Positions 1-64,000 of a stretch of DNA of 64,000 bases are shown here, one piece after another; the stretch's first letter is position 1; every line of letters begins with the position of its first letter. The DNA is from Escherichia phage vB_EcoM_SQ17. The position numbers were made by a program, and so were the translations under genes. Where the stretch lies: sequence record MW882907. The stretch is one strand, 5' to 3'. The notes beneath the pieces are model-generated. The model did not search any database, was not told the DNA's origin, and saw only the letters and a list, made by a program, of their open reading frames with translations.

Positions 1-264
1 GAGTGGTCATTAACATTTGAAGTAAATGGATGGATGTATCCTCCGGTAGGCGCAGCAGAAGGCCTTATTAAAACGACTTATCTTGATTTTCATGCTAATG
101 AACGAGACCTTCAAACAGCCGCCAGCGTTTTTGAATCAGTTGATACAGAAATTAAACCGAGAGACGTTGAAGCCCAAGATTGGAATGGCGAAGTTGAACA
201 AACTTATACTCATGATATTCCAATCCCGACTCCACCAACCCCTCCTGGTCCTAGAAAACAATAA
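1..264 (+). CDS. 15: gp15 tail sheath stabilizer / tail completion protein, C-terminal fragment (5' end outside window)
   Basis: Reading frame open from window edge; sits immediately upstream of gene 16/17 as in T4; proline-rich C-terminus. Confidence 0.6.
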   Translation, partial: EWSLTFEVNGWMYPPVGAAEGLIKTTYLDFHANERDLQTAASVFESVDTEIKPRDVEAQDWNGEVEQTYTHDIPIPTPPTPPGPRKQ

Positions 265-2590
<2,326 letters not shown>

Positions 2591-2617
2591 AAATAAAGCA
2601 AATTAAGAGGAATTAAA

Positions 2618-4600
2618 ATGGCACTTCTCTCTCCGGGCGTTGAGCTCAAAGAAACTACCGTACAGAGTACTGTAGTTAATAACTCCACTGGTACTGCTGC
2701 CCTGGCTGGAAAATTCCAATGGGGACCTGCATTCCAGATTAAACAAATCACTGATGAAGTTGCATTAGTTGATATGTTTGGTACTCCTAATACAGATACA
2801 GCAGATTATTTCATGTCTGCTATGAACTTCCTTCAATATGGTAATGACCTTCGTGTTGTACGCGCAGTTGATCGTGATACTGCTAAGAACTCATCTCCTG
2901 TAGCAGGCAATATTGAATTCACAATCTCTGCTGCTGGTAGTAACTATGCAGTTGGTGATAAAATTATCGTTAAGTATTTGACCGAAACTGTTGAAGCAGA
3001 TGGTTATGTCACTTCAGTTGATGTCGATGGTAAAATTCTTAACATTTATATCCCAACCGGTAAAATTATTGCTCGTGCAAAAGAAATTAATGAATATCCG
3101 GCATTGGGTTCTAACTGGACCGCCGAAGTTGCCAGTTCTTCTTCTGGACTCTCTGGCGTTATTACAATTGGTTCTATCGTAACCGATTCAGGTATTCTGT
3201 TAACTGAAGTTGAAACTTCTGAAGAAGCTATTACTTCTCTAACTTTCCAAGAATCTATTAAAAAATATGATGTCCCAGGCGTAGTTGCTCTTTATCCTGG
3301 TGAACTTGGCGACCAGCTCGAAATTGAAATCGTATCTAAAGCAGACTATGACAAAGGTGCTTCAGCCCAGTTAAAAATTTATCCTGATGGTGGTACTCGT
3401 GCATCTACTGCTAAAGCAATCTTTGGGTATGGCCCACAAACTGATGACCAATATGCAATTATCGTTCGTCGTAACGATGCTGTAGTTCAGAGCGTAATTC
3501 TTTCTACTAAACGTGGTGAACGCGATATTTATGGTAGTAATATCTTTATTGATGATTTCTTTGCTAAAGGCGCAAGCAATTATATTTTCGCTACTGCACA
3601 AGGTTGGCCAAAAGGTTTCTCTGGCGTAATCAAACTGGGTGGCGGCTTATCATCTAATGAAACGGTTGACGCTGGTGATTTAATGGAAGCTTGGGATTTG
3701 TTTGCTGACCGCGAATCTGTTAATGCGCAGTTGTTTATTGCCGGTTCTTGTGCAGGTGAATCTTTAGAAGTTGCTTCTACAGTTCAGAAACATGTTGTAG
3801 CAATTGGTGATTCTCGCCAAGATTGCTTGGTTCTTTGCTCACCGCCACGTGCAACTATAGTCGGTATTCCTGTTAATCGTGCAGTTGATAATCTGGTTGA
3901 TTGGCGTACTGCGTCAGGAACTTACACTGATAATAACTTTAATGTAAGTTCTACTTACGCTGCTATTGACGGTAACTATAAATATCAATATGATAAATAT
4001 AATGATGTGAATCGTTGGGTTCCGTTAGCTGCTGATATCGCCGGTCTTTGTGCTCGCACAGACAATATTTCTCAGCCTTGGATGTCTCCTGCTGGTTATA
4101 ACCGTGGTCAAATTCTTAACGTTATTAAGCTTGCAATTGAAACTCGCCAACCACAGCGTGATCGTTTGTATCAAGAAGCTATTAACCCTGTTACTGGTAC
4201 CGGTGGTGATGGGTATGTTCTGTACGGTGATAAAACTGCCACTTCTGTTCCTTCACCATTTGACCGTATTAACGTTCGTCGTTTGTTCAATATGGTTAAA
4301 ACGAACATTGGTTCAGCATCTAAATATCGCCTGTTTGAATTGAACAACGCATTCACCCGTTCTTCTTTCCGTACAGAGACTTCCCAGTATCTACAGGGTA
4401 TTAAAGCTCTCGGTGGTGTATATAACTTTAAAGTTGTTTGTGATACTACCAATAACACCCCAGCAGTTATCGACCGTAATGAATTTGTAGCTACTTTCTA
4501 CTTACAACCTGCCCGCTCGATAAATTATATTACGTTGAACTTTGTAGCAACAGCAACTGGTGCCGATTTCGACGAACTAATTGGTGCTGTAGGTGGCTAA
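2618..4600 (+). CDS. 18: Tail sheath protein gp18
   Basis: 660 aa; N-terminus MALLSPGVELKETTVQSTVVNNSTGTAALAGKFQWGP matches T4 gp18; late promoter TATAAATA upstream. Confidence 0.97.
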   Translation: MALLSPGVELKETTVQSTVVNNSTGTAALAGKFQWGPAFQIKQITDEVALVDMFGTPNTDTADYFMSAMNFLQYGNDLRVVRAVDRDTAKNSSPVAGNIEFTISAAGSNYAVGDKIIVKYLTETVEADGYVTSVDVDGKILNIYIPTGKIIARAKEINEYPALGSNWTAEVASSSSGLSGVITIGSIVTDSGILLTEVETSEEAITSLTFQESIKKYDVPGVVALYPGELGDQLEIEIVSKADYDKGASAQLKIYPDGGTRASTAKAIFGYGPQTDDQYAIIVRRNDAVVQSVILSTKRGERDIYGSNIFIDDFFAKGASNYIFATAQGWPKGFSGVIKLGGGLSSNETVDAGDLMEAWDLFADRESVNAQLFIAGSCAGESLEVASTVQKHVVAIGDSRQDCLVLCSPPRATIVGIPVNRAVDNLVDWRTASGTYTDNNFNVSSTYAAIDGNYKYQYDKYNDVNRWVPLAADIAGLCARTDNISQPWMSPAGYNRGQILNVIKLAIETRQPQRDRLYQEAINPVTGTGGDGYVLYGDKTATSVPSPFDRINVRRLFNMVKTNIGSASKYRLFELNNAFTRSSFRTETSQYLQGIKALGGVYNFKVVCDTTNNTPAVIDRNEFVATFYLQPARSINYITLNFVATATGADFDELIGAVGG

Positions 4601-4611
4601 TAAGACGCCTG

Positions 4612-4633
4612 ATGGGCTATTTCGGTAGCCCAT
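4612..4633 (+). terminator. RNA stem-loop after gene 18 (ATGGGCTA-TTTCGG-TAGCCCAT); possible terminator or processing site
   Basis: 8-bp perfect inverted repeat abutting the gene 19 late promoter. Confidence 0.4.
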
Positions 4634-4640
4634 ATAAATA
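4633..4640 (+). promoter_or_regulatory. T4 late promoter core TATAAATA for gene 19
   Basis: Exact TATAAATA upstream of gene 19. Confidence 0.6.
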
Positions 4641-4712
4641 TATTATATCGTTTAAAAATTAATTCTATGGGCATCAGGTTAATCCTAAGCCCATATTACT
4701 ACAGAGGCTAAT

Positions 4713-5204
4713 ATGTTTGTAGATGACGTAACTCGTGCCTTCGAATCAGGTGATTTCGCTCGCCCTAACCTATTCGAAGTAGAAATCTCTTATCTTGGGC
4801 AAAACTTTAGCTTCCAGTGTCGTGCTACGGCTCTTCCTGCTGCGATCGTTGAAAAGGTTCCTGTTTCTTATATGAACCGTAAAATTAACGTGGCCGGTGA
4901 CCGTACATTCGATGATTGGACTATTACAGTAATGAACGACGATGCTCATAGTATTCGTCAGAAATTTGTTGATTGGCAAGGTATTGCAGCAGGACAAGGT
5001 AATGAAATTACCGGCGGTAAACCTGCTGAATATAAAAAGACTGCTATCGTTCGTCAATTTGCTCGTGATGCTAAAACTGTCACTAAAGAAGTTGAAATTG
5101 TTGGCTTGTGGCCTACTAACGTTGGTGAAGTATCTCTTGACTGGGACAGCAATAACGAGATTGAAACGTTCGAAGTAACTCTTGCTCTTGATTGGTGGGA
5201 ATAA
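4713..5204 (+). CDS. 19: Tail tube protein gp19
   Basis: 163 aa as in T4 gp19; follows gp18; late promoter upstream. Confidence 0.93.
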   Translation: MFVDDVTRAFESGDFARPNLFEVEISYLGQNFSFQCRATALPAAIVEKVPVSYMNRKINVAGDRTFDDWTITVMNDDAHSIRQKFVDWQGIAAGQGNEITGGKPAEYKKTAIVRQFARDAKTVTKEVEIVGLWPTNVGEVSLDWDSNNEIETFEVTLALDWWE

Positions 5205-5252
5205 TCTGGTTGGGGAGAAATCCCCAGCTTCCCGTGATGACGGAGAAGTCCA

Positions 5253-5260
5253 TATAAATA
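5253..5260 (+). promoter_or_regulatory. T4 late promoter core TATAAATA for gene 20
   Basis: Exact TATAAATA about 30 nt upstream of gene 20 start. Confidence 0.65.
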
Positions 5261-5288
5261 TAACTATAATTCCCATTCGGAGAATACA

Positions 5289-6860
5289 ATGAAATTTAAT
5301 ATCTTAAGTTTGTTTGCTCCATGGGCAAAAATGGACGAACGTGATTACAAAGACCAAGAAAAAGAAAATTTAGAATCGATCACCACACCAAAATTAGACG
5401 ACGGCGCTAAAGAATACGAAGTATCTGAAAATGAAGCACAGCAAACATATAATGCTATGTTTCAGAGAATGTTCGGTAGCCAAGAACCAGGGCTCAAATC
5501 AACCCGTGAATTAATCGATACGTATCGAAATTTGATGACGAACTATGAAGTGGATAATGCAGTCTCTGAAATAGTTTCTGATGCTATCGTATATGAAGAT
5601 GATACAGAAGTCGTTTCTATAAATTTAGATAACACAAAATTTAGTCCAAATATCAAATCAATGATGTTGGATGAATTTAACGAAGTGTTAAATCATTTAT
5701 CTTTCCAACGTAAAGGTTCAGATCATTTTAGACGTTGGTATGTGGATTCTCGAATTTTCTTCCATAAAATTATTGACCCTAAACGCCCTAAAGAAGGTAT
5801 TAAAGAGCTTCGTCGTTTAGACCCACGTCAAGTTCAATATGTCCGTGAAGTTATTACAACCACTGAAGCCGGTGTTAAAATAGTCAAGGGTTATAAAGAA
5901 TATTTCATTTATGACACATCACACGAATCTTATGCTTGTGATGGTCGCATATATGAAGCTGGCACAAAAATAAAAATCCCTAAAGCCGCGATTGTTTATG
6001 CCCATTCTGGTTTAGTTGATTGTTGTGGTAAAAATATCATTGGTTATTTGCATCGGGCTATTAAGCCGGCGAACCAATTAAAACTTCTTGAAGATGCCGT
6101 CGTAATTTATCGTATTACTCGTGCTCCTGATCGTCGTGTATGGTATGTTGATACAGGTAATATGCCTTCAAGAAAAGCAGCAGAACATATGCAACATGTT
6201 ATGAATACGATGAAAAACCGTATTGCATATGATGCTACTACAGGCAAGATTAAAAACCAGCAGCATATTATGTCGATGACCGAAGATTATTGGTTACAAC
6301 GACGTGATGGTAAAGCGGTAACAGAAGTTGATACATTGCCTGGTGCAGATAATACTGGAAATATGGAAGATGTACGTTGGTTCCGTAATGCGCTTTATAT
6401 GGCTTTACGTATTCCTATTACCCGTATTCCAAGTGACCAAGGTGGTATACAGTTTGATGCTGGTACTTCTATTACACGAGATGAATTGACATTTGGTAAA
6501 TTTATTCGTGAGCTGCAACATAAATTTGAAGAGATATTCCTAGACCCGCTTAAAACTAATTTAATTCTTAAAGGAATTATTACAGAAGATGAGTGGAATG
6601 ATGAAATAAATAATATTAAGATAAAATTTCATCGGGATAGTTATTTCTCGGAATTAAAGGATGCTGAGATTCTGGAGCGTCGCATTAATATGCTTCAGAT
6701 GGCCGAACCATTTATTGGTAAATATATTTCTCACAGAACAGCTATGAAAGATATTCTTCAGATGTCTGACGAGGAAATTGAACAAGAGGCTAAGCAAATT
6801 GAAGAAGAGTCGAAAGAGGCTCGTTTCCAAGACCCCGACCAAGAACAAGAGGATTTTTAA
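5289..6860 (+). CDS. 20: Portal vertex protein gp20
   Basis: 523 aa (T4 gp20 about 524 aa); conserved position; acidic C-terminus. Confidence 0.93.
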
Positions 6861-7090
6861 TGGACGATTTAATTCAAGCTATTAAATCAAACGACCTCGT
6901 TGCTACTCGAAAGTTTTTTGAAAGTGCAATGGCAGAAAAAACGGTTCGTTTGATTGAAGCACGCAAAGCAGAAATCGCTTCTCAATTTTTGATTGAAGGC
7001 GAAGAACCCGAAGAAGGAGAGAAAGCTTCGGAAGACGACGCTGATGAAGGCGATGACGACGAAGACGAAGATGATGAGGACGATGAATAA
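6860..7090 (+). CDS. 67: Prohead core protein gp67 with poly-acidic C-terminal tail
   Basis: 76 aa; Asp/Glu-rich tail; ATGA-type overlap with gp20 stop; T4 gene order. Confidence 0.85.
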
Positions 7091-7515
7091 TGTATCTTAT
7101 CCCTGAATCTTATGAATTGGTACTCGAAAATGTCGAAGCACTTATTCCTGAAGCACAGGGCCGAATCGATGCATTGTCTTCTGCTCTCGATATTGACGAT
7201 ATAAATACTATTATCGAGAACATGCTTGAAACTGAAACGGATTTAGCTGTTGCAATGGCTTCCATTATTAATGAAGAACAGTTAAATGAGTTTATCGTTA
7301 AACATGTTTCTTCTCGTGGTGAAGTCACTCGCACTAAAGACCGTAAAACTCGTGAACGTAACGCGTTCCAAACAACTGGTCTTTCTAAAGCAAAACGTAG
7401 ACAAATCGCTCGTAAGGTCGTTAAAGCTAAAAAAGCTAACCCTTCAGGCCAAGTTAAAGGCTTGCGTAAGCGTAAAAAAGCTCTTAAACGTCGTAAAGCA
7501 TTAGGATTAAGCTAA
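7090..7515 (+). CDS. 68: Prohead core protein gp68
   Basis: 141 aa as in T4 gp68; basic C-terminus; gene order. Confidence 0.85.
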
Positions 7516-8156
7516 TGAATAAACCCGAGTTACTTATTGAAACTTGGGGTCAACCCGGTGAGATTATTGATGGCGTTCCAATGTTGGAATCTCATGATGG
7601 AAAAGATTCTGGCTTAAAACCAGGGCTTTATATAGAAGGTATTTTTCTTCAGGCAGAGGTTGTTAACCGAAATAAACGTTTATATCCTAAACGCGTTTTG
7701 GAAAAAGCAGTAAGTGACTATATTAAAGAACAAGTCGAAACCAAACAAGCCCTTGGAGAATTAAACCATCCGCCTCGTGCAAATGTTGACCCCATGCAAG
7801 CCGCTATCATTATTGAAGATATGTGGTGGAAAGGAAACGATGTATATGGACGTGCTAGAATTATTGAAGGCGACCATGGTCCCGGCGATAAATTAGCTGC
7901 TAATATACGAGCTGGTTGGATTCCAGGTGTTTCCTCTCGTGGTCTTGGTTCTTTAACCGACACCAATAAAGGATACCGTATCGTGAACGAAGGATTTAAA
8001 TTAACCGTCGGCGTAGATGCTGTATGGGGACCTTCTGCTCCAGATGCTTGGGTTACTCCTAAACAAATATCAGAATCAGAAAATTCGGTGGAAATCACCA
8101 AAAACAGTGCTGACGAAGCATTTAAAGCTCTCGCAGAGAGTTTAAAAGCATTATAA
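7515..8156 (+). CDS. 21: Prohead core protease gp21
   Basis: 213 aa (T4 gp21 212 aa); gene order 68-21-22. Confidence 0.93.
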   Translation: MNKPELLIETWGQPGEIIDGVPMLESHDGKDSGLKPGLYIEGIFLQAEVVNRNKRLYPKRVLEKAVSDYIKEQVETKQALGELNHPPRANVDPMQAAIIIEDMWWKGNDVYGRARIIEGDHGPGDKLAANIRAGWIPGVSSRGLGSLTDTNKGYRIVNEGFKLTVGVDAVWGPSAPDAWVTPKQISESENSVEITKNSADEAFKALAESLKAL

Positions 8157-8158
8157 AT
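8151..8158 (+). promoter_or_regulatory. T4 late promoter core TATAAATA for gene 22
   Basis: Exact TATAAATA about 30 nt upstream of gene 22 start. Confidence 0.65.
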
Positions 8159-8189
8159 AATAATGTAATCTAAACCACAGGACACTAAA

Positions 8190-9002
8190 ATGATCAAAGA
8201 ACAACTTTTGAAAGAAGCTCAGAACATCGAGACTTCAGTTGCTCTTAATAGTGTTTTCGAATCAGTAGAACTGTCTCCGGACGTTAAAGCTAATTTCAGC
8301 ACTGTATTCGAAGCCACCGTTAAGCAGGAAGCAGTCAAACTGGCTGAATCTCATATCAAAGCCATCGCCGAAAAGGCCGAAGAAGAAGTTGAAAAGGCTA
8401 AAGAAGATGCTGAAGAGAAAGCTGATAAAAAATTGGCCGAACAAGCTTCTAAATTCCTAGACCATCTTGCAAAAGAATGGCTCGCAGAAAACCAAATCGC
8501 AGTTGATAAAGGCATTAAAGCTGATTTGTTCGAATCCATGCTTGGTGGTCTTAAAGAACTGTTTGTTGAACATAACGTTGTTGTTCCAGAAGAATCTGTA
8601 GATGTTGTAGCAGAAATGGAAGAAGAGCTGGCCGAACATAAAGAAGAAACCGCTCGTTTGTTCGAAGAAGTTACCAAACGTGATGCATATATCAATTACG
8701 TTCAGCGTGAAACCGCTATTATTGAAAGCGTAAAAGACCTGACTGAATCTCAGAAAGAAAAAGTTATTGGCCTGGTTGAAGGTATGGATTATTCTGACGC
8801 ATTTGGTACTAAGTTAACTGCTATTGTAGAAATGGTTAAAGGTTCTACTAAAGAAGAAACCGCTATTACCGAAAGTATAAATACAGTTGACAATGACGCT
8901 GCCGGTCTTAATTTTGTTGCCGAAGCAGTTGACACTACCACAACTCAGGTAGAACAGAATTCTAATGTAAGTTTATATGCGAAAGTCGCATCTCGTTTCT
9001 AA
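8190..9002 (+). CDS. 22: Prohead core scaffold protein gp22
   Basis: 270 aa, highly acidic/helical; T4 gp22 is 269 aa; gene order. Confidence 0.93.
   Translation: MIKEQLLKEAQNIETSVALNSVFESVELSPDVKANFSTVFEATVKQEAVKLAESHIKAIAEKAEEEVEKAKEDAEEKADKKLAEQASKFLDHLAKEWLAENQIAVDKGIKADLFESMLGGLKELFVEHNVVVPEESVDVVAEMEEELAEHKEETARLFEEVTKRDAYINYVQRETAIIESVKDLTESQKEKVIGLVEGMDYSDAFGTKLTAIVEMVKGSTKEETAITESINTVDNDAAGLNFVAEAVDTTTTQVEQNSNVSLYAKVASRF
8876..8883 (+). promoter_or_regulatory. T4 late promoter core TATAAATA for gene 23, inside 3' end of gene 22
   Basis: Exact TATAAATA; my recollection is that T4 also places the gene 23 late promoter within gene 22. Confidence 0.55.
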
Positions 9003-9019
9003 TTTAAAGGTTAACACAA

Positions 9020-10588
9020 ATGACTACTATCAAAACTAAAGCTCAGCTCGTAGACAAATGGAAAGAACTGCTGGAAGGTGAAGGCCTGCCGGAAATCGCT
9101 AATAGCAAGCAGGCTATTATCGCTAAAATCTTCGAAAACCAGGAAAAAGATTTCGAAGTATCCCCTGAATATAAAGACGAGAAAATCGCTCAGGCATTTG
9201 GTTCTTTCTTGACCGAAGCTGAAATTGGTGGTGACCACGGTTATAATGCTCAGAACATCGCAGCAGGTCAAACCTCTGGTGCAGTAACCCAGATTGGGCC
9301 GGCAGTTATGGGTATGGTTCGTCGTGCTATTCCTAATCTGATCGCTTTCGATATTTGTGGTGTTCAGCCTATGAACAGCCCTACCGGTCAGGTATTTGCT
9401 CTCCGTGCAGTATATGGTAAAGACCCTATCGCTGCTGACGCTAAAGAAGCTTTCCATCCGATGTATGCTCCAGACGCGATGTTCTCTGGTCAGGGTGCTG
9501 CTAAGAAATTCCCAGCTCTGGCTGCTAGCACACAAACCGTTGTAGGTGATATCTATACTCACTTCTTCCAGGACACTGGTACTGTGTATCTACAAGCTTC
9601 CGCTGTAGTAACAATTGATGCTGGCGCTACCGATGCAACTAAATTAGATGCTGAAATTAAGAAACAAATGGAAGCTGGTGCACTGGTAGAAATCGCTGAA
9701 GGTATGGCTACTTCTATCGCTGAACTTCAGGAAGGCTTCAATGGTTCTACCGACAACCCGTGGAACGAAATGGGCTTCCGTATCGACAAACAAGTTATTG
9801 AAGCTAAATCTCGTCAGCTGAAAGCAGCTTACTCCATCGAATTGGCACAAGACCTCCGTGCAGTACACGGTATGGATGCTGATGCTGAACTGAGCGGTAT
9901 TCTTGCTACTGAAATTATGCTGGAAATCAACCGTGAAGTTGTTGACTGGATTAACTACTCCGCTCAGGTTGGTAAATCTGGTATGACTAATATCGTTGGT
10001 TCTAAAGCTGGTGTATTTGACTTCCAGGACCCGATTGATATCCGTGGTGCTCGTTGGGCCGGTGAAAGCTTTAAAGCTCTGTTGTTCCAGATTGATAAAG
10101 AAGCAGTTGAAATTGCTCGTCAAACCGGCCGTGGTGAAGGTAACTTCATTATCGCTTCCCGTAACGTAGTTAACGTACTGGCTTCAGTTGATACTGGTAT
10201 TTCTTACGCTGCACAGGGTCTGGCTTCTGGTTTTAATACCGACACTACTAAATCTGTATTTGCCGGTGTACTTGGTGGTAAATACCGCGTATACATCGAC
10301 CAGTATGCTAAACAGGATTACTTCACCGTTGGTTACAAAGGTGCTAACGAAATGGATGCAGGTATTTACTATGCTCCTTACGTTGCACTTACCCCACTGC
10401 GTGGTTCCGATCCTAAGAACTTCCAGCCGGTAATGGGCTTTAAAACTCGTTACGGTATCGGTGTTAACCCGTTTGCTGAAAGTTCCCTGCAGGCTCCAGG
10501 TGCTCGCATCCAGTCCGGTATGCCGTCTATCCTGAACAGCCTTGGTAAGAACGCTTACTTTAGACGCGTCTACGTTAAAGGAATTTAA
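9020..10588 (+). CDS. 23: Major capsid protein gp23
   Basis: 522 aa; almost identical to recalled T4 gp23 (MTIKTKA..LLEGEGLPEIANSKQAIIAKIFENQEKDF...). Confidence 0.98.
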   Translation: MTTIKTKAQLVDKWKELLEGEGLPEIANSKQAIIAKIFENQEKDFEVSPEYKDEKIAQAFGSFLTEAEIGGDHGYNAQNIAAGQTSGAVTQIGPAVMGMVRRAIPNLIAFDICGVQPMNSPTGQVFALRAVYGKDPIAADAKEAFHPMYAPDAMFSGQGAAKKFPALAASTQTVVGDIYTHFFQDTGTVYLQASAVVTIDAGATDATKLDAEIKKQMEAGALVEIAEGMATSIAELQEGFNGSTDNPWNEMGFRIDKQVIEAKSRQLKAAYSIELAQDLRAVHGMDADAELSGILATEIMLEINREVVDWINYSAQVGKSGMTNIVGSKAGVFDFQDPIDIRGARWAGESFKALLFQIDKEAVEIARQTGRGEGNFIIASRNVVNVLASVDTGISYAAQGLASGFNTDTTKSVFAGVLGGKYRVYIDQYAKQDYFTVGYKGANEMDAGIYYAPYVALTPLRGSDPKNFQPVMGFKTRYGIGVNPFAESSLQAPGARIQSGMPSILNSLGKNAYFRRVYVKGI

Positions 10589-10615
10589 TGCTTTAACGTT
10601 AAAATACATAACCTT

Positions 10616-10645
10616 ATGGGAGACTTCGGTCTCCCATTCTTGTTT
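10616..10645 (+). terminator. Stem-loop terminator downstream of gene 23 (ATGGGAGAC-TTCG-GTCTCCCAT then T-rich)
   Basis: Perfect 9-bp stem with TTCG tetraloop followed by TCTTGTTTC. Confidence 0.7.
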
Positions 10646-10650
10646 CTATA

Positions 10651-10917
10651 CTATGCAATCTTAACTCGGCGGTTGATGATATCACGGAAGTCAATACGAT
10701 TTTCTTGGATTTTCAGCCAGTTACCAGATTTGTCTTTGGTATGGGTAGAATATTCACCGTTCCACCAGAAGTCAGTTTCATAAGCCAGGGCTTCGTATTT
10801 CTTAACCAATGCATTAACTGCATTACCGTTAGGATTGGTACCAAATTTTTCTACCAGAGCTTTGATGTCTTTGTCAAGGTTAGAAAGTGTGGTACGGATA
10901 AAGTTTAATTTGTTCAT
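10651..10917 (-). CDS. Hypothetical small protein (about 88 aa) transcribed antisense between genes 23 and 24
   Basis: ORF 10651..10932; likely start is second Met (MNKLNF) preceded by GAGGAG-type RBS; early-promoter motif immediately upstream. Confidence 0.55.
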   Translation of the reverse strand: MNKLNFIRTTLSNLDKDIKALVEKFGTNPNGNAVNALVKKYEALAYETDFWWNGEYSTHTKDKSGNWLKIQENRIDFRDIINRRVKIA

Positions 10918-10946
10918 TTTTAATCTCCTCATGTTTTGATAGGTCT

Positions 10947-10976
10947 ATAGTAACACAACACTTTTTGTGTGTAAAC
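10947..10976 (-). promoter_or_regulatory. T4-type early promoter (minus strand; -35 GTTTAC, 18-nt spacer, -10 TACTAT)
   Basis: Plus-strand ATAGTA ... GTAAAC pattern that recurs upstream of many minus-strand genes in this window. Confidence 0.5.
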
Positions 10977-10982
10977 CACTTT

Positions 10983-10990
10983 TATAAATA
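10983..10990 (+). promoter_or_regulatory. T4 late promoter core TATAAATA for gene 24
   Basis: Exact TATAAATA about 30 nt upstream of gene 24 start. Confidence 0.65.
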
Positions 10991-11020
10991 AAATTATATT
11001 CTCAATAAGGAAAAAATGCA

Positions 11021-12304
11021 ATGAGTAAAATCCAAAAATTATTGCGTGAATCTACAACGTCTATTAGCAACTCAATTGGTCGCCCAAATCTCGTTGCTTT
11101 GACTCGCGCTACGACTAAATTAATATATTCTGACATTGTAGCAACACAAAGAACTAATCAACCTGTTGCTGCTTTTTATGGTATCAAATATCTTAACCCA
11201 GGCAATGAATTTACATTTAAAACTGGTGCTACTTATGCTGGCGAAGTTGGATATGTAGACCGAGAAAAAATTACTGAACTCACAGAAGAATCAAAAGTCA
11301 CACTAAATAAAGGCGATTTTTTCAAATATAATAATATCGTCTATAAAGTGTTAGAAGATACACCGTTTGCAGATATTCAAGAAAGTGATCTAGAATTAGC
11401 TCTTCAGATTGCGGTCGTTCATTTAAAGGTACGGTTATTTTCAGATGCAGCGGTAACAAGCAAATTTGAAAGCTCTGATAGCGAAATTTCTGATGCAAGA
11501 TTCCAGATTAATAAATGGCAAACTTCAGTCAAATCTCGTAAACTTAAAACCGGCCTCACGGTTGAATTAGCGCAAGATTTGGAAGCGAATGGATTTGATG
11601 CCCCTAACTTCTTAGAAGATTTGCTTGCTACTGAAATGGCTGATGAAATTAATAAAGATATTCTTCAGTCTTTAATTACTGTATCGAAACGTTATAAAGT
11701 TACTGGAATTACTGACACCGGATTTATTGACTTGAGCTATGCATCTGCTCCAGAAGCAGGTCGTTCATTATATCGAATGGTGTGTGAAATGGTATCACAC
11801 ATTCAAAAAGAGACAACTTATACTGCAACGTTTTGTGTAGCCTCAGCTCGTGCAGCTGCTATTCTTGCTGCTTCCGGTTGGTTAAAACATAAGCCAGAAG
11901 ATGACAAGTATCTTTCACAAAATGCTTATGGATTCTTGGCAAATGGATTACCTCTTTACTGCGATACCAACAGTCCGTTAGATTATGTTATTGTGGGTGT
12001 TGTAGAAAATATCGGCGAAAAAGAAATTGTAGGGTCCATCTTTTACGCTCCATACACTGAAGGAGTAGATTTAGATGACCCGGAACATGTTGGTGCATTT
12101 AAAGTTGTAGTTGATCCAGAAAGCTTGCAACCGTCTATCGGATTATTGGTTAGATATGCTTTATCAGCAAATCCTTACACAGTAGCAAAAGATGAAAAAG
12201 AAGCGAGAATAATTGATGGCGGGGACATGGATAAAATGGCAGGACGTTCAGACTTGTCTGTTTTACTCGGTGTTAAATTGCCAAAAATCATCGTTGATGA
12301 ATAA
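11021..12304 (+). CDS. 24: Capsid vertex protein gp24
   Basis: 427 aa, same as T4 gp24; paralogue-like similarity to gp23 fold region; gene order. Confidence 0.95.
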   Translation: MSKIQKLLRESTTSISNSIGRPNLVALTRATTKLIYSDIVATQRTNQPVAAFYGIKYLNPGNEFTFKTGATYAGEVGYVDREKITELTEESKVTLNKGDFFKYNNIVYKVLEDTPFADIQESDLELALQIAVVHLKVRLFSDAAVTSKFESSDSEISDARFQINKWQTSVKSRKLKTGLTVELAQDLEANGFDAPNFLEDLLATEMADEINKDILQSLITVSKRYKVTGITDTGFIDLSYASAPEAGRSLYRMVCEMVSHIQKETTYTATFCVASARAAAILAASGWLKHKPEDDKYLSQNAYGFLANGLPLYCDTNSPLDYVIVGVVENIGEKEIVGSIFYAPYTEGVDLDDPEHVGAFKVVVDPESLQPSIGLLVRYALSANPYTVAKDEKEARIIDGGDMDKMAGRSDLSVLLGVKLPKIIVDE

Positions 12305-12331
12305 AAAAAGGGACCTTACGGTCCCTTTTTT
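12303..12331. terminator. Bidirectional stem-loop terminator between convergent genes 24 and rnlB
   Basis: A-run, GGGACC-TTAC-GGTCCC, T-run. Confidence 0.7.
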
Positions 12332-12333
12332 CG

Positions 12334-13332
12334 TTATGATACTAATTCAATCCATGCAGGACGCAGAACATCTTGCACCATTCGGACTAATTCTTTCTTA
12401 ACAAGATTCGGATTATCAGATGATGTTAATACAATACCTTCGCGAGAAGTTTCTTCCAGAATATCTTGAACAGTTAATCCCATCACTTTGCCAAAATCTT
12501 TTGGTGTTACAGTCCCAATCTTAGAAATCACATTATTAACACGATTTAATGTAACATAACAAGCTAGAACATCAAGCAAGTTTTTGTCAATTTCGGTTAA
12601 TGGAACCTGAGTTTTAATAGGCTTATCAGACTTTTTCTTTTCACTGAATTTAGAGTTCTTGCACTTAATAGCTACACGAGTACCGTTTGGCAGCCATTTA
12701 GGGAAACAAGGCTTCAGAACATAACCTTCTGCTGTATTATCGCCAATAACATTAGCATCAAATACACAATTATTTGCTTCTACAAGGTCTTCTGACGCAG
12801 TAGCATTATAAGCGGCTAAGACCGAATCAAGGTCATTTGGAATCATGATAAGAGAATCAAATGTTCCACGACCAAGCATTGGCGCCATTTTAAAACCGAA
12901 TTCATTACAGAAATCTTGCATTTCGTAATCGGTCAAATACGTATTATCACCACTTTCTGTATTGATAAGGATATCGAACACATAAAAATCTTTTTCACCG
13001 TAGTCAACACCTTTCTGGATTCCACCACCAGCGAATTCACCAAATACTTGATATGATACTGCTCTAGCTTCGTGCATTAATTCCTGAACGGCTTTAATAG
13101 CTTTATCATACTTCTTGAGTACGATTTCATAGCCGTAAAAATCTTCTGCTGGAAGAATAGGGCCTGTGCGCTTGGCGCATGTGACGTTGTCACGTTCAAT
13201 TATTAACGAGAAGTTGGTCCCGTGGATTTTCTCACGTGCTACCCAAACACCAGTAGTCAAACCATTAGTGTAGAGGTTTTCAATAAACTTAGAGTTGTAG
13301 TGGTTTTCAAGACTGCTGTATTTCTTAAACAT
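12334..13332 (-). CDS. rnlB: RNA ligase 2 (Rnl2)
   Basis: 332 aa; nucleotidyltransferase motif I KIHGTN; position after gene 24 as in T4. Confidence 0.92.
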
Positions 13333-13423
13333 AAATCACCATTATAAATAATAATATCAAAATAATTAGCAGAGACTCTGTCTCTGACCGGATGTTTAAT
13401 TTGAATGGATAGAACCTAGATTC

Positions 13424-13449
13424 ATTATACCATCAAAAAATGTAAAGCA
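13424..13449 (-). promoter_or_regulatory. T4 middle promoter (MotA box TGCTTTA, 13 nt, -10 TATAAT) upstream of rnlB
   Basis: Minus strand reads tatGCTTTAcattttttgatggTATAATgaa. Confidence 0.55.
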
Positions 13450-13451
13450 TA

Positions 13452-13703
13452 CTAGAACTTGATTTCTATCCAGTGCCCATCACGCTGGTCGTGATTAATT
13501 TTGTACTGAAAGCCGTTATCACGGAACCACTGGCCGATTTGCTCGGTGATAGTTAAATCATTCTTTGACGGATAGTATGTAAATTGTGTCTGGCCTTTGT
13601 CAGCGGCTTTCTCTGCCATCACAGAGAAGTTAGTAATAAAATCTTTCAACAAATTGGCTTTAGTGGCCAGGGCCCTTTCTCTTAATTCCTGTGCAAAACT
13701 CAT
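13452..13703 (-). CDS. Hypothetical protein (T4 24.2 position)
   Basis: 83-aa ORF, gene order. Confidence 0.6.
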   Translation of the reverse strand: MSFAQELRERALATKANLLKDFITNFSVMAEKAADKGQTQFTYYPSKNDLTITEQIGQWFRDNGFQYKINHDQRDGHWIEIKF

Positions 13704-13900
13704 TTCTTCACCTTTTTGTTAATCAAACGTTTACGGTATACAACTTTTTCTTTTGCTTTAAACTTTGACCGAGCTGTCTCGGCTTTAGTCCATAGTAATC
13801 CAACTTCTTTAGGTTGTAAACCGATTTTTTGAGCAATTTCTACGAATGAAAATCCCGCCTCATGTAATGTATAAACTTCAACTTCAGCTCTCATAATCAA
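13700..13900 (-). CDS. Hypothetical protein (T4 24.3 position), possible HTH
   Basis: 66-aa ORF overlapping neighbour by 4 nt; basic C-terminus. Confidence 0.6.
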   Translation of the reverse strand: MIMRAEVEVYTLHEAGFSFVEIAQKIGLQPKEVGLLWTKAETARSKFKAKEKVVYRKRLINKKVKK

Positions 13901-13959
13901 TCCCGTATTATTTGGTTTGTGCCATTATACATCAATCTCAAGATGTGTTTGTATGCTTT

Positions 13960-13988
13960 AAAAACGAAGAAAGGGGCCGAAGCCCCTT
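13960..13988 (-). terminator. Stem-loop terminator downstream of hoc (minus strand)
   Basis: AAGGGGC-TTCG-GCCCCTT then TCTTCGTTTTT on minus strand. Confidence 0.6.
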
Positions 13989-13992
13989 ACGA

Positions 13993-15123
13993 TTATGGAT
14001 AGGTATAGATGATACCAGTTTCCAAAGCAGTTTTATGGATGATGTATCCATTACGTGATTCTTGAACATCAACTTCCGGATAATCTTGCATCATCTTCTG
14101 AAGAGTGTAACGATGCAGGTAATATTTACTATCCGGGTCGTCAGTTTTCCAATCTTTACCTTCTTCGGCCATTTTTTGGATTTCATCCATAACCCACCAA
14201 CCGCACCAGATATAAGCTGAAGTACGATGTGGAAGAGGATGAACATAAGGTAGTTCACCTTCTGGTTCTGGAGCAACTTTATCAGTCACTTGAACTTGAC
14301 CTTCTGCTGTAATAGTTTTGCTATCGTAATCAGTTGCAGTAATAGTTGCAGTCACTTCAATAGTTTGACTTCCAATAGATGATGTATCAACGGTGTATAC
14401 GTTAGTTGACCCTTCTACAGGAGAAGAATCTTTCTTCCATGAATATTCGATTTGCGCTTCTTCAGGAGCATCAGTTACATTAGCAGTAAATGTAGCCGAA
14501 GCATCTTGCTGAACGTTAATAGAAGGAGGAGTCAATGTAACCTGTGGATTCATTGTCTTCTTATTAACCGTTAATGATACTTCATTCGAAGTAACTTCCT
14601 TTGCATCATAATCTGTTGCGGTTACTTGGGCTACACATTTAATTCTTTTTACACCACTTGTAGTTGGAGTATAGCTAAATGTAGAGTTAGTTTCTCCACC
14701 AACCTGTGAATCATCTACATACCACTGATACGTAGCAGACGCTCCAGCTGGTTGAGAAGCTAAGGCAGCAGTAAATTGAACTGGGGTTCCAATTACTCCA
14801 GCTGAAGGACTATTAGGAGTTACTGCCAACGTAGTTGTCTGAGTTTTATTTTTAACCGTGATAGTCGTAGTAATTTCTGCTGTTTCAGCGTCAGTATCAG
14901 GAATAGTATTTGTTGCAACGACTTTAATTGTTTTTGTTCCAGCAGGTCCTTTTAACACATAATCAAAAGTTTCTGCCGATCCTACTTGAGGAGCACCGTC
15001 TACACTCCATGCATAGGTAATAGTTCCACCTCCAGTTTCACCACTGGGAGTAGCAGTAAACTGCTTAGTCTCATCTATAACTCCAGTAGGTGTTTTAGGA
15101 GTTATATCAACTGTAAAAGCCAT
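13993..15123 (-). CDS. hoc: Highly immunogenic outer capsid protein Hoc (Ig-like domains)
   Basis: 376 aa; near-identical to recalled T4 Hoc; repeated Ig-like segments. Confidence 0.96.
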   Translation of the reverse strand: MAFTVDITPKTPTGVIDETKQFTATPSGETGGGTITYAWSVDGAPQVGSAETFDYVLKGPAGTKTIKVVATNTIPDTDAETAEITTTITVKNKTQTTTLAVTPNSPSAGVIGTPVQFTAALASQPAGASATYQWYVDDSQVGGETNSTFSYTPTTSGVKRIKCVAQVTATDYDAKEVTSNEVSLTVNKKTMNPQVTLTPPSINVQQDASATFTANVTDAPEEAQIEYSWKKDSSPVEGSTNVYTVDTSSIGSQTIEVTATITATDYDSKTITAEGQVQVTDKVAPEPEGELPYVHPLPHRTSAYIWCGWWVMDEIQKMAEEGKDWKTDDPDSKYYLHRYTLQKMMQDYPEVDVQESRNGYIIHKTALETGIIYTYP

Positions 15124-15132
15124 AAGTTATCC

Positions 15133-15801
15133 TTATTTTAATGTTACGAAAGAAGAATTACGAGATTCACGAATTAGAACTGATCCATCGCGATTAATAT
15201 AATAAATTAAGCTAAATAATGTTTGGTGAGCAGAAGCATGCACAAAACTAGTTGGGCGAGATTTCCAATCAGGCGTTTCGGCTATCCATTGATAAATCCA
15301 CCAAGGAACAGTAACATATCCTGGGGCTTTGCCTAATTTAATGAGTGTAGGACTAAAATTTTCAGGCAGAACAAAGTTTACTTCTTTATTTACATCTGCC
15401 TCAGGCTCTTTTTCGGATTCAACAATCTGAGTAATTGCTTCTTCGAATTTATCATGGTCGAATTCTTTTTCTTGTTCGACAACTTCTAATACTTCAACTT
15501 GTTCTGTTGGAGAATCAAACAACAGAATAGCTTCTTCTTTAACTTCTTCGTTGGTGAAATTAACACCGTCTACATCATCTGCGGCAGTAATTAAATCGGT
15601 GATAGATAATCCATCAGTTTCAGGTAATGGTTCATCAGCCAGTGCGTTAAGAGCTTCTTCGATATCAATAACAATATTATCGAATGATTTTGTTTTCTTA
15701 ACACTAATGCCAAATTGTTCCGCATATTCAAACAGTTTAGCTTTGGCTTCCTTTTTATCAGAAAGAGCACGTAACTCTTCAATATAGTCTTTATCGATCA
15801 T
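15133..15801 (-). CDS. inh: Inh, inhibitor of prohead protease gp21
   Basis: 222 aa acidic protein at T4 inh position between hoc and uvsW. Confidence 0.8.
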   Translation of the reverse strand: MIDKDYIEELRALSDKKEAKAKLFEYAEQFGISVKKTKSFDNIVIDIEEALNALADEPLPETDGLSITDLITAADDVDGVNFTNEEVKEEAILLFDSPTEQVEVLEVVEQEKEFDHDKFEEAITQIVESEKEPEADVNKEVNFVLPENFSPTLIKLGKAPGYVTVPWWIYQWIAETPDWKSRPTSFVHASAHQTLFSLIYYINRDGSVLIRESRNSSFVTLK

Positions 15802-15814
15802 GGTATTTCCTCAT

Positions 15815-15822
15815 TATAAATA
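15815..15822 (+). promoter_or_regulatory. T4 late promoter core TATAAATA for uvsW
   Basis: Exact TATAAATA about 30 nt upstream of uvsW start. Confidence 0.6.
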
Positions 15823-15851
15823 TAACTATATTTATTACATGGTAATTTGAC

Positions 15852-17366
15852 ATGACTGACATTAAAGTACATTTTTATGATTTTAGTCACGTGCGCATTG
15901 AATGCGACGAAAGTACGTTTTACGAACTTCGTGACTTTTTTAGTTTTGAAGCTGACGGGTATAAATTTAACCCAAAATATCGCTATGGGCAATGGGATGG
16001 TAGAATTCGACTTTTAGATTATAACCGTTTGTTACCATATGGACTTGTAGGACAAATAAAAAAGTTCTGTAACAATATGAGTTATTCTGTATGGATTGAC
16101 CCTAAAATCTTTGAGACAGAAGACCTTACCAGGGAAGATTTTGACGCGTGGCTTTCTAAACAAGAAATTTATTCGGGCAATTCCAAAATCGAACCACATT
16201 GGTATCAAAAAGATGCAGTATACGAAGGACTAGTTAATCGTCGTCGAATTTTAAACCTTCCGACATCAGCAGGTAAATCACTAATCCAAGCACTTTTAGC
16301 TCGATATTATCTAGAGAACTATGAAGGTAAAATTCTCATTATCGTCCCTACAACAGCATTGACAACCCAGATGGCTAATGATTTTGTTGATTATCGCTTG
16401 TTTAGTCATTCGATGATTAAGAAAATTGGCGGTGGTGCTGATAAAGCAGACAGAGCTAAAAACGACGCTCCAATTATTGTTGGCACATGGCAAACGGTAG
16501 TTAAGCAGCCTAAAGAATGGTTCTCTCAGTTCGGTATGATGATGAATGATGAATGCCACTTAGCAACAGGCAAAAGTATTTCTTCAATCATCTCAGGATT
16601 AAATAATTGCATGTTTAAATTCGGTTTATCTGGCTCATTAAGAGATGGAAAAGCCAATGTAATGCAGTACGTAGGTATGTTCGGCGAAATCTTCCGTCCT
16701 GTTAGCACGTCTAAATTAATGGAAGACGGACAGGTAACTGAGCTTAAGATTAATAGTATTTTCCTTCGTTATCCAGACGAATTCACTGTTAAATTAAAAG
16801 GTAAAACATACCAAGAAGAAGTTAAAATTATTACCGGACTAAAACGACGTACAAAGTGGATTGCTCAACTTTCAGTCAAATTGGCTAAGAAAGACGAGAA
16901 CGCCTTTGTAATGTTTAAACACGTTACACACGGTAAAGAAATATTTGAAGCTATTAAAGAGCTTGGATACGAAAAAGTTTATTACGTATCAGGTGAAGTT
17001 GATACTGAAACACGTAACGCGCTTAAAGTCATGGCAGAAAATGGTAAAGGCATTATTATTGTCGCATCATATGGAGTATTCTCTACTGGTATTTCAGTCA
17101 AGAATCTTCATCATGTTATTTTTGCCCATGGTGTTAAATCAAAAATTATAGTACTTCAAACCGTAGGTCGCGTGCTTCGTAAGCATGGTTCTAAAGCTGT
17201 TGCTACAGTTTGGGATCTCATCGATGACGCAGGTGTAAAACCTAAATCATTAAATACTAAAAAGAAGTATACTCATCTTAATTACTTGTTAAAACACGGT
17301 ATTGATCGTATCCAACGTTACGCTGATGAGAAATTTAACTATGTAATGAAAACAATTAATTTATAA
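15852..17366 (+). CDS. uvsW: UvsW RNA-DNA/DNA helicase (SF2)
   Basis: 504 aa; helicase motifs (GSGKS-like TSAGKS, DECH); T4 UvsW about 502 aa; gene order. Confidence 0.93.
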   Translation: MTDIKVHFYDFSHVRIECDESTFYELRDFFSFEADGYKFNPKYRYGQWDGRIRLLDYNRLLPYGLVGQIKKFCNNMSYSVWIDPKIFETEDLTREDFDAWLSKQEIYSGNSKIEPHWYQKDAVYEGLVNRRRILNLPTSAGKSLIQALLARYYLENYEGKILIIVPTTALTTQMANDFVDYRLFSHSMIKKIGGGADKADRAKNDAPIIVGTWQTVVKQPKEWFSQFGMMMNDECHLATGKSISSIISGLNNCMFKFGLSGSLRDGKANVMQYVGMFGEIFRPVSTSKLMEDGQVTELKINSIFLRYPDEFTVKLKGKTYQEEVKIITGLKRRTKWIAQLSVKLAKKDENAFVMFKHVTHGKEIFEAIKELGYEKVYYVSGEVDTETRNALKVMAENGKGIIIVASYGVFSTGISVKNLHHVIFAHGVKSKIIVLQTVGRVLRKHGSKAVATVWDLIDDAGVKPKSLNTKKKYTHLNYLLKHGIDRIQRYADEKFNYVMKTINL

Positions 17367-17391
17367 GGGCTTCGGCCCTTAGGAGATAAAA

Positions 17392-17625
17392 ATGGTACTT
17401 GAATTTAAACAATTTTTATACGAAGCATCTATTGACGAATTCATGGGTAAAATTGCTAGTTGTCATACCTTAGAAGGGCTTGAAGAATTGGAAGCTTATT
17501 ATAAGAAACGTATAAAAGAAACGGAATTAAAAGATACAGATGATATTTCTGTCAGGGATGCCTTAGCAGGTAAGCGTGCCGAACTTGAAGGCGACGATGA
17601 TGAGGATGAGGAAGAAGACTTCTAA
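17392..17625 (+). CDS. uvsW.1: UvsW.1 small acidic helicase accessory protein
   Basis: 77 aa with acidic C-terminus directly downstream of uvsW, as in T4. Confidence 0.8.
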   Translation: MVLEFKQFLYEASIDEFMGKIASCHTLEGLEELEAYYKKRIKETELKDTDDISVRDALAGKRAELEGDDDEDEEEDF

Positions 17626-17627
17626 TT

Positions 17628-17662
17628 AAAAAAAGGCCCGACCTTTTTGGAAGGGCCAAAAC
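17628..17662. terminator. GC-rich stem-loop flanked by A/T runs between uvsW.1 and convergent minus-strand genes
   Basis: AAAAAAAGGCCC...GGGCCAAAAC inverted repeat. Confidence 0.45.
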
Positions 17663-17682
17663 CATAGGCAAAAAAGGTAACA

Positions 17683-17850
17683 CTATAGTAAAAGTTGGGT
17701 TTCGTTCAATTGCTCTTCTGAACTTTCTGAAACCGGCATTTGTTGGACATAGTTATAACAAGGGCCAGGATGTGCTGGTCCTTTGTCTGTTTCAACAACC
17801 AATGCAGAATCGATTGGAGTTTTACAGACAACACAAATCTTATCTGACAT
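17683..17850 (-). CDS. Hypothetical small protein (55 aa, three Cys incl. a CxxC pair; not in supplied ORF track)
   Basis: ATG at 17848-17850 with upstream AGGAGG-like RBS; hand translation MSDKICVVCKTPIDS...; below the 60-aa track cutoff. Confidence 0.4.
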   Translation of the reverse strand: MSDKICVVCKTPIDSALVVETDKGPAHPGPCYNYVQQMPVSESSEEQLNETQLLL

Positions 17851-17882
17851 GATTGCCTCCTAAGTTGAAATTACATATCTAT

Positions 17883-18107
17883 TTATACAACTCGCATGCA
17901 CATATCGATACCCATATCTTTTGTATAAAAATACTCGTCGATGTACCCAGCAAACTTCCCTTTAATATAAAGGACGTCTTCGCCACAAGGGTGGTCTGCC
18001 AGGATACGAATATCCTGACGACGTAGACGATACTTTTCCATTAAGAATTTAATTTCAGTTTCAAATTCTTCATCATTATTAAAGGCATCTTCAATCGAAT
18101 AACGCAT
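17883..18107 (-). CDS. Hypothetical protein (T4 uvsY.-1 position)
   Basis: 74-aa ORF immediately downstream of uvsY. Confidence 0.6.
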   Translation of the reverse strand: MRYSIEDAFNNDEEFETEIKFLMEKYRLRRQDIRILADHPCGEDVLYIKGKFAGYIDEYFYTKDMGIDMCMRVV

Positions 18108-18520
18108 TATTGCCCCGCTTCAAATTCTCGCATATCCTGGATATGTTTAAGTGCAAAACTACGAGACTTAACTGCGTCAAGTGCACCACTACAGAACTCA
18201 AGTAAAATTCCCCAGTATTGTAAAGTAGTCTCTATTTTAAGCACATCTTTATCTGCAGCCAGGACAGTTTTCATTTCAGATTTCTCGTATCGGTCCATAC
18301 TGAATTCATCACCGTCACCTCGTCCCGAGTAGTAGTCTAATCTTGCTTTTAGAGCAGTTTTCTTCTGAGTCTCTATACGCAACATTTCTTTACGAATAAA
18401 TGAGTGCTTACGTAGCCATTTGCTGTATAACTTAACATTATTCGCCGTCTCATATTGCAACTTTGTCATATCAATAGCTAAGTCTGCGTCTAACTCTTCC
18501 TGTAAATCTTCCAGCTTCAT
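18107..18520 (-). CDS. uvsY: UvsY recombination mediator protein
   Basis: Track ORF 18107..18601 extends N-terminally; recalled T4 UvsY (137 aa) aligns from internal Met MKLEDLQEEL, giving 137 aa. Confidence 0.92.
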   Translation of the reverse strand: MKLEDLQEELDADLAIDMTKLQYETANNVKLYSKWLRKHSFIRKEMLRIETQKKTALKARLDYYSGRGDGDEFSMDRYEKSEMKTVLAADKDVLKIETTLQYWGILLEFCSGALDAVKSRSFALKHIQDMREFEAGQ

Positions 18521-18600
18521 AATGTTCTCTCTTTTAACTAATAATCTCCCGGCTGTATCGGAAGGACCTAAAACCATTATACATAGGTTGCCTTGAAGCA

Positions 18601-18999
18601 TTACACTCTATTGCTTGACGCTAACTGAAGTTTAATTTGTTCAATATCGTCAGGGTTGTCTACGACCGAAAATCTAATCTCTACTATAACCGTATAGTCA
18701 TCATATACTGGCGTTACACTTACAGAAAGTTTGTCGATGCGTGGCTCATAGTTACGAACAGCTGCCTGGATATTACGCTCAATCGTATCGGCTGTAAGTG
18801 GTGTCATGTTCTCGAAAAGTTCGTCGACCAAATCGCATCCAAATTCAGGGTCGAAGGGGCGTGAGCCTTTTCTAGTTGTCACTATGCCAAGAAGACTATT
18901 TTTAATAGAACGAAGTCCTACAGAACGAGCAACGTCCTTGTTCCAATCCATACGCATTTCTGGGTCGATATCTGAATAAAGTTTATTGATATTAGACAT
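18601..18999 (-). CDS. 25: Baseplate wedge protein gp25
   Basis: 132 aa; N-terminus MSNINKLYSDIDPEM matches T4 gp25. Confidence 0.93.
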   Translation of the reverse strand: MSNINKLYSDIDPEMRMDWNKDVARSVGLRSIKNSLLGIVTTRKGSRPFDPEFGCDLVDELFENMTPLTADTIERNIQAAVRNYEPRIDKLSVSVTPVYDDYTVIVEIRFSVVDNPDDIEQIKLQLASSNRV

Positions 19000-19625
19000 T
19001 ATAGTAACTCAAAGAATTCTTTGAGGCCTCGTATTGTGTGAACGTGTGACGCCCCACATTTGGGACATTTAATAGGGGTTGCCAGATAAATTGATGGCGA
19101 TACTAAAAGATTTTTAATATTGATCATGTCATCTTCTGTTATAAGGCCGTAAAGGTCGTTTATTTCTGCTTCAGTTAAATCTTCAACAGGGATGGACTCT
19201 CCATTGACAAAAACGGCCTCAATACATGAAGCAATCATTAATGCGATATTTTTATCGTCAAATAATTTAGGTTGACGGAACTTAATTTTAATACCGCTGA
19301 ACGAATACCAGGGATCGGCCTGTTCATCTAATTGAGTGTGCAATAAATTCATATAGACTTGAAATGAATGCCCACAGGAACAATTCCAGGTGTGTTCTTG
19401 ATTCACTTCACCTAATGAATGTGCCCACAGATTTACCAACAATAACTCGGCTTCTTGTTTAGTCAAGTTTTTAGCGTTAGAGCAATTAGTGATAATGTTG
19501 TTCACTGCTGATTCAATAGTACCGGTAGCCCGCGCACCAATGAGTCCTAAATATTCTTTTAAAGTAAAGGCTCTACAATTCACTTCTTTATCGCCTAAAC
19601 GTACGGTAAACGTATATTTGTACAT
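18999..19625 (-). CDS. 26: Baseplate hub protein gp26
   Basis: 208 aa as T4 gp26; gene order 25-26 divergent from 51. Confidence 0.88.
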   Translation of the reverse strand: MYKYTFTVRLGDKEVNCRAFTLKEYLGLIGARATGTIESAVNNIITNCSNAKNLTKQEAELLLVNLWAHSLGEVNQEHTWNCSCGHSFQVYMNLLHTQLDEQADPWYSFSGIKIKFRQPKLFDDKNIALMIASCIEAVFVNGESIPVEDLTEAEINDLYGLITEDDMINIKNLLVSPSIYLATPIKCPKCGASHVHTIRGLKEFFELL

Positions 19626-19643
19626 GTTAACTCCTTTATTGTG

Positions 19644-19655
19644 TATTTATAAATA
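19644..19655. promoter_or_regulatory. Overlapping divergent late promoters (TATTTATAAATA) for gene 26 (minus) and gene 51 (plus)
   Basis: TATAAATA on plus at 19648-19655 and on minus as TATTTATA at 19644-19651. Confidence 0.6.
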
Positions 19656-19672
19656 ATAGAAAAGGAGTAATT

Positions 19673-20425
19673 ATGGCTAATATAATTCGTTGTAAATTAC
19701 CGGATGGTGTTCATCGTTTTAAGCCGTTCACTGTGGCGGATTATAGAGACTTTTTACTAGTTAGAAATGATATCGAACATCGTTCGCCACAAGAACAAAA
19801 AGAAATAATTGCCGATCTGATTGATGATTATTTTGGCGAGTACCCTAAAACATGGCAACCATTTATATTCCTGCAAGTTTTTGCAGGCTCTATAGGCAAA
19901 ACAAAAGTTCCTGTTATTTTCACTTGCCCTAAATGCTCTAAAGAAAAAACTGCACCATTTGAGATATATCAAAAAGAACTAGTCGAACCTGAACTTGATG
20001 TTGCTGGTATAAAAATACGTTTTTCTTTCCCTGAAAAGTTTTATGACAATAAAGCATTAATGATAAGTGAAAACATAAAAGAAATATATTATAATGATGA
20101 ATGGTACCCATGGAATGATTTGACTGAAGAGAACCAAATCCAAGTAATAGAAGCAATAGACATTGACTCACTCGAAAAGGTTATTGCTTCTATGAACCCT
20201 ATTAATTTGACCCTTAGATTAGGTTGTTGTGAACGTCATGTTAAAACATATACTGATATATTAGAGGTTTTTAAATTGTTAGTTAACCCTGATGAGATTT
20301 TTACATTCTATCAGATAAACCATTCACTAGTAAAGAGTCAATACACATTGGATTCTATTATGCAAATGATTCCTGTTGAACGTGGTATTGCTTTAACATT
20401 AGTAGAAAAGGACCATAAAAAATGA
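19673..20425 (+). CDS. 51: Baseplate hub assembly catalyst gp51
   Basis: 250 aa (T4 gp51 249 aa); gene order. Confidence 0.88.
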
Positions 20426-21594
20426 CAGTATTCCAACGTCCAGGATATCCTAACTTAAGCGTTAAATTATATCAAGATTATTCGGCTTGGCAAGAAAATA
20501 GATATGTTGAACTCGCAGCAACAATAACAACTTTAACCATGCGAGATTCGCTATATGGAAGAAATGAAGGGATTCTTCAATTTTATGACACTAAAAACAT
20601 CCACACTAAAATGGATGGTAGACAGATAGTCCAAATCTCTGTTTCAAATTCAAACACACCTCTCCAAGTTAGAACTCGAATTTATGGATGCAGACATTAT
20701 TCTGTGTCTGTGGACTCAAAAGGTGACAATATTATTGCAATTGAGCTTGGAACAATACATTCTATAGAGAACCTTAAATTTGGGCGACCATTCTTCTCAG
20801 ACGCAGGAGAATCTATACGTGAAATGTTAGGTGTCATATATAAAGACCGTACGTTAATTACTCCGCCAATAAACACTATTAATGCTTATGTTCCTGATAT
20901 TCCTTGGACAAGCACATTTGATGATTATTTGGCATATGTCAGAGAATTAGGACTTGCTACAGCGAGTGATAAGTTCGTATTCGTATGGCAAGATATTTTA
21001 GGCGTAAACATGATTGACTATGATACTCTTATTGGTCAGGAAGGCATTAAGATGATTGTAGGCGAGCCAAATACTGTAGGTCAGTATATTCAAGAGCTTG
21101 AGTATCCATTAGTATGGGATTTCACCTGGATGACTAAAGCTAACCAATTTACAAGAGACCCTATTAAAAACGCCACGGTATTCGCTCATTCATTTTTAGA
21201 TACATCTATTCCGGTTATTGTTACAGGTGATGGTGATAATGCTATTCTTGTGTCAAGATCAGGTGGATATTCTGAAATGACCTATCGTAATGGATTTGAA
21301 GAAGCAAGTCGTCTTCAGACAATGGCTCAATATGACGGATATGCTAAATGCACTACTACAGGTAATTTTAACATAACGCCTGCCACTAAAATTATATTTG
21401 TTGACCAAAAGAACCAATTCAAATCCGAATTTTACGTGGATGAAGTTATTCATGAGTTATCAAATAACAACTCACAAACTCATCTGTACATGTTTACCAA
21501 CTCAATGGTGTTAGAACCTGTTAACCCAGTTAAGGTTAAAAATGAACTTAAATCTGATTCTACCTCTAAAGAAAATAATTCTACCACAGTCTAA
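20422..21594 (+). CDS. 27: Baseplate hub protein gp27
   Basis: 390 aa (T4 gp27 391 aa); gene order. Confidence 0.93.
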
Positions 21595-22075
21595 TAAAAA
21601 GGTAATGATTCCTAAATTAGGGCTCAAACATTATAATCTTTTAAAGGACGTTAAAGGTCCTGACGAAAACATGAAAATCTTAGCTGATTCTATTTGTAAA
21701 AATATGAGTCCCGCAGATTTTGATTTTGCATGTCTACACATATTGGAATTTAATAACAAACTTAAGTCTGAAGTTGAAAAAGATGGATTCACTTATAAAC
21801 TAGATGACGTCTATGTATGCCAACGAACAGAATTCCAATTTCAAGGTAATACTTTTTATTTTAGACCCCCAGGCAAATTTGAACAATTCGCTACAATCAG
21901 TGAAATGCTATCAAATTGCTTAATAAAAGTTAATGACGAAGAGAAAGAAATTTCTTTCCTTGAGATGCCTGCTTTTGTAATCAAATGGGCAGAAGACCTT
22001 TCGACAACTATTGCTATTCCAGGCCCTAATGGCCCTATTAAGGGTATAGCAGAAATTATTGGATTGCTTGAATGA
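21542..22075 (+). CDS. 28: Baseplate hub distal subunit gp28 (true start may lie downstream of track start)
   Basis: 177-aa track ORF overlaps gp27 by 53 nt; T4 gp28 is 177 aa; gene order. Confidence 0.8.
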
Positions 22076-23844
22076 AACCTGAAGAAATGAAATCCATGCG
22101 TAGAAATAAGGTCATTGCCGATAATAAACCACAAAAAGTAGCTGCAACAGCAGCTACTGATTCATTAGAAGCATTGAATGATATTTCATCAAAACTAGAC
22201 GATGTCCAAGCCGCGTCTGAACTCACATCACAAAGTGTAGAAGATAAAGGCAATGGAATTATTGAATCAATTGGAGACTTAAAGAATTCGACAGATAATA
22301 CTGCTGAAGGCACAGAGCTTATCGCAGAAGTTATTGAAAAACAAACTGAAGTCACTAAAAGTATAAACGAAGTTTCTAGTGCAATAAGCTCCAAGTTAGA
22401 CCGATTAGCTACATTATTAGAGCAAAAATTACAAACATCTACCGCTATTCAAAATACAGGAGGCACCTCTCTTGAAGTAATTGAGAACGCAATACCTGTT
22501 AAAGTGGTTGAGAATGAAACTTATGATGAGCTGTTTAAAGCATTACCTACACCTGAAAAGATTGATAATAAGCCAGACGAAGATTTCTTCCCAGCCCCGG
22601 TTCAAGAAAGTGCTAATTCTACTTCTGATTCTAAAGGCGGGATTAGCTTTAAATTGAGCGATAAAATTGCAATGCTCACCAAAACAGTTCAAGCCGGGTT
22701 TAATAAATCAATATCAATTTCTGACAGAATTGCTGGAATGCTTTTCAAATACACTATAACGGCTGCTATTGAAGCAGCAAAAATGGCCGCACTTATTCTT
22801 GGTATTGTTATCGGTATTGATTTATTGATAGTCCATTTCAAATATTGGACAGACAAGTTCACTTCTGCCTGGGATTTATTTGATGAAAACTTTACTAAAT
22901 TCTCCGATGAAGCTAAAGAGTGGGGTAAATTCTTAAGTGATATATTCACTTCTATTGACTCTATAAAACAATTGTGGGAAGCTGGAGACTGGGGTGGTTT
23001 AACCGTTGCTATTGTCAAAGGTGTAGGAACAGCATTAATGAACTTAGGTGAACTAATTCAATTAGGAATGGCTAAACTCTCCGCGTCTATATTGCGTGCT
23101 ATAGGTTTTGGTGATACCGCAGATGAAATAGAAGGACGTGCTTTAGAAGGATTCCAAGAAACTACTGGGAACAAATTAAAGAAAGAAGACCAAGAGAAAG
23201 TCGCTAAATATCAAATGAAGCGTGACGATGGGGAATTAGGAACCGTTTCTAAAGGTCTTGATATGTTACAACGCGGCAAAACATTCGTTACTAACTGGGT
23301 TCGTGGTAATGACAATAAAGAAGAGTTTAGTACAAGCGATGAGCGTGCTGCGGAATCAGCAAAATTAAAAGAGTTACCTGAAGAGGAGCGTAAAGAGGCA
23401 TATATAAAAGCTAATGAAACTCGTGCGGCACTAGTTAGATTTGAGGATTATATCGATAAAATCGATATGACTAATCCGGAAAATGCTAAAAACGTCGAGA
23501 AGTCTTATGCCGATTTAAGTAAACTTATTAAAGACCCTGAACTTAATAAAACTCCTGTTGTTAAAAAGGAATTAGATGCTAGATTTGAAAAGCTAAATAA
23601 TAAAATGGCTGAAGCCAAAAAAGCTCAGACGACAGTTAAGCCTGAATCTTCGACTAAATCTCCGGAAGCAAAACAAGTTCAGTCAATAGAGAAAGGACGT
23701 GCTTCTGAATCTAAACAACAACAACCGGTAGCGGCGATTAGTAACACAAATAATGTCGTCAAAAAGAATACCGTAGTCCAGAATATGACCCCTGTAACAA
23801 GTACAACGGCTCCTGGAATTTTCCATGCCACCGGTGTTAATTAA
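22072..23844 (+). CDS. 29: Baseplate hub / tail length determinator gp29
   Basis: 590 aa, same as T4 gp29; gene order. Confidence 0.93.
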   Translation: MKPEEMKSMRRNKVIADNKPQKVAATAATDSLEALNDISSKLDDVQAASELTSQSVEDKGNGIIESIGDLKNSTDNTAEGTELIAEVIEKQTEVTKSINEVSSAISSKLDRLATLLEQKLQTSTAIQNTGGTSLEVIENAIPVKVVENETYDELFKALPTPEKIDNKPDEDFFPAPVQESANSTSDSKGGISFKLSDKIAMLTKTVQAGFNKSISISDRIAGMLFKYTITAAIEAAKMAALILGIVIGIDLLIVHFKYWTDKFTSAWDLFDENFTKFSDEAKEWGKFLSDIFTSIDSIKQLWEAGDWGGLTVAIVKGVGTALMNLGELIQLGMAKLSASILRAIGFGDTADEIEGRALEGFQETTGNKLKKEDQEKVAKYQMKRDDGELGTVSKGLDMLQRGKTFVTNWVRGNDNKEEFSTSDERAAESAKLKELPEEERKEAYIKANETRAALVRFEDYIDKIDMTNPENAKNVEKSYADLSKLIKDPELNKTPVVKKELDARFEKLNNKMAEAKKAQTTVKPESSTKSPEAKQVQSIEKGRASESKQQQPVAAISNTNNVVKKNTVVQNMTPVTSTTAPGIFHATGVN

Positions 23845-23852
23845 GGATTATT

Positions 23853-24962
23853 ATGATTAGTGTAAAAGAAATAGTAGTAGATGCAAAGGATTTAAATAAA
23901 GCAATCCCAGTCTCAGAAAGTGCTGGGCAAAGCACTAAAACCGAAACAACTACTAAAACTTATGTTGCTCAATTTCCTACAGGAAGAGCAGCCGGAAATG
24001 ACTCCGCAGGAGACTTCCAGGTAACAGACCTTTATAAGAATGGATTATTATTTACCGCGTACAATATGTCTGCACGCGATTCAGGATCCCTCAGGAATTT
24101 ACGTCCGGCATACGCCGGCACTTCATCTAATGGTATCATATCAGATTTAACTGATAATGTGAAAGATGCAGTGACTAAATTCTCTAATGGGTTGCTTCCT
24201 GCCGGAGCTAATAAACCTACTATAAATAAAACTCCCGTTGCTAATATACTTTTGCCACGTTCCAAATCTGACGTTGATACAACTTCACATCGTTTTAATG
24301 ATATTGGTGATAGCCTTATTACTAAAGGTGGAGGTACTGCTACGGGTGTTTTAAGTAACATTGCTTCTACTGCAGTTTTTGGTGCATTAGATTCTATTAC
24401 TCAAGGGCTTATGGCTGATAATAACGAACAGATTTATACGACTTCTCGTAGTATGTATGGCGGTGCTGAGAACCGTACTAAAGTCTTTACATGGGATTTA
24501 ACTCCACGTTCAACTGAAGACCTTATGGCTATTATAAACATTTACCAGTATTTTAACTATTTCTCCTATGGTGAGACCGGTAAATCACAGTACGCCCAAG
24601 AGATTAAAAGTTATTTAGACGAATGGTACCGTTCAACGTTTATTGAGCCTATGACACCTGATGATGCAGTAAAAAATAAGACATTGTTTGAAAAGATTAC
24701 TGCGTCATTAACAAACGTATTAGTTGTAAGCAACCCTACAATTTGGATGGTTAAAAACTTTGGTTATACGTCTAAATTTGATGGATTAACTGACGTATTT
24801 GGCCCATGCCAAATTCAAAGCGTACGTTTTGATAAAACTCCAAATGGACAATTTAATGGTCTTGCTATTGCTCCTAACTTACCGTCAACATTTACGTTAG
24901 AGATAACAATGCGAGAAATTATTACATTAAACCGTTCTTCACTTTATGCGGGGACTTTCTAA
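23853..24962 (+). CDS. 48: Baseplate tail-tube junction protein gp48
   Basis: 369 aa (T4 gp48 364 aa); gene order. Confidence 0.9.
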   Translation: MISVKEIVVDAKDLNKAIPVSESAGQSTKTETTTKTYVAQFPTGRAAGNDSAGDFQVTDLYKNGLLFTAYNMSARDSGSLRNLRPAYAGTSSNGIISDLTDNVKDAVTKFSNGLLPAGANKPTINKTPVANILLPRSKSDVDTTSHRFNDIGDSLITKGGGTATGVLSNIASTAVFGALDSITQGLMADNNEQIYTTSRSMYGGAENRTKVFTWDLTPRSTEDLMAIINIYQYFNYFSYGETGKSQYAQEIKSYLDEWYRSTFIEPMTPDDAVKNKTLFEKITASLTNVLVVSNPTIWMVKNFGYTSKFDGLTDVFGPCQIQSVRFDKTPNGQFNGLAIAPNLPSTFTLEITMREIITLNRSSLYAGTF

Positions 24963-25924
24963 TGTACTCTTTAGAAGAATTTAATAACCAAGCTATAAAT
25001 GCAGATTTCCAACGAAACAATATGTTTAGTTGTGTATTTGCTACTACACCGTCGACCAAATCGTCTTCACTAATTTCGTCAATTGGTAGTTTTGCTTATA
25101 ATAACTTAGGGTTGGATTCCGATTGGCTAGGATTGACTCAAGGTGATATCAATCAGGGCGTAACAACCCTGATTACAGCAGGAACACAGAAATTAATTCG
25201 AAAATCAGGTGTAAGTAAATATCTGATTGGAGCAATGAGTCAACGTACGGTACAAAGCTTGTTAGGCGAGTTCACAGTAGGATCTTATCTGATAGACTTC
25301 TTCAATATGGCATATAATAATACAGGTTTAATGATTTATTCTGTAAAAATGCCTGAGAACCGATTATCTTATGAAACGGATTTCAACTATAACTCCCCGA
25401 ACATCCGAATTACCGGCCGTGAAATGGACCCGTTAGTAATAAGCTTTAGAATGGATTCCGAAGCATCTAACTTTAGAGCAATGCAAGACTGGGTAAACTC
25501 AGTCCAAGACCCTGTAACAGGTCTTCGTGCTTTACCACAAGACGTCGAAGCAGATATTCAGGTTAATTTACATGCACGAAATGGTTTACCACATACCGCT
25601 GTCATGTTCACCGGATGTATTCCTGTTAGTGTCTCTTCTCCTGAGTTAACGTATGATGGTGATAATCAGATAACAGTTTTTGATGTAACATTTGCTTATC
25701 GCGTTATGCAATCAGGTGCCGTAAATAGACAGGCTGCTTTAGAATGGCTGGAATCAGGACTTATTAGTAGTGTTTCAGGAATGTTTGGAAATAATCAGAA
25801 TGATTCTGGACTAGGAAGTGCAGTATCAAGACTTTCTAGATTAGGTGGGACTGCTGGTGGTGTGTCTAATATAAACACATTGACAGGTGTGGTGAATTCT
25901 ACGTCAAGAGTTTTAGGACTATAA
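24962..25924 (+). CDS. 54: Baseplate tail-tube initiator gp54
   Basis: 320 aa as T4 gp54; gene order. Confidence 0.92.
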   Translation: MYSLEEFNNQAINADFQRNNMFSCVFATTPSTKSSSLISSIGSFAYNNLGLDSDWLGLTQGDINQGVTTLITAGTQKLIRKSGVSKYLIGAMSQRTVQSLLGEFTVGSYLIDFFNMAYNNTGLMIYSVKMPENRLSYETDFNYNSPNIRITGREMDPLVISFRMDSEASNFRAMQDWVNSVQDPVTGLRALPQDVEADIQVNLHARNGLPHTAVMFTGCIPVSVSSPELTYDGDNQITVFDVTFAYRVMQSGAVNRQAALEWLESGLISSVSGMFGNNQNDSGLGSAVSRLSRLGGTAGGVSNINTLTGVVNSTSRVLGL

Positions 25925-25925
25925 G

Positions 25926-25956
25926 AAAAAAAAAAGGGAGACAACGTCTCCCTTTA
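25926..25956. terminator. Bidirectional stem-loop terminator between gene 54 and convergent alt-region genes
   Basis: A10 run, GGGAGAC-AAC-GTCTCCC, TTT. Confidence 0.7.
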
Positions 25957-25961
25957 GGGGT

Positions 25962-26255
25962 TTATTTACGGAATGAAAGGAATGCTGGTGCTCGGAATGG
26001 AGTATCATCTTTAGAGTATTTAACTAATACGACCATTGGTACCTCTGTTTCTAAATGACCTGTCACTACACCAACAAAAATTTGATCAGTGTGCTCAGGG
26101 TCGCGAAAGTTTTTAAGAGGTTCCATAGCAATATGGAATGCACCTGGGAATACTCGATTCAATTCGTCAATCACAGCTTCGTTAAAAGCATCATCCGCCG
26201 GGATAACATCTTCAACTACTAGTTCTTGACCATTAAAGCGAAGCATAGATTTCAT
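25962..26255 (-). CDS. Hypothetical protein downstream of alt (T4 alt.-1/-2/-3 position)
   Basis: Track ORF 25962..26327; early-promoter motif lies inside the 5' extension, so start placed at internal Met (MKSMLRF) with GAGGA RBS. Confidence 0.55.
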   Translation of the reverse strand: MKSMLRFNGQELVVEDVIPADDAFNEAVIDELNRVFPGAFHIAMEPLKNFRDPEHTDQIFVGVVTGHLETEVPMVVLVKYSKDDTPFRAPAFLSFRK

Positions 26256-26284
26256 AACGTTTTCCTCATGTTGTTGATGGGATG

Positions 26285-26314
26285 ATAGTATCACACATCC
26301 ATGTGTTTGTAAAC
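26285..26314 (-). promoter_or_regulatory. T4-type early promoter (minus strand)
   Basis: Plus ATAGTA (26285-26290), 18 nt, GTAAAC (26309-26314). Confidence 0.5.
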
Positions 26315-28401
26315 TATCCTTGGACAAATTTAAACGGAACTGATTCTAAATCCATTAAAGATGCTAACAATTTCAATCCTTTAGGAGCACTAGTTTTTTC
26401 TACAAATGAGGAGAACGATACCGGCCCATCTGATTCGATTTCACCCGTCATAGCAACCACATCGCCTGTTTCCATGAGAACATCACCATCGTAAATGACA
26501 GCTTCGTCCAACTGGTCCGAGGACATAACTTCGGCTTGAATAAATTTAAGGTTGGATTCTAAACCTGCACCAGTGTCAGATGACGCATCTGTAATTTTAT
26601 TTATCTGCAAGAGAATGCCTCTAGGCAAAATAATTTCTTGCTCATTAGGGTGATTACTCAACTGTCCAGGATAAATCACGTTAACTTTATGAGCGCCATC
26701 AATAGCCCATCCAACGTTAACACGGATTTGTTCTGGTGCATGCATAGCTGTTCTTACTTGACTAGGAGAAATAGTAACACCTTCGTCATTATTATCAATG
26801 TTAAGCTCTTTGCGAACTTCTTCAGGAGCAAGTCCAAGGGCAACGTTCTCTTTAAACCCACCGAAAATAATAGGAGCTAGTGAAGTGGAAACATAGTTTC
26901 TGAAGTAGAATACCTTATTTTTAACCATTGCTTCGTAAATAGGCATTCTGATAGACTGAGCTCTATATAACGTTAGTCCTTCAGGTAAACGATCTCCATT
27001 TAAAAACGCCGAATCAAGACCATCAATAGCGCGTTTAACTTCATCTTCATCTGCAACATCGTAAAAATCTGGTTTATAACGACCTAACAGCATATTATTG
27101 ATATCGGTATACGCAGAAGAGGCATATTCACGAATAGCTCGTTTTTCAGCAACAGAGTATTGATTAGGGACCCGATTCATTGTTATATTAAAGGTGCCTC
27201 TAGCCGATTCTCGTGCATAAGTATACATCACATTAGACAAGAACGCTGATTTACGTTGTTTCCAAGTTTTTTCAGATACTTCAGCTAAAACGTCGTCAGC
27301 CAGTTGGAAATTATCACGTCTAAAATCTTCAAACCATTCGTCTTTAATAGAGTCTGCAATTTCATTTGCAGCTTCAACAAAAGCAGCTAATGCTTTAACA
27401 GATGTTGTTTTTTCAGTTTTAATTTTCTTAGCAAACTTTTCTAAAGTTGGCTTAATAACATCACCATAAGAAACTTCATCGGCAAATCTAAAGGATTCAT
27501 CAATACGATTATAAATCTTATTTTCGATATCAGCAACTAAAGTGCCTTTTGCTGTGGACGATGCTTGGGCTAGTACGATTTCATATGCTTCAGGAAGTAA
27601 TTCGGCTGTAGCTGGGCCACTAACTTCTTTAGCAGAATTTTCGTATTTCTGGAATAACTCACCTTCTTGTCGGTCAGCTTCTAAAGATTGACTTGCTGCA
27701 ATAGCACGACGAGAAATTTTAGTACGAGCAATAACAGGCTTATCTTTACGTTTTTCTTCTACAGCAGCAATAGAACCAGCGATAGCCGTTTCTTTGGTGA
27801 CCGTTTCGCCAGTCTTTTTACTCACATAAACTTCGCCAACATCAGAATCTACTTTCGTGTACAACTCTGTGTTAATGTTAGGGATGCCTTTAATATCTTC
27901 AATGTTAGCATTTTTACGAACCATCATCACATAGGTGTGTTTACCTGTGAATTGATACATTGCTGACAATACTTTAAAACGGCCACCGGTTTTAGTAGAA
28001 ACTAAACGAGCAAGAAGAGTTTGAAGTTGTTGTCCACGTCCTTTCAATTTCTTGGTAGGGAATCGGAACAGAACTGCATCCATACGAAGAGCTTTAACCT
28101 GTTCATATACTGTATTGAAAATGGTGTTGATTGCATCAATAGGAGCAGGACCAAGGCCATTTTTCAATTCAGCGAGATTACCCTTTTCAGACAGACTCAT
28201 AATAACAACATGAGCGTATTTGTCGCCAAGTTTAACTTGTTTTACAGCATCGCCTTCAGAAAGGTAAGAGAATAAGCGAACTACGATGTTTGTATCAACA
28301 TCACCAATTTTCCAGACTTGTGGAACTTTAGCTTTAGGGTTCAAATTGACGACAGGAAGACTGCCTTCAGATTCAAACACTTCATTCAATTGTTCAGACA
28401 T
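26314..28401 (-). CDS. alt: Alt ADP-ribosyltransferase (packaged, modifies host RNA polymerase)
   Basis: 695 aa (T4 Alt about 682 aa); R-S-EXE ART signature (YFRNYVSTS ... EQEIILPRG); position between gene 54 and ligase. Confidence 0.85.
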   Translation of the reverse strand: MSEQLNEVFESEGSLPVVNLNPKAKVPQVWKIGDVDTNIVVRLFSYLSEGDAVKQVKLGDKYAHVVIMSLSEKGNLAELKNGLGPAPIDAINTIFNTVYEQVKALRMDAVLFRFPTKKLKGRGQQLQTLLARLVSTKTGGRFKVLSAMYQFTGKHTYVMMVRKNANIEDIKGIPNINTELYTKVDSDVGEVYVSKKTGETVTKETAIAGSIAAVEEKRKDKPVIARTKISRRAIAASQSLEADRQEGELFQKYENSAKEVSGPATAELLPEAYEIVLAQASSTAKGTLVADIENKIYNRIDESFRFADEVSYGDVIKPTLEKFAKKIKTEKTTSVKALAAFVEAANEIADSIKDEWFEDFRRDNFQLADDVLAEVSEKTWKQRKSAFLSNVMYTYARESARGTFNITMNRVPNQYSVAEKRAIREYASSAYTDINNMLLGRYKPDFYDVADEDEVKRAIDGLDSAFLNGDRLPEGLTLYRAQSIRMPIYEAMVKNKVFYFRNYVSTSLAPIIFGGFKENVALGLAPEEVRKELNIDNNDEGVTISPSQVRTAMHAPEQIRVNVGWAIDGAHKVNVIYPGQLSNHPNEQEIILPRGILLQINKITDASSDTGAGLESNLKFIQAEVMSSDQLDEAVIYDGDVLMETGDVVAMTGEIESDGPVSFSSFVEKTSAPKGLKLLASLMDLESVPFKFVQG

Positions 28402-28456
28402 AGCGTTTTCCTTTTAGTAATAATTTATATTTATGCCAAAAAGAGCCCGAAGGCTC

Positions 28457-28645
28457 TTAATCCACAATCGGGAGTAAAGTACGATAAACTTCAAAATTAG
28501 GGCCTTTTTCGTACTTATCAAAATTGTCCATAAAAATATGATAGGAATCGTTATTAGGAAAATCTAATACAATTTGTGAACAAGAGGTGGAAACATCACT
28601 ACCGTCTTTATTAGTGACAACTACTGTTTCTAAATAAGCTTTCAT
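28457..28645 (-). CDS. Hypothetical small protein between ligase and alt
   Basis: Track ORF 28457..28666; probable start at internal Met overlapping ligase stop (ATGA). Confidence 0.45.
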   Translation of the reverse strand: MKAYLETVVVTNKDGSDVSTSCSQIVLDFPNNDSYHIFMDNFDKYEKGPNFEVYRTLLPIVD

Positions 28646-30138
28646 TATAAACCTGTCTGGGACCACGATCCAAATACGTCTTCAAATGAATCCGCTTCTG
28701 TTTTATCAAAACGGAACCCTTTAATAATTGGAAGGAAAATACCTACAGTACCTTCACGGCCTTTAGAATGAACCCAACCATTACATTCACAATCAGCGAT
28801 ACGTCCAATTAATTTACCTTCACGAGCTTCGGTCATTAATCGTTCACGGTCTAAATCATGACGCTCGTCTAAAGGAATAAGAACCTTTACACCGTCAACT
28901 GTTTTATGAGTTGTATCTTTAAACCCTGAACCACAATCGGTTGTAATACGACGACAACGTGATACGAGTTCGACACCACCTAATTTGTTAGGGTCTTTAG
29001 AGTGTTCATAGTATCCTACAACTTCTAAAGCGATATCAATAACTTCTTTAAATTTAATTAGGTTCTTAGAGCGTTTGTTTTCCCAATATGAATCACGGTT
29101 TTTAAGGATAATACCTTCAAGACCTTGGTCAACATATTTTTTATAAACCACTTTAGCTTCGTCAAGATTACGAACTAACTGATTTTCAATTGGCTCAATT
29201 CGCTTAAAGCCTTCAGCCATATTTTCAAGAGCAGCAAAACGAACATCGTATTTCTGACCTTTAATTTTGCCATCAGAATAGACTTCATCTAAAGGAACAT
29301 AGTCCCAGGCTTGAAGAATCATACCTTCCGCTTCTTTAGGAGAAATAGTCCCCTGAAGAGATTTATTTGCTAAACCATTTGAAGTGCTACGGTCTGCAAC
29401 TTGTACTTCTTCGGATTCTTCATTGTCACCAAATAAGAACGACAGGTCGTTTCCTGAGCTCACAGCCTTTTTAATATCGAATGAATGATAAACTAATTCA
29501 CCATCGATTAAAACCCCATTAGGGTGTCTTTCACGAGCTTCTTTAGTCATTTCCATTAGTTCATCAGCTAATAGAGTAAGTCCATGGTATTCGTTACCGG
29601 CACGAGAAAAGAATTGAACACCATCATCGCGAACTTCGGCGAAACAACGAGCACCATCTGCTTTTAATTGGGCAAATGCAGGCCATTTAATATTTTTAGT
29701 AATCAATTTCTCATCATATGCAGATGCTAACATCTGTGGTTGCAATTGAATAAGTCCAGGCCACACCTTATTAGCAATAGACACTGAAGCACCTACTTCA
29801 AGGTCGCGCATCATTACACGACGAAGGACTTCTACATCATCGGGTTTACCATCAGCGATATAACCCATGAGCTCTTTAATTGCAGCGTTACCAGTGAGTT
29901 TACGAGTGGCTAATGTGAACTCAATAAAATCCAACATGTCATCTAATTCAAGAAGTCCATACGCTTGAGACCTTTCACCCGGCCCTGGCCATTTCTTAAT
30001 ATAATACTGGATACCACGTGCATATGTTAAACGATACACACGTTCAAGTAATTTGTTGTCCTTATTTTTCTTAAGGATTTCTTGTTTTGTTTTAGTAGAA
30101 CCGATCGCAGCTATTTGGTTTAAAATATCTAAAATCAT
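28645..30138 (-). CDS. 30: ATP-dependent DNA ligase gp30
   Basis: 497 aa; adenylation motif KADGAR; N-terminus resembles T4 DNA ligase (MILKILNEIASIGSTKQK-like). Confidence 0.95.
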   Translation of the reverse strand: MILDILNQIAAIGSTKTKQEILKKNKDNKLLERVYRLTYARGIQYYIKKWPGPGERSQAYGLLELDDMLDFIEFTLATRKLTGNAAIKELMGYIADGKPDDVEVLRRVMMRDLEVGASVSIANKVWPGLIQLQPQMLASAYDEKLITKNIKWPAFAQLKADGARCFAEVRDDGVQFFSRAGNEYHGLTLLADELMEMTKEARERHPNGVLIDGELVYHSFDIKKAVSSGNDLSFLFGDNEESEEVQVADRSTSNGLANKSLQGTISPKEAEGMILQAWDYVPLDEVYSDGKIKGQKYDVRFAALENMAEGFKRIEPIENQLVRNLDEAKVVYKKYVDQGLEGIILKNRDSYWENKRSKNLIKFKEVIDIALEVVGYYEHSKDPNKLGGVELVSRCRRITTDCGSGFKDTTHKTVDGVKVLIPLDERHDLDRERLMTEAREGKLIGRIADCECNGWVHSKGREGTVGIFLPIIKGFRFDKTEADSFEDVFGSWSQTGL

Positions 30139-30404
30139 TTGATGTCCTCGATTTTGGTTACGGTTCTATTATAAGCCACTTCATCTAGAAGCGATTTCAG
30201 CGTTTTCTGATAAGTGGTAATCCATTTACCGAGACCTTCAACATAATATTCTGAAATGTAGATGAACCCTTGTTCAACACACTCTTTAAATATTTCTGCG
30301 TCTTTTACTAAACGAAACATTGGCCAGTCTCGAAAGAACATGTTAACGTGACCGTAGTCACGCGTTGTGTTTTTGCCATCTGTAATATCATGAACTACAA
30401 ACAT
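30135..30404 (-). CDS. Hypothetical protein (T4 30.1 position)
   Basis: 89-aa ORF overlapping ligase start. Confidence 0.6.
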   Translation of the reverse strand: MFVVHDITDGKNTTRDYGHVNMFFRDWPMFRLVKDAEIFKECVEQGFIYISEYYVEGLGKWITTYQKTLKSLLDEVAYNRTVTKIEDIK

Positions 30405-30413
30405 AATTAACCC

Positions 30414-31229
30414 TTAACAATTTGTAGACCAAGTCCATTTGGACGAATCTAAAGGAAAGTTTTGAATCGTCCACCACGGCTGCATATCGGTTGGTCCTGG
30501 GGTTCGCCAGGTATATGGATTCGACGGACCGCCAATTTGATTAGGCCCTGCGCCTGGACTTGTTGTACCAGATTCTTTAAGCAAATCCGCCAATCGTTTT
30601 AAAAGGTCTTCACGATCTGAATCTGAATTATGCTCGGGTGGAACCAAACGAGATTCAATATCATCCCACGTGTGTACACGTTGTGCAGTACGAGGAATGG
30701 CATCACGTTCACCACGAGCCAACCAATAAATTGGTACATTAAGAATTTCTGCCGCATGGTCACAGTGATGAGCTAAATCGTCAACGTAACAAATCACGTT
30801 ATATTTTGTTTTAGCTAGTTCGAATAATTGTTCCTTTGAAGAATCATGACCACACATCATTACTTCAGAGAAAGCGCCTGGGAACAAAGCATTCAAATTA
30901 AATTGTCTATTCAATCGAGCATCAATTGAATCACCTAGCGCCGTCACGGCTACAAAATTATAGTCTTCTTTTAGTTTATTGATAACTCGAAGAGCATCAG
31001 AATAAGGCGCTAAGTAACGAATAAAATCAGAGCGATTATATTTTTCTATTAATTGTTTACCGAGGTTATCGTCGGTATTGAATAGTTTACCAGGAGAAAT
31101 AAATTTTTCGTCCTGAATCATTTTTAAAATATGTTCTAATGGAAGATTATATTTTTGGGCAAAATAAGGAAGTCCAGATTGCCAGCTTAAACATACACCA
31201 TCAATATCAGTCAAAATAGTAGGTTTCAT
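30414..31229 (-). CDS. Predicted HAD-superfamily hydrolase (T4 30.2 position)
   Basis: 271 aa; N-terminal DIDGV motif typical of HAD phosphatases/nucleotidases. Confidence 0.6.
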   Translation of the reverse strand: MKPTILTDIDGVCLSWQSGLPYFAQKYNLPLEHILKMIQDEKFISPGKLFNTDDNLGKQLIEKYNRSDFIRYLAPYSDALRVINKLKEDYNFVAVTALGDSIDARLNRQFNLNALFPGAFSEVMMCGHDSSKEQLFELAKTKYNVICYVDDLAHHCDHAAEILNVPIYWLARGERDAIPRTAQRVHTWDDIESRLVPPEHNSDSDREDLLKRLADLLKESGTTSPGAGPNQIGGPSNPYTWRTPGPTDMQPWWTIQNFPLDSSKWTWSTNC

Positions 31230-31693
31230 AAAGAGTCTCTTAATAGGTTTAACACATCAATAAATTCAGCTTCGGTTAGTATTGTATCATCTTTTGTTAG
31301 ACCGCTAGCCATGCTGTGCTTCAAAATTTTTCCTTTAGAGGCTTGTAAGGCATCACGAAACCCCTTGTTTTGGATCGCGGCTTCAAAATATGCATTTGTG
31401 TATAATTCTTTCCACGCTTCAGAGTATCTTGAAAATGGAACTCCTAACCAGAAGAGAGTCCCACGGTCCTGAGCTCTTGCATAAGACCTTCCGGCTTGCT
31501 GTGCAGCCAATCCAGACAACCTAAATATACGTTTTTGTTGTTCAACATTTTTCACCTTACATCCTTGGAGAAATCCTTCAAGTCCTCCGAATTGAATACC
31601 ATCCATAACAAAAGGCCATTGAGCAAAGTTACTTAATGCACATGACGGCCATGGAAAATTGCTTCTTATTTCTAATTCAGACATCTTTAACAC
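31226..31693 (-). CDS. Hypothetical protein (T4 30.3 position); possible YbiA/NADAR-like domain
   Basis: 155 aa; segment LSNFAQWPF..DG..F..EG.LQ resembles NADAR core; low certainty. Confidence 0.5.
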   Translation of the reverse strand: MLKMSELEIRSNFPWPSCALSNFAQWPFVMDGIQFGGLEGFLQGCKVKNVEQQKRIFRLSGLAAQQAGRSYARAQDRGTLFWLGVPFSRYSEAWKELYTNAYFEAAIQNKGFRDALQASKGKILKHSMASGLTKDDTILTEAEFIDVLNLLRDSL

Positions 31694-31895
31694 TTATAAT
31701 TTCAATATCAGCCCAATGGCCGTATCCAGGTATACGGTCTTCGATAGATAAATTTCCGCCATTTTTAGGTATTTTAATTGACGTAACGTATGGTTCTAAA
31801 CGGTTTTCTGAATAATATGGAAAAACGTCTGTTACACGATAAGTAACTTCGATCATTTCCGTACCAAACAATTTCCGGATTAATTTATTCAACAT
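31677..31895 (-). CDS. Hypothetical protein (30.3'-like)
   Basis: 72-aa ORF in operon with short overlaps. Confidence 0.5.
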   Translation of the reverse strand: MLNKLIRKLFGTEMIEVTYRVTDVFPYYSENRLEPYVTSIKIPKNGGNLSIEDRIPGYGHWADIEIISVKDV

Positions 31896-32082
31896 GTTTC
31901 AACCCTTTAATAGGAGATAACTCTTTACCCATACGTATGTCAGAAGTCCCATCAACCCATTGAACAGCATACGCTTCATTGATAATTCCAGCAGTGGTTT
32001 TAAATTCACGGAGAACTTTAAAAATCATCCCAGGAATTCCAACACCTTTTAATTGAACTGTTTGTGCTATTAAAAATTTCAT
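31885..32082 (-). CDS. Hypothetical protein (30.4-like)
   Basis: 65-aa ORF. Confidence 0.5.
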   Translation of the reverse strand: MKFLIAQTVQLKGVGIPGMIFKVLREFKTTAGIINEAYAVQWVDGTSDIRMGKELSPIKGLKHVE

Positions 32083-32136
32083 ATTTTTCCACTTACTAAA
32101 GAAATCATTATACTCTAATCCGTCCTTGGATATAAA

Positions 32137-32421
32137 CTACTTAACGAAATTAATTTCTACCGGATGAACAACAGGTTGAGCAGTGATATATTGAGTAATT
32201 GCTTTCAAGACTAGAGCTTCAGACCCAGGATTTTTCTCAACGAATTCACGTGCTTGGTTATGAGCTTCAAGTTCACTTAGTAAACCACTTCGTTGGCATC
32301 CACGGTCTTGAGTACCCTGTTCAGATAAAAAGACGACGATGTATTTTTCTTCATCGTCATACGGTTTAGACGGTTGAGCAAATGTTCCTTTACTTCCAAA
32401 AGGAGAGTTATGACGCCGCAC
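32137..32421 (-). CDS. Hypothetical protein; overlaps upstream ORF by 145 nt in another frame
   Basis: 94-aa ORF; unusual long overlap with 32277..32753. Confidence 0.4.
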   Translation of the reverse strand: MRRHNSPFGSKGTFAQPSKPYDDEEKYIVVFLSEQGTQDRGCQRSGLLSELEAHNQAREFVEKNPGSEALVLKAITQYITAQPVVHPVEINFVK

Positions 32422-32753
32422 ACGCCGTGAGGAGTTTCAACCTTCGTATATTCGTGTGGACCATTTTTCTTAGTTTCTTGATGTGGAACTTCGTAGACCT
32501 TAGGGTTAGGACATTCAATAAAATGCTCATCTAAATCGGTCGAGAATATTAAAGTAAAACAATTACTAAATTTACCAACACCTGCCTGATAAATTTTACC
32601 TTCAGAAGTTCTAATTTCACAAACCGAGCCGGCATCAGTAACTTCTAAAACTTCAAAAGGCTCGATAAGGTCATATGAGAACATGTTTTTAAGGCGTGGA
32701 GTAATATCCCCATTTTTAAAATTCATTTTATAAAAAGTATTAACTTTAAACAT
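32277..32753 (-). CDS. Hypothetical protein (30.5/30.6 region)
   Basis: 158-aa ORF. Confidence 0.5.
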   Translation of the reverse strand: MFKVNTFYKMNFKNGDITPRLKNMFSYDLIEPFEVLEVTDAGSVCEIRTSEGKIYQAGVGKFSNCFTLIFSTDLDEHFIECPNPKVYEVPHQETKKNGPHEYTKVETPHGVCGVITLLLEVKEHLLNRLNRMTMKKNTSSSFYLNRVLKTVDANEVVY

Positions 32754-32788
32754 AATTTCCTCAGTGGGAGCCGAAGCTCCCAGTTAAA

Positions 32789-33154
32789 TTAGATATCGAA
32801 TTCGTTAAGAACTACATCAAAGATTGCTTCCAGGTGTTCAGGTTTAGCTCGGTTGCTCAGGATATGACGAATCCAAGTTTTAACCAGAAGTTTACGATTA
32901 ACACCATTCCAGAAAGGATGAGTACCTAAATCACGTTGACGGAAATCATCATCTAATGCAATTTTGAAGTTGGAACCTTCCATCGTGATTGAAACCGTGA
33001 TGCCATTTTCAAATCGCATATAAACGTAATTAGGAGTCATATACTGCTCAATTTCGCATACTGAGCCGTTATTATGCTTCCATAAGCAAATTGTATCGAT
33101 AGAACCAGCAATACCGTTAGAAACATATTTACGTTCGAAGTTGATGTAGTTCAT
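32789..33154 (-). CDS. Hypothetical protein (30.7-like)
   Basis: 121-aa ORF with early promoter upstream. Confidence 0.55.
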   Translation of the reverse strand: MNYINFERKYVSNGIAGSIDTICLWKHNNGSVCEIEQYMTPNYVYMRFENGITVSITMEGSNFKIALDDDFRQRDLGTHPFWNGVNRKLLVKTWIRHILSNRAKPEHLEAIFDVVLNEFDI

Positions 33155-33195
33155 TTTATTCTCCAGATGTTTAAGTTGTTTGTTGGTACAAGTCT

Positions 33196-33224
33196 ATAGT
33201 AACACATCCTACAGGAGAGTAAAC
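33196..33224 (-). promoter_or_regulatory. T4-type early promoter (minus strand)
   Basis: Plus ATAGTA, 17 nt, GTAAAC. Confidence 0.5.
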
Positions 33225-33249
33225 ATCTTTTTTAAACTTTTTCTGCCCT

Positions 33250-33279
33250 AAACGCACAAAAGGGAGACCGAAGTCTCCC
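33250..33279 (-). terminator. Stem-loop terminator (GGGAGAC-CGAA-GTCTCCC) on minus strand
   Basis: Minus strand: hairpin followed by TTTTGTGCGTTT. Confidence 0.65.
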
Positions 33280-33284
33280 TAAAA

Positions 33285-33464
33285 TTATGCAACAACCTTT
33301 CCAAAACGAGAAGCATCATCTCGAAGAACTGCACGTGCTCTGCGCATGATCTTCTCAACTGTTTGATTAATACGAGAGTTCGACCCACGCTTGTATCCAG
33401 CGCGTTTAGAGGTACCATCAACTTTCTTTTCTACTGCTTTCTTTGCTTTAGCTTGTTTTGCCAT
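33285..33464 (-). CDS. Hypothetical small basic protein (59 aa; not in supplied ORF track)
   Basis: Hand translation MAKQAKAKKAVEKKVDGTSKRAGYKRGSNSRINQ...; Lys/Arg-rich; followed by terminator. Confidence 0.45.
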   Translation of the reverse strand: MAKQAKAKKAVEKKVDGTSKRAGYKRGSNSRINQTVEKIMRRARAVLRDDASRFGKVVA

Positions 33465-33732
33465 TATAAATTCTCTTTAAATGAAAATGCAGGACTTATT
33501 GACATTGCCTGCTCAAGCCCTCAAGGGGAACATAGGTTTTGGATATTTAACGACAGGATAACCATAAACCCGTCATCATACCGACCACGACTTAGACAGA
33601 TAACCTTTTTCTGACGCGTGATAGTACAAAATACATTCAAGAGGTACACCGTAAAATTGTCGGGGCGGTACTTCTAAAACATATCGATTCGCAAATCGAT
33701 AATCAGACAATTCGACGGCTCCTCGATTTAAC

Positions 33733-33981
33733 TTACTTCAGGGTAATAACAAAATGACGAACTGCTTTACGTGCTGCAGAAGCCAGAGGCTTAGCATATT
33801 TCAATTCATCTTTCTGGACCAGGATATCGCGAAGATCGGCTTGTGCTGGATTCAGATGTTTGAAATACTGTAAGATTTCAAGAGCTTCGGCTTCAACATC
33901 AATAGATGCGCCGTAATTGTCATGGCCATTATTCCATGCATGGCGTTGCAGTTCAAGAGCGTGTTGTAATTGTTTAATCAT
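33733..33981 (-). CDS. rIII: rIII lysis inhibition accessory protein
   Basis: 82 aa, same as T4 RIII; position between 30.x genes and gene 31. Confidence 0.85.
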   Translation of the reverse strand: MIKQLQHALELQRHAWNNGHDNYGASIDVEAEALEILQYFKHLNPAQADLRDILVQKDELKYAKPLASAARKAVRHFVITLK

Positions 33982-34097
33982 TTTAAATTCTCAATTCGAG
34001 ATAATATTTAGTAGCCACGTTCTTCTGAATTTCACTTTCTTTCGACAAGTCTCTCAGTTGTAGGCTACCGCTTAGAAGAGTGTTCTCTTCATATAGT

Positions 34098-34105
34098 TAT
34101 TTATA
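34098..34105 (-). promoter_or_regulatory. Late promoter core (TATAAATA on minus strand) upstream of rIII
   Basis: Plus-strand TATTTATA. Confidence 0.5.
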
Positions 34106-34438
34106 TCACTTATAAAGACATGGAATAGCTTTATAGTGGCATGTTACGAATTTCTGTTTAATTTCTTTAGGTTGTTTAAGACCTAAAGCCACAAATGGAT
34201 GTGGAACATTTCGAATTTGTCCAACTGGTAGTGGAGTCAAATCACCGACTTCAACAAAACCTTCAGGAACATCAGGACCTACAGAATGAACTACACATAG
34301 TTCAGGAACTTCACCTTGAACACGTTTACCAATCACAAGTCCTGATTCTGTAACTTCTTCATCACCTGCTTGAGCGGGTTCAGAAACCAGAATGACATAT
34401 TCACCAACAGCACGAATTGGGAGTTGTACTTCAGACAT
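34106..34438 (-). CDS. 31: Co-chaperonin gp31 (GroES analogue)
   Basis: 110 aa; near-identical to recalled T4 gp31 ([34 protein letters not shown]). Confidence 0.97.
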
Positions 34439-34468
34439 CTTATTTCCTTGTTGTTTGACGATAGATTA

Positions 34469-34493
34469 ATAATATCATACTATTCGTAAAGCA
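34469..34493 (-). promoter_or_regulatory. T4 middle promoter (MotA box TGCTTTA + -10) upstream of gene 31
   Basis: Minus strand atatGCTTTAcgaatagtatgaTATTAT. Confidence 0.5.
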
Positions 34494-34495
34494 TA

Positions 34496-34804
34496 TTACA
34501 TAAGAAGCAAACTTTCCACCGGAGTACCATCAACCGAAATTACTTTATCAAGGCGGAAAGAACGCCACTGACCTAACTTGGTGTCGAATGCTCGAACTGA
34601 TTCACGAGGTTCATAACGAACTTCTGTTGCTGGATTGTTATTTTCATATTTGACTTCAAGTTCATCGCGCGAAGCAAACATAGTGCGTACCTCGCCGTTA
34701 GCCTTTTCAAATACAACACAATGAACGCCTACAGACAGAATAGTTTTAATACGTTCACGAAGAACCATAGTTTCTTGTTCAGTTAAAATCATATTATTCA
34801 CCAC
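34496..34804 (-). CDS. Hypothetical protein (T4 31.1 position)
   Basis: 102-aa ORF between cd and gene 31. Confidence 0.6.
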   Translation of the reverse strand: MVNNMILTEQETMVLRERIKTILSVGVHCVVFEKANGEVRTMFASRDELEVKYENNNPATEVRYEPRESVRAFDTKLGQWRSFRLDKVISVDGTPVESLLLM

Positions 34805-35375
34805 AAAAGTTTCGGATTTGTTCCCAATTCAGAGAACGAAGATTATTACGAGAGTACTGAATTACTTCAATACCGGCTTGTTTTAGAATGTCTGCCCAAT
34901 TTTCAGGAGATCGATCGTATAATTCTGCGTATACAACCTTTTTAATACCTGACTGAGTAATAGCTTTAGTGCAATCAGGACATGGAGAAAGCGTCGTATA
35001 TAACGTAGCACCTTCAATAGAATTACCTTTACGAGCTGCAAACAAAATTGCATTCAATTCTGCATGGATTTCATTATTAGCAGACCATGCACTATGAGCG
35101 GCCCGATGTTCTTTAGCCAAAACAAAATTATCTGCCCGTCCAAATGCTGTAGTGCCTTCTTTATGTCCAGCAACGATGACCGGGCTTGGTTTATTCTTCA
35201 ACCAACCATTTTCGGATGCATGTTCACAACAGTTAACGCCACCTGCTGGTGAGCCATTATATCCAGTAGAGATAATGCGTCCATCTTTTTCAATGACGGC
35301 ACCAACTTTCCATGAACAACATTTTGATTCTTGAGAAATCAGATATGCAATCTGAAGGTATGTGCTAGCTTTCAT
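34794..35375 (-). CDS. cd: dCMP deaminase
   Basis: 193 aa as T4 Cd; zinc-binding deaminase motifs HAELNAI and SPCPDC. Confidence 0.95.
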   Translation of the reverse strand: MKASTYLQIAYLISQESKCCSWKVGAVIEKDGRIISTGYNGSPAGGVNCCEHASENGWLKNKPSPVIVAGHKEGTTAFGRADNFVLAKEHRAAHSAWSANNEIHAELNAILFAARKGNSIEGATLYTTLSPCPDCTKAITQSGIKKVVYAELYDRSPENWADILKQAGIEVIQYSRNNLRSLNWEQIRNFCGE

Positions 35376-36367
35376 TATTGAACCTTATTAATATAAGTTA
35401 ACAGCTCTTTAGTTTGTTCCCAACTGATGCACGCATCGGTAACGGAAACGCCATAGGACATATTATCAGAAATTTTTTGATTTCCTTCATGTAGGAATGA
35501 TTCTATCATAATTCCTTTGACCAAATCATTAGCTGCTAAATTTTTACCAATACCAATTTGATTGCTATAATACCCATCAGCGTTTGCATGGCTACAGTCA
35601 ACCATTACATAATGATTCAGACCTACTGCCCTTGCTTTGTTAGAAGCTTCTTGAATATCAGAAGAATGATAGTTCGGGCCGTTAGTCCCGCCACGCAATA
35701 CGATATGCGTATTCTGATTACCTTCAGCTTCAACAATGCCTACAGTACCATCGACGTCCATACCCATATACCGATGAGGCCAGGCGGCACTATACATCGC
35801 GTCTGTAGCTACTTTAATAGAACCATTGGTTGCGTTCTTGAAGCCTACGCACATCGGTAGACCTGAAGCAATTTCACGATGTGTCTGACTTTCAGTCGTA
35901 CGGGCGCCAATAGCAACCCATGAGAAAATACCAGAAAGATACTTAATCGTGAATGGGTCTAATACTTCAGTTGCTAATGGAAGTCCCATACGTAGAAGTT
36001 TACGACACAATGTTCGTGCAACTATAAGACCGTGGTTCATATCAAAACTTCCGTCAAGATATGGATCATTTACAAGACCTTTCCAACCTACGGTAGTTCG
36101 AGGCTTTTCAAAATAAACGCGCATCACTAACAGAACATTAGGAAGATGAGTTTGAAGTTCAGCCAGACGTTTGCCGTATTCAACAGCAGCAATAGGGTCA
36201 TGAATTGAACAAGGACCTACAACAATAAGTTTGCGTGGGTCTTCACCATTCATAATCGAATTAACTTGTTCGCGATGAGAAGCCACTTGTGATGCGTAAG
36301 CTTCCGACAAAGGAATAATCTCAGCCAGTTCTTTTGGAGAAATAAGTTTTCTGATGACAGGTAACAT
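35375..36367 (-). CDS. 3-deoxy-D-arabino-heptulosonate-7-phosphate (DAHP) synthase, class I (AroG/AroF/AroH-like), N-terminally short
   Basis: 330 aa; conserved class-I DAHPS blocks GPCSIHDP, KPRTTVGWKGL, GARTTESQ.HRE, D.SHAN; RBS AAGGA upstream; stop overlaps cd start (TAATG). Confidence 0.85.
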   Translation of the reverse strand: MLPVIRKLISPKELAEIIPLSEAYASQVASHREQVNSIMNGEDPRKLIVVGPCSIHDPIAAVEYGKRLAELQTHLPNVLLVMRVYFEKPRTTVGWKGLVNDPYLDGSFDMNHGLIVARTLCRKLLRMGLPLATEVLDPFTIKYLSGIFSWVAIGARTTESQTHREIASGLPMCVGFKNATNGSIKVATDAMYSAAWPHRYMGMDVDGTVGIVEAEGNQNTHIVLRGGTNGPNYHSSDIQEASNKARAVGLNHYVMVDCSHANADGYYSNQIGIGKNLAANDLVKGIMIESFLHEGNQKISDNMSYGVSVTDACISWEQTKELLTYINKVQ

Positions 36368-36487
36368 AACAATCCTTAGGAGATATAAACAGATTCTGAT
36401 TCAACAATACCTTTAACCGGATTAGACAGGCTAAGTTGGTAGTGCTCAGATTTATGACCATTCTCGATAGTAATGAGATAGCTCTCA

Positions 36488-36724
36488 TTATAGTGTTCCA
36501 TATACTCGAGTTGCTTCAACAAGACCATCACTGCCTAATTTAAGATTAGTAATTTGGTCACCATCTTTAGGATTAACGATTATGAGAAAAGAACGTGGAG
36601 ATTCTTGAATAACTCGTAATGTTGCATCTTGGAAACGTTCAGACACTTTATTGATGAGTGCTTGAGCAAATTCTTTTACTTTAATCTGAAATTCGTGTAC
36701 TGTAATTGGGTTTTCACTTAGCAT
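36488..36724 (-). CDS. Hypothetical protein (cd.x region)
   Basis: 78-aa ORF with early promoter upstream. Confidence 0.5.
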   Translation of the reverse strand: MLSENPITVHEFQIKVKEFAQALINKVSERFQDATLRVIQESPRSFLIIVNPKDGDQITNLKLGSDGLVEATRVYGTL

Positions 36725-36752
36725 TTCTATTTCCTCATTTGTTGGTAGAGTT

Positions 36753-36782
36753 ATAGTATCACAACTCCACCATGTTGTAAAC
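36753..36782 (-). promoter_or_regulatory. T4-type early promoter (minus strand)
   Basis: Plus ATAGTA, 18 nt, GTAAAC. Confidence 0.5.
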
Positions 36783-36784
36783 CA

Positions 36785-37060
36785 TTAAATTGCTTTGCAT
36801 TCAATTTTTTGTGTACCGAAATTGATATCACATTGGATAACTAAATCACCGTCAAGATCAAATACCACTATGACGTGTGCAGACCCAGGGAGAAGAGTAA
36901 TAGCAATAGAATCTACTTGGTCTGGGAGCAAAGCATTGAGTACATGAGTTAGTTGAGCATGAACTCTGAGTTCGGCTGCATTATCAAGCACTTCAAACAT
37001 ATTATTAGCAATAATCTGACTGAAGACTACCTTTACAATTTCAGAATAAGTTGGGAACAT
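36785..37060 (-). CDS. Hypothetical protein (cd.x region)
   Basis: 91-aa ORF. Confidence 0.5.
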   Translation of the reverse strand: MFPTYSEIVKVVFSQIIANNMFEVLDNAAELRVHAQLTHVLNALLPDQVDSIAITLLPGSAHVIVVFDLDGDLVIQCDINFGTQKIECKAI

Positions 37061-37067
37061 AATTACC

Positions 37068-37292
37068 TCAGTGTACAGTATTTACTTTAACTCGAACAAC
37101 AAATCGCTCGGTCGGTTCACCTACAGGAACAAACTCTACATGATATTCGCCTTTGTAACGAGTATTCAGGTCGTTACGAATTTCGGTAAGCTTGTTGATT
37201 AATGTAGAACTCATATTAAGTCCCACTAGTTTACGAAGCATTTTGTATGCTTCATCTTCGATTTCATGATGTTTATCGTACATAGTTTTCAT
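37068..37292 (-). CDS. Hypothetical protein (cd.x region)
   Basis: 74-aa ORF. Confidence 0.5.
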   Translation of the reverse strand: MKTMYDKHHEIEDEAYKMLRKLVGLNMSSTLINKLTEIRNDLNTRYKGEYHVEFVPVGEPTERFVVRVKVNTVH

Positions 37293-37463
37293 TTAACCAT
37301 TCAATTGCCTGGTCGACGTTATCAAATATACAGCCGTCCAAACGTTCTTCATGCTCATAGTCCAGCACATCAATACCGAACTGTCCATTTACTAAAGGCC
37401 AGGCTACAAACAAATATTCTTTATGCTGTTCGATGGCCTCAATCACTTCATATAATCGTTTCA

Positions 37464-37464
<1 letters not shown>
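37273..37464 (-). CDS. Hypothetical protein (cd.x region)
   Basis: 63-aa acidic ORF directly downstream of pseT. Confidence 0.5.
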
Positions 37465-38550
<1,086 letters not shown>

Positions 38551-38551
<1 letters not shown>

Positions 38552-38850
38552 TATTTTATTCCTAAGAAAGTTTCAAGAATACGAATGTTATGCTCGCGCC
38601 GGTCTTTATTAATTTCAGCAACGTTTTTATTAATTGACGTACTTCTAACGTTTGAAGAAATAAATTTAATCATATGACTTTTGAGTTGTTGCAAATCCAA
38701 CCCTTTTTCTTTAGCAGCTTTACGAAGAGCTTTACCTGCTTCATCTAGTGCCTTTGCTGTGTCTTTGTCATAATTGACAAGTGACATTCCACGGCAGATA
38801 TCAATATACTCATCAGACCGTTTGATGTAATTCTCTAGTAATGTTTTCAT
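38551..38850 (-). CDS. Hypothetical protein (pseT.x region)
   Basis: 99-aa ORF with early promoter upstream. Confidence 0.5.
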
Positions 38851-38878
38851 TTAGATTTCCTCAATTATCCATAGGAGC

Positions 38879-38908
38879 ATTATACTCTGCTCCCGAGAGT
38901 TTGTAAAC
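38879..38908 (-). promoter_or_regulatory. T4-type early promoter (minus strand; -10 TATAAT)
   Basis: Plus ATTATA, 18 nt, GTAAAC. Confidence 0.5.
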
Positions 38909-39132
38909 TATTTTACTAAAGATTCAATATACTCATGAAGAGCTTTAGTCGCTACTGCCCACTTATTCTGATATTCATTTTTCAGATTAGCACGAGACTG
39001 AACTAACAAGCGGTCATTAGTCGGAGGCAAAGATTCTAATCGTTGAATCTGTCGCCCGTAAATCATGGCCGCCATTTCAGATTCATAGATAAGCCCTTTA
39101 ATGTATTCATGCTGTTCTTTAGTCATTGGCAT
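38908..39132 (-). CDS. Hypothetical protein
   Basis: 74-aa ORF. Confidence 0.5.
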   Translation of the reverse strand: MPMTKEQHEYIKGLIYESEMAAMIYGRQIQRLESLPPTNDRLLVQSRANLKNEYQNKWAVATKALHEYIESLVK

Positions 39133-39413
39133 TTTTCCTCTTTTAAACCACTACGATAATAACATAACATAGTCTTCTGGTCATGTACATATCTTTTTAC
39201 GTCGTTTAACCAGATACGAAATTCTTGAGAGTCTTCAAATGGCATTCCAACCCACGGGTTACCATCAATAACCTTTACTTGCCATTTCTGGTTATATTCA
39301 ACAATAGATTCTGGCCACGGCGGATGTAAAGTTTCTTTAGGGCTTAAGGGCACATCCTGGGCACATCCGGCTAAAATGCCAATAGATAATACAACTGCGG
39401 TTAATTTAATCAT
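39123..39413 (-). CDS. Outer-membrane spanin (o-spanin) lipoprotein, Rz1 equivalent
   Basis: 96 aa; signal peptide with lipobox LAGC; immediately downstream of, and overlapping, i-spanin gene. Confidence 0.75.
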   Translation of the reverse strand: MIKLTAVVLSIGILAGCAQDVPLSPKETLHPPWPESIVEYNQKWQVKVIDGNPWVGMPFEDSQEFRIWLNDVKRYVHDQKTMLCYYRSGLKEEKCQ

Positions 39414-39766
39414 TCTGAGAGCTTCCTGAGGTCTTCTGCAAAGGAATCGAAGGACCTGTTGATTTGTTTTTCGACCAATCCTGGTTTACTTGCCACCACG
39501 TTCTTCTTCTTCGAATCCTTACGGAGCTTTTCATTTTCGGCCTTAAGTTGGTCAACTAAAACACGGTTCTTATAAGTCATTTCTTCGATTGACTGATATT
39601 GAACCTTGAAGTCGTCTAATACTTTAGCATTGTTTTTAGCAGTCTCTTTGACAGAAGCTAATTCAGTATTCAACGAATCAACTTTGTTGTTTAAGACAAC
39701 TATTGTTATAGTAGAAACTAGAGCAAAAGCTGCTACTATAGCATAAATCGGATTTACTTTAAGCAT
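39410..39766 (-). CDS. Inner-membrane spanin (i-spanin), Rz equivalent
   Basis: 118 aa; N-terminal TM helix then coiled-coil; paired with lipoprotein gene. Confidence 0.75.
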   Translation of the reverse strand: MLKVNPIYAIVAAFALVSTITIVVLNNKVDSLNTELASVKETAKNNAKVLDDFKVQYQSIEEMTYKNRVLVDQLKAENEKLRKDSKKKNVVASKPGLVEKQINRSFDSFAEDLRKLSE

Positions 39767-40254
39767 GTTTTAATAATCTCAATGATTTCATCTCGGGATA
39801 ATCCATTGATAAGAACGGTTTTCGGACCATCGCACTGGATTTTGTACGATTCAAACAATACACACAACTCTTCTGCTGTATGATACGGACTTGAGATTCC
39901 GAGACGGTTGAATTTGTCGGTAAGAGGGTCGCAAATAATGTAGAATTTTATACCTGCGATATGTACATTTGGTTGACTAATATTAATGAACACGTTAGCG
40001 TCGTATTTAGACAAATTGTTTTGAAGAAATTCTACCATAGCATTAACTGCTTCCGGCATCGCTTCGCGTTTCTCTTCAGCGTATCGGGTGGAATACTCTT
40101 TTTGTTTTACTTTCTTTTTAAGATTTTTTGCCAGTGTAACACGTAAGTCAGTAAGATAACCAACTGGACGTCCTTTCTTAAAGACTCGGATTCCATCTGT
40201 GGAATCACCAAATGCTGCCACAACCATATCGTTAGTAATCAATTGCATATTCAT
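39754..40254 (-). CDS. alc: Alc-like protein (host transcription shutoff), assigned by position
   Basis: Track ORF 39754..40317; early promoter lies in the 5' extension, so start set to internal ATG (MNMQLI) after CTCCTC-complement RBS; 166 aa vs 167 aa T4 Alc. Confidence 0.6.
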   Translation of the reverse strand: MNMQLITNDMVVAAFGDSTDGIRVFKKGRPVGYLTDLRVTLAKNLKKKVKQKEYSTRYAEEKREAMPEAVNAMVEFLQNNLSKYDANVFINISQPNVHIAGIKFYIICDPLTDKFNRLGISSPYHTAEELCVLFESYKIQCDGPKTVLINGLSRDEIIEIIKTCLK

Positions 40255-40284
40255 AATTTTCTCCTCGTGATGTTGATAAAAGCC

Positions 40285-40314
40285 ATAGTAACACCTTCCT
40301 TGGTGTTTGTAAAC
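40285..40314 (-). promoter_or_regulatory. T4-type early promoter (minus strand)
   Basis: Plus ATAGTA, 18 nt, GTAAAC. Confidence 0.5.
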
Positions 40315-40316
40315 CA

Positions 40317-41450
<1,134 letters not shown>

Positions 41451-41467
41451 TCAGTTAGTTTTTTTAA

Positions 41468-41497
41468 ATTGTACCACAATCCTTGTGGTATGTAAAC
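41468..41497 (-). promoter_or_regulatory. T4-type early promoter (minus strand)
   Basis: Plus ATTGTA, 18 nt, GTAAAC. Confidence 0.45.
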
Positions 41498-41907
41498 TAC
41501 TTTTTCTTATGTTGGATATTCCAAGGCGGGTTGAACTTTTTGATAAAAAGTGGTTCTTCAAGGTCCATTGTTGCGATGGTCATTGAACCAAGTTCGTTGG
41601 TGACTGAAAGGTCAAAACATTGGCGGGCCCAGAATTCAACCTTTTTGCCTTGCATTAAGGCATCCAAAATCATAAGTGATTTTCTTGAATCTGAAGTCTG
41701 GTCTTTTCGATTTATGGCTGTTCGATAATAGTTAATGCGTTTCTTTAAATTCTTGGTTTTACCAATATACACAAGTTCGTCATCTATAGCAATAGCATAT
41801 ATAACATTTTTCTTATTAGGGGCATCAATGGTTTTAATTGTTGCATCTTCTAATAGCTCCAATTCTATATATTTAATAAAGGAATATTCGGCGGCAATAT
41901 CTTTCAT
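41497..41907 (-). CDS. denA: Endonuclease II (GIY-YIG), host DNA degradation
   Basis: 136 aa; near-identical to recalled T4 DenA (VIYAIAI.DELVYIGKTKNL.KRINYYRTAINRKD ... LFNPPWNIQHKKK). Confidence 0.95.
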   Translation of the reverse strand: MKDIAAEYSFIKYIELELLEDATIKTIDAPNKKNVIYAIAIDDELVYIGKTKNLKKRINYYRTAINRKDQTSDSRKSLMILDALMQGKKVEFWARQCFDLSVTNELGSMTIATMDLEEPLFIKKFNPPWNIQHKKK

Positions 41908-41933
41908 AATAAAGTGGGACCGAAGTCCCGTCC

Positions 41934-43109
41934 TTAGAAATATTTTTTGTATGAATTGATTACATTTTGGTCTACATCATTATCAATTTGTGCAACAAGA
42001 TAAGAACTGATTTCAACTTCCTGAGGAGCTGCTTGAACTAAATCAGAGTTCAGATATTCACGAATCCAAGGATACGGATGCTTGGTCGGAGCATCAGTGA
42101 TTGGGCATGGCAAACCACACTGTTTCATACGAGACACAGTCAAGTAATCAACAAAAGCACACATACTCTGCGTATTGATACCTGGGCATGTACCGTCTTT
42201 AAAGAGATGTGCAGCCCATTCCTTCTCTTGTCTATTTACTTCCATAAAAATGTCAACTGCTTCTTGTTCGCATTCTTTAGCAATTTGAACCCACTCATCG
42301 CCATCAGTACCAGATTGAAGTTGACGGATAATGTACTGAGTACCCTTGAGATGGAGTTGTTCGTCACGAGCAATGAACTTCATAATCTTTGCATTGCCTT
42401 CCATAATTTCCATATTTTTATGGAAGTTGAAAGTACATGCAAATGATACGTAAAAACGGATAGCTTCTAAGGCGTTGATAACATGCAAACAGAGATAAAG
42501 AGACTTCATTAAATCACGCTTGGCGTTAAACATTATTTCTTCGTACATCTCAATATCATTCTGCTGGCATGAGCCTATTGAACACTCATAATCTTCCTTA
42601 GCATTTTCCCAATTACGAGTCTTGACTAGAACATCATCGTAATATTTACCTATTGATTCAGCTCGTTTCATGATTGCTTCGTCTAATACAATTTCATCAA
42701 ATACCTTAGATGGGTCTGTATAAAGATTTCGCATAATATGAGTATACGAACGAGAGTGAATAGTTTCACTGAATGTCCATGTTGCAACCCACGTATCTAA
42801 TGAAGGGTCAGAAATCAGTGCCATAAGTACCGCAGATGGGGCCCTGCCTTGGATAGAATCTAATAATGATTGATACTTAAGATTGTTTGTAAAGATGTCC
42901 TGTTGGAACTGAGGAAGCTTATTGAACTGTGCAGAGTCCAACATCAAGTTTACCTCTTCGGGGCGCCAGAAAAATGATAATTGCTTTTCGGTTAAATCTT
43001 CAAAAACTTTATGGCGTTGAATATCATAACGCGCAATACCAAGACCTGAACCGAAGAACATTGGTTCATTCAAAACATCGACTTGTTGTGTGTTAAAAAC
43101 TGTACTCAT
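41934..43109 (-). CDS. nrdB: Aerobic ribonucleotide reductase small subunit (intron-less)
   Basis: 391 aa continuous ORF; N-terminus matches T4 NrdB; no intron interruption. Confidence 0.95.
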   Translation of the reverse strand: MSTVFNTQQVDVLNEPMFFGSGLGIARYDIQRHKVFEDLTEKQLSFFWRPEEVNLMLDSAQFNKLPQFQQDIFTNNLKYQSLLDSIQGRAPSAVLMALISDPSLDTWVATWTFSETIHSRSYTHIMRNLYTDPSKVFDEIVLDEAIMKRAESIGKYYDDVLVKTRNWENAKEDYECSIGSCQQNDIEMYEEIMFNAKRDLMKSLYLCLHVINALEAIRFYVSFACTFNFHKNMEIMEGNAKIMKFIARDEQLHLKGTQYIIRQLQSGTDGDEWVQIAKECEQEAVDIFMEVNRQEKEWAAHLFKDGTCPGINTQSMCAFVDYLTVSRMKQCGLPCPITDAPTKHPYPWIREYLNSDLVQAAPQEVEISSYLVAQIDNDVDQNVINSYKKYF

Positions 43110-43162
43110 TATATTTTCTCACTTAGTTTAACTCATCCATGAGTAAATTATAATCAAAAGTC

Positions 43163-45418
43163 TTAAAGCTTACAAGAAGAACAATCGTCGGCTTTAGGTG
43201 TTTCTAATTCATAGTCATCTGTACCCGACCCATCACGAGTGTTATGATAGTAGAGGTTTTTTCCGCCAAAGTACCAGAAGTAAAGCAGATCGTCAAGCAT
43301 TACCGACATTGGCACTTTACCTTTCTCAAATACCGCAGGGTCATAATAAGTATTAGCAGAAGCAGATTGGCACACCCATTTCAACATGATAGCAACTTGG
43401 GTCAAATAAGGTTTATTACCTTTCTTAGCAAGTTTCCACGCGTAGTCGTAAAGACTCATGTTATGTTCGATATTAGGAACAACCTGACGGAAGTTGCCTT
43501 CTTTAGATTCTTTAATACTTACTGGACCGCGTGGGGGCTCAATCCCGTTTGTAGAGTTTGATACTTGACTGCTTGACTCACAAGGCATGAGTGCAGACAA
43601 CGTCGAGTTACGAATTCCATGTTCTTTGAGTTCAGCTCGAAGTTCTTCCCAGTCACAGACGTAGTTCGGGGCTGCGATTTGGTCAATCTTTTTATTGTAC
43701 CAGTCGATAGGTAATTCGCCTCTAGACCATTTAGTATCTGAATAATACTCGCAAGGTCCTTTTTCTTTGGCGAGTTTGATTGAAGCTTTAATAAGGCCAT
43801 ATTGCAATCTCTCGAACAATTCATGAGTCAAATCGTTAGCGTCTTCATATGAAGCAAAGTTAGAAGCTAACCATGCAGCATAGTTCGTCACACCGACACC
43901 GAGATTTCGACGCTTTTTAGCTTTTAAAGCTTCTGGAACCGGATAATCTTGATAGTCTAACAGGTTATCAAGTGCACGTACTTGTACTTCAGCAAGTTCA
44001 TTAATTTTATCTTGGTCTTGCCAATCAAATTTATCTAATACAAAAGCAGATAATGTGCATAAACCAATTTCAGCATCAGGACCATTCACATCATTAGTTG
44101 GAATAGCGATTTCACAACATAAGTTACTCTGACGAATTGGAGCTTTTTCACGAATAAACGGAGTGTAGTTATTCGTGTTATCAACAAACTGTGGATAAAT
44201 TCGAGCAGTGCCAGAACGTTCAGTCATGAACAATTCAAAGAGTTCTAGTGCTTTGATTCTTTTCTTTCTGATTGTTGGGTCTTTTTCAGCTTTCTCATAA
44301 AGCTCACGGAATTTATCTTGATCTTCAAAGAACGAGTAGTATAGTTCGCCTGACATTTCGTGAGGGCTAAATAAAGTAATATAATCATTTTTACCAAGGC
44401 GTTCCATCATGAGGTCATTAATCTGAATTCCGTAGTCCATATGTCGAATACGGTTTTCATCCACGCCTTTGTTATTTTTCAGAACTAATAGGTTCTCTAC
44501 TTCTAAGTGCCACATCGGATAATACGCTGTAGCAGCACCACCACGAATACCACCTTGAGAACAAGATTTTACTGCAGTTTGGAAATGTTTCCAGAATGGA
44601 ATAACACCGGTATGTCGAACTTCACCCATACCGATCTTAGAACCTTCTGCACGAAGCATACCAACGTTGATACCGATACCAGCTCGTTTAGAAATATATT
44701 CAATAATTGATGCTGAAGTTTTGTTAATAGATTTTAACGAATCACCTGCTTCAATAACTACACAACTAGAGAACTGACGGGTTGGAGTACGAGCACCTGC
44801 CATAATTGGGGTTGGCAATGAAACTTGATGAGTAGAAACGGCATCATAAAAACGAATAATATGTTTCAAACGGTCGTGAGTTTCGTCTTGATGTAAGGCC
44901 ATACCAATAGCCATGATAGCAAACTGTGGAGTTTCATAAATCTTCCCAGTTGTTTTATCTTTAACCAGGTATTTTTCTTTAAGCTGCATAGCACCAGCAT
45001 AAGTCAGATCAAAATCTCGCTCATGTTTAATCCGAGAATCAAGATAAATGATTTCTTCTGCAGAATATCTAGACAACAACTCAGGATCATATTTGCCTTC
45101 ATTAACACAGTAAGAAATATGGTCGATAAAAGCAGGCGGTTCAAACTGCCCATATACATCTTTACGAAGTGCAAACATTAGCCCTTTGGCGGCGACATAC
45201 TGATAATCAGGTTCTTCGACAGAAATCGAGTTAGCTGCAACTTTAATACAAATCTTCTGGATATCTTTAGTGCTCATCCCATCTACAAGATGGGTCTTAA
45301 TTTCTTCGTACAATTCATATGGGTCAATTTGTGTTCCTTCACATTGCCAAGTTAAAACTTGAATAATTTTCTGTGCATCAAAATTTTGGGATACACCACT
45401 GCTCTTAGTTACTTGCAT
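43163..45418 (-). CDS. nrdA: Aerobic ribonucleotide reductase large subunit
   Basis: 751 aa (T4 NrdA 754 aa); class Ia RNR. Confidence 0.95.
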   Translation of the reverse strand: MQVTKSSGVSQNFDAQKIIQVLTWQCEGTQIDPYELYEEIKTHLVDGMSTKDIQKICIKVAANSISVEEPDYQYVAAKGLMFALRKDVYGQFEPPAFIDHISYCVNEGKYDPELLSRYSAEEIIYLDSRIKHERDFDLTYAGAMQLKEKYLVKDKTTGKIYETPQFAIMAIGMALHQDETHDRLKHIIRFYDAVSTHQVSLPTPIMAGARTPTRQFSSCVVIEAGDSLKSINKTSASIIEYISKRAGIGINVGMLRAEGSKIGMGEVRHTGVIPFWKHFQTAVKSCSQGGIRGGAATAYYPMWHLEVENLLVLKNNKGVDENRIRHMDYGIQINDLMMERLGKNDYITLFSPHEMSGELYYSFFEDQDKFRELYEKAEKDPTIRKKRIKALELFELFMTERSGTARIYPQFVDNTNNYTPFIREKAPIRQSNLCCEIAIPTNDVNGPDAEIGLCTLSAFVLDKFDWQDQDKINELAEVQVRALDNLLDYQDYPVPEALKAKKRRNLGVGVTNYAAWLASNFASYEDANDLTHELFERLQYGLIKASIKLAKEKGPCEYYSDTKWSRGELPIDWYNKKIDQIAAPNYVCDWEELRAELKEHGIRNSTLSALMPCESSSQVSNSTNGIEPPRGPVSIKESKEGNFRQVVPNIEHNMSLYDYAWKLAKKGNKPYLTQVAIMLKWVCQSASANTYYDPAVFEKGKVPMSVMLDDLLYFWYFGGKNLYYHNTRDGSGTDDYELETPKADDCSSCKL

Positions 45419-45461
45419 ATAGTCCTCAGTATAGGTTGATAGACATTACTCCAAACGGGAT

Positions 45462-45490
45462 AGTATTTATCCCGTTAATTTATTATAAAC
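45462..45490 (-). promoter_or_regulatory. T4-type early promoter variant upstream of nrdA
   Basis: Plus ATAGTA, 17 nt, ATAAAC. Confidence 0.4.
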
Positions 45491-45505
45491 TTTTAAACTG
45501 AAGCG

Positions 45506-45760
45506 TTAATTATCATCAGCAATAATTTCTTCGTATTCTTTAGGTGTCAAGACTGTGATATCGAAATAAACCAACGGTTCTTTTTCTATACCGTAACCAC
45601 CACAAAATTCACGATATTCATAAATTCGTTCGTGTGAATAACAAATAAACCGTTCACCTTTAACTGTGATTTCACTATTCGGTGAAGGGATATCCAGTTC
45701 ACTTGGATTTTTCATTTCAAAAATTGTGGTGCCATATGAATTAATAAAACGTAAAATCAT
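45506..45760 (-). CDS. Hypothetical protein between td and nrdA
   Basis: 84-aa ORF. Confidence 0.5.
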   Translation of the reverse strand: MILRFINSYGTTIFEMKNPSELDIPSPNSEITVKGERFICYSHERIYEYREFCGGYGIEKEPLVYFDITVLTPKEYEEIIADDN

Positions 45761-45761
45761 T

Positions 45762-46073
45762 TTATACCGCCATTTTAGCTTTGATAGCTGGATGTGATTC
45801 GTAATTTTTAAGAATAAAGTCTTTAGGACGAAGTTTTAATACATATTCGATTTGTTCTTCGGTTGATAGATGTCTAAATTTGTATGGTAATCCGTTAATA
45901 ACTAATTCACACAGTTCTTTAGGCTCACGACGAAGAACTTCTTTGCATTGTTCTACATGATTGCTGTAGATATGCGTGTTGCCGCCTGAGAACACTAAAT
46001 CACCTGGGATAAGGTTACACATCTTCGCTACAATATGCGTCAAGGCAGCGTACGAGGCAATGTTGAACGGCAG
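45762..46073 (-). CDS. td: Thymidylate synthase, exon 2
   Basis: Track ORF 45762..46076 encodes TS C-terminus (LPFNIASYA...); its ATG belongs to the intron 3' end (..CATAATG|CTG). Confidence 0.93.
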   Translation of the reverse strand: MPFNIASYAALTHIVAKMCNLIPGDLVFSGGNTHIYSNHVEQCKEVLRREPKELCELVINGLPYKFRHLSTEEQIEYVLKLRPKDFILKNYESHPAIKAKMAV

Positions 46074-47089
46074 CATTATGTTCAGATAAGGTCGTTAATC
46101 TTATCCCGGAATTATATCCAGCTGCATGTCACCATGCAGAGCAGACTATATCTCCAACTTGTTAAAGCAAGTTGTCTATCGTTTCGAGTCACTTGACCCT
46201 ACTCCCTAAAGGGATAGTCGTTAGGCATTTATGTAGAACCAATTCCACTTATCAGATTTTACACGGTAAGTAACTAATCCTGATGAAATTTCAAAATGTC
46301 TAGCCGCATCGGCTGCACATTCAAAAATAATCCCATCGCATGAAATCTTTTTGATGTTAGCTGGCTTTTTGCCTTTCATCTTTTCAGATAGTTTAGTTTT
46401 AGTTTTTTCTGAATGTTTGTGATTAAAGAACGGGTTATTTTCACCTGAACGTTTTCGGCACTTTCCACAAGTATCGGCCGAAGATGGTATGCGAACACCG
46501 CATTTACAAAACTTGTGGTTTTCTGGATTCCATCGGCCATTTTTACTTCCGTGTTTACCATAAAGAGCTTTCCGACCATCAGGACCAAGCTTAAGCATCT
46601 TAGCTTTAACAGTTTCAGCTCGTTTCTTAGCAATTTCTTCTTTTAATGGATGATTTGAAAGCACATCGCCAAAAGACGCATCAGCAATATTATATCCATT
46701 AATTTTAGAATTTAGCTCTTTAATCCAAAAATTTTCTCGTTCAATAATCAAATCTTTCTCATATGGAATTTCTTCCAGTACAGAGCATTCAAAAACATTA
46801 CCATGTTTATTAAAAGACCTTTGAAATTTTATAGAAGAGTGAACACCGTTTTCAAGGTCTTTAAAATGTCTCTTCCATCTTTTCTCAAAATCTTTAGCAC
46901 TTCCAACATACACTTTACCGTTTAAAGTGTTTTTAATCTGATAAATTCCGCTTTTCATAAACACCTCTTTTTATATAGAAGTATTTATTAAAGGGTAGTC
47001 CTACAATTTAGCACGGGATTGTCTACTAGAGAGGTCCCCCGTTTAGATAGATTACAAGTATAAGTCACCTTATACTTAGGCCTAAATTA
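46074..47089 (-). mobile_element. Group I self-splicing intron of td (about 1016 nt) carrying I-TevI
   Basis: 5' end TAATTTAGGCCTAAGTATAAGGTGACTTATACTTG and 3' end ...CTGAACATAATG match recalled T4 td intron; splits TS between ..DVFLG and LPFNIA.. Confidence 0.92.
46221..46958 (-). CDS. I-TevI GIY-YIG homing endonuclease (intron-encoded)
   Basis: 245 aa from ATG at 46956-46958 (track start is an upstream GTG); MKSGIYQIKNTLN.KVYVGSAKDFEKRWKRHFKDLE matches T4 I-TevI. Confidence 0.95.
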   Translation of the reverse strand: MKSGIYQIKNTLNGKVYVGSAKDFEKRWKRHFKDLENGVHSSIKFQRSFNKHGNVFECSVLEEIPYEKDLIIERENFWIKELNSKINGYNIADASFGDVLSNHPLKEEIAKKRAETVKAKMLKLGPDGRKALYGKHGSKNGRWNPENHKFCKCGVRIPSSADTCGKCRKRSGENNPFFNHKHSEKTKTKLSEKMKGKKPANIKKISCDGIIFECAADAARHFEISSGLVTYRVKSDKWNWFYINA

Positions 47090-48488
<1,399 letters not shown>

Positions 48489-48505
48489 TTTTATTTGATA
48501 GGACT

Positions 48506-48535
48506 ACTATAACATAGCCCTATCTTGTTATAAAC
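48506..48535 (-). promoter_or_regulatory. T4-type early promoter variant (minus strand)
   Basis: Plus ACTATA, 18 nt, ATAAAC. Confidence 0.4.
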
Positions 48536-48927
48536 TACTTTTTAAAAGTTTTTTGCAAAAGTTTGATGATTTCGTCGACGTTAGTTTCATCTACGATACA
48601 ATGTATTTTTGTTACATCTAAAGCTATACCTTTGTTGGTAGATTGAGGCTTTACTAAATCTACCTCAGTAAAGTATTTGAACTCGTCAGGATAAATCTCA
48701 AAATAAGTTTCAATTTCACCACCGGCAGAACATACAGTACCGTCTTCCATAGTTACACTTACTACGTTTGGCGTATCGTCATCATAATCAGGTTCCATTC
48801 CGTTTACAACAAAACTAGGCCCATGGAGTTCAATCAATTTTAACATCTTAGCGTTATTATGTGGTGCTTCTTGAACAAAGTCGTCTTTAAATAAAGGGTT
48901 AATGATATAAGATTTTCCGATTTCCAT
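48535..48927 (-). CDS. Hypothetical protein (frd.2 position)
   Basis: 130-aa ORF with early promoter upstream. Confidence 0.55.
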   Translation of the reverse strand: MEIGKSYIINPLFKDDFVQEAPHNNAKMLKLIELHGPSFVVNGMEPDYDDDTPNVVSVTMEDGTVCSAGGEIETYFEIYPDEFKYFTEVDLVKPQSTNKGIALDVTKIHCIVDETNVDEIIKLLQKTFKK

Positions 48928-48955
48928 TTTGATTTCCTCATGTTGTTGATAGAAC

Positions 48956-48985
48956 TATAATATCACATCTAGGGAAGAAGTAAAC
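48956..48985 (-). promoter_or_regulatory. T4-type early promoter (minus strand)
   Basis: Plus TATAAT-like hexamer, about 18 nt, GTAAAC. Confidence 0.45.
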
Positions 48986-49004
48986 ATCTTTTTTGGCAAT
49001 TTAC

Positions 49005-49034
49005 AGATACTCAAAAGGGAGACCGAAGTCTCCC
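49005..49034 (-). terminator. Stem-loop terminator downstream of gene 32 (GGGAGAC-CGAA-GTCTCCC)
   Basis: Minus strand: hairpin then TTTTGAG; just beyond gp32 stop. Confidence 0.7.
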
Positions 49035-49040
49035 AATTTA

Positions 49041-49943
49041 TTATAGACCAGCTAACAGGTCATCGAGGTCGCCATCATCAGAGGATGAGGTAGAGCTCAT
49101 GAAGTCATCTTCAGTTTTTGCAGAACTAAAGGCTTCCATGTCTTTATCAAAATCGTCGAGGTCAGAAGCAACTTTATCTGCAACAGAAGCTGCGGCAGCT
49201 GCTGCACCACCCAGAGCGGCAGTACCAAGAACTTGTTTAAATTTAGTATTCAATTCTTCAAACGATTTGAACTTATCTTTAGAAGTCATTTCAGAAAGGT
49301 CAACCATTTGTTCGAACAATTCTTTCTGGAAAGATTCATCATCAATGTTTGGAATCGCAGATTGATTCAGGAATTTAGATTCGTCGTAGTTACTGAAACC
49401 AGAAACCTGTTTAACTTTCAGCACAAAGTTAGCACCTTCCCATGGGCAAGTTACATCAACAGGAGTTTCACCCATTTCAGTATCGACTGCAATCATTGCA
49501 TTGATTTTGTCCCAAATCTTTTTACCAAAACGGTATTTGAATACTTTACCTTCATTATCTGGAGCTTGTGGGTCTTTAACAACCAGGATATTAGCCCAAT
49601 AAGAAGTTTTACGTTTCAGTTGAGAATATTCTGTTTTGTTTGTATTGTACAGATCATTTTTACTAATGTACTGACATACTGGACAAGAGTCATAATCGCC
49701 GTGTGTAGATGAACAGGTTTCAATATACCATTTGCCGTTTTTCTTGAACCCGTGGTTAACAAGAATTGCAAACGGAAGTGCGTCATCTGTTTTTGCCGGC
49801 AGGAAACGAATTACCGCTTGACCATTACCGGATGCATCGAGTTTCAGCTTCCATTCACCTTTATCTTCTGAAGAGAAACCTTTGTTACCATTCAGTTTAG
49901 CCATCTGAGCTGCGAGGTCTGCGGTACTTTTACGTTTAAACAT
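49041..49943 (-). CDS. 32: Single-stranded DNA-binding protein gp32
   Basis: 300 aa; near-identical to recalled T4 gp32 incl. N-terminus MFKRKSTA and acidic C-terminus ..[12 protein letters not shown]. Confidence 0.98.
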
Positions 49944-50020
49944 TTTATTTGCCTTTATTTAGATTAATTAAATTTTACAGTTGGTTGCTACGACACTTAT
50001 ACCTCGTAGCTGGTATGATT

Positions 50021-50028
50021 TATTTATA
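50021..50028 (-). promoter_or_regulatory. Late promoter core (TATAAATA on minus strand) upstream of gene 32
   Basis: Plus-strand TATTTATA about 80 nt upstream of gp32 start. Confidence 0.45.
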
Positions 50029-50057
50029 AAGTAATTTTAACACACAAGAAATAAAGC

Positions 50058-50711
50058 TTAATACTTACATGATTTGATTGTTTCTATGAACAATTTCTTA
50101 GCAGCATTTCCATCGATTTGAAGTATTTTTCGATATGCCTTTAATTTGGTAGAATAATTTTGCCAGACTAAGTTATCGGTGAGTTCGTCGTGCTTATCTA
50201 TAATATTCAAAAATGAGTCCAACAATAAGAAAGTCTCAAATGAAATTATATTGCTTTGTAGCAGTTTGAATATGTAGCTCGACTGAACGTTGTTATTATA
50301 ATCAAATATCTCTTGAAGCGCACTAACTTCAACTTTCTTACTGAAATAGTAGATGTTACGTACATCTTCAGCAAACGTCTCCTTGGCTTGTTTGAGACGT
50401 CCAATATATTCCCTATAGAAAACTAATGCATCAGCGTCTGATATCTCACCAATCCATGCGTCTTGGTTAGCAACTAAGTTGCTTATGAATATCAAGGTGA
50501 GTTCCTTCAATTTATATTTCTCTGCTAGTTTTTCAAAGAAATATTTATCTCGGCGTTTTTGATACGCATTATCCGAAACACGCATGCACCAGTTATATTT
50601 GATTACGTCATACCGACCATTAAAATGTTGTTTGCACATCAAGTATAGTTTGTATACCGATTTTCCGTTAATATAACGTTCTCCATCAGGAGGCATGCGT
50701 ATTTTAATCAT
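50058..50711 (-). CDS. 59: gp59 helicase loader
   Basis: 217 aa, same as T4 gp59; extensive identity (MIK.RMP..GERYI.GKSVYKLYLM.KQH.NG.YDVIKYNWCMRVSD.AYQKRRDKYFF). Confidence 0.96.
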   Translation of the reverse strand: MIKIRMPPDGERYINGKSVYKLYLMCKQHFNGRYDVIKYNWCMRVSDNAYQKRRDKYFFEKLAEKYKLKELTLIFISNLVANQDAWIGEISDADALVFYREYIGRLKQAKETFAEDVRNIYYFSKKVEVSALQEIFDYNNNVQSSYIFKLLQSNIISFETFLLLDSFLNIIDKHDELTDNLVWQNYSTKLKAYRKILQIDGNAAKKLFIETIKSCKY

Positions 50712-51046
50712 AATAAGAAATCTAACGTATTAGTTTTTTCACCACGAGCAACTGATGGGCGAAGCATGTTTTCGTCAATTGCTTCGCTTGTAATTTTTTC
50801 AACAATTCCTGTAGGAATAAATTTAGCAAATTGTGTTTCTGGAATAGAATTTTCTTCCAAGAAAGCAGTTGTTGCTTCTAAATAAGACATACCAAATTGT
50901 TCAACCATGGATTCGATAATGAATCCGTTTTCTTGTCGGTCAAGCAATTTAGCGATATCATCTTTATCGTGTTTTACTGCTAATTCTTGTTCAGATAAAC
51001 CGGCCTCATCAACCGGCTTAATATCACTTAGTGAAAACTGTGTCAT
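50708..51046 (-). CDS. 33: gp33 late transcription co-activator
   Basis: 112 aa; near-identical to recalled T4 gp33. Confidence 0.95.
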   Translation of the reverse strand: MTQFSLSDIKPVDEAGLSEQELAVKHDKDDIAKLLDRQENGFIIESMVEQFGMSYLEATTAFLEENSIPETQFAKFIPTGIVEKITSEAIDENMLRPSVARGEKTNTLDFLL

Positions 51047-51293
51047 AAAGCTCGACTACCTCTTCGTTTTCAGCTTCAAATTGGTCACGAGCGTCTTTAT
51101 GATAAAGAGCTAACAAACGATTAAACATTTTTCCATCAACACCAAGCTCTTCTTTAGCACGAGTACGAATGTCTTTAATCAGTTCATTATAACCAGAAAT
51201 TTTAAGTTTGTTATCGGAAGCTTCCTTGACTAGTTTAGCCAGTTCTTCACCATGCACATCTTGATTAAATTCAACTGCTTCTTTCTTAGCCAT
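51024..51293 (-). CDS. dsbA: Double-stranded DNA-binding protein DsbA
   Basis: Track ORF 51024..51311; T4 DsbA (89 aa) aligns from internal Met MAKKE. Confidence 0.9.
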   Translation of the reverse strand: MAKKEAVEFNQDVHGEELAKLVKEASDNKLKISGYNELIKDIRTRAKEELGVDGKMFNRLLALYHKDARDQFEAENEEVVELYDTVFTK

Positions 51294-51300
51294 GTTTACC

Positions 51301-52218
51301 TCAGAATTCATTAATTACACTTGTTAATTTAGAAAGACCAGATTTTACAAAGTACGAATAAATCTTGCCTTTAGGTTGTGGTTTATATGAGTTATAATAC
51401 TCTATAATGGTTGAAGCAATATTATCAGGGATATAATCAAAATCAATGAGAACCAAATTTTCTTGATACCGTTTATATTCTTCTGCACTTAATAATACTT
51501 CAGCTTGAGAACGGTCATTGGCAATTGCTTCAATAATCGTTGTTTTCATGCTCGGAGTTCGTTCACCATCAACTCTGGTAAACCAGAAGTCGCCACGAAC
51601 TCGAACAGATGCAACGCCGTCTTTACGGTCACCTTTAAGAATTTTAGTCATGCAATCAATTTCAGCAGAACCGTTCTTAATTTTAACCCATTTTTTCTGT
51701 GGTGGTGACCACTGTTTAACGTTAGGATATTTGTGTAATTGTGTAAAGTCACCATCTGATGCAACAATACATACCTTATGTCCAGCTAATGACAAATATT
51801 TAGTTAATACACCGATATGGTCATCCGCTTCATACTTGTCAATATCCATTACAACGTATGGCATGTATTTCTTAATCTCATCAACAACTTGACGGAGCGC
51901 AGTAAAATATCCTTCCCAATCCCACTTTGAAGCTTCACGATCGGTTTTACGATTTTTCTTGTAGTAGTAAGCAAAGTCACGACGCCAATAACCTGAAGTA
52001 GCATTATCCATACACAATACAAATTTTGTATAGCCTTGCTTACGGAACATCACTACGTTTTTACGAATTGAATTCAAGATTACATGGCGAACCATCGGAA
52101 CAGTAATTTTATCGCCGTCTTCAAAGTTGTTTAATGCGGCTGCTAATGCAATGTTACTAAAGTCGGCAAGTGCAATACCTTCTTTGTAATCTTCATCCAA
52201 CATCATTTCTAAATCCAT
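51301..52218 (-). CDS. rnh: RNase H (5'-3' exonuclease / flap endonuclease)
   Basis: 305 aa, same as T4 RNase H; N-terminus MDLEMMLDEDYKEGI matches. Confidence 0.96.
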   Translation of the reverse strand: MDLEMMLDEDYKEGIALADFSNIALAAALNNFEDGDKITVPMVRHVILNSIRKNVVMFRKQGYTKFVLCMDNATSGYWRRDFAYYYKKNRKTDREASKWDWEGYFTALRQVVDEIKKYMPYVVMDIDKYEADDHIGVLTKYLSLAGHKVCIVASDGDFTQLHKYPNVKQWSPPQKKWVKIKNGSAEIDCMTKILKGDRKDGVASVRVRGDFWFTRVDGERTPSMKTTIIEAIANDRSQAEVLLSAEEYKRYQENLVLIDFDYIPDNIASTIIEYYNSYKPQPKGKIYSYFVKSGLSKLTSVINEF

Positions 52219-52250
52219 ATGAACCTCTTGTTCAGTTAGTCAACTTGACT

Positions 52251-52280
52251 ATAGTAACATACTCATTTGAAAGCGTAAAC
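52251..52280 (-). promoter_or_regulatory. T4-type early promoter upstream of rnh (minus strand)
   Basis: Plus ATAGTA, 18 nt, GTAAAC. Confidence 0.5.
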
Positions 52281-52283
52281 TGG

Positions 52284-52291
52284 TATAAATA
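52284..52291 (+). promoter_or_regulatory. T4 late promoter core TATAAATA for gene 34
   Basis: Exact TATAAATA about 30 nt upstream of gene 34 start. Confidence 0.65.
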
Positions 52292-52321
52292 AGTATTATT
52301 GAAACAATAAAGGAAAAACGA

Positions 52322-55300
52322 ATGGCCGACATCAAACGTAAGTTCAGAGCCGAAGACGGTCTGGACGCCGGTGGCGACAAGATTGTTAACGTAGCATTAG
52401 CCGACCGTACAGTAGGTACTGATGGCGTAAACGTTGACTTCCTGGTACAAGAAAACACCGTTCAAGTATATGATTCTACGCGTGGATATAACAAAGGATT
52501 TGTTGTTCTTTATGACAACCGTTTATATCAAGCAATAAATGATATCGTGTCTCCTTCCGGGGCATTTAACCTTTTACAATGGCGTGCAGTTCGTACCGAT
52601 GCACAATGGATAACTGTTGCTTCTGGGACTTATCAACTTTCTTCAGGTGAATCGATTTCGGTTAACACTGGTGCCGGCAATGATATGGTTTTCACATTGC
52701 CAAATACGCCGGTTGACGGTGATACTGTTGTTTTGGCTGATATTGGTGGAAGAACCGGGACAGTTAAAGTACAGATTAACGCGTCTGTGCAGAGTATTTT
52801 AAACTTTAGAGGTGAACAAGTTCGTACAGTTTTAATGACGCGCCCACGTTCACAACTATTGTTTGTGTTTAGTAATCGTTTGTGGCAGATGTATATCATT
52901 GATTACGGTAAAGAATCAATCACTGTTACACCTGCGGCACCATATCAAGCACAAGCAAATGATTTTATCGTTCGTCGTTTTACTAGTGCAGCACCAATCA
53001 ACATTACACTTCCACGTAATGCTAACAATGGTGATATAATCAGCCTAGTCGATTTAGATAAATTAAACCCACTGTATCATACAATTGTTAAAACATTTGA
53101 TGATACAACGTCTATTGGTGAAGTCGGGACTCATATTGCCGAAGGCAGAAATGACTCTGACACGTTTTTTGTTTTTGATGCTGCAAATAGTTTATGGCGT
53201 ATATGGGAAGGCGACCAGAAATCGCGTCTTCGTATTATCCGTGCGGATTCAAATATTCGTCCAAATGAAGAAGTTCTTATTTTTGGCACAAATAACGCTA
53301 CAGCCGGAACTATTAATCTTACGCTGCCTTCCGGAATTTTGAGTGGTGACACTGTTAAAATTTCAATGAACTACATGCGTAAAGGCCAAACAGTAAAAAT
53401 TAAAGCTGCCGAAGGTGATACAATTGCTTCTTCTGTCGCATTACTTCAGTTCCCTAAACGTTCCGAATATCCACCTGACGCTCAATGGGTCTCTGTTACT
53501 GAACTAGAATTCAATGGCACTACTTCATATGTTCCTGTATTAGAATTAGCGTATATCGAAGACACCGTTGCTGGTACACGTTATTGGGTTGTTAAACAAA
53601 ACGTCCCTACGGTAGAACGTGTTGATGCTGGAACTGATGCTACACGAGCTCGTTTAGGTGTTATTGCTCTTGCTACTCAAGCGCAAGCAAATGTTGATTT
53701 AGAGAATACTCCGGCTAAAGAAGTTGCTATTACTCCTGAAACGTTGGCAAATCGTACAGCAACTGAAGCTCGACGTGGTATCGCTAAAATTGCTACAACA
53801 GCACAAGTTAACCAGAATACCGATTTTGCATTCCAAGACGACTTGATTATTTCTCCTAAGAAATTGAACGAACGTACAGCAACTGAAACCCGTAGAGGTG
53901 TTGCTGAAGTTGCAACACAGGCTGAAACTAATGCTGGAACAGATGACACCACTATTATTACTCCTAAGAAATTGGATGCCCGTCAAGGTTCTGAAGTTTT
54001 ATCCGGTATTGTAAAATACACATCTACGACTGGTACTACAGCTGCTACTATTCGCGGTAATGCCGGGACTAACGTTTATAACAAAGCCGTAGATAATTTA
54101 ACTATTTCTCCAAAGGCTCTTGACCAGTATAAAGCTACCCCTACTCAGCAGGGTGCAGTAATTCTTGCTATTGAAAGTGAAGTTATCGCTGGCGAATCAC
54201 AAGCCGGTTGGGCTAATGCTGTAGTGACCCCTGAAACTCTGCATAAGAAAACTTCTACTGATGGACGTATTGGTTTAATTGAAATTGCTACGCAAGCAGA
54301 AACTAACACTGGAACTGATTATACTAGAGCAGTAACGCCTAAGACGTTAAATGATAGGAAAGCTACGGAAGGATTATCTGGCATAGCCGAAATTGCTACG
54401 CAAGTTGAATTTGATACTGGAACTGACGATACTCGTATCTCGACTCCACTGAAAATTAAAACTCATTTTGATTCTTCTGACCGTACCAGTGTTAATTCTG
54501 ATTCCGGACTTATTGAAGAAGGAACCTTGTGGAACCATTATACTCTTGATATTTCTAAAGCAAATGAAACACAACGTGGTACACTTCGCGTAGCGACCCA
54601 GGCAGAATCTAATGCAGGAACTTTAGATGATGTTCTTATTACTCCTAAAAAGCTTTTAGGGACTAAGTCCACTGAAACGTCTGAAGGCGTAATTAAGGTT
54701 GCTACTCAGGCTGAAACTGTAACAGGAACTTCTGCTAATACTGCTGTATCACCTAAGAATTTAAAATGGATTGTTCAATCAGAACCATCATGGACTGCTA
54801 CTACGGCGATTCGTGGATTCGTTAAAACTTCATCCGGTTCTATTACATTCGTTGGTAATGATACGGTTGGTTCAACACAATCTTTAGAATCATATGAGAA
54901 AAATAGCTATGCGGTATCACCATATGAATTAAACCGTGTACTTGCTAACTACTTACCGTTGAAAGCTAAAGCAGCTGATAGTAATTTGTTAGATGGTCTA
55001 GATTCTCTTCAGTTCATCCGTAGAGACATCGACCAGACGGTTAATGGTTCTTTAAGTCTTACTAAACAGACCAACCTGAGTGCTCCTTTAGTATCTACAA
55101 GCACTGCTTCTTTTGGTTCCGAAGCATCTGTTACTCGTAGATTAACTCTTAACGATTCTAGCGGTTCCGAAATAGTTTTCACTAAAGGAACCCAATCTCT
55201 TAGTAATAAAGAGAATTTCGTTGTTAGAGCATGGGGTAATAGCGCTACAGATGGTGCCCGCGATACAGTATTTGAAGCGGGTGACGAAACAGGATACCAT

Positions 55301-56155
55301 TTCTATTCTCAGCGCGCTGCTGATAATAGAGTATCATTTAATATTAATGGAACACTTTATTCAACAGGTATTGTTTCTACAAATGGATTAAATGTTACAG
55401 GTGTTTCTACCTTTACCGGGCCTATTAGTGCTACAGGCGAAATTGTTTCTAGTTCTCCTATTGCATTCAGAGCTATTAACGGTAACTATGGTGTTATGCT
55501 TTATAATGCTGGTAACAGTTCTTATATTGCATTAACTAACTCAGGTGACCAGACCGGGACGTTTAATAACTTACGCCCTATCACGATTAACAACGCCACA
55601 GGCTTAGTTCGTCTTGACAATGGTGTTCAAATCACGAGTGGTGCAACAATAACTACTGGTGGGTTAACTGTAAATAACAGAATTATTTCTAACGGCGTTA
55701 AAACTGCTACTGTTTATACCGATAAACCAACAGCTTCTACTGTAGGTTTTTGGTCTATTGACATTAACGATTCTGCTGTATATAGCCAATTCCCTGGATA
55801 CTGGACGCGTGATAACAAAGGTAACCGTGACCAAGAAATTAAATATCCTGGTACTTTGACTCAATTCGGCAATAGCTTAGATTCGCTTTATCAGGATTGG
55901 ATTTGTTATCCTACAGGTGCAAATGGCGGTAGCATTCGATATACTCGTACCTGGCAGAAAAATAAAGATGCTTGGACTTCATTTGCAATGGTATTTGATA
56001 GTGGCAACCCACCTTCACCTAGCGATGTCGGTGCTATCCCATCTGATAATGCTGTTATTGGAAACCTTACTATTCGAGACTTCTTACAATTAGGAAATGT
56101 GAGAATTGTTCCAGACCCGGTTAACAAAACAGTTAAATTTATATGGGTTGAATAA
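52322..56155 (+). CDS. 34: Long tail fibre proximal subunit gp34
   Basis: 1277 aa (T4 gp34 1289 aa); N-terminus MADIKRKFRAEDGLDAGGDKI; internal repeated ATQAE/TNAGTDDT motifs. Confidence 0.96.
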   Translation: MADIKRKFRAEDGLDAGGDKIVNVALADRTVGTDGVNVDFLVQENTVQVYDSTRGYNKGFVVLYDNRLYQAINDIVSPSGAFNLLQWRAVRTDAQWITVASGTYQLSSGESISVNTGAGNDMVFTLPNTPVDGDTVVLADIGGRTGTVKVQINASVQSILNFRGEQVRTVLMTRPRSQLLFVFSNRLWQMYIIDYGKESITVTPAAPYQAQANDFIVRRFTSAAPINITLPRNANNGDIISLVDLDKLNPLYHTIVKTFDDTTSIGEVGTHIAEGRNDSDTFFVFDAANSLWRIWEGDQKSRLRIIRADSNIRPNEEVLIFGTNNATAGTINLTLPSGILSGDTVKISMNYMRKGQTVKIKAAEGDTIASSVALLQFPKRSEYPPDAQWVSVTELEFNGTTSYVPVLELAYIEDTVAGTRYWVVKQNVPTVERVDAGTDATRARLGVIALATQAQANVDLENTPAKEVAITPETLANRTATEARRGIAKIATTAQVNQNTDFAFQDDLIISPKKLNERTATETRRGVAEVATQAETNAGTDDTTIITPKKLDARQGSEVLSGIVKYTSTTGTTAATIRGNAGTNVYNKAVDNLTISPKALDQYKATPTQQGAVILAIESEVIAGESQAGWANAVVTPETLHKKTSTDGRIGLIEIATQAETNTGTDYTRAVTPKTLNDRKATEGLSGIAEIATQVEFDTGTDDTRISTPLKIKTHFDSSDRTSVNSDSGLIEEGTLWNHYTLDISKANETQRGTLRVATQAESNAGTLDDVLITPKKLLGTKSTETSEGVIKVATQAETVTGTSANTAVSPKNLKWIVQSEPSWTATTAIRGFVKTSSGSITFVGNDTVGSTQSLESYEKNSYAVSPYELNRVLANYLPLKAKAADSNLLDGLDSLQFIRRDIDQTVNGSLSLTKQTNLSAPLVSTSTASFGSEASVTRRLTLNDSSGSEIVFTKGTQSLSNKENFVVRAWGNSATDGARDTVFEAGDETGYHFYSQRAADNRVSFNINGTLYSTGIVSTNGLNVTGVSTFTGPISATGEIVSSSPIAFRAINGNYGVMLYNAGNSSYIALTNSGDQTGTFNNLRPITINNATGLVRLDNGVQITSGATITTGGLTVNNRIISNGVKTATVYTDKPTASTVGFWSIDINDSAVYSQFPGYWTRDNKGNRDQEIKYPGTLTQFGNSLDSLYQDWICYPTGANGGSIRYTRTWQKNKDAWTSFAMVFDSGNPPSPSDVGAIPSDNAVIGNLTIRDFLQLGNVRIVPDPVNKTVKFIWVE

Positions 56156-56163
56156 GAGGTTAT

Positions 56164-57288
56164 ATGGAAAAATTTATGGCAAGGTTTGGACAGGGATACG
56201 TCCAAACGCCGTTTTTATCGGAAAGCAATTCAGTTAGATTTAAGCTAAGTATAGCGGGTTCATGCCCGCTTTCAACAACTAATCCATATATTTTGTTCCA
56301 AAACGAGCCTTTAGGGTTGCAGTCTTTTGGTATTGGACTAAATGTTAGGGTGATAAATCCGGAAAATGGAACTATAGTTGATAGTAAATTATACAATTTT
56401 GCGCCTACAAATAATGCAACTTCAGCTGCATTTATTTCGTTTGTTAATACATACGCAGATAATTTCATTTTCGCATTTATTTCTAATAACAAATTTAATT
56501 TGCCACCAGAAATAATTGAATGGTTTAAAGCTGCTGGGAGTTCAGTTATACCGTCAATTGAAGTTGCTAGTCTTGTTGATATTTCATATTCAGCGTTTTA
56601 TGTTTCAGGTAAAAATACTATTGCATTAGAACACATAAAATACAGTAATAAGAAAACAATTTCTGATTACGCAACTCCATTAGATATTGTATATGACTCT
56701 ATTGCTGATATAGGTGCTACCGGCTATCCTAGACGTACATATGAAGCTCTAGAAACGTTTTTATCTCCTGTTGGAGGAACTAACAATGAAATAAAAAGGA
56801 TGCCTACATCATCCCTTGTTACTCCTATCGCAAACTATGGATTAAAGCCTACAGATTTTCTTTATTTGAAATTTCAATTAATGGCTGATGAAGAATTATT
56901 AGAGGAAGGAACCACAAGACTTTCAATTCGTTTCTTTAAGTCTCCATCTAGCTCTCCTATATCATCTAAAGATATAAACTTTGATGGAACTGCCGGGGAG
57001 TGGAAGCTATATGAAGAATACGTTGAAATACCAGCTGAAGCTGATGGCTTTACAGTATATTGTTACCGTACGGCCTCAGTCGGTCAAGGTGGACTAAGAA
57101 ATGTTATTTTCACTGAAGTATCATGTAACGGAAGTATAGCAAAACCCGCCGAGTTTGGTATAAACGGTATTCGTGCTAATTACATTGATGAATCATTAAC
57201 CGGTAATGATATAATGGACTTGCCTACTCAGTTATCTAACGACACAGGTAAGGTATTTGGGCAGGAATTTAAAGAGTACACAGAATAA
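56164..57288 (+). CDS. 35: Long tail fibre hinge protein gp35
   Basis: 374 aa (T4 gp35 372 aa); gene order. Confidence 0.9.
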   Translation: MEKFMARFGQGYVQTPFLSESNSVRFKLSIAGSCPLSTTNPYILFQNEPLGLQSFGIGLNVRVINPENGTIVDSKLYNFAPTNNATSAAFISFVNTYADNFIFAFISNNKFNLPPEIIEWFKAAGSSVIPSIEVASLVDISYSAFYVSGKNTIALEHIKYSNKKTISDYATPLDIVYDSIADIGATGYPRRTYEALETFLSPVGGTNNEIKRMPTSSLVTPIANYGLKPTDFLYLKFQLMADEELLEEGTTRLSIRFFKSPSSSPISSKDINFDGTAGEWKLYEEYVEIPAEADGFTVYCYRTASVGQGGLRNVIFTEVSCNGSIAKPAEFGINGIRANYIDESLTGNDIMDLPTQLSNDTGKVFGQEFKEYTE

Positions 57289-57290
57289 AG

Positions 57291-57310
57291 GAGACTTCGG
57301 TCTCCTTTTC
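57291..57310 (+). terminator. Stem-loop terminator downstream of gene 35 (GGAGAC-TTCG-GTCTCC then TTTT)
   Basis: Perfect hairpin with T-run. Confidence 0.65.
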
Positions 57311-57313
57311 GCG

Positions 57314-57321
57314 TATAAATA
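57314..57321 (+). promoter_or_regulatory. T4 late promoter core TATAAATA for gene 36
   Basis: Exact TATAAATA about 27 nt upstream of gene 36 start. Confidence 0.65.
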
Positions 57322-57347
57322 CTTTAATATTAATAAGGAGACACGAA

Positions 57348-58004
57348 ATGGCCGATTTAAAAGCCGGAAGTACAGTTGGTGGTTCCGTCATATGGCATCA
57401 AGGCAATTTTCCTTTAATGCCAGCTGGCGATGACATCCTATATAAAACATTTAAATTATACACCGAATATAACAAGCCAAAAGCGGCTGATAACGATTTC
57501 GTATCTAAAGCAAATGGTGGGACATATCTCAAAAAGGTAATCTTTAACGAAGGTGTTGCAGTCAAAACAGCAGATGACCAAACGAATGGTATTTTTTCTG
57601 GCGGTGGTGACGCCGCGACATTCGACCAAACAAACATGGATATTGTTTCGTGGTATGGTGTTGGGTTTAAATCATCTCAAGGTACAGGTGAAAGAACTGT
57701 TGTAATTGATACTCGCACTGGTAATATAAGTTCTAAAGGCGTTATTGAAGCATCTCAATTCAGAGCCACAACGTTAGCACCTTTAAATAATTACGACCTT
57801 ACTCGCAAAGATTATGTTGATAGTCAAATAAATACAGTTAATGCTAATGCAAACAGTCGTGTACTCCGTTCAGGAGATACGATGACTGGCGCGCTAACCG
57901 CCCCAAATTTTTTCTCACAGAATCCTGCATCTCAACCATCGCATGTTCCACGATTTGACCAAATTGTTATTAAGGATTCTGTTCAAGATTTCGGCTATTA
58001 TTAA
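57348..58004 (+). CDS. 36: Long tail fibre distal connector gp36
   Basis: 218 aa (T4 gp36 221 aa); gene order. Confidence 0.9.
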   Translation: MADLKAGSTVGGSVIWHQGNFPLMPAGDDILYKTFKLYTEYNKPKAADNDFVSKANGGTYLKKVIFNEGVAVKTADDQTNGIFSGGGDAATFDQTNMDIVSWYGVGFKSSQGTGERTVVIDTRTGNISSKGVIEASQFRATTLAPLNNYDLTRKDYVDSQINTVNANANSRVLRSGDTMTGALTAPNFFSQNPASQPSHVPRFDQIVIKDSVQDFGYY

Positions 58005-58012
58005 GAGGACTT

Positions 58013-61000
58013 ATGGCTACTTTAAAACAAATACAATTTAAAAGAAGCAAAACTGCAGGAGCACGTCCTGCTGCTTCAGTATTAGCCGAAGGTGAATTGG
58101 CTATAAACTTAAAAGACCGTGTACTTTTTACTAAAGATGACCAAGGAAATATTATTGATCTGGGTTTTGCTAAGGGTGGTAGTATTGACGGGAATGTTAT
58201 TCATACTGGCAATTATAACCAAACTGGCGATTATACTTTAAATGGCACCTTCACTCAGACAGGTAATTTTAATTTAACTGGTATTGCTCGAGTAACTCGC
58301 GATATTATTGCCGCCGGGCAGATTATGACCGAAGGCGGAGAAATTATTACAAAAAGTTCAGGTACATCACATGTTCGTTTTTTCGATGGCAATAACCGCG
58401 AACGCGGAATCATTTATGCCCCGGCTAATGATGGATTAACTACACAAGTACTTAATATCAGGGTTAAAGACTACGCCGCTGGTAGAGAAAGCACTTATGC
58501 ATTTTCAGGCAGTGGCCTATTTACTTCACCCGAAGTATCAGCACGGAAATCTATTTCGTCTCCGCAAATTCTGACCGATAAAGTTATTACAAATGGGAAG
58601 AAGACGGGCGATTATGATATATCTTCATTAGCAAATAATAATTCTGACACAGATAAAAACTATTTGCGCGTTGTACGTACCGACCCAGCGGCCGCAATGC
58701 TCCATGAAATTTGCGAAAATAACGGCATCAGTTGGTATTCTGGTTCAACCCCTACTGATTACATGCTGTCTTTTGCTTATTCAGGTGGTTTTCAAGCTGG
58801 GCATTCGATTGCAGTAGGTATGGAATCAGGGCCTATAACATATTCAGCCTTAGGTAAAGGTTCTATTGCTATTGGTGATAATGACACCGGGTTAAAATGG
58901 CACCAGGACGGATATTTCTATACAGTAAACAACGGGACAAAAACTTTCATCTATGGTCCAGGAGAAACGCAAAGCCTTAGAAAAATGGTTATGGCTTATT
59001 CTCCAGATGGGCTTCTTATGACAACGCCACCGACAGAAAACTATGCATTAGCCACTGTTGTTACTTACCATGATAATAACGCGTATGGTGACGGTCAAAC
59101 TCTTTTAGGTTATTATCAGGGCGGTAATTATCATCACTATTTCCGCGGTAAGGGTACCACAAACATTAATACTCATGGCGGTTTGTTAGTTACTCCTGGT
59201 AATATTGATGTTATTGGCGGTTCTGTTAATATAGATGGTAGAAATAATTCTTCTACACTAATGTTTAGAGGCAACACAACAGGATACAGCTCGGTTGATA
59301 ATATGGATATTAAAGTTTGGGGTAATACGTTTGTTGATCCAAGCGGAGGTATCCGTAAAAACATTATGGAAATTTCTGATGCAACTAGCTGGATGAGCTA
59401 TATTCAAAGACTTACTACTGGCGAAGTAGAAATGAACGTTAATGGTTCATTTGAATCATCTGGTGTTACTGCTGGAGATAGAGGAGTTCACACAACAGGT
59501 GAAATTTCATCTGGAGCAGTGAATGCTCTTCGTATTTGGAACGCAGATTATGGAGCCATTTTTAGACGTTCAGAAGGAAGTCTTCATATTATTCCAACTG
59601 CTTATGGCGAAGGCAAAGATGGCGATATCGGTCCACTTCGCCCGTTTAGTATGGCTTTAGACACCGGTAAAGTTACTATTCCAGATTTACAATCAAGTTA
59701 TAATACGTTTGCTGCTAACGGTTATATTAAATTTACTGGTCATGGCGCAGGCGCTGGTGGTTATGACATTCAATATGCTCAAGCGGCTCCTATTTTCCAG
59801 GAAATTGATGATGATGCTATAAGCAAATATTATCCTATTGTTAAACAGAAGTTTTTAAATGGTAAAGCCGTTTGGTCTTTAGGTACTGAGATTAGTTCAG
59901 GTACATTCGTTATTCATCATCTGAAAGAAGATGGTTCACAAGGCCATACGTCTCGTTTTAATCAAGACGGTACTGTTAACTTCCCGGATAATGTTCTGGT
60001 CGACGGTGATATTAACATGAAAGGCGTGATGACTTTTGACGCCGGACGTTTAGGATCACGAGATTATTTTAAATTTAACCATTGGGGTGATAGTAATAAT
60101 GCTCGTGATAACATCATCCAGTTAGAAGATAGTCAAGGCGCTCATTTTTCCACTGAACGTACTTTAGCGACAGGTGCAATTAAAACTCGTTTCTTTGGCG
60201 AAACATTTACTGATGGTACATTATACCTAAATCAGATGAATAATAGCTCTGAACGATTCCATATCAATAATTTGGGAAATTCAGAAGCTGGTCGCGCGGC
60301 AGTGATGGAAGTCGGTGATTCCAAAGGTTATCACTTCTATACAGAACGCAGGACAGATAACAGTTTGACGTTTGATGTTGCTGGCACTTTTACCGTGCAT
60401 GGATCTAGCGGGATCACTATCAAAAACTCTGCTGGTGCTCGCCACATCTGGTTTAAAGATGATAGCGAATCGGAAAAGGCTGTTATCTGGGCTACAGATG
60501 AGGGTATTTTACATATACGAAATAATTATGGGGGTTCATTTAGTCATCACTTCCAGGGTGCAATGATTCTAGCGGGAGAGCGTGTTCCGTATAATAGTGA
60601 ATACGCTCTTATCCGTGGTAATATTTCCGGTGGTGCATGGGTAGACTGGCGAGATCGTCCGGCTGGATTGTTGGTAGACTGTCAGGACTCACGAACTCAA
60701 GCATATAACATTTGGAAAGCTACTCATTGGGGCGAACAGCACCTTGCGGCGATGGGTGTTCATGCTGGCGGTGGTAATCCTCATGTTGTATTGCATGTGG
60801 GTGGGAATGATTATGCATTTGCATCTAACGGTGATTTTACTGCTGGTGCTGCTGTATATTGTAACGACGTTTATATTCGTTCTGACCGTCGTCTGAAAAT
60901 TAATGTTGAAGACTACGAAGAGAATGCGGTGGATAAGGTAAATAAACTCAAAGTTAAAACCTATGATAAAGTTAAATCTCTTTCTGACCGCGAAGTTATC

Positions 61001-61234
61001 GGCCATGAGATTGGTATTATCGCACAGGATTTGCAAGAAGTATTACCGGAAGCTGTTAGCACTTCTAGTGTCGGATCTCAGGATAACCCAGAAGAAATTT
61101 TAACAATTTCAAACTCTGCTGTGAACGCGCTTTTAATTAAGGCCATTCAGGAAATGAGCGAAGAAATTAAAGAATTGAAAACGCCTCTCTTTACTAAAAT
61201 TGCTCGCAAAATTAGTAAATATTTTAAATTCTAA
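58013..61234 (+). CDS. 37: Long tail fibre distal subunit gp37 with C-terminal intramolecular chaperone (S74-like) domain
   Basis: 1073 aa; N-terminus MATLKQIQFKRSKTAGARPAASVLAEGELAINLKDR as T4 gp37; C-terminal ~120 aa with SDRRLK.NV motif typical of self-cleaving chaperone domains. Confidence 0.92.
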   Translation: MATLKQIQFKRSKTAGARPAASVLAEGELAINLKDRVLFTKDDQGNIIDLGFAKGGSIDGNVIHTGNYNQTGDYTLNGTFTQTGNFNLTGIARVTRDIIAAGQIMTEGGEIITKSSGTSHVRFFDGNNRERGIIYAPANDGLTTQVLNIRVKDYAAGRESTYAFSGSGLFTSPEVSARKSISSPQILTDKVITNGKKTGDYDISSLANNNSDTDKNYLRVVRTDPAAAMLHEICENNGISWYSGSTPTDYMLSFAYSGGFQAGHSIAVGMESGPITYSALGKGSIAIGDNDTGLKWHQDGYFYTVNNGTKTFIYGPGETQSLRKMVMAYSPDGLLMTTPPTENYALATVVTYHDNNAYGDGQTLLGYYQGGNYHHYFRGKGTTNINTHGGLLVTPGNIDVIGGSVNIDGRNNSSTLMFRGNTTGYSSVDNMDIKVWGNTFVDPSGGIRKNIMEISDATSWMSYIQRLTTGEVEMNVNGSFESSGVTAGDRGVHTTGEISSGAVNALRIWNADYGAIFRRSEGSLHIIPTAYGEGKDGDIGPLRPFSMALDTGKVTIPDLQSSYNTFAANGYIKFTGHGAGAGGYDIQYAQAAPIFQEIDDDAISKYYPIVKQKFLNGKAVWSLGTEISSGTFVIHHLKEDGSQGHTSRFNQDGTVNFPDNVLVDGDINMKGVMTFDAGRLGSRDYFKFNHWGDSNNARDNIIQLEDSQGAHFSTERTLATGAIKTRFFGETFTDGTLYLNQMNNSSERFHINNLGNSEAGRAAVMEVGDSKGYHFYTERRTDNSLTFDVAGTFTVHGSSGITIKNSAGARHIWFKDDSESEKAVIWATDEGILHIRNNYGGSFSHHFQGAMILAGERVPYNSEYALIRGNISGGAWVDWRDRPAGLLVDCQDSRTQAYNIWKATHWGEQHLAAMGVHAGGGNPHVVLHVGGNDYAFASNGDFTAGAAVYCNDVYIRSDRRLKINVEDYEENAVDKVNKLKVKTYDKVKSLSDREVIGHEIGIIAQDLQEVLPEAVSTSSVGSQDNPEEILTISNSAVNALLIKAIQEMSEEIKELKTPLFTKIARKISKYFKF

Positions 61235-61240
61235 CAACAA

Positions 61241-61258
61241 GGGGGAAATGCCCCCTTT
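61241..61258 (+). terminator. Stem-loop (GGGGG-AAATG-CCCCC then TTT) downstream of gene 37
   Basis: Hairpin with short T-run; gene 38 follows. Confidence 0.5.
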
Positions 61259-61270
61259 GGAGTATAAATT

Positions 61271-62056
61271 ATGGCAGTAGTTGGAGTTCCTGGCTGGATT
61301 GGAAGTTCAGCCGTAAATGAAACGGGTCAGCGCTGGATGAGTCAAGCAGCTGGTCAATTAAGATTGGGTGTTCCTTGCTGGATGAGTCAATTTGCAGGTC
61401 GCTCAAGAGAAATTATTCATACACTTGGAGCAGACCATAACTTCAATGGTCAATGGTTCCGAGATAGATGTTTTGAGGCAGGTAGTGCACCTATAGTGTT
61501 TAATATCACCGGAAATTTAGTATCATATAGTAAAGATGTTCCTTTATTCTTTATGTACGGCGATACGCCAAATGAATATGTTACTTTGAATATTCATGGT
61601 GGAGTTCATATGTGGGGACGAGGTGGTAACGGTACTGTAAACGGAAACCCAGGCACAAATGGCGGCGATGTAATCCAAAATGATATCGGCGGAAGACTTC
61701 GTATTTGGAACTATGGCGTTATTGCATCAGGTGGCGGCGGTGGTGGTGCAGTGTCATTACGGAATAGCTGGGCGCCAAATGCTACAGCAGGTGGCGGTGG
61801 TGGTAGACCATTTGGCATCGGCGGTGGCGGCGTTAATTGGCCTGGTGGTAATGCTAGTTATGACTCCCCTGGCGGTGCCGGTTACACTTCCCAATTCGGC
61901 GGTGGCAATGGCGGTGATGCTGGAGGTCGTGGCGGAGATGGATGGGGTAATCACTTATCTAGATCTAGATCTGGTGGTGGTGCTCCTGGCAGAGCAGTAT
62001 TCGGAAGTTCACCGTCATGGGGTGCTACAGGCACAATCTACGGCTCCTGGATTTAA
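61271..62056 (+). CDS. 38: T2-type receptor-recognising adhesin gp38 (glycine-rich motifs)
   Basis: 261 aa; N-terminus [22 protein letters not shown] and multiple poly-Gly islands separated by variable segments, as in T2/T6 gp38. Confidence 0.9.
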
Positions 62057-62074
62057 ACGATAATACCTCTCAAT

Positions 62075-62082
62075 TATAAATA
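62075..62082 (+). promoter_or_regulatory. T4 late promoter core TATAAATA for holin gene t
   Basis: Exact TATAAATA directly upstream of t. Confidence 0.6.
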
Positions 62083-62089
62083 TTGATAA

Positions 62090-62761
62090 ATGGGAGGTAA
62101 TATGGCAGCACCAAAAGTATCATTTTCGCCTAGTGATATTTTATTTGGGTTGCTAGACCGCATTTTCAAAGATAACGCCTCTGGAAATATTCTTATTTCA
62201 AGAGTTGCTGTTGTAGTTCTTTTGTTCCTAATGGCACTAATATGGTACAAAGGGAATATTTTTATGGATTATTACGTGAGGTCGAAATATGATACTTACA
62301 CAGAAGTAATTCAAAAAGAAAGAAATACACGATTTGAATCTGCGGCTTTAGAGCAACTACAAATAGTCCACGTCACATCAAGGGCGGATTTTAGTTCGGT
62401 GTATTCTTTCAGACCTAAAAATCTAAATTATTTCGTCGACCTTATTGCGTATGAAGGTAAGTTACCTAGCACAGTAACTGAAAAATCTATGGGAGGATTT
62501 CCTGTTGATAAAACGACAGCAGAATATTCGGTCCATTTAAGTGGACTTCACTTTACTTCTAAAACAGATTTTGCTTTCTTACCTACCAAATCAAAAACTC
62601 CGGAACTGGCGTATATGTATAGTTGTCCTTACTTCAATTTGGATAACATATATGCGGGAACTGTTTCTATGTATTGGTATAAGGGGTCGGATGTGTTAAA
62701 TGAAGAACGCTTGGCTGCAATATGCAACCAAGCAGCAAGGATATTAGGGCGGGCTAAATAA
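62090..62761 (+). CDS. t: Holin T
   Basis: 223 aa (T4 T 218 aa); N-terminus ..SFSPSDILFG.LDR.FKDNA.G..L.SRVAVV.LLF.MA..WY matches T4 holin; single TM. Confidence 0.95.
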   Translation: MGGNMAAPKVSFSPSDILFGLLDRIFKDNASGNILISRVAVVVLLFLMALIWYKGNIFMDYYVRSKYDTYTEVIQKERNTRFESAALEQLQIVHVTSRADFSSVYSFRPKNLNYFVDLIAYEGKLPSTVTEKSMGGFPVDKTTAEYSVHLSGLHFTSKTDFAFLPTKSKTPELAYMYSCPYFNLDNIYAGTVSMYWYKGSDVLNEERLAAICNQAARILGRAK

Positions 62762-63034
62762 TTAGTTGTTAGAATACATCGTCAAATGGCGATAAATATT
62801 TTCAAAACCTTCATTGAATTCACTAATCAGTGTTTTCTTTTCTTCGGCAGTTAAATTTGTAATTAGTTTTCTGAACGAATTCTGATTTAGCTGCCGACCA
62901 TCTTTTTTAATTCCAATCTCATTCAAGAATCCGATGAAATTTGCTCGGTCTTCAACAATATCTTCCCTCGAGAATTTAATCAAAATAGAAGCAACCGTAA
63001 TAATTTCACGTACAATTTCAATATCTTTATTCAT
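62762..63034 (-). CDS. asiA: AsiA anti-sigma70 factor
   Basis: 90 aa; near-identical to recalled T4 AsiA (MNK.I..VREIITVASILIKFSREDIVE.RANFI.FLNEIG). Confidence 0.96.
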   Translation of the reverse strand: MNKDIEIVREIITVASILIKFSREDIVEDRANFIGFLNEIGIKKDGRQLNQNSFRKLITNLTAEEKKTLISEFNEGFENIYRHLTMYSNN

Positions 63035-63068
63035 AACGTTTTATTCATTCCATTTGGTTGATATGAGT

Positions 63069-63098
63069 ATAGTACCATTATCAGTGTTGATTGTAAAC
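63069..63098 (-). promoter_or_regulatory. T4-type early promoter upstream of asiA (minus strand)
   Basis: Plus ATAGTA, 18 nt, GTAAAC. Confidence 0.5.
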
Positions 63099-63242
63099 AG
63101 CTTTTTCTACACTTTTAACGTAATCAGTGTAGTCTTCCTGTTCATACGAGTGTAAGGCCAAGAACGTGGCTAATAGTTCATTATAGACTAAAGCCTCACG
63201 CTCACGTTCGGCCTCTACTACGTTCTGAAGATTATGGCTCAT
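63081..63242 (-). CDS. Hypothetical small protein (about 53 aa)
   Basis: Track ORF 63081..63296; likely start at internal ATG with AAGGA RBS, overlapping upstream gene end. Confidence 0.4.
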   Translation of the reverse strand: MSHNLQNVVEAEREREALVYNELLATFLALHSYEQEDYTDYVKSVEKAVYNQH

Positions 63243-63531
63243 ATCGTTCCTTATAACTATCAATGTAGTCCTGTATGTCAAAGAATGACAATTCATATTC
63301 TAGGACATTAAGAGCCCGTTCTTCAGTATAGTCAGAACCAAATACGATAGTGATTTCACCAGGCTTCATATGATTGAAATCGACACTAAAAGGAATACGA
63401 GAACATACTTCGTCTGCCATATCTGCAACAACACTACGATACACTTCTCGGTTAACCTGATAAAGCTCTGCGAGTTCTTCACATTGAATAACAAGTTCAG
63501 TGGCAGGATTTTCTTTGATTTTAGTAAGCAT
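63232..63531 (-). CDS. Hypothetical acidic protein; possible Arn-like anti-restriction protein by position
   Basis: 99-aa acidic ORF upstream of asiA, where T4 arn lies; no sequence confirmation. Confidence 0.35.
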   Translation of the reverse strand: MLTKIKENPATELVIQCEELAELYQVNREVYRSVVADMADEVCSRIPFSVDFNHMKPGEITIVFGSDYTEERALNVLEYELSFFDIQDYIDSYKERYEP

Positions 63532-63605
63532 AGTCTTTACCCTTATGTTTTTGTTTGCGTTTAGATTGAAGTTCTGATTTCTTCTTGTCCTTATGGACAG
63601 AAGCC

Positions 63606-63833
63606 TTATTGAAATCGTGTTTTGCTACAAGATTGTTCATAATGATTTATAACCTCATTTAAACATTTATCGGTAAAAGAAAACTTTTTAGCCACAGAAC
63701 ATTCGATGATGTGTTCTTTCAAATCTTTAGAGTCAGTATAACCCATCTCAGTAATAAAGTGGCGAATTAAAGCTTTATTCTTATCATTAACAGAATTAAA
63801 ATAATCTACTTTAGAATCAATTATTCTCATCAT
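63606..63833 (-). CDS. Hypothetical protein
   Basis: 75-aa ORF. Confidence 0.45.
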   Translation of the reverse strand: MMRIIDSKVDYFNSVNDKNKALIRHFITEMGYTDSKDLKEHIIECSVAKKFSFTDKCLNEVINHYEQSCSKTRFQ

Positions 63834-64000
63834 CTAATTTCCTTAATTGATATTGCAACGAGCTAATAATTTCTTCGTTCATTTTAATATACATGTCACG
63901 CAAGAAAGGTTTTAACCCATCACGAATAATTGCTAATGTATCACCTTTACATAGATTGACCAAATAAGGATGATCTAAAGCATCCCAACCCGGCTGATTA
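63816..64000 (-). CDS. Hypothetical protein, C-terminal fragment (5' end outside window)
   Basis: Open frame from window edge, ending ..QYQLRKLDDENN with stop overlapping next gene start. Confidence 0.4.

Follow-up and report, generated by a model that had tools for sequence, protein, structure and literature searches.

A short minus-strand gene in the gene-30 region of Escherichia phage vB_EcoM_SQ17 is labelled as a hypothetical protein in every annotated record that we examined, including those of RefSeq T4, RB69, and phi25-307. The question that it raises is whether its product is an enzyme of ADP-ribose metabolism and, if so, what that enzyme would do during infection. We analysed a stretch of 64,000 nucleotides from this phage (sequence record MW882907), referred to here as the window, to which all coordinates refer. 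An original prediction made from the letters of the window had placed a 155-aa open reading frame (ORF) with a NADAR-like motif at the 30.3 position, and had suggested a role against ADP-ribosylating defence systems or in cooperation with the phage's own Alt ADP-ribosyltransferase.

Gene 30.3 and its translation start

The window ORF list contains a minus-strand ORF that encodes 155 aa from a GTG codon (31226..31693, minus strand), as originally described. We take this ORF to be a genuine gene, with a match far above chance, because its product matches the Pfam family PF08010 (Phage_30_3) with an E-value of 1.2e-68 and the gene is carried by 687 phage records (at least 80% nucleotide identity). 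The PF08010 match scored 229.7 bits, which exceeds the gathering threshold of 36 bits, and covered 137 of the 138 profile positions. PHROG 652 also matched the protein (E = 1e-51).

The start codon is most likely an ATG at 31684 and not the upstream GTG, giving a product of 152 aa, because the gene is annotated in this way in T4, RB69, and phi25-307 and because homologues begin at this position. The GTG lies three codons upstream of the ATG, within the 3' end of gene 30.4. These three in-frame codons (GTG TTA AAG, 31685..31693, minus strand) are probably untranslated as part of 30.3. With the corrected start, the coding sequence of gene 30.3, or adfN, occupies 31226..31684 (minus strand; 152 aa plus stop codon) and is predicted to encode a stand-alone NADAR-domain ADP-ribosylglycohydrolase. 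Its stop codon overlaps the start codon of gene 30.2 in an ATGA junction (31226..31229, minus strand) that is common to 14 T-even-like loci.

T4 has an annotated internal out-of-frame ORF, 30.3' (75 aa), which corresponds to 31321-31548 (minus strand) of the window. Here the frame is split by a stop codon into pieces of 34 aa and 24 aa. We rejected 30.3' as a conserved second product because of this broken frame, and its status as a conserved protein-coding gene appears unlikely.

Membership of the NADAR superfamily

The segment on which the NADAR/YbiA-like domain call had been based, LSNFAQWPFVMDGIQFGGLEGFLQGCK, is present in the 30.3 translation at residues 17-43 (T4 numbering; window 31556-31636). 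It forms an N-terminal NADAR core motif, L17-K43 (LSNFAQWPF..DG...LEGFLQGCK; 31556..31636, minus strand), which is aligned to residues 29-55 of YbiA.

The most direct check that had been proposed, a search with the curated NADAR HMM (PF08719), gave no match to the window sequence: hmmscan against Pfam at E ≤ 10 returned PF08010 only. PF08719 has a gathering threshold of 35.1 bits and is an operational model, not a definition of the superfamily. It matched 16 of 64 relatives of 30.3 at E ≤ 0.01. The scores of the relatives examined (21-27 bits) were under the gathering threshold, and in multidomain relatives the sub-threshold matches span almost the whole NADAR profile. On its own, the direct PF08719 test would therefore have led us wrongly to dismiss the NADAR assignment.

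Profile and fold comparisons did reveal the link. A family profile built from eight sequences identified E. coli YbiA (PDB 2b3w) among PDB sequences (E = 4e-4), and the aligned stretch was the quoted motif. A profile of 64 sequences searched against the same set recovered YbiA more weakly (E = 0.0027) and did not recover 8bau or 8bat, both of which were reached by fold comparison only. Alignment of the 64-member profile with YbiA using hhalign gave a probability of 92.5% (E = 5e-7) across residues 15-122. The AlphaFold2 model of 30.3 had a mean pLDDT of 95.1 and a pTM of 0.90. Together with the matches of relatives to PF08719 and the catalytic residues described below, these comparisons support gp30.3 of the window as a NADAR-superfamily protein with a YbiA-like fold, and the domain call was right.

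The gp30.3-type family comprises 1,381 clusters at 50% identity (E ≤ 1e-3). Bioinformatic work of 2012, cited in PMC11543638, defined the NADAR superfamily and already set apart phage NADARs with a last-strand histidine; according to PMC11825919, T4 30.3 had been listed as a phage NADAR in an earlier bioinformatic survey. In metagenomic sequences we observed gp30.3-type NADAR domains fused to BspA-type leucine-rich repeats (LRR_5) or to an FtsW/RodA-like membrane domain, as well as tandem copies (P0245, P0253, P0248, P0130, and P0129). The portions of the NADAR literature compared here make no mention of these fusions or of tandem NADAR copies.

Conservation of the catalytic residues

Residue conservation was counted over 80 viral loci and the window sequence. 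Glu36 (codon 31577-31579, minus strand) and Lys43 (codon 31556-31558, minus strand) are invariant in all 81 sequences, and both the profile match and the hhalign alignment place them opposite E48 and K55 of YbiA. His123 (codon 31316..31318, minus strand) is found in all 80 of the homologues that cover the position. It lies in the last β-strand (residues 120-123 of the model) and stands opposite YbiA E125 on a gap-free extension of the hhalign alignment, a sequence-based equivalence.

These positions correspond to residues of known importance. The glutamate and the lysine are reported to be essential in the E. coli C7 NADAR (E88 and K95) and in the Phytophthora NADAR, PnNADAR (E43 and K50) (PMC11543638). 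At the third catalytic position, which lies in the last strand, the YbiA family is described as having a glutamate and DarT1-linked NADARs an aspartate (D171 in E. coli C7) (PMC11543638), both replaced by His123 in the window protein, and a histidine at this site is the reported hallmark of phage NADARs of the gp30.3 type (PMC11543638, PMC11125620). In T4 AdfN, the substitutions E36A and K43A are reported to impair the protein, although in vivo they abolish its function only in part (PMC11825919). The conserved catalytic Glu/Asp residues anticipated for a NADAR domain were thus found in part: Glu36 is present and invariant, but the third position is a histidine, neither Glu nor Asp.

The window allele compared with those of T4 and RB69

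The window protein is identical to T4 gp30.3 (NP_049816) at 146 of 152 residues (96%), with no gaps. The six substitutions (P11R, K51R, R55G, E89P, I120V, and M124I) are conservative or located at the surface, and none is catalytic. The last 28 residues are the same as those of T4, and the C-terminal α-helix (residues 138-151 in the model; 31232..31273, minus strand) is intact. At the DNA level the genes are 89.8% identical, with 33 synonymous and six nonsynonymous codon differences. The pattern of substitution clearly points to purifying selection on 30.3, because the nucleotide divergence of approximately 10% from T4 is mostly synonymous. Very recent transfer was weighed as another source of the close identity to T4; the divergence speaks for selection, although the 3' half of the gene is unusually similar in DNA.

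The closest genomes are not members of Tequatrovirus but Mosigvirus phages, the genus of RB69 (phi25-307 is ~97% identical over 16 kb). In RB69, an additional T in 30.3 brings a TGA stop codon into frame early, and the resulting CDS of 137 aa lacks the last 15 residues. A three-way DNA alignment showed that this extra T is present in RB69 only and is absent from the window and T4. RB69 is reported to be sensitive to DarTG1, with the extra T leading to the premature stop and the loss of the last helix (PMC11825919). As the window allele is intact, we predict by analogy that the window phage is DarTG1-resistant and would form plaques on hosts with this system, unlike its relative RB69.

An early-terminating gp30.3 homologue was also observed in another T4-like phage (L077:6001-6408, on a 173,276-bp IMG/VR contig). 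This product is 136 aa in length and most of its C-terminal helix is gone. The early end resembles the RB69 loss-of-function allele, which suggests recurrent inactivation.

The gene-30 block

Around 30.3 the genes follow the order of the T4 gene-30 block (alt, alt.1, ligase, 30.1, 30.2, 30.3, 30.4, 30.5, and 30.7), and the series alt-30-30.1-30.2-30.3-30.4-30.5 is arranged as in T4 and RB69. An Alt homologue (26314-28401, minus strand; PF03496, E = 4e-28) lies 2.8 kb from 30.3, consistent with the distance of about 3 kb noted in the original prediction. The DNA ligase (gene 30) is located at 28645-30138, gene 30.1 belongs to DUF3045, and gene 30.2 occupies 30414-31229 (minus strand). No DarT family was found among the neighbours of 30.3, gp30.2 (HAD fold) and gp30.4, and the nearest ADP-ribosyltransferase is Alt (PF03496).

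Conservation across this block is uneven. Identity to T4 is 96% for gp30.3, 64% for the ligase, and 41% for Alt, making gp30.3 an island of conservation between genera. Relative to T4-like loci such as L003, gp30.7 is 97% identical, gp30.4 ~53%, and gp30.2 ~74%. Over the 3' half of 30.3, the DNA of the window, RB69, and T4 (L001) hardly differs. The mosaic conservation over 28645-31684 may reflect a hotspot of recombination or a segment that has been exchanged. A promoter and terminator scan of 30000-34500 yielded 16 hits versus 13.0 ± 4.1 in shuffled sequence, which is no excess.

Two further loci in the window are of note. At 32137-32753 (minus strand), the position occupied by 30.6 in T4, two overlapping ORFs of 158 aa and 94 aa correspond to the first and second halves of phrog_17531 (204 positions). 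Comparison with the intact 204-aa gene of phi25-307 revealed a 1-nt deletion near 32420 (GGCGTG-TG versus GGCGTGATG). This gene is therefore frameshifted, which may reflect a pseudogene or a sequencing error. At 35375-36367 (minus strand), directly upstream of the dCMP deaminase gene (cd, 34794-35375), lies a gene for a 330-aa DAHP synthase (PF00793, E = 8e-75), annotated as aroF in phi25-307. No DAHP synthase gene is present at the corresponding position in T4. It is a shikimate-pathway auxiliary metabolic gene in the lineage of the window phage.

A predicted role in counter-defence against DarTG1

The T4 orthologue is well studied. T4 30.3 was renamed adfN (anti-DarT factor NADAR) by Johannesman et al. 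(Nat Commun 2025; PMC11825919), where the DarTG1 resistance of T-even phages was mapped to 30.3 and the gene was reported to be required by T4 and able on its own to rescue RB69. Protection against DarTG1 by 30.3/adfN is reported for both T4 and T2 (PMC11825919; bioRxiv 10.1101/2025.11.20.689424), and in a T4 transposon screen insertions in 30.3/adfN were lost specifically on DarTG1 hosts (bioRxiv 10.1101/2025.11.20.689424). In vitro, T4 AdfN was found by dot blot to de-ADP-ribosylate DarT1-modified DNA (PMC11825919), and purified T4 gp30.3 is reported to remove ADP-ribose from guanosine in DNA and not from thymidine (PMC11125620). AdfN is described as not binding DarT1 and as less active upon C-terminal truncation (PMC11825919). 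It is reported to counter DarTG1 and not DarTG2. Uninfected cells are not saved from DarT1 by AdfN, which takes full effect only in T-even infections (PMC11825919, PMC11125620). The role against ADP-ribosylating defence that had been proposed for the window gene, with DarTG named, matches these experiments on a 96%-identical protein. Counter-defence by the gp30.3 family of phage proteins has already been characterised, and the window gene is one of its ordinary members, with an intact frame. The result is not new; the gene can be named adfN, and the practical value lies in annotation and prediction.

We estimate a probability of roughly 93% that the window gene is the orthologue of T4 30.3/adfN and encodes a stand-alone NADAR hydrolase that clears guanine-ADP-ribose from phage DNA in opposition to DarTG1. 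In the window, this identity is based on orthology, the NADAR fold, the catalytic residues, the intact reading frame, and purifying selection; from these we infer, by analogy, that the allele would act like the T4 protein. Under the proposed mechanism, host DarTG1 would sense infection and the DarT1 toxin would ADP-ribosylate guanines in the phage DNA, blocking replication. AdfN would hold the ADP-ribose through Lys43 at the phosphates and through Glu36 and His123, placed about the distal ribose, and would hydrolyse the N-glycosidic bond that joins C1'' of the ribose to N2 of the guanine. The DNA would be restored to its unmodified state and replication could proceed. AdfN would in this way operate as an orphan antitoxin-like enzyme that does not bind the toxin.

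Other functions have been proposed or can be envisaged for a protein of this fold. Iyer et al. 2022 (PMC9503650) put forward, on contextual grounds, a role for phage NADARs in degrading soluble molecules derived from ADP-ribose, such as immune signalling nucleotides or toxic ADP-ribose derivatives generated by host TIR, sirtuin, or ART systems. The NADAR pocket does recognise free ADP-ribose (8bau is an ADP-ribose complex), and such an activity could be an additional one. As the main role of 30.3 in place of DNA repair we consider it quite improbable, given that the direct genetics and biochemistry reported for the T4 orthologue concern DNA de-ADP-ribosylation and DarTG1 counter-defence (PMC11825919). 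The presence of Alt in the same gene block brings up another role, in which 30.3 would cooperate with the phage ADP-ribosyltransferases Alt and ModA/ModB or reverse their action, for example by erasing off-target marks. The T4 record, however, annotates Alt as a mono-ADP-ribosyltransferase that acts on proteins, whereas AdfN was assayed on DNA and the NADARs tested are reported to take guanine-ADP-ribose DNA and not thymine-ADP-ribose (PMC11125620). Alt and gp30.3 are also out of step in their conservation (41% versus 96% identity to T4), and the phenotype of a T4 30.3 deletion is specific to DarTG1 hosts. The cooperation with Alt raised in the original prediction thus found no support, and this role is very improbable.

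It is extremely unlikely that 30.3 is a metabolic N-glycosidase of the YbiA type acting on intermediates of the riboflavin pathway. gp30.3 does have the same fold as E. coli YbiA, which is annotated as 'N-glycosidase YbiA', and an NCBIfam search with 30.3 returned a faint match to TIGR02464. This match was the only trace obtained, and its 12.9 bits are far under the cut-off of 73.7 bits. Furthermore, the glutamate that defines the YbiA family is His123 in gp30.3, and the DNA substrate demonstrated for the T4 orthologue counts against a role in the riboflavin pathway. Removal of guanine-linked ADP-ribose from phage DNA remains our preferred reading.

gp30.2 and possible coupling to AdfN

gp30.2, the product of the gene that overlaps the 30.3 stop codon, has no Pfam match, and a profile search of PDB sequences found nothing. 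Its invariant residues include a HAD-type DxD motif (D8-x-D10), K132, and D151. The AlphaFold2 model has a pLDDT above 90 for residues 1-190, followed by approximately 70 disordered C-terminal residues rich in Trp, Pro, and Gly. A Foldseek search with this model retrieved HAD-superfamily hydrolases, the best being a 5'(3')-deoxyribonucleotidase (E = 2.6e-8). Judged from its model, gp30.2 is a HAD-fold, DxD-motif phosphatase-like protein that was previously unannotated.

One could imagine that gp30.2 is the phage-specific partner needed for the full action of AdfN in T-even infections, perhaps by removing the ADP-ribose or nucleotide product once it is released, or by recruiting AdfN. Linkage of 30.3 and 30.2 was found in 20 of the 80 viral loci, with other genes in between in five of the 20. 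Functional coupling is speculative, because the linkage is confined to enterobacterial T4-like phages. In the text on the screen of T4 transposon insertions on DarTG1 hosts, adfN is named and 30.2 is not (bioRxiv 10.1101/2025.11.20.689424). We consider it highly doubtful that gp30.2 is such a partner.

Comparison with known NADAR proteins

T4 AdfN is the closest characterised counterpart of the window protein. The two have the same length (152 aa), the same neighbours, the same overlaps with 30.4 (8 nt) and 30.2 (4 nt), the same residues at E36, K43, and H123, and the C-terminal helix. They differ by six substitutions, and the window gene sits in a Mosigvirus-like genome at 89.8% nucleotide identity. 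The RB69 gene shares the genus-level background and near-identical DNA, but its product is truncated to 137 aa whereas that of the window is intact.

A further comparison is with DarG1 proteins (the BC4488 family, including the Geobacter lovleyi NADAR, 8bat, and the E. coli C7 NADAR). Unlike these, gp30.3 of the window is an orphan without an adjoining DarT gene, carries His123 where DarG1 has an aspartate in the last strand, and is 152 aa in length compared with 219 aa for the 8bat chain. DarG1 is an antitoxin, whereas T4 AdfN is reported not to act as one in uninfected cells (PMC11825919). E. coli YbiA (2b3w) and the Phytophthora NADAR (8bau) are ~19-20% identical to gp30.3, have a glutamate in the last strand where gp30.3 has a histidine, and belong to another biological context.

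Follow-up and report, generated by a model that had tools for sequence, protein, structure and literature searches.

Among the described systems closest to the protein studied here are the feedback-regulated DAHP synthases (DAHPS) of E. coli. Among solved structures, the best sequence match is the Tyr-sensitive AroF (6agm/6agl; 354 bits, 51% identity), while the Phe-sensitive AroG is 48% identical. In AroG, the P150L enzyme is fully feedback-resistant, S180F, A202T, F209A/S and V221A are likewise feedback-resistant, Q151 and S180 contact the main chain of the inhibitor, and salt-bridge residues of the D155 type stabilise the inhibitor site (PMC9529685). Tyr-insensitive AroF is obtained by replacement of P148 or Q152, or by deletion of Ile11 (PMC5791370; PMC10729320). 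In T4-like phages the gene is already known, and GenBank annotations of DAHPS in RB69-like phages go back over a decade. Our searches of the accessible literature returned no functional study of a phage DAHP synthase; the phiC120 genome paper mentions the domain in passing.

The window analysed here, a stretch of 64,000 nucleotides from Escherichia phage vB_EcoM_SQ17 (MW882907), belongs to a Mosigvirus that shares ~99% identity with HX01 and ST0. Its DAHPS gene is one more copy of the phrog_5045 family. The first-pass annotation had raised the possibility of a novel gene, but close relatives routinely have the same gene annotated. It occurs in 212 phage records, of which 139 show ≥95% identity, and the majority bear an annotation, under such names as 'phospho-2-dehydro-3-deoxyheptonate aldolase', 'AroG' or 'aroF'. 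The value of the gene as a discovery is thus small. Two matches, 'Acinetobacter phage MD-2021a' and a 2.4-kb 'Salmonella phage', were left out of the homologue set as bacterial or uninformative contigs. Identity of the window enzyme is 97.6-99.4% with the 139 Mosigvirus-type records and falls to 55-77% with those of other genera. It shows no material difference from the phrog_5045 enzymes of JS09, HX01, ST0, F2, Mizar, PEi20, CHI14, Marfa and PM2, with which it shares both the locus and the signature residues described below.

The gene is situated in the cd-pseT interval, directly upstream of cd; in T4 this interval holds nothing but small cd.x ORFs (Table 1). Reading of the minus strand confirmed the sequence elements recognized at first pass. 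The ATG-initiated ORF contains the class-I blocks GPCSIHDP, KPRTTVGWKGL, GARTTESQTHRE and DCSHAN. In the minus-strand sequence CTAAGGATTGTTATG, the AAGGA occupies 36377-36373 and the ATG 36367-36365, with a spacing of 5 nt. The last A of the TAA stop (35377-35375) is the first A of the cd ATG (35375-35373), giving TAATG. The ORF has no alternative in-frame start between the preceding stop and this ATG, and the start position is identical in all phage homologues (MLPV.../MLPL.../MRPL...).

Table 1. Coordinates of the DAHPS gene, its parts and its neighbours in the window
Feature	Position	Strand	Basis
DAHP synthase gene, 330 aa, type I-alpha, AroF-like	35375..36367	-	ORF, profile, structure and PHROG matches
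Shine-Dalgarno AAGGA, 5 nt before ATG	36373..36377	-	direct reading; RBS annotated at the equivalent spot in Mizar
TAATG stop/start overlap DAHPS/cd	35373..35377	-	direct reading; identical 1-nt overlap annotated in Mizar
Codons 141-147 (I141 K142 ... G146 I147) = AroG P150 Q151 ... D155 L156; rewritten inhibitor-pocket helix	35927..35947	-	alignment; AroG P150L and AroF Q152 replacements feedback-resistant
Codon P171 = AroG S180 / AroF S181; inhibitor main-chain contact	35855..35857	-	alignment; S180F feedback-resistant
Codons Y200 to A214 = AroG F209 to T223; pocket β6a/6b hairpin; Y and A fixed in phage clade	35726..35770	-	alignment; F209A/S, V221A resistant
cd, dCMP deaminase, 193 aa; directly downstream of DAHPS	34794..35375	-	PF00383 E=1.5e-26; annotated in Mizar, RB69, T4
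Small 50-aa ORF directly upstream of DAHPS, overlaps cd.2 end	36376..36528	-	annotated in Mizar; phrog_15876 110 bits, function not assigned there
cd.2 homologue (DUF7320), 78 aa, close to RB69 Cd.2	36488..36724	-	PF24005 E=1.5e-35
Sigma-70-type promoter-like site, TTTACA-17-TACTAT with TG	36753..36781	-	homologous to T4 early promoter Pe133295
1,094-bp segment (DAHPS and most of small ORF), missing in RB69, moha, mar005P1	35379..36472	.	blastn vs RB69; junction sequences; megablast coverage
pseT polynucleotide kinase/phosphatase, upstream locus landmark	37464..38363	-	PF25109 and PF13671; Mizar annotation

Profile searches and structure prediction both bear out the assignment to class-I DAHP synthases proposed at first pass. 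The Pfam profile PF00793 (DAHP_synth_1) matches far beyond chance (E=7.7e-75, 251.7 bits, cutoff 25.5), and among the NCBIfam models TIGR00034 (aroFGH; 426.5 bits, cutoff 173.2) and NF009395 (454.4 bits, cutoff 343) score above cutoff, whereas the isoenzyme models remain below cutoff (AroH 385 < 463; AroG 363 < 568). The match to phrog_5045 reaches 605 bits, residues 1-330 covering profile positions 8-337 of 341. The AF2 model (pLDDT 93.3, pTM 0.92) predicts a (β/α)8 barrel with type-I decorations. It superimposes on the DAH7PS structures 4hso, 5cks and 1kfl with a Foldseek TM of 0.96 and an rmsd of 1.4 Å over ~334 columns; for the AroG structures 1kfl, 1qr7 and 1gg1, TM is 0.95-0.96 and rmsd ~1.5 Å.

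No metal ligand is lost in the alignment. The tetrad C53/H260/E289/D311 corresponds to AroG C61/H268/E302/D326, and the PEP/E4P residues R83, K88, R90, R156, K177 and R225 to AroG R92, K97, R99, R165, K186 and R234. These catalytic residues are invariant across 30 phage and 98 bacterial sequences. T91 is also counted among the PEP/E4P residues, which include the KPRT(T/S) motif. With AroF, the protein shares the metal ligands, the PEP and E4P residues, a Pro at AroG position 147 and a Gly at 211, so that P138 and G202 are still AroF-like. The ORF, judged by its sequence, encodes a type I-alpha DAHP synthase, which is presumably catalytically competent. Such an enzyme would catalyse the committed first step of the shikimate pathway, in which PEP condenses with erythrose-4-phosphate to give DAHP and phosphate.

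The regulatory regions diverge from the host enzymes. The first-pass annotation placed the N-terminus 17-20 residues short of that of AroG, but the alignment gives 8-9 (8 relative to AroG, 9 relative to AroF). The remainder of the total length deficit of 20-26 aa is explained by a shorter C-terminus and by internal deletions of 5 and 3 aa, features which also distinguish the protein from AroF. Residues equivalent to AroG 2-9 are missing, and every phage-clade sequence is devoid of the AroG D6-D7-L8 / AroF N8 segment. According to the 1KFL structure paper, the AroG inhibitor pocket reportedly takes N-terminal D6, D7 and I10 from the partner subunit; the lost segment would be the part that closes the pocket from the adjoining subunit.

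An unbiased column scan of the whole protein, comparing the phage clade with its ~98 nearest bacterial homologues, revealed only seven fixed-different columns, AroG 150, 151, 155, 156, 180, 209 and 223, all of them inside or adjoining the inhibitor pocket. The resulting phage signature is I-K-G-I-P-Y-A, accompanied by the truncated N-terminus. P150I, Q151K, S180P and F209Y occur in every phage-clade sequence, whereas the 98 nearest bacterial homologues keep P, Q, S and F; in the window protein the four residues are I141, K142, P171 and Y200. Relative to AroF, the changes read P151 to I, Q152 to K, D156 to G and S181 to P. F209Y is a conservative change. Several of the seven columns are known feedback-resistance positions. 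Compared with the engineered resistant AroG alleles P150L, S180F, D146N and A202T, the phage enzyme differs naturally where resistance maps, but its changes are multiple and clade-fixed rather than single mutations, and D146 is retained.

The uniqueness of this signature is softened by a broader search, since the same positions vary among 150 diverse family representatives: Q151 is present in 83 of them and S180 in 96, with Pro at the latter position in 22, and 14 have an N-terminus of ≤12 residues. Hence the phage clade departs from its nearest relatives at these positions, but this does not prove that regulation is lost. The first-pass annotation had deduced possible feedback insensitivity from the short N-terminus. 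With changes in the inhibitor pocket proper and no N-terminal contact segment, deregulation is more plausible than could be argued at that stage, though it stays conjectural given the family-wide variation. Collectively, these substitutions suggest that the phage enzyme works without the usual feedback brake of the host.

The phage sequences form one clade with 99/100 bootstrap support, not nested in enterobacterial AroF, AroG or AroH. The gene order pseT-...-DAHPS-(cd.1)-cd-31-rIII is common to Mosigvirus, Kanagawavirus, Marfavirus, Winklervirus and Bragavirus and recurs in two metagenomic T4-like contigs. The phage DAHPS thus has a single and old origin and has been vertically kept in at least five T4-like genera. 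A large branch of the T4-like phages (Straboviridae) would accordingly carry it by descent, with cd.2 and cd as its neighbours on either side. The first-pass description of a gene 'acquired in the accessory region' is misleading because the gene is old and vertically inherited and its absence from RB69 reflects secondary loss. Among ~150 close relatives, 139 retain it (~93% of Mosigviruses), as judged from two classes of megablast coverage, 100% and 43%. The 1,094-bp segment is missing from RB69, moha and mar005P1, and the junction sequences contain a degenerate repeat of the cd start. The loss of this segment from RB69 and a few relatives indicates that DAHPS is dispensable. RB69 grows well in the laboratory. 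Since phages without the gene exist and RB69 propagates well, any benefit of DAHPS must be conditional.

As to expression, T4 is annotated with an early promoter, Pe133295, between cd.3 and cd.2, and its homologue lies ~390 nt upstream of DAHPS. In the alignment this site is near-identical in the window, Mizar, RB69 and T4. The promoter scan was overall at chance (14 sites found vs 14.4 expected), as were the counts from the terminator and MotA-box pattern scans; the site at 36781-36753 is given weight only because of its homology to the annotated T4 promoter. No terminator is predicted between it and DAHPS. Most likely, DAHPS would be transcribed early, together with cd.2 and cd, from this conserved promoter. 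The translational coupling to cd proposed at first pass may follow from the TAATG overlap, but cd has its own AAGG Shine-Dalgarno sequence (annotated in Mizar). The DAHPS-cd junction differs between genera. Overlaps occur at 11 of the 28 gene junctions in the 13-kb cluster, and in three cases the overlap is of the 1-nt TAATG type.

Taken as a whole, the data make it probable, though by no means assured, that this is a competent, vertically inherited, early and feedback-insensitive DAHPS feeding aromatic synthesis. In the phage clade the active site has been kept whole while the pocket for aromatic amino acids was rewritten, the likeliest outcome being an enzyme that has escaped inhibition by Tyr, Phe and Trp. 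It would also stand outside the TyrR/TrpR transcriptional control of the host, and carbon flow into chorismate and aromatic amino acids could be maintained after the shut-off of host gene expression. The wider proposal has slightly better than an even chance in our estimation: phage DAHPSs would be a naturally evolved feedback-blind or re-wired shikimate gatekeeper that arose once, was long kept in one Straboviridae branch and acts early with the nucleotide-metabolism genes. If so, they offer a viral way of overriding host control of the aromatic pathway, with RB69 as a natural null, and the seven-residue signature with the short N-terminus could serve as a design for feedback-resistant enzymes. 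If loss of feedback is real, a virulent enterobacterial phage would override amino-acid pathway regulation, beyond nucleotide supply, and its enzyme would provide a natural template for feedback-resistant DAHP synthases in aromatic-compound bioproduction.

The pocket data could also be read as re-regulation: an active enzyme whose remodelled pocket, with Lys for Gln151, Pro for Ser180 and Gly for Asp155, answers a different effector, conceivable examples being nucleotides, compounds derived from chorismate and metabolites specific to the phage. The seven substitutions are conserved at 90-100% in phage sequences down to ~56% identity, and such strict conservation resembles the outcome of selection favouring one specific new pocket rather than decay; the family-wide variability would fit different effectors in different lineages. 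Nevertheless, loss of the N-terminal lid takes away part of the pocket outright, no data here point to a candidate ligand, and changes such as Pro at S180 or Gly at D155 typically destabilise the site (PMC9529685), so that we regard this possibility as rather unlikely. Still less credible is that the phage captured a host gene (moron) recently or carries a pseudoenzyme in decay, in either case without a phage role; for this reading we see hardly any room. Absence from T4 and RB69, dispensability and a hyperplastic region of small ORFs would suit it. Recent capture is ruled out by the tree and by the low identity to E. coli AroH, AroG and AroF (44-51%), the protein lying outside the enterobacterial clades; the conserved position in at least five genera and the retention among close relatives described above argue in the same direction, as does a GC content of 40.7%, the window average being 38.2%. 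A pseudoenzyme is ruled out by the intact catalytic residues and by a dN/dS of 0.12-0.26, similar to that of the adjoining cd, which places the gene under purifying selection.

A more specific role has been considered in the arabinosyl-5-hydroxycytosine modification of phage DNA, where DAHPS would act as an E4P/PEP sink biasing the pentose-phosphate pathway to ribulose-5-P and arabinose-5-P, or would use arabinose-5-P as does KDO8P synthase (KdsA). Five of the six DAHPS-bearing genera belong to Straboviridae groups reported with 5-hydroxycytosine/arabinosylation genes, and Serratia phages, which share the host group of the sixth genus (Winklervirus CHI14), are reported with the modification (PMC13326640). 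In such phages, Ru5P is diverted by an arabinose-5-P isomerase of their own. The phiC120 genome paper loosely ties the domain to LPS synthesis. The DAHPS gene goes unmentioned in the arabinosylation papers. However, RB69 DNA is fully arabinosylated although RB69 lacks DAHPS, which largely refutes a requirement. The distributions of DAHPS and the isomerase moreover disagree both ways: the isomerase occurs without a real DAHPS in 57 phage records from Acinetobacter and 6 from Yersinia, whereas ~25 Klebsiella phages carry DAHPS and at most 3 Klebsiella records the isomerase. On these two grounds the requirement is rejected, and any link to arabinosylation appears improbable. KdsA, from the other branch of the PF00793 superfamily, shares the TIM-barrel PEP-aldolase chemistry, but its motif is of the KANRS type. 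The window protein, in contrast, has the DAHPS-type KPRTT motif and a Cys metal ligand and scores as an aroFGH equivalog, with no KdsA model among its NCBIfam matches.

Demand for aromatic residues was also considered as an explanation. F+Y+W make up 9.5% of residues in the window ORFs and roughly 8.2% in E. coli, a weak argument which does not discriminate because T4 lacks DAHPS. T4, AT-rich to an equal degree, manages without the enzyme. T4 cd.1 was rejected as a DAHPS relic (E=12); the homologue of T4 Cd.1 is the ORF that separates DAHPS from cd in CHI14 (E=1e-10).

The open reading frame of the DAHP synthase (DAHPS), read directly from the sequence, begins with ATG, and its 330-aa product contains the blocks GPCSIHDP, KPRTTVGWKGL, GARTTESQTHRE and DCSHAN. 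Its coordinates, these blocks, the TAATG stop/start overlap with the dCMP deaminase gene cd and the location between pseT and cd are exactly those of the first-pass annotation. On the minus strand, the start region reads CTAAGGATTGTTATG. Since the end reads GTTCAATAATGAAAGC on this strand, the TAA stop and the cd ATG have one base in common. No further-upstream in-frame start was found for this ORF, and its first residue is the same in the homologues of other phages. A 50-aa ORF located directly upstream shares 41 nt with the 3' end of cd.2 and lies mostly within the segment lacking in RB69; it scores 110 bits against phrog_15876, a family of unknown function. The Mizar record annotates this ORF, and Kanagawavirus and Marfavirus lack it at the equivalent position. 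ARAGORN detected no tRNA genes in the whole window (1-64000).

Features of the DAHPS locus and of compared loci in other phages (L-numbers are handles for the latter, with their own coordinates)
Feature	Record	Coordinates	Strand
DAHPS	window	35375..36367	-
cd (193 aa)	window	34794-35375	
50-aa ORF	window	36376-36528	-
Additional bases relative to RB69	window	35379-36472	
Degenerate cd-start duplicate	window	36477-36488	-
Compared cd start	window	35364-35375	-
Promoter-like site, intergenic cd.3-cd.2	window	36781-36753	-
cd.1	T4 (L016)	2697-3035	
Cd.1-homologous ORF	CHI14 (L008)	3498-3839	
Homing endonuclease gene	PM2 (L009)	1106-1822	
cd as annotated (169 aa)	RB69 (L012, NC_004928)	7743-8252	
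Distant DAHP synthase homologue (387 aa)	HJ05 (L010)	3899-5062	

The proposed class-I DAHP synthase identity was upheld by profile searches and by a predicted structure. The protein matches Pfam DAHP_synth_1 (E=7.7e-75), the NCBIfam aroFGH equivalog model (426 bits, cutoff 173) and NF009395 (454 bits, cutoff 343), and scores below the cutoffs of the AroG- and AroH-specific NCBIfam models. Among solved structures, E. coli AroF is nearest in sequence (354 bits), ahead of N. meningitidis DAH7PS and AroG; identity to AroF, AroG and AroH of E. coli K-12 is 51, 48 and 44%, respectively. No catalytic Cys, His, Glu or Asp ligand has been lost: the four metal ligands (C53, H260, E289 and D311) and the PEP/E4P residues (R83, K88, R90, R156, K177 and R225) are all present, and invariant across 30 phage-clade and 98 bacterial homologues. 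The AlphaFold2 model, computed from an alignment of 58 sequences, has a pLDDT of 93.3 and a pTM of 0.92 and superimposes on solved DAH7PS/AroG structures with a TM of 0.96 (1.4 Å). Phage copies compared in pairs have dN/dS values of 0.12-0.26, resembling those of the adjacent cd. Together, profiles, intact residues, confident predicted fold and dN/dS indicate a bona fide DAHP synthase under selection and not a pseudoenzyme.

Fixed differences of the phage enzymes cluster at the regulatory site. An all-column scan for positions at least 90% fixed in phages and at least 90% fixed to another residue in the 98 bacteria returned only seven, AroG 150, 151, 155, 156, 180, 209 and 223, all within or adjoining the inhibitor pocket. 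AroG P150, Q151, S180, A202 and F209 are replaced by I, K, P, S and Y, respectively; every phage-clade sequence has this altered pattern, and P/Q/S/F are kept in the 98 nearest bacterial homologues. The AroG salt-bridge residue D155 is Gly in phages. The N-terminus, previously estimated as 17-20 residues shorter, is in fact 8 residues shorter than that of AroG and 9 shorter than that of AroF, the rest of the length deficit being internal or C-terminal. Counterparts of AroG D6/D7/L8 and AroF N8 are among the absent residues; we take these, from the AroG-Phe structure, to belong to the pocket lid contributed by the partner subunit. Loss of Ile11 alone makes AroF Tyr-insensitive (PMC5791370, PMC10729320), as does replacement of P148 or Q152 (PMC5791370). 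The inhibitor main chain is bound by Q151/Q152 and S180/S181; AroG P150L is fully Phe-resistant, and S180F, A202T, F209A/S and V221A are further resistant variants (PMC9529685).

In a wider family sample obtained by exhaustive search (150 diverse representatives), the catalytic residues are invariant and the pocket positions variable: Q151 occurs in 83 and S180 in 96, with Pro at the latter position in 22. Short N-termini are seen in 14 and the full phage combination in none of the 150. The top match among them is a 799-aa protein in which DAHP-synthase sequence occurs twice, making it a tandem or fused enzyme. Set against this variability across the family, the rewritten pocket and the absent N-terminal lid equivalents support, short of proof, a DAHPS response to Tyr, Phe and Trp that is altered and probably lost, in line with the feedback insensitivity suggested earlier. 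This conserved rewriting is the single aspect of DAHPS that merits experiment.

The gene itself is an already known, annotated phage auxiliary metabolic gene, so the claim of novelty fails. Using tblastn against a phage collection, the protein was found in 212 records: 139 at ≥95% identity (Mosigvirus, including HX01, JS09, ST0, F2 and Mizar), 47 at 60-80% and 26 below 60%. Most copies are annotated as DAHP synthase, phospho-2-dehydro-3-deoxyheptonate aldolase, AroG or aroF, and DAHPS matches a dedicated PHROGs family, phrog_5045 (605 bits; category 'moron, auxiliary metabolic gene and host takeover'). The phiC120 genome paper names the domain in passing (PMC8022965); our literature search found no functional study of a phage DAHP synthase. 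Records titled 'Acinetobacter phage MD-2021a' (CAKLQH020000056.1, handle L011, and CAKLQH020000001.1) are bacterial contigs with cobS, cobT and kdsD, one of 328 kb, and such records swell phage counts for metabolic genes. In the non-T4-like Aeromonas phage HJ05 (79 kb), a protein annotated only as hypothetical is a distant homologue (38% identity). It has a long extension at the N-terminus, keeps the catalytic residues, shares Pro at the S180 position and was probably acquired independently. Another homologue (~35%) lies on human-faecal 'Bacteriophage sp.' contigs.

The description of the gene as inserted at this locus is not upheld. The order pseT, small ORFs, DAHPS, (0-2 small ORFs), cd, 31.x, 31, rIII is common to five genera, Mosigvirus, Kanagawavirus (Entb_45, PEi26), Marfavirus, Winklervirus (CHI14) and Bragavirus (PM2), and the pseT-DAHPS-cd arrangement recurs on a 29-kb metagenomic T4-like contig. 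A single clade (99/100 bootstrap) unites the phage proteins and falls outside enterobacterial AroF, AroG and AroH; the deepest-branching relative is likewise located on T4-like contigs. T4 has cd.1-cd.5 and no DAHPS at this locus. Comparison revealed no kinship of T4 Cd.1 with DAHPS, and this candidate relative was rejected. The CHI14 ORF standing between DAHPS and cd is instead a homologue of Cd.1 (30% identity, E=1e-10), so the ancestral order was likely cd.2-DAHPS-cd.1-cd, with cd.1 lost in Mosigviruses. RB69, the type Mosigvirus, differs in lacking DAHPS, cd directly following cd.2; relative to it, the window has 1,094 additional bases. By megablast, the cd-DAHPS-cd.2 block is full-length in 139 records and is covered to 43% in a small group made up of RB69, moha and mar005P1. 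Parsimony favours a single ancient acquisition of the gene, which has since been inherited vertically and occasionally lost; it is dispensable and usually retained. The DAHPS segment is flanked by a second, degenerate copy of the cd start (ATGAGAGCTATC vs ATGAAAGCTAGC, a TAATG-type junction preceding each), which fits either RB69 deletion by short-repeat recombination or the footprint of the original insertion. The Proteus phage PM2 has a homing endonuclease gene between pseT and DAHPS, which shows this interval to be a hotspot for mobile insertions. The Cd proteins of RB69 and the window are near-identical to about codon 165 and then differ (..ILKPSWY* vs ..ILKQAGIEVIQ..), and T4 Cd also has 193 aa; the RB69 cd looks like a frameshift or a sequencing error in the record, in which split ORFs have been reported (PMC13326640).

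DAHPS belongs to a cluster of T4 prereplicative genes that all run in one direction on the minus strand. The promoter-like site upstream aligns almost base for base, including GTTTAC...TGATA(C/T)TAT, with the T4 region holding an annotated early promoter, and the stretch from this site to DAHPS contains no predicted terminator. Generic promoter and MotA-box scans gave counts at chance level. The TAATG overlap between DAHPS and cd, confirmed here, is unremarkable: in Mizar, overlaps make up 11 of the 28 gene junctions of the homologous 13-kb region, three of them being of this kind, and an RBS is annotated for cd itself. In other genera DAHPS abuts cd, is separated from it by a 2-nt gap or small ORFs, or overlaps it by 4 nt.

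The DAHPS-bearing genera fall inside groups reported to carry the DNA arabinosylation pathway, in which ribulose-5-P, through a phage A5P isomerase, is the source of arabinosyl-5-hydroxycytosine (PMC13326640). RB69, however, arabinosylates its DNA without DAHPS, 57 records of Acinetobacter phages and 6 of Yersinia phages contain the isomerase and lack a genuine DAHPS, and about 25 Klebsiella phages have DAHPS, the isomerase occurring in at most 3 Klebsiella records. On these grounds we treat the co-distribution as phylogenetic, not functional. These roughly 25 Klebsiella T4-like phages are of the Marfavirus type; Marfaviruses are listed as 5-hydroxycytosine phages, and their sugar-donor pathway may be different.

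Follow-up and report, generated by a model that had tools for sequence, protein, structure and literature searches.

Long tail fibre tip of Escherichia phage vB_EcoM_SQ17: a predicted self-cleaving gp37 and a gp38 adhesin with OmpF as the likely receptor

Introduction

The distal end of the long tail fibre of Escherichia phage vB_EcoM_SQ17 raises the question of whether gp38 acts as an assembly factor in the manner of T4, or is itself the protein with which the phage recognizes its host. In GenBank, SQ17 gp38 (QVW29394.1) is named 'long tail fiber assembly catalyst', as are the corresponding proteins of several relatives, and the public record thereby gives the name of an 'assembly catalyst' to what is likely the host-range determinant. 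We analyzed a window of 64,000 nucleotides from sequence record MW882907, to which all coordinates below refer. With high confidence, and on sequence evidence, we propose that the tip is the receptor-recognizing end of a T2/S16-type long tail fibre that consists of a self-cleaving gp37 and a gp38 adhesin, and that its receptor is most likely OmpF.

Results and discussion

Gene organization of the tip module

The window holds a T-even long-tail-fibre module, g34-g35-g36-g37-g38-t, with asiA after t, as judged by the open reading frame (ORF) list and Pfam; Bas46, Bas47, FL33 and RB69 have the same T-even-type order. The gp38 gene lies directly 3' of g37 and 5' of the holin gene t, and a gap of 36 nt separates the gp37 and gp38 ORFs:

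58013-61234, plus strand: gp37 ORF, 1073 aa
61241-61255, plus strand: putative intergenic hairpin GGGGG-AAATG-CCCCC (sequence reading and folding)
61259-61262, plus strand: gp38 Shine-Dalgarno sequence GGAG (sequence reading)
61271-62056, plus strand: gp38 ORF, exactly 261 aa
62075-62082, plus strand: late-promoter box TATAAATA, downstream of gp38 (promoter search)
62090-62761, plus strand: ORF of holin gene t (Pfam Phage_holin_T, E=5.6e-89)

The hairpin call is weak, since its fold z-score is only -1.5; the stretch 61241-61262, which spans the hairpin and the Shine-Dalgarno sequence, is approximately 100% identical in Bas46, FL33 and ESh27. The sequence suggests that the true start of t is likely at 62102 rather than at the ORF start: a GGAGG (62093-62097) lies upstream of the ATG at 62102, and the holin of the Bas46 annotation has 219 aa. 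Position 60850, from which the first-pass annotation counted the tip, is an arbitrary point within gp37, at approximately residue 946.

The source phage is a Mosigvirus (RB69 group) by its backbone and not a Tequatrovirus of the kind of T2, T6, Ox2 and K3. The group closest to the SQ17 tip comprises Bas46, Bas47, FL33/FL34, ESh27 and phiC120. Within it, Bas46 (ChristianSchoenbein, MZ501056), also a Mosigvirus, shares the gene order, has a gp37 that is 94.5% identical, and is 97.9% identical to SQ17 in nucleotide sequence over 60000-62100.

Family assignment and attachment domain of gp38

Two Pfam families match gp38: GP38 (PF05268; aa 47-261, 274.1 bits, E=1.2e-81, profile positions 1-218 of 218) and Gp38_N (PF21721; aa 1-42, 73.4 bits, E=1.4e-20), each with a cut-off of 25 bits. 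They are the only Pfam matches at E<=0.01, and no tail-fibre assembly-chaperone family is among them. All PHROG matches are adhesin or host-specificity families, including PHROG 2056 'tail fiber protein; host specificity' (E=1.8e-110), and NCBIfam holds no model matching gp37 or gp38. Two solved structures align with the protein: the receptor-binding domain of PP01 gp38 (PDB 9V85; aa 38-260, E=1e-73, 252 bits) and S16 gp38 (PDB 6F45_D; aa 5-261, E=1.5e-47, 166 bits). We take the fold solely from homology to these two, since a single-sequence AlphaFold2 model of gp38 (pLDDT 31.8) was unusable. Two domains are delineated:

61271-61396, plus strand: gp38 N-terminal attachment domain, aa 1-42 (Gp38_N), with the tryptophan 'prongs' W9, W22 and W37
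61409-62056, plus strand: gp38 receptor-binding domain, aa 47-261 and stop codon (Pfam GP38); beta-helix core and polyglycine-II sandwich by homology

The three prongs align with the three tryptophans of S16 gp38, whose insertion into the gp37 trimer tip is the docking mechanism derived from the S16 structure (PMC6851490). All of the 11 adhesins compared have W37, and conservation of W9 and of W22 among them is at least 90%. Across phages, the gp38 N-terminus varies together with the gp37 tip and chaperone domain as one block, and the gp38 receptor-binding domain is exchanged independently of that block; the co-variation of gp37 tip and gp38 N-terminus fits a physical gp37-gp38 interface.

A gp38 of the T4 type would fold gp37 as an assembly chaperone and be absent from the virion, leaving the gp37 tip to bind the receptor. 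The GenBank name, common to SQ17 and several relatives, is in line with such a role, as is the proposal that a T2-type gp38 may also aid fibre assembly before staying attached (PMC7917993). However, the family matches, without any chaperone family, the homology to the PP01 receptor-binding domain, and the end-to-end alignment with S16 gp38, which sits on the gp37 tip in 6F45, all argue against it, and we regard a T4-type chaperone as extremely improbable. The GenBank label is a T4-derived mislabel; the Bas46 annotation calls the gene 'adhesin tip for distal long tail fiber'. The same matches uphold the first-pass annotation, which had described the 261-residue protein as a T2-type adhesin rather than a T4-type chaperone, with a conserved gp37-attachment region at its N-terminus.

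Predicted autocleavage of gp37

As a whole, gp37 matches PHROG 1699 'long tail fiber protein distal subunit' (E=0), and both Pfam and structure-database alignment place the gp34 trimerisation module at aa 414-557. The central shaft is mosaic relative to Bas46: nucleotide identity falls to 66-72% at 58880-58970. The protein is predicted to divide as follows:

58013-60880, plus strand: mature gp37, distal half-fibre shaft, aa 1-956 (predicted), ending in the beta-strand DVYIR
60881-61234, plus strand: gp37 intramolecular-chaperone domain, aa 957-1073, 117 aa and stop codon (Pfam Peptidase_S74)

The domain comprises the last 117 of the 1073 residues of this distal fibre subunit, at its extreme C-terminus, and runs from the SDRRLK motif to its end in ...AIQEMSEEIKELKTPLFTKIARKISKYFKF. 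Direct reading places SDRRLKINV at aa 957-965 (from nt 60881), and Peptidase_S74 (PF13884) matches aa 957-1015 over profile positions 1-57 of 58 (E=1.3e-14). With 54.6 bits against a curated cut-off of 22 bits, this HMM search bears out the earlier proposal of an S74-like C-terminus carrying an SDRRLK.NV motif. The domain also aligns with S16 gp37 (6F45_A), with 8jov and, weakly, with MYRF (7dc3, E=0.013): SDRRLK is matched to SDRRIK of S16 gp37 and to the equivalent motif of MYRF, and the terminal stretch to the end of the S16 chaperone domain.

On this basis, the autocleavage site is predicted between R956 and S957 (DVYIR^SDRRLK), with a catalytic dyad of Ser957 and Lys962 and a released fragment of 117 aa. 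The site is in register with that of S16 (DLNVS^SDRRIKK) and with the predicted site of the fPS phages (DVYIR^SDGRLKI; PMC7917993). DVY[IV]R is conserved in all seven gp37 proteins compared, as is the extended pattern DVY[IV]R^SD.R; the serine of the dyad is likewise found in seven of seven, and the lysine in six, the exception being an old T6 record that reads Asn. The DVYIR strand has been described as the docking face for gp38, which autocleavage of the S16 domain exposes (PMC7917993).

Alternatively, the S74-like domain could be retained as a C-terminal knob, with no autocleavage and with gp38 bound elsewhere or only transiently. Three observations argue against this: (i) neither the Ser/Lys dyad nor the SDxRxK spacing is disrupted, (ii) the homologous S16 domain is reported to be autocleaved, and (iii) a retained domain would block the docking face seen in 6F45. 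We therefore consider retention very unlikely; the helper domain at the gp37 C-terminus probably cuts itself off.

Glycine-rich motifs and variable loops of gp38

Glycine makes up 24.9% of gp38, and 35% over aa 116-261, with runs of six (154-159), five (174-178) and four (184-187) residues and two runs of three. Of the four Gly motifs measured, three have a column entropy of 0.00-0.09 bits and the fourth (aa 212-222) one of 0.91 bits, against 1.34-1.72 bits in loops A-E:

61616-61984, plus strand: Gly-rich motifs alternating with hypervariable loops, gp38 aa 116-238 (glycine runs and entropy)
gp38 aa 122-127 (loop A), 163-172 (loop B), 186-190 (loop C), 205-209 (loop D) and 223-235 (loop E), transferred by homology from PP01

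The loop boundaries were moved from PP01 gp38 (PMC12892980) via the alignment and are approximate within hypervariable stretches. Multiple poly-glycine motifs with the variation lying between the islands had been noted at first pass, and both the counted runs and the entropy values agree with that description. Loops A-E are predicted to form the contact surface for the receptor, OmpF, and are a predicted place to engineer the host range of SQ17 as a biocontrol phage.

Prediction of the receptor

SQ17 gp38 is near-identical to the adhesins of phages typed for OmpF, for which reason OmpF is the likely receptor. Over aligned positions the identity is 99% to Bas46 gp38, and it is 94% to Bas47 and 98% to FL33. 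Bas46 and Bas47 were typed experimentally as using OmpF and the LPS deep core (PMC8594841 supplement), FL33 and FL34 are OmpF-dependent (PMC12032242), and fPS-2, which has the same gp38 sequence at the C-terminal end, uses OmpF and LPS (PMC7917993). Five OmpF-dependent phages (Bas46, Bas47, FL33, FL34 and fPS-2) thus share the SQ17-type receptor-binding region, and the phylogeny of Gp38 is said to predict the receptor reliably (PMC12032242). The sequence comparison thereby likely narrows to OmpF the four candidates of the first pass (OmpC, OmpF, Tsx and FadL).

The gp38 adhesin of the long fibre is likely the primary host-range determinant of SQ17. The paper describing the phage explains host range by the short tail fibre and does not mention gp38; it reports lysis of all 16 E. 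coli strains tested, O157:H7 and ETEC among them. With OmpF as the likely receptor, loss or down-regulation of ompF is a predicted route to resistance in food biocontrol.

Proposed mechanism and relation to known systems

We propose that the 117-residue C-terminal Peptidase_S74 domain of gp37 assists the protein's trimerisation, and that after trimer folding each chain would cut itself between Arg956 and Ser957 (nucleophile Ser957, base Lys962), so that the chaperone leaves and a flat trimeric face of DVYIR strands is exposed. One gp38 monomer would dock there by inserting W9, W22 and W37 into three equivalent pockets. Beyond the attachment domain, gp38 would form a beta-helix from which Gly-rich segments assemble into a polyglycine-II sandwich, and five short variable loops at the distal end would bind the host outer-membrane protein, for the SQ17 allele most likely OmpF. 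Irreversible adsorption would then need the LPS core, probably via the short tail fibres. Family membership, the conserved motifs, the near-identity to phages with a typed receptor and the place of the variability are read directly from sequence, and from these we infer the cleavage, the docking stoichiometry, the location in the virion and the receptor of the SQ17 tip; no sequence feature that contradicts a self-cleaving gp37 with a gp38 adhesin was found.

Receptors of the T2 type include Tsx for T6, and FadL and OmpF for T2. The founding architecture, as reportedly described for the gp38 adhesins of T2, T6, Ox2 and K3 by the Henning laboratory (1987 onwards) and by Trojet et al. 2011, is said to combine a conserved N-terminus, glycine islands and hypervariable segments that set host range with a C-terminally processed gp37. 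The gp38 family and the entropy pattern bear out the T2/T6-type architecture claimed at first pass. T6 gp38 is 70-71% identical to that of SQ17. The gp37 proteins of T6 and SQ17 have chaperone domains of one allele group, whereas the Bas47/RB69 domain differs.

The gp38 of S16 (PDB 6F45; Dunne et al. 2018) consists of the three domains predicted by homology for SQ17, namely Trp-prong attachment, beta-helix and polyglycine-II sandwich with hypervariable loops, and S16 gp37 has a self-cleaving chaperone domain with the same S-D-R-R-x-K motif. S16 differs from SQ17 in its receptor (Salmonella OmpC, against the predicted OmpF), in its cleavage context (DLNVS^S versus DVYIR^S) and in the length of its chaperone domain (113 versus 117 aa), and its gp38 matches much more weakly than that of PP01 (166 versus 252 bits). 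PP01 gp38 (9V85; mBio 2026, PMC12892980) is the best match of solved structure, and by homology SQ17 shares with it the beta-helix, the set of five receptor loops A-E and the polyglycine-II sandwich. The receptor of PP01, however, is OmpC of E. coli O157, its loop sequences differ from those of SQ17 throughout, and its N-terminal attachment domain belongs to the other allele type, which RB69 and AR1 also have.

More distantly, the S74 chaperones of endosialidases and other phage fibres and of MYRF have a Ser-Lys dyad with the same 5-residue spacing as SQ17 and a C-terminal helical segment after the dyad, which is putative in SQ17. In the endosialidase the passenger is the endosialidase domain, and in SQ17 it is the T-even gp37 shaft; unlike in the endosialidase type, the predicted cleavage of SQ17 gp37 would also open a place for a second protein to dock.

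The SQ17 tip is a well-studied T2/RB69-type coliphage module that is already known, and the finding is correct yet not novel, since gp37 processing and the adhesin role of gp38 in T2-type phages are long established. Its practical value lies in annotation and prediction, and it poses no new biological question.

A Ser-Arg insertion in loop E

The one private feature of the tip module is a 6-bp duplication:

61957-61972, plus strand: ATCTAG tandem repeat (x2.7), one 6-bp unit more than in all relatives

The duplication adds Ser-Arg to loop E of gp38 (SRSRS versus SRS). The repeat with this insertion occurs in none of 43 full-length gp38 matches in the phage collection and is absent from IMG/VR contigs. 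Apart from the two inserted residues, SQ17 and Bas46 gp38 differ at R164Q (loop B), I183L and S199A (SQ17 residue first), and the specificity could therefore be shifted.

A tip of the proposed architecture might accordingly recognize a receptor other than, or in addition to, OmpF, if R164 and the Ser-Arg insertion have shifted or broadened its specificity, for instance to OmpF variants of O157:H7/ETEC or to another porin. The differences from Bas46 lie in or beside predicted loops, and the insertion aligns with the position of Tyr230 of PP01 gp38, which cross-links to OmpC (PMC12892980). In the same source, Ox2 gp38 is cited as a precedent in which single loop mutations are reported to change receptor use, and all 16 of the tested strains are lysed by SQ17. 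Nevertheless, the identity of 94-99% to OmpF-typed adhesins and the reported reliability of Gp38 phylogeny argue for OmpF, and Bas47 and FL33, which likewise carry a few changes relative to Bas46, still use OmpF; a receptor other than OmpF alone thus appears unlikely.

The slippage-type ATCTAG duplication and Arg164 may, somewhat speculatively, represent a recent host-range adaptation that might alter the range of OmpF variants, or the second porin, that the adhesin accepts. We hold this to be doubtful; if true, the insertion together with Arg164 could help to explain the lysis of 16 of 16 E. coli strains.

Organization of the fibre module

The gene for gp37, the distal long-tail-fibre subunit, and that for gp38, read as a glycine-rich tip adhesin, lie on the plus strand in a long-tail-fibre module of T-even type. 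Coordinate 60850, where the first-pass annotation had opened the tip feature, is a point within gp37; the 261 aa that it gave for gp38 are exact (ORF 61271–62056).

Genes in and next to the fibre module
52322–56155, plus strand, g34
56164–57288, plus strand, g35
57348–58004, plus strand, g36
58013–61234, plus strand, g37 (1073 aa)
61271–62056, plus strand, g38 (261 aa)
ORF from 62090, plus strand, holin t
62762–63034, minus strand, asiA

Two internal matches were seen elsewhere in the module. Residues 58–131 of gp35, the proximal hinge connector (56335–56556), match Pfam ILEI (interleukin-like EMT inducer / FAM3 fold) barely above threshold (30.2 bits, the cut-off being 27; E=6.6e-07), and gp37 aa 414–557 (59252–59683) match the gp34 trimerisation domain (PF21446; PDB 4uxe, 5nxf, 9x3r), so that one module serves both half-fibres.

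Assignment of gp38 to the adhesin family

Knowledge of the tip architecture goes back to the 1980s, with structures solved in 2018 and 2026, and in near-identical phages the receptor has been typed experimentally. Against this background the observation of a T2-type tip is confirmed and its interpretation supported, and the by-products are: (i) a corrected annotation of gp38 in phage vB_EcoM_SQ17 (SQ17), (ii) an OmpF plus LPS core prediction, (iii) a predicted R956|S957 site and (iv) a mapped loop insertion.

In Pfam, gp38 aa 1–42 belong to Gp38_N (E=1.4e-20), and aa 47–261 match the GP38 adhesin family over its whole profile (E=1.2e-81); the PHROGs family is "tail fiber protein; host specificity", and NCBIfam gave no match for gp37 or gp38. 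A search of solved structures aligned aa 38–260 with the PP01 gp38 receptor-binding domain (9V85, E=1e-73) and aa 5–261 with S16 gp38 (6F45_D, E=1.5e-47). The reading as a T2/T6-type adhesin is borne out by these matches. The alternative, a chaperone as in T4, is rejected at the level of family membership, since no assembly-chaperone family is among the gp38 family matches. The conserved N-terminal gp37-attachment region is likewise recovered, by Gp38_N and by retention of W9, W22 and W37, the counterparts of the three prong tryptophans of the S16 complex (PMC6851490); in an alignment of 11 adhesins, drawn from Mosigvirus, Tequatrovirus, Dhakavirus and Gelderlandvirus, W37 never varies, and conservation of W9 and W22 is 90% or higher. 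A single-sequence AlphaFold2 model of gp38 was unusable (pLDDT 31.8, pTM 0.20), and the polyglycine-II sandwich fold is ascribed to gp38 from sequence homology only; the family is already settled by homology to two crystal structures.

Both proteins match SQ17 entries in GenBank exactly (gp37, QVW29393.1; gp38, QVW29394.1). MW882907 lists QVW29394.1 as a "long tail fiber assembly catalyst", a carry-over from T4 that is unfit for a member of the adhesin family.

Glycine motifs and variable loops

Glycine makes up 25% of gp38 and 35% of aa 116–261. The multiple poly-glycine motifs noted at first pass were counted as G6, G5, G4 and two G3 runs, and the proposal that variable segments lie between them agrees with the column entropies, calculated from 8 of the 11 sequences after near-identical OmpF-type duplicates were left out: 0.00–0.09 bits in the GRGGNG, GGGGGG and GGGGGRPFG motifs, 0.91 bits in the fourth Gly motif (aa 212–222), ~0.5 bits in the beta-helix core and 1.34–1.72 bits in the five segments between the motifs. 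Limits of the receptor loops were transferred from PP01 (PMC12892980) by alignment and are approximate inside variable stretches.

Receptor loops of gp38, transferred from PP01
aa 122–127, loop A
aa 163–172, loop B
aa 186–190, loop C
aa 205–209, loop D
aa 223–235, loop E

Receptor prediction

SQ17 is a Mosigvirus from pig-farm sewage, isolated on E. coli O157:H7; 16/16 tested strains of E. coli were lysed and no Salmonella was. Its describers explain host range by the short tail fibre, the only fibre they discuss, and leave gp38 unmentioned (PMC9389114). The closest record in the phage collection searched is the BASEL phage ChristianSchoenbein (Bas46), at 97.9% nucleotide identity over 60000–62100 and ~94% over 40000–64000. 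Identity at gp38 is 99% to Bas46, 98% to FL33 and 94% to Bas47; RB69 gp38 is 91% identical, sharing the receptor-binding domain but carrying another N-terminal allele.

Bas46 and Bas47 use OmpF as primary and the LPS deep core as secondary receptor (BASEL supplementary table), the ompF dependence of Bas47 having been complemented (PMC8594841). FL33 and FL34 require OmpF, with an added tolC effect that may be indirect, and the receptor is reported to be predictable from Gp38 phylogeny (PMC12032242). In Yersinia, fPS-2 employs OmpF and LPS core (PMC7917993); the C-terminal segment of SQ17 gp38 used as query matches the gp38 of this phage. Given the near-identity to OmpF-typed phages and the Gp38 phylogeny, OmpF is the best-supported candidate receptor of SQ17 gp38.

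Chaperone domain and predicted cleavage site of gp37

The PHROGs family of gp37 is "long tail fiber protein distal subunit". The suggestion that its C-terminus is S74-like holds: a profile search placed Peptidase_S74 ("chaperone of endosialidase", Pfam) at aa 957–1015 (E=1.3e-14; 54.6 bits, cut-off 22), and the SDRRLK motif noticed there is present as SDRRLKINV, aa 957–965, beginning at nucleotide 60881. Among solved structures the C-terminus aligns with the S16 gp37 fragment of the gp37–gp38 complex (6F45_A) and weakly with 8jov, a further phage tail fibre, and with human MYRF (7dc3), a known self-cleaving protein of S74 type. Ser957 and Lys962 are spaced like the Ser–Lys dyad of S74 domains. 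Seven of the seven gp37 proteins compared contain DVY[IV]R|SD.R, and 6/7 have the dyad Lys, the old T6 record, which contains an X, reading Asn. Work in the Henning laboratory in the 1980s reportedly found ~120 C-terminal residues removed from T2 gp37.

For S16, autocleavage of the last 113 gp37 residues is reported at DLNVS^SDRRIKK, and for Yersinia fPS phages the authors put the site at DVYIR^SDGRLKI, proposing that three DVYIR strands form a flat triangular face where gp38 docks (PMC7917993). Because DVYIR|SD is common to the fPS site and gp37 here (...YCNDVYIR|SDRRLKINVEDYEEN...), we infer that SQ17 gp37 is cut at R956|S957, which would free 117 residues.

Mosaic exchange and private changes

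Sliding-window nucleotide comparison separates two blocks. That at 59943–61400 (distal gp37 shaft, chaperone domain and first ~40 gp38 codons) is 97–100% identical to Bas46, close also to FL33 (with local dips) and ESh27, and essentially unalignable with Bas47 and RB69; its chaperone domain and gp38 start resemble T6 as well. The gp38 receptor-binding domain (61400–62056) is 88–99% identical across the five OmpF-type phages. The two blocks have been exchanged independently. The gp37 tip, chaperone domain and gp38 attachment domain thus move as one unit, as expected of interacting surfaces, and the receptor-binding domain is a separate cassette; such modular exchange has been described for the family.

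The central gp37 shaft (58500–59050) is a patchwork: 58589–58760 is ~90% identical to Bas46 against ~50–65% to ESh27, Bas47, FL33 and RB69, and 58880–58970 is 66–72% identical to Bas46 against 84–95% to ESh27, indicating several recombination joints.

The sole private feature relative to the relatives examined is one extra unit of an ATCTAG tandem repeat (61957–61972), 2.7 copies against 1.7 in Bas46, Bas47, FL33, ESh27 and RB69, which adds Ser–Arg to loop E (SRS to SRSRS). Not one of 43 full-length phage-collection matches has it, nor does any IMG/VR contig. In the alignment the insertion coincides with PP01 Tyr230, which cross-links to OmpC (PMC12892980). Apart from the insertion, gp38 departs from Bas46 at R164Q (loop B), I183L and S199A. 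Such changes could tune specificity; a real shift is quite unlikely, since Bas47 and FL33, which show slight differences too, keep OmpF.

Transcription signals and the holin start

T4-type late-promoter boxes number 19 over the whole window, where shuffles predict 7.4.

Late-promoter boxes (TATAAATA)
52284–52291, just upstream of g34
57314–57321, just upstream of g36
62075–62082, just upstream of t

Neither g37 nor g38 has an exact box in front of it, a pattern that points to co-transcription of the two with g36. A candidate gp38 late promoter, TATAAATT at 61263–70, directly adjoins the gp38 ATG; we dismissed it because its transcript would begin within the gene; transcription of gp38 from the box at 57314 is more likely. 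Promoter and terminator scanning of 60800–62800 gave background levels (4 sigma-70-like sites against 5.9 expected from shuffles).

Between the gp37 stop and the gp38 Shine–Dalgarno sequence (GGAG) lies a GGGGG-AAATG-CCCCC hairpin, within 61241–61262, a stretch ~100% identical to Bas46, FL33 and ESh27. Terminator-like matches there are on the minus strand only, and since its folding advantage over shuffles is not significant (z=-1.5) we make no regulatory claim for it, be it as transcript stabiliser or in translational coupling.

The holin ORF opens with an ATG at 62090, only 7 nt past the box at 62075–62082. A second ATG, at 62102, is preceded by GGAGG (62093–62097) and yields a 219-aa holin (MAAPKVSFSP...), the length annotated in Bas46; 62102 is probably the real t start.
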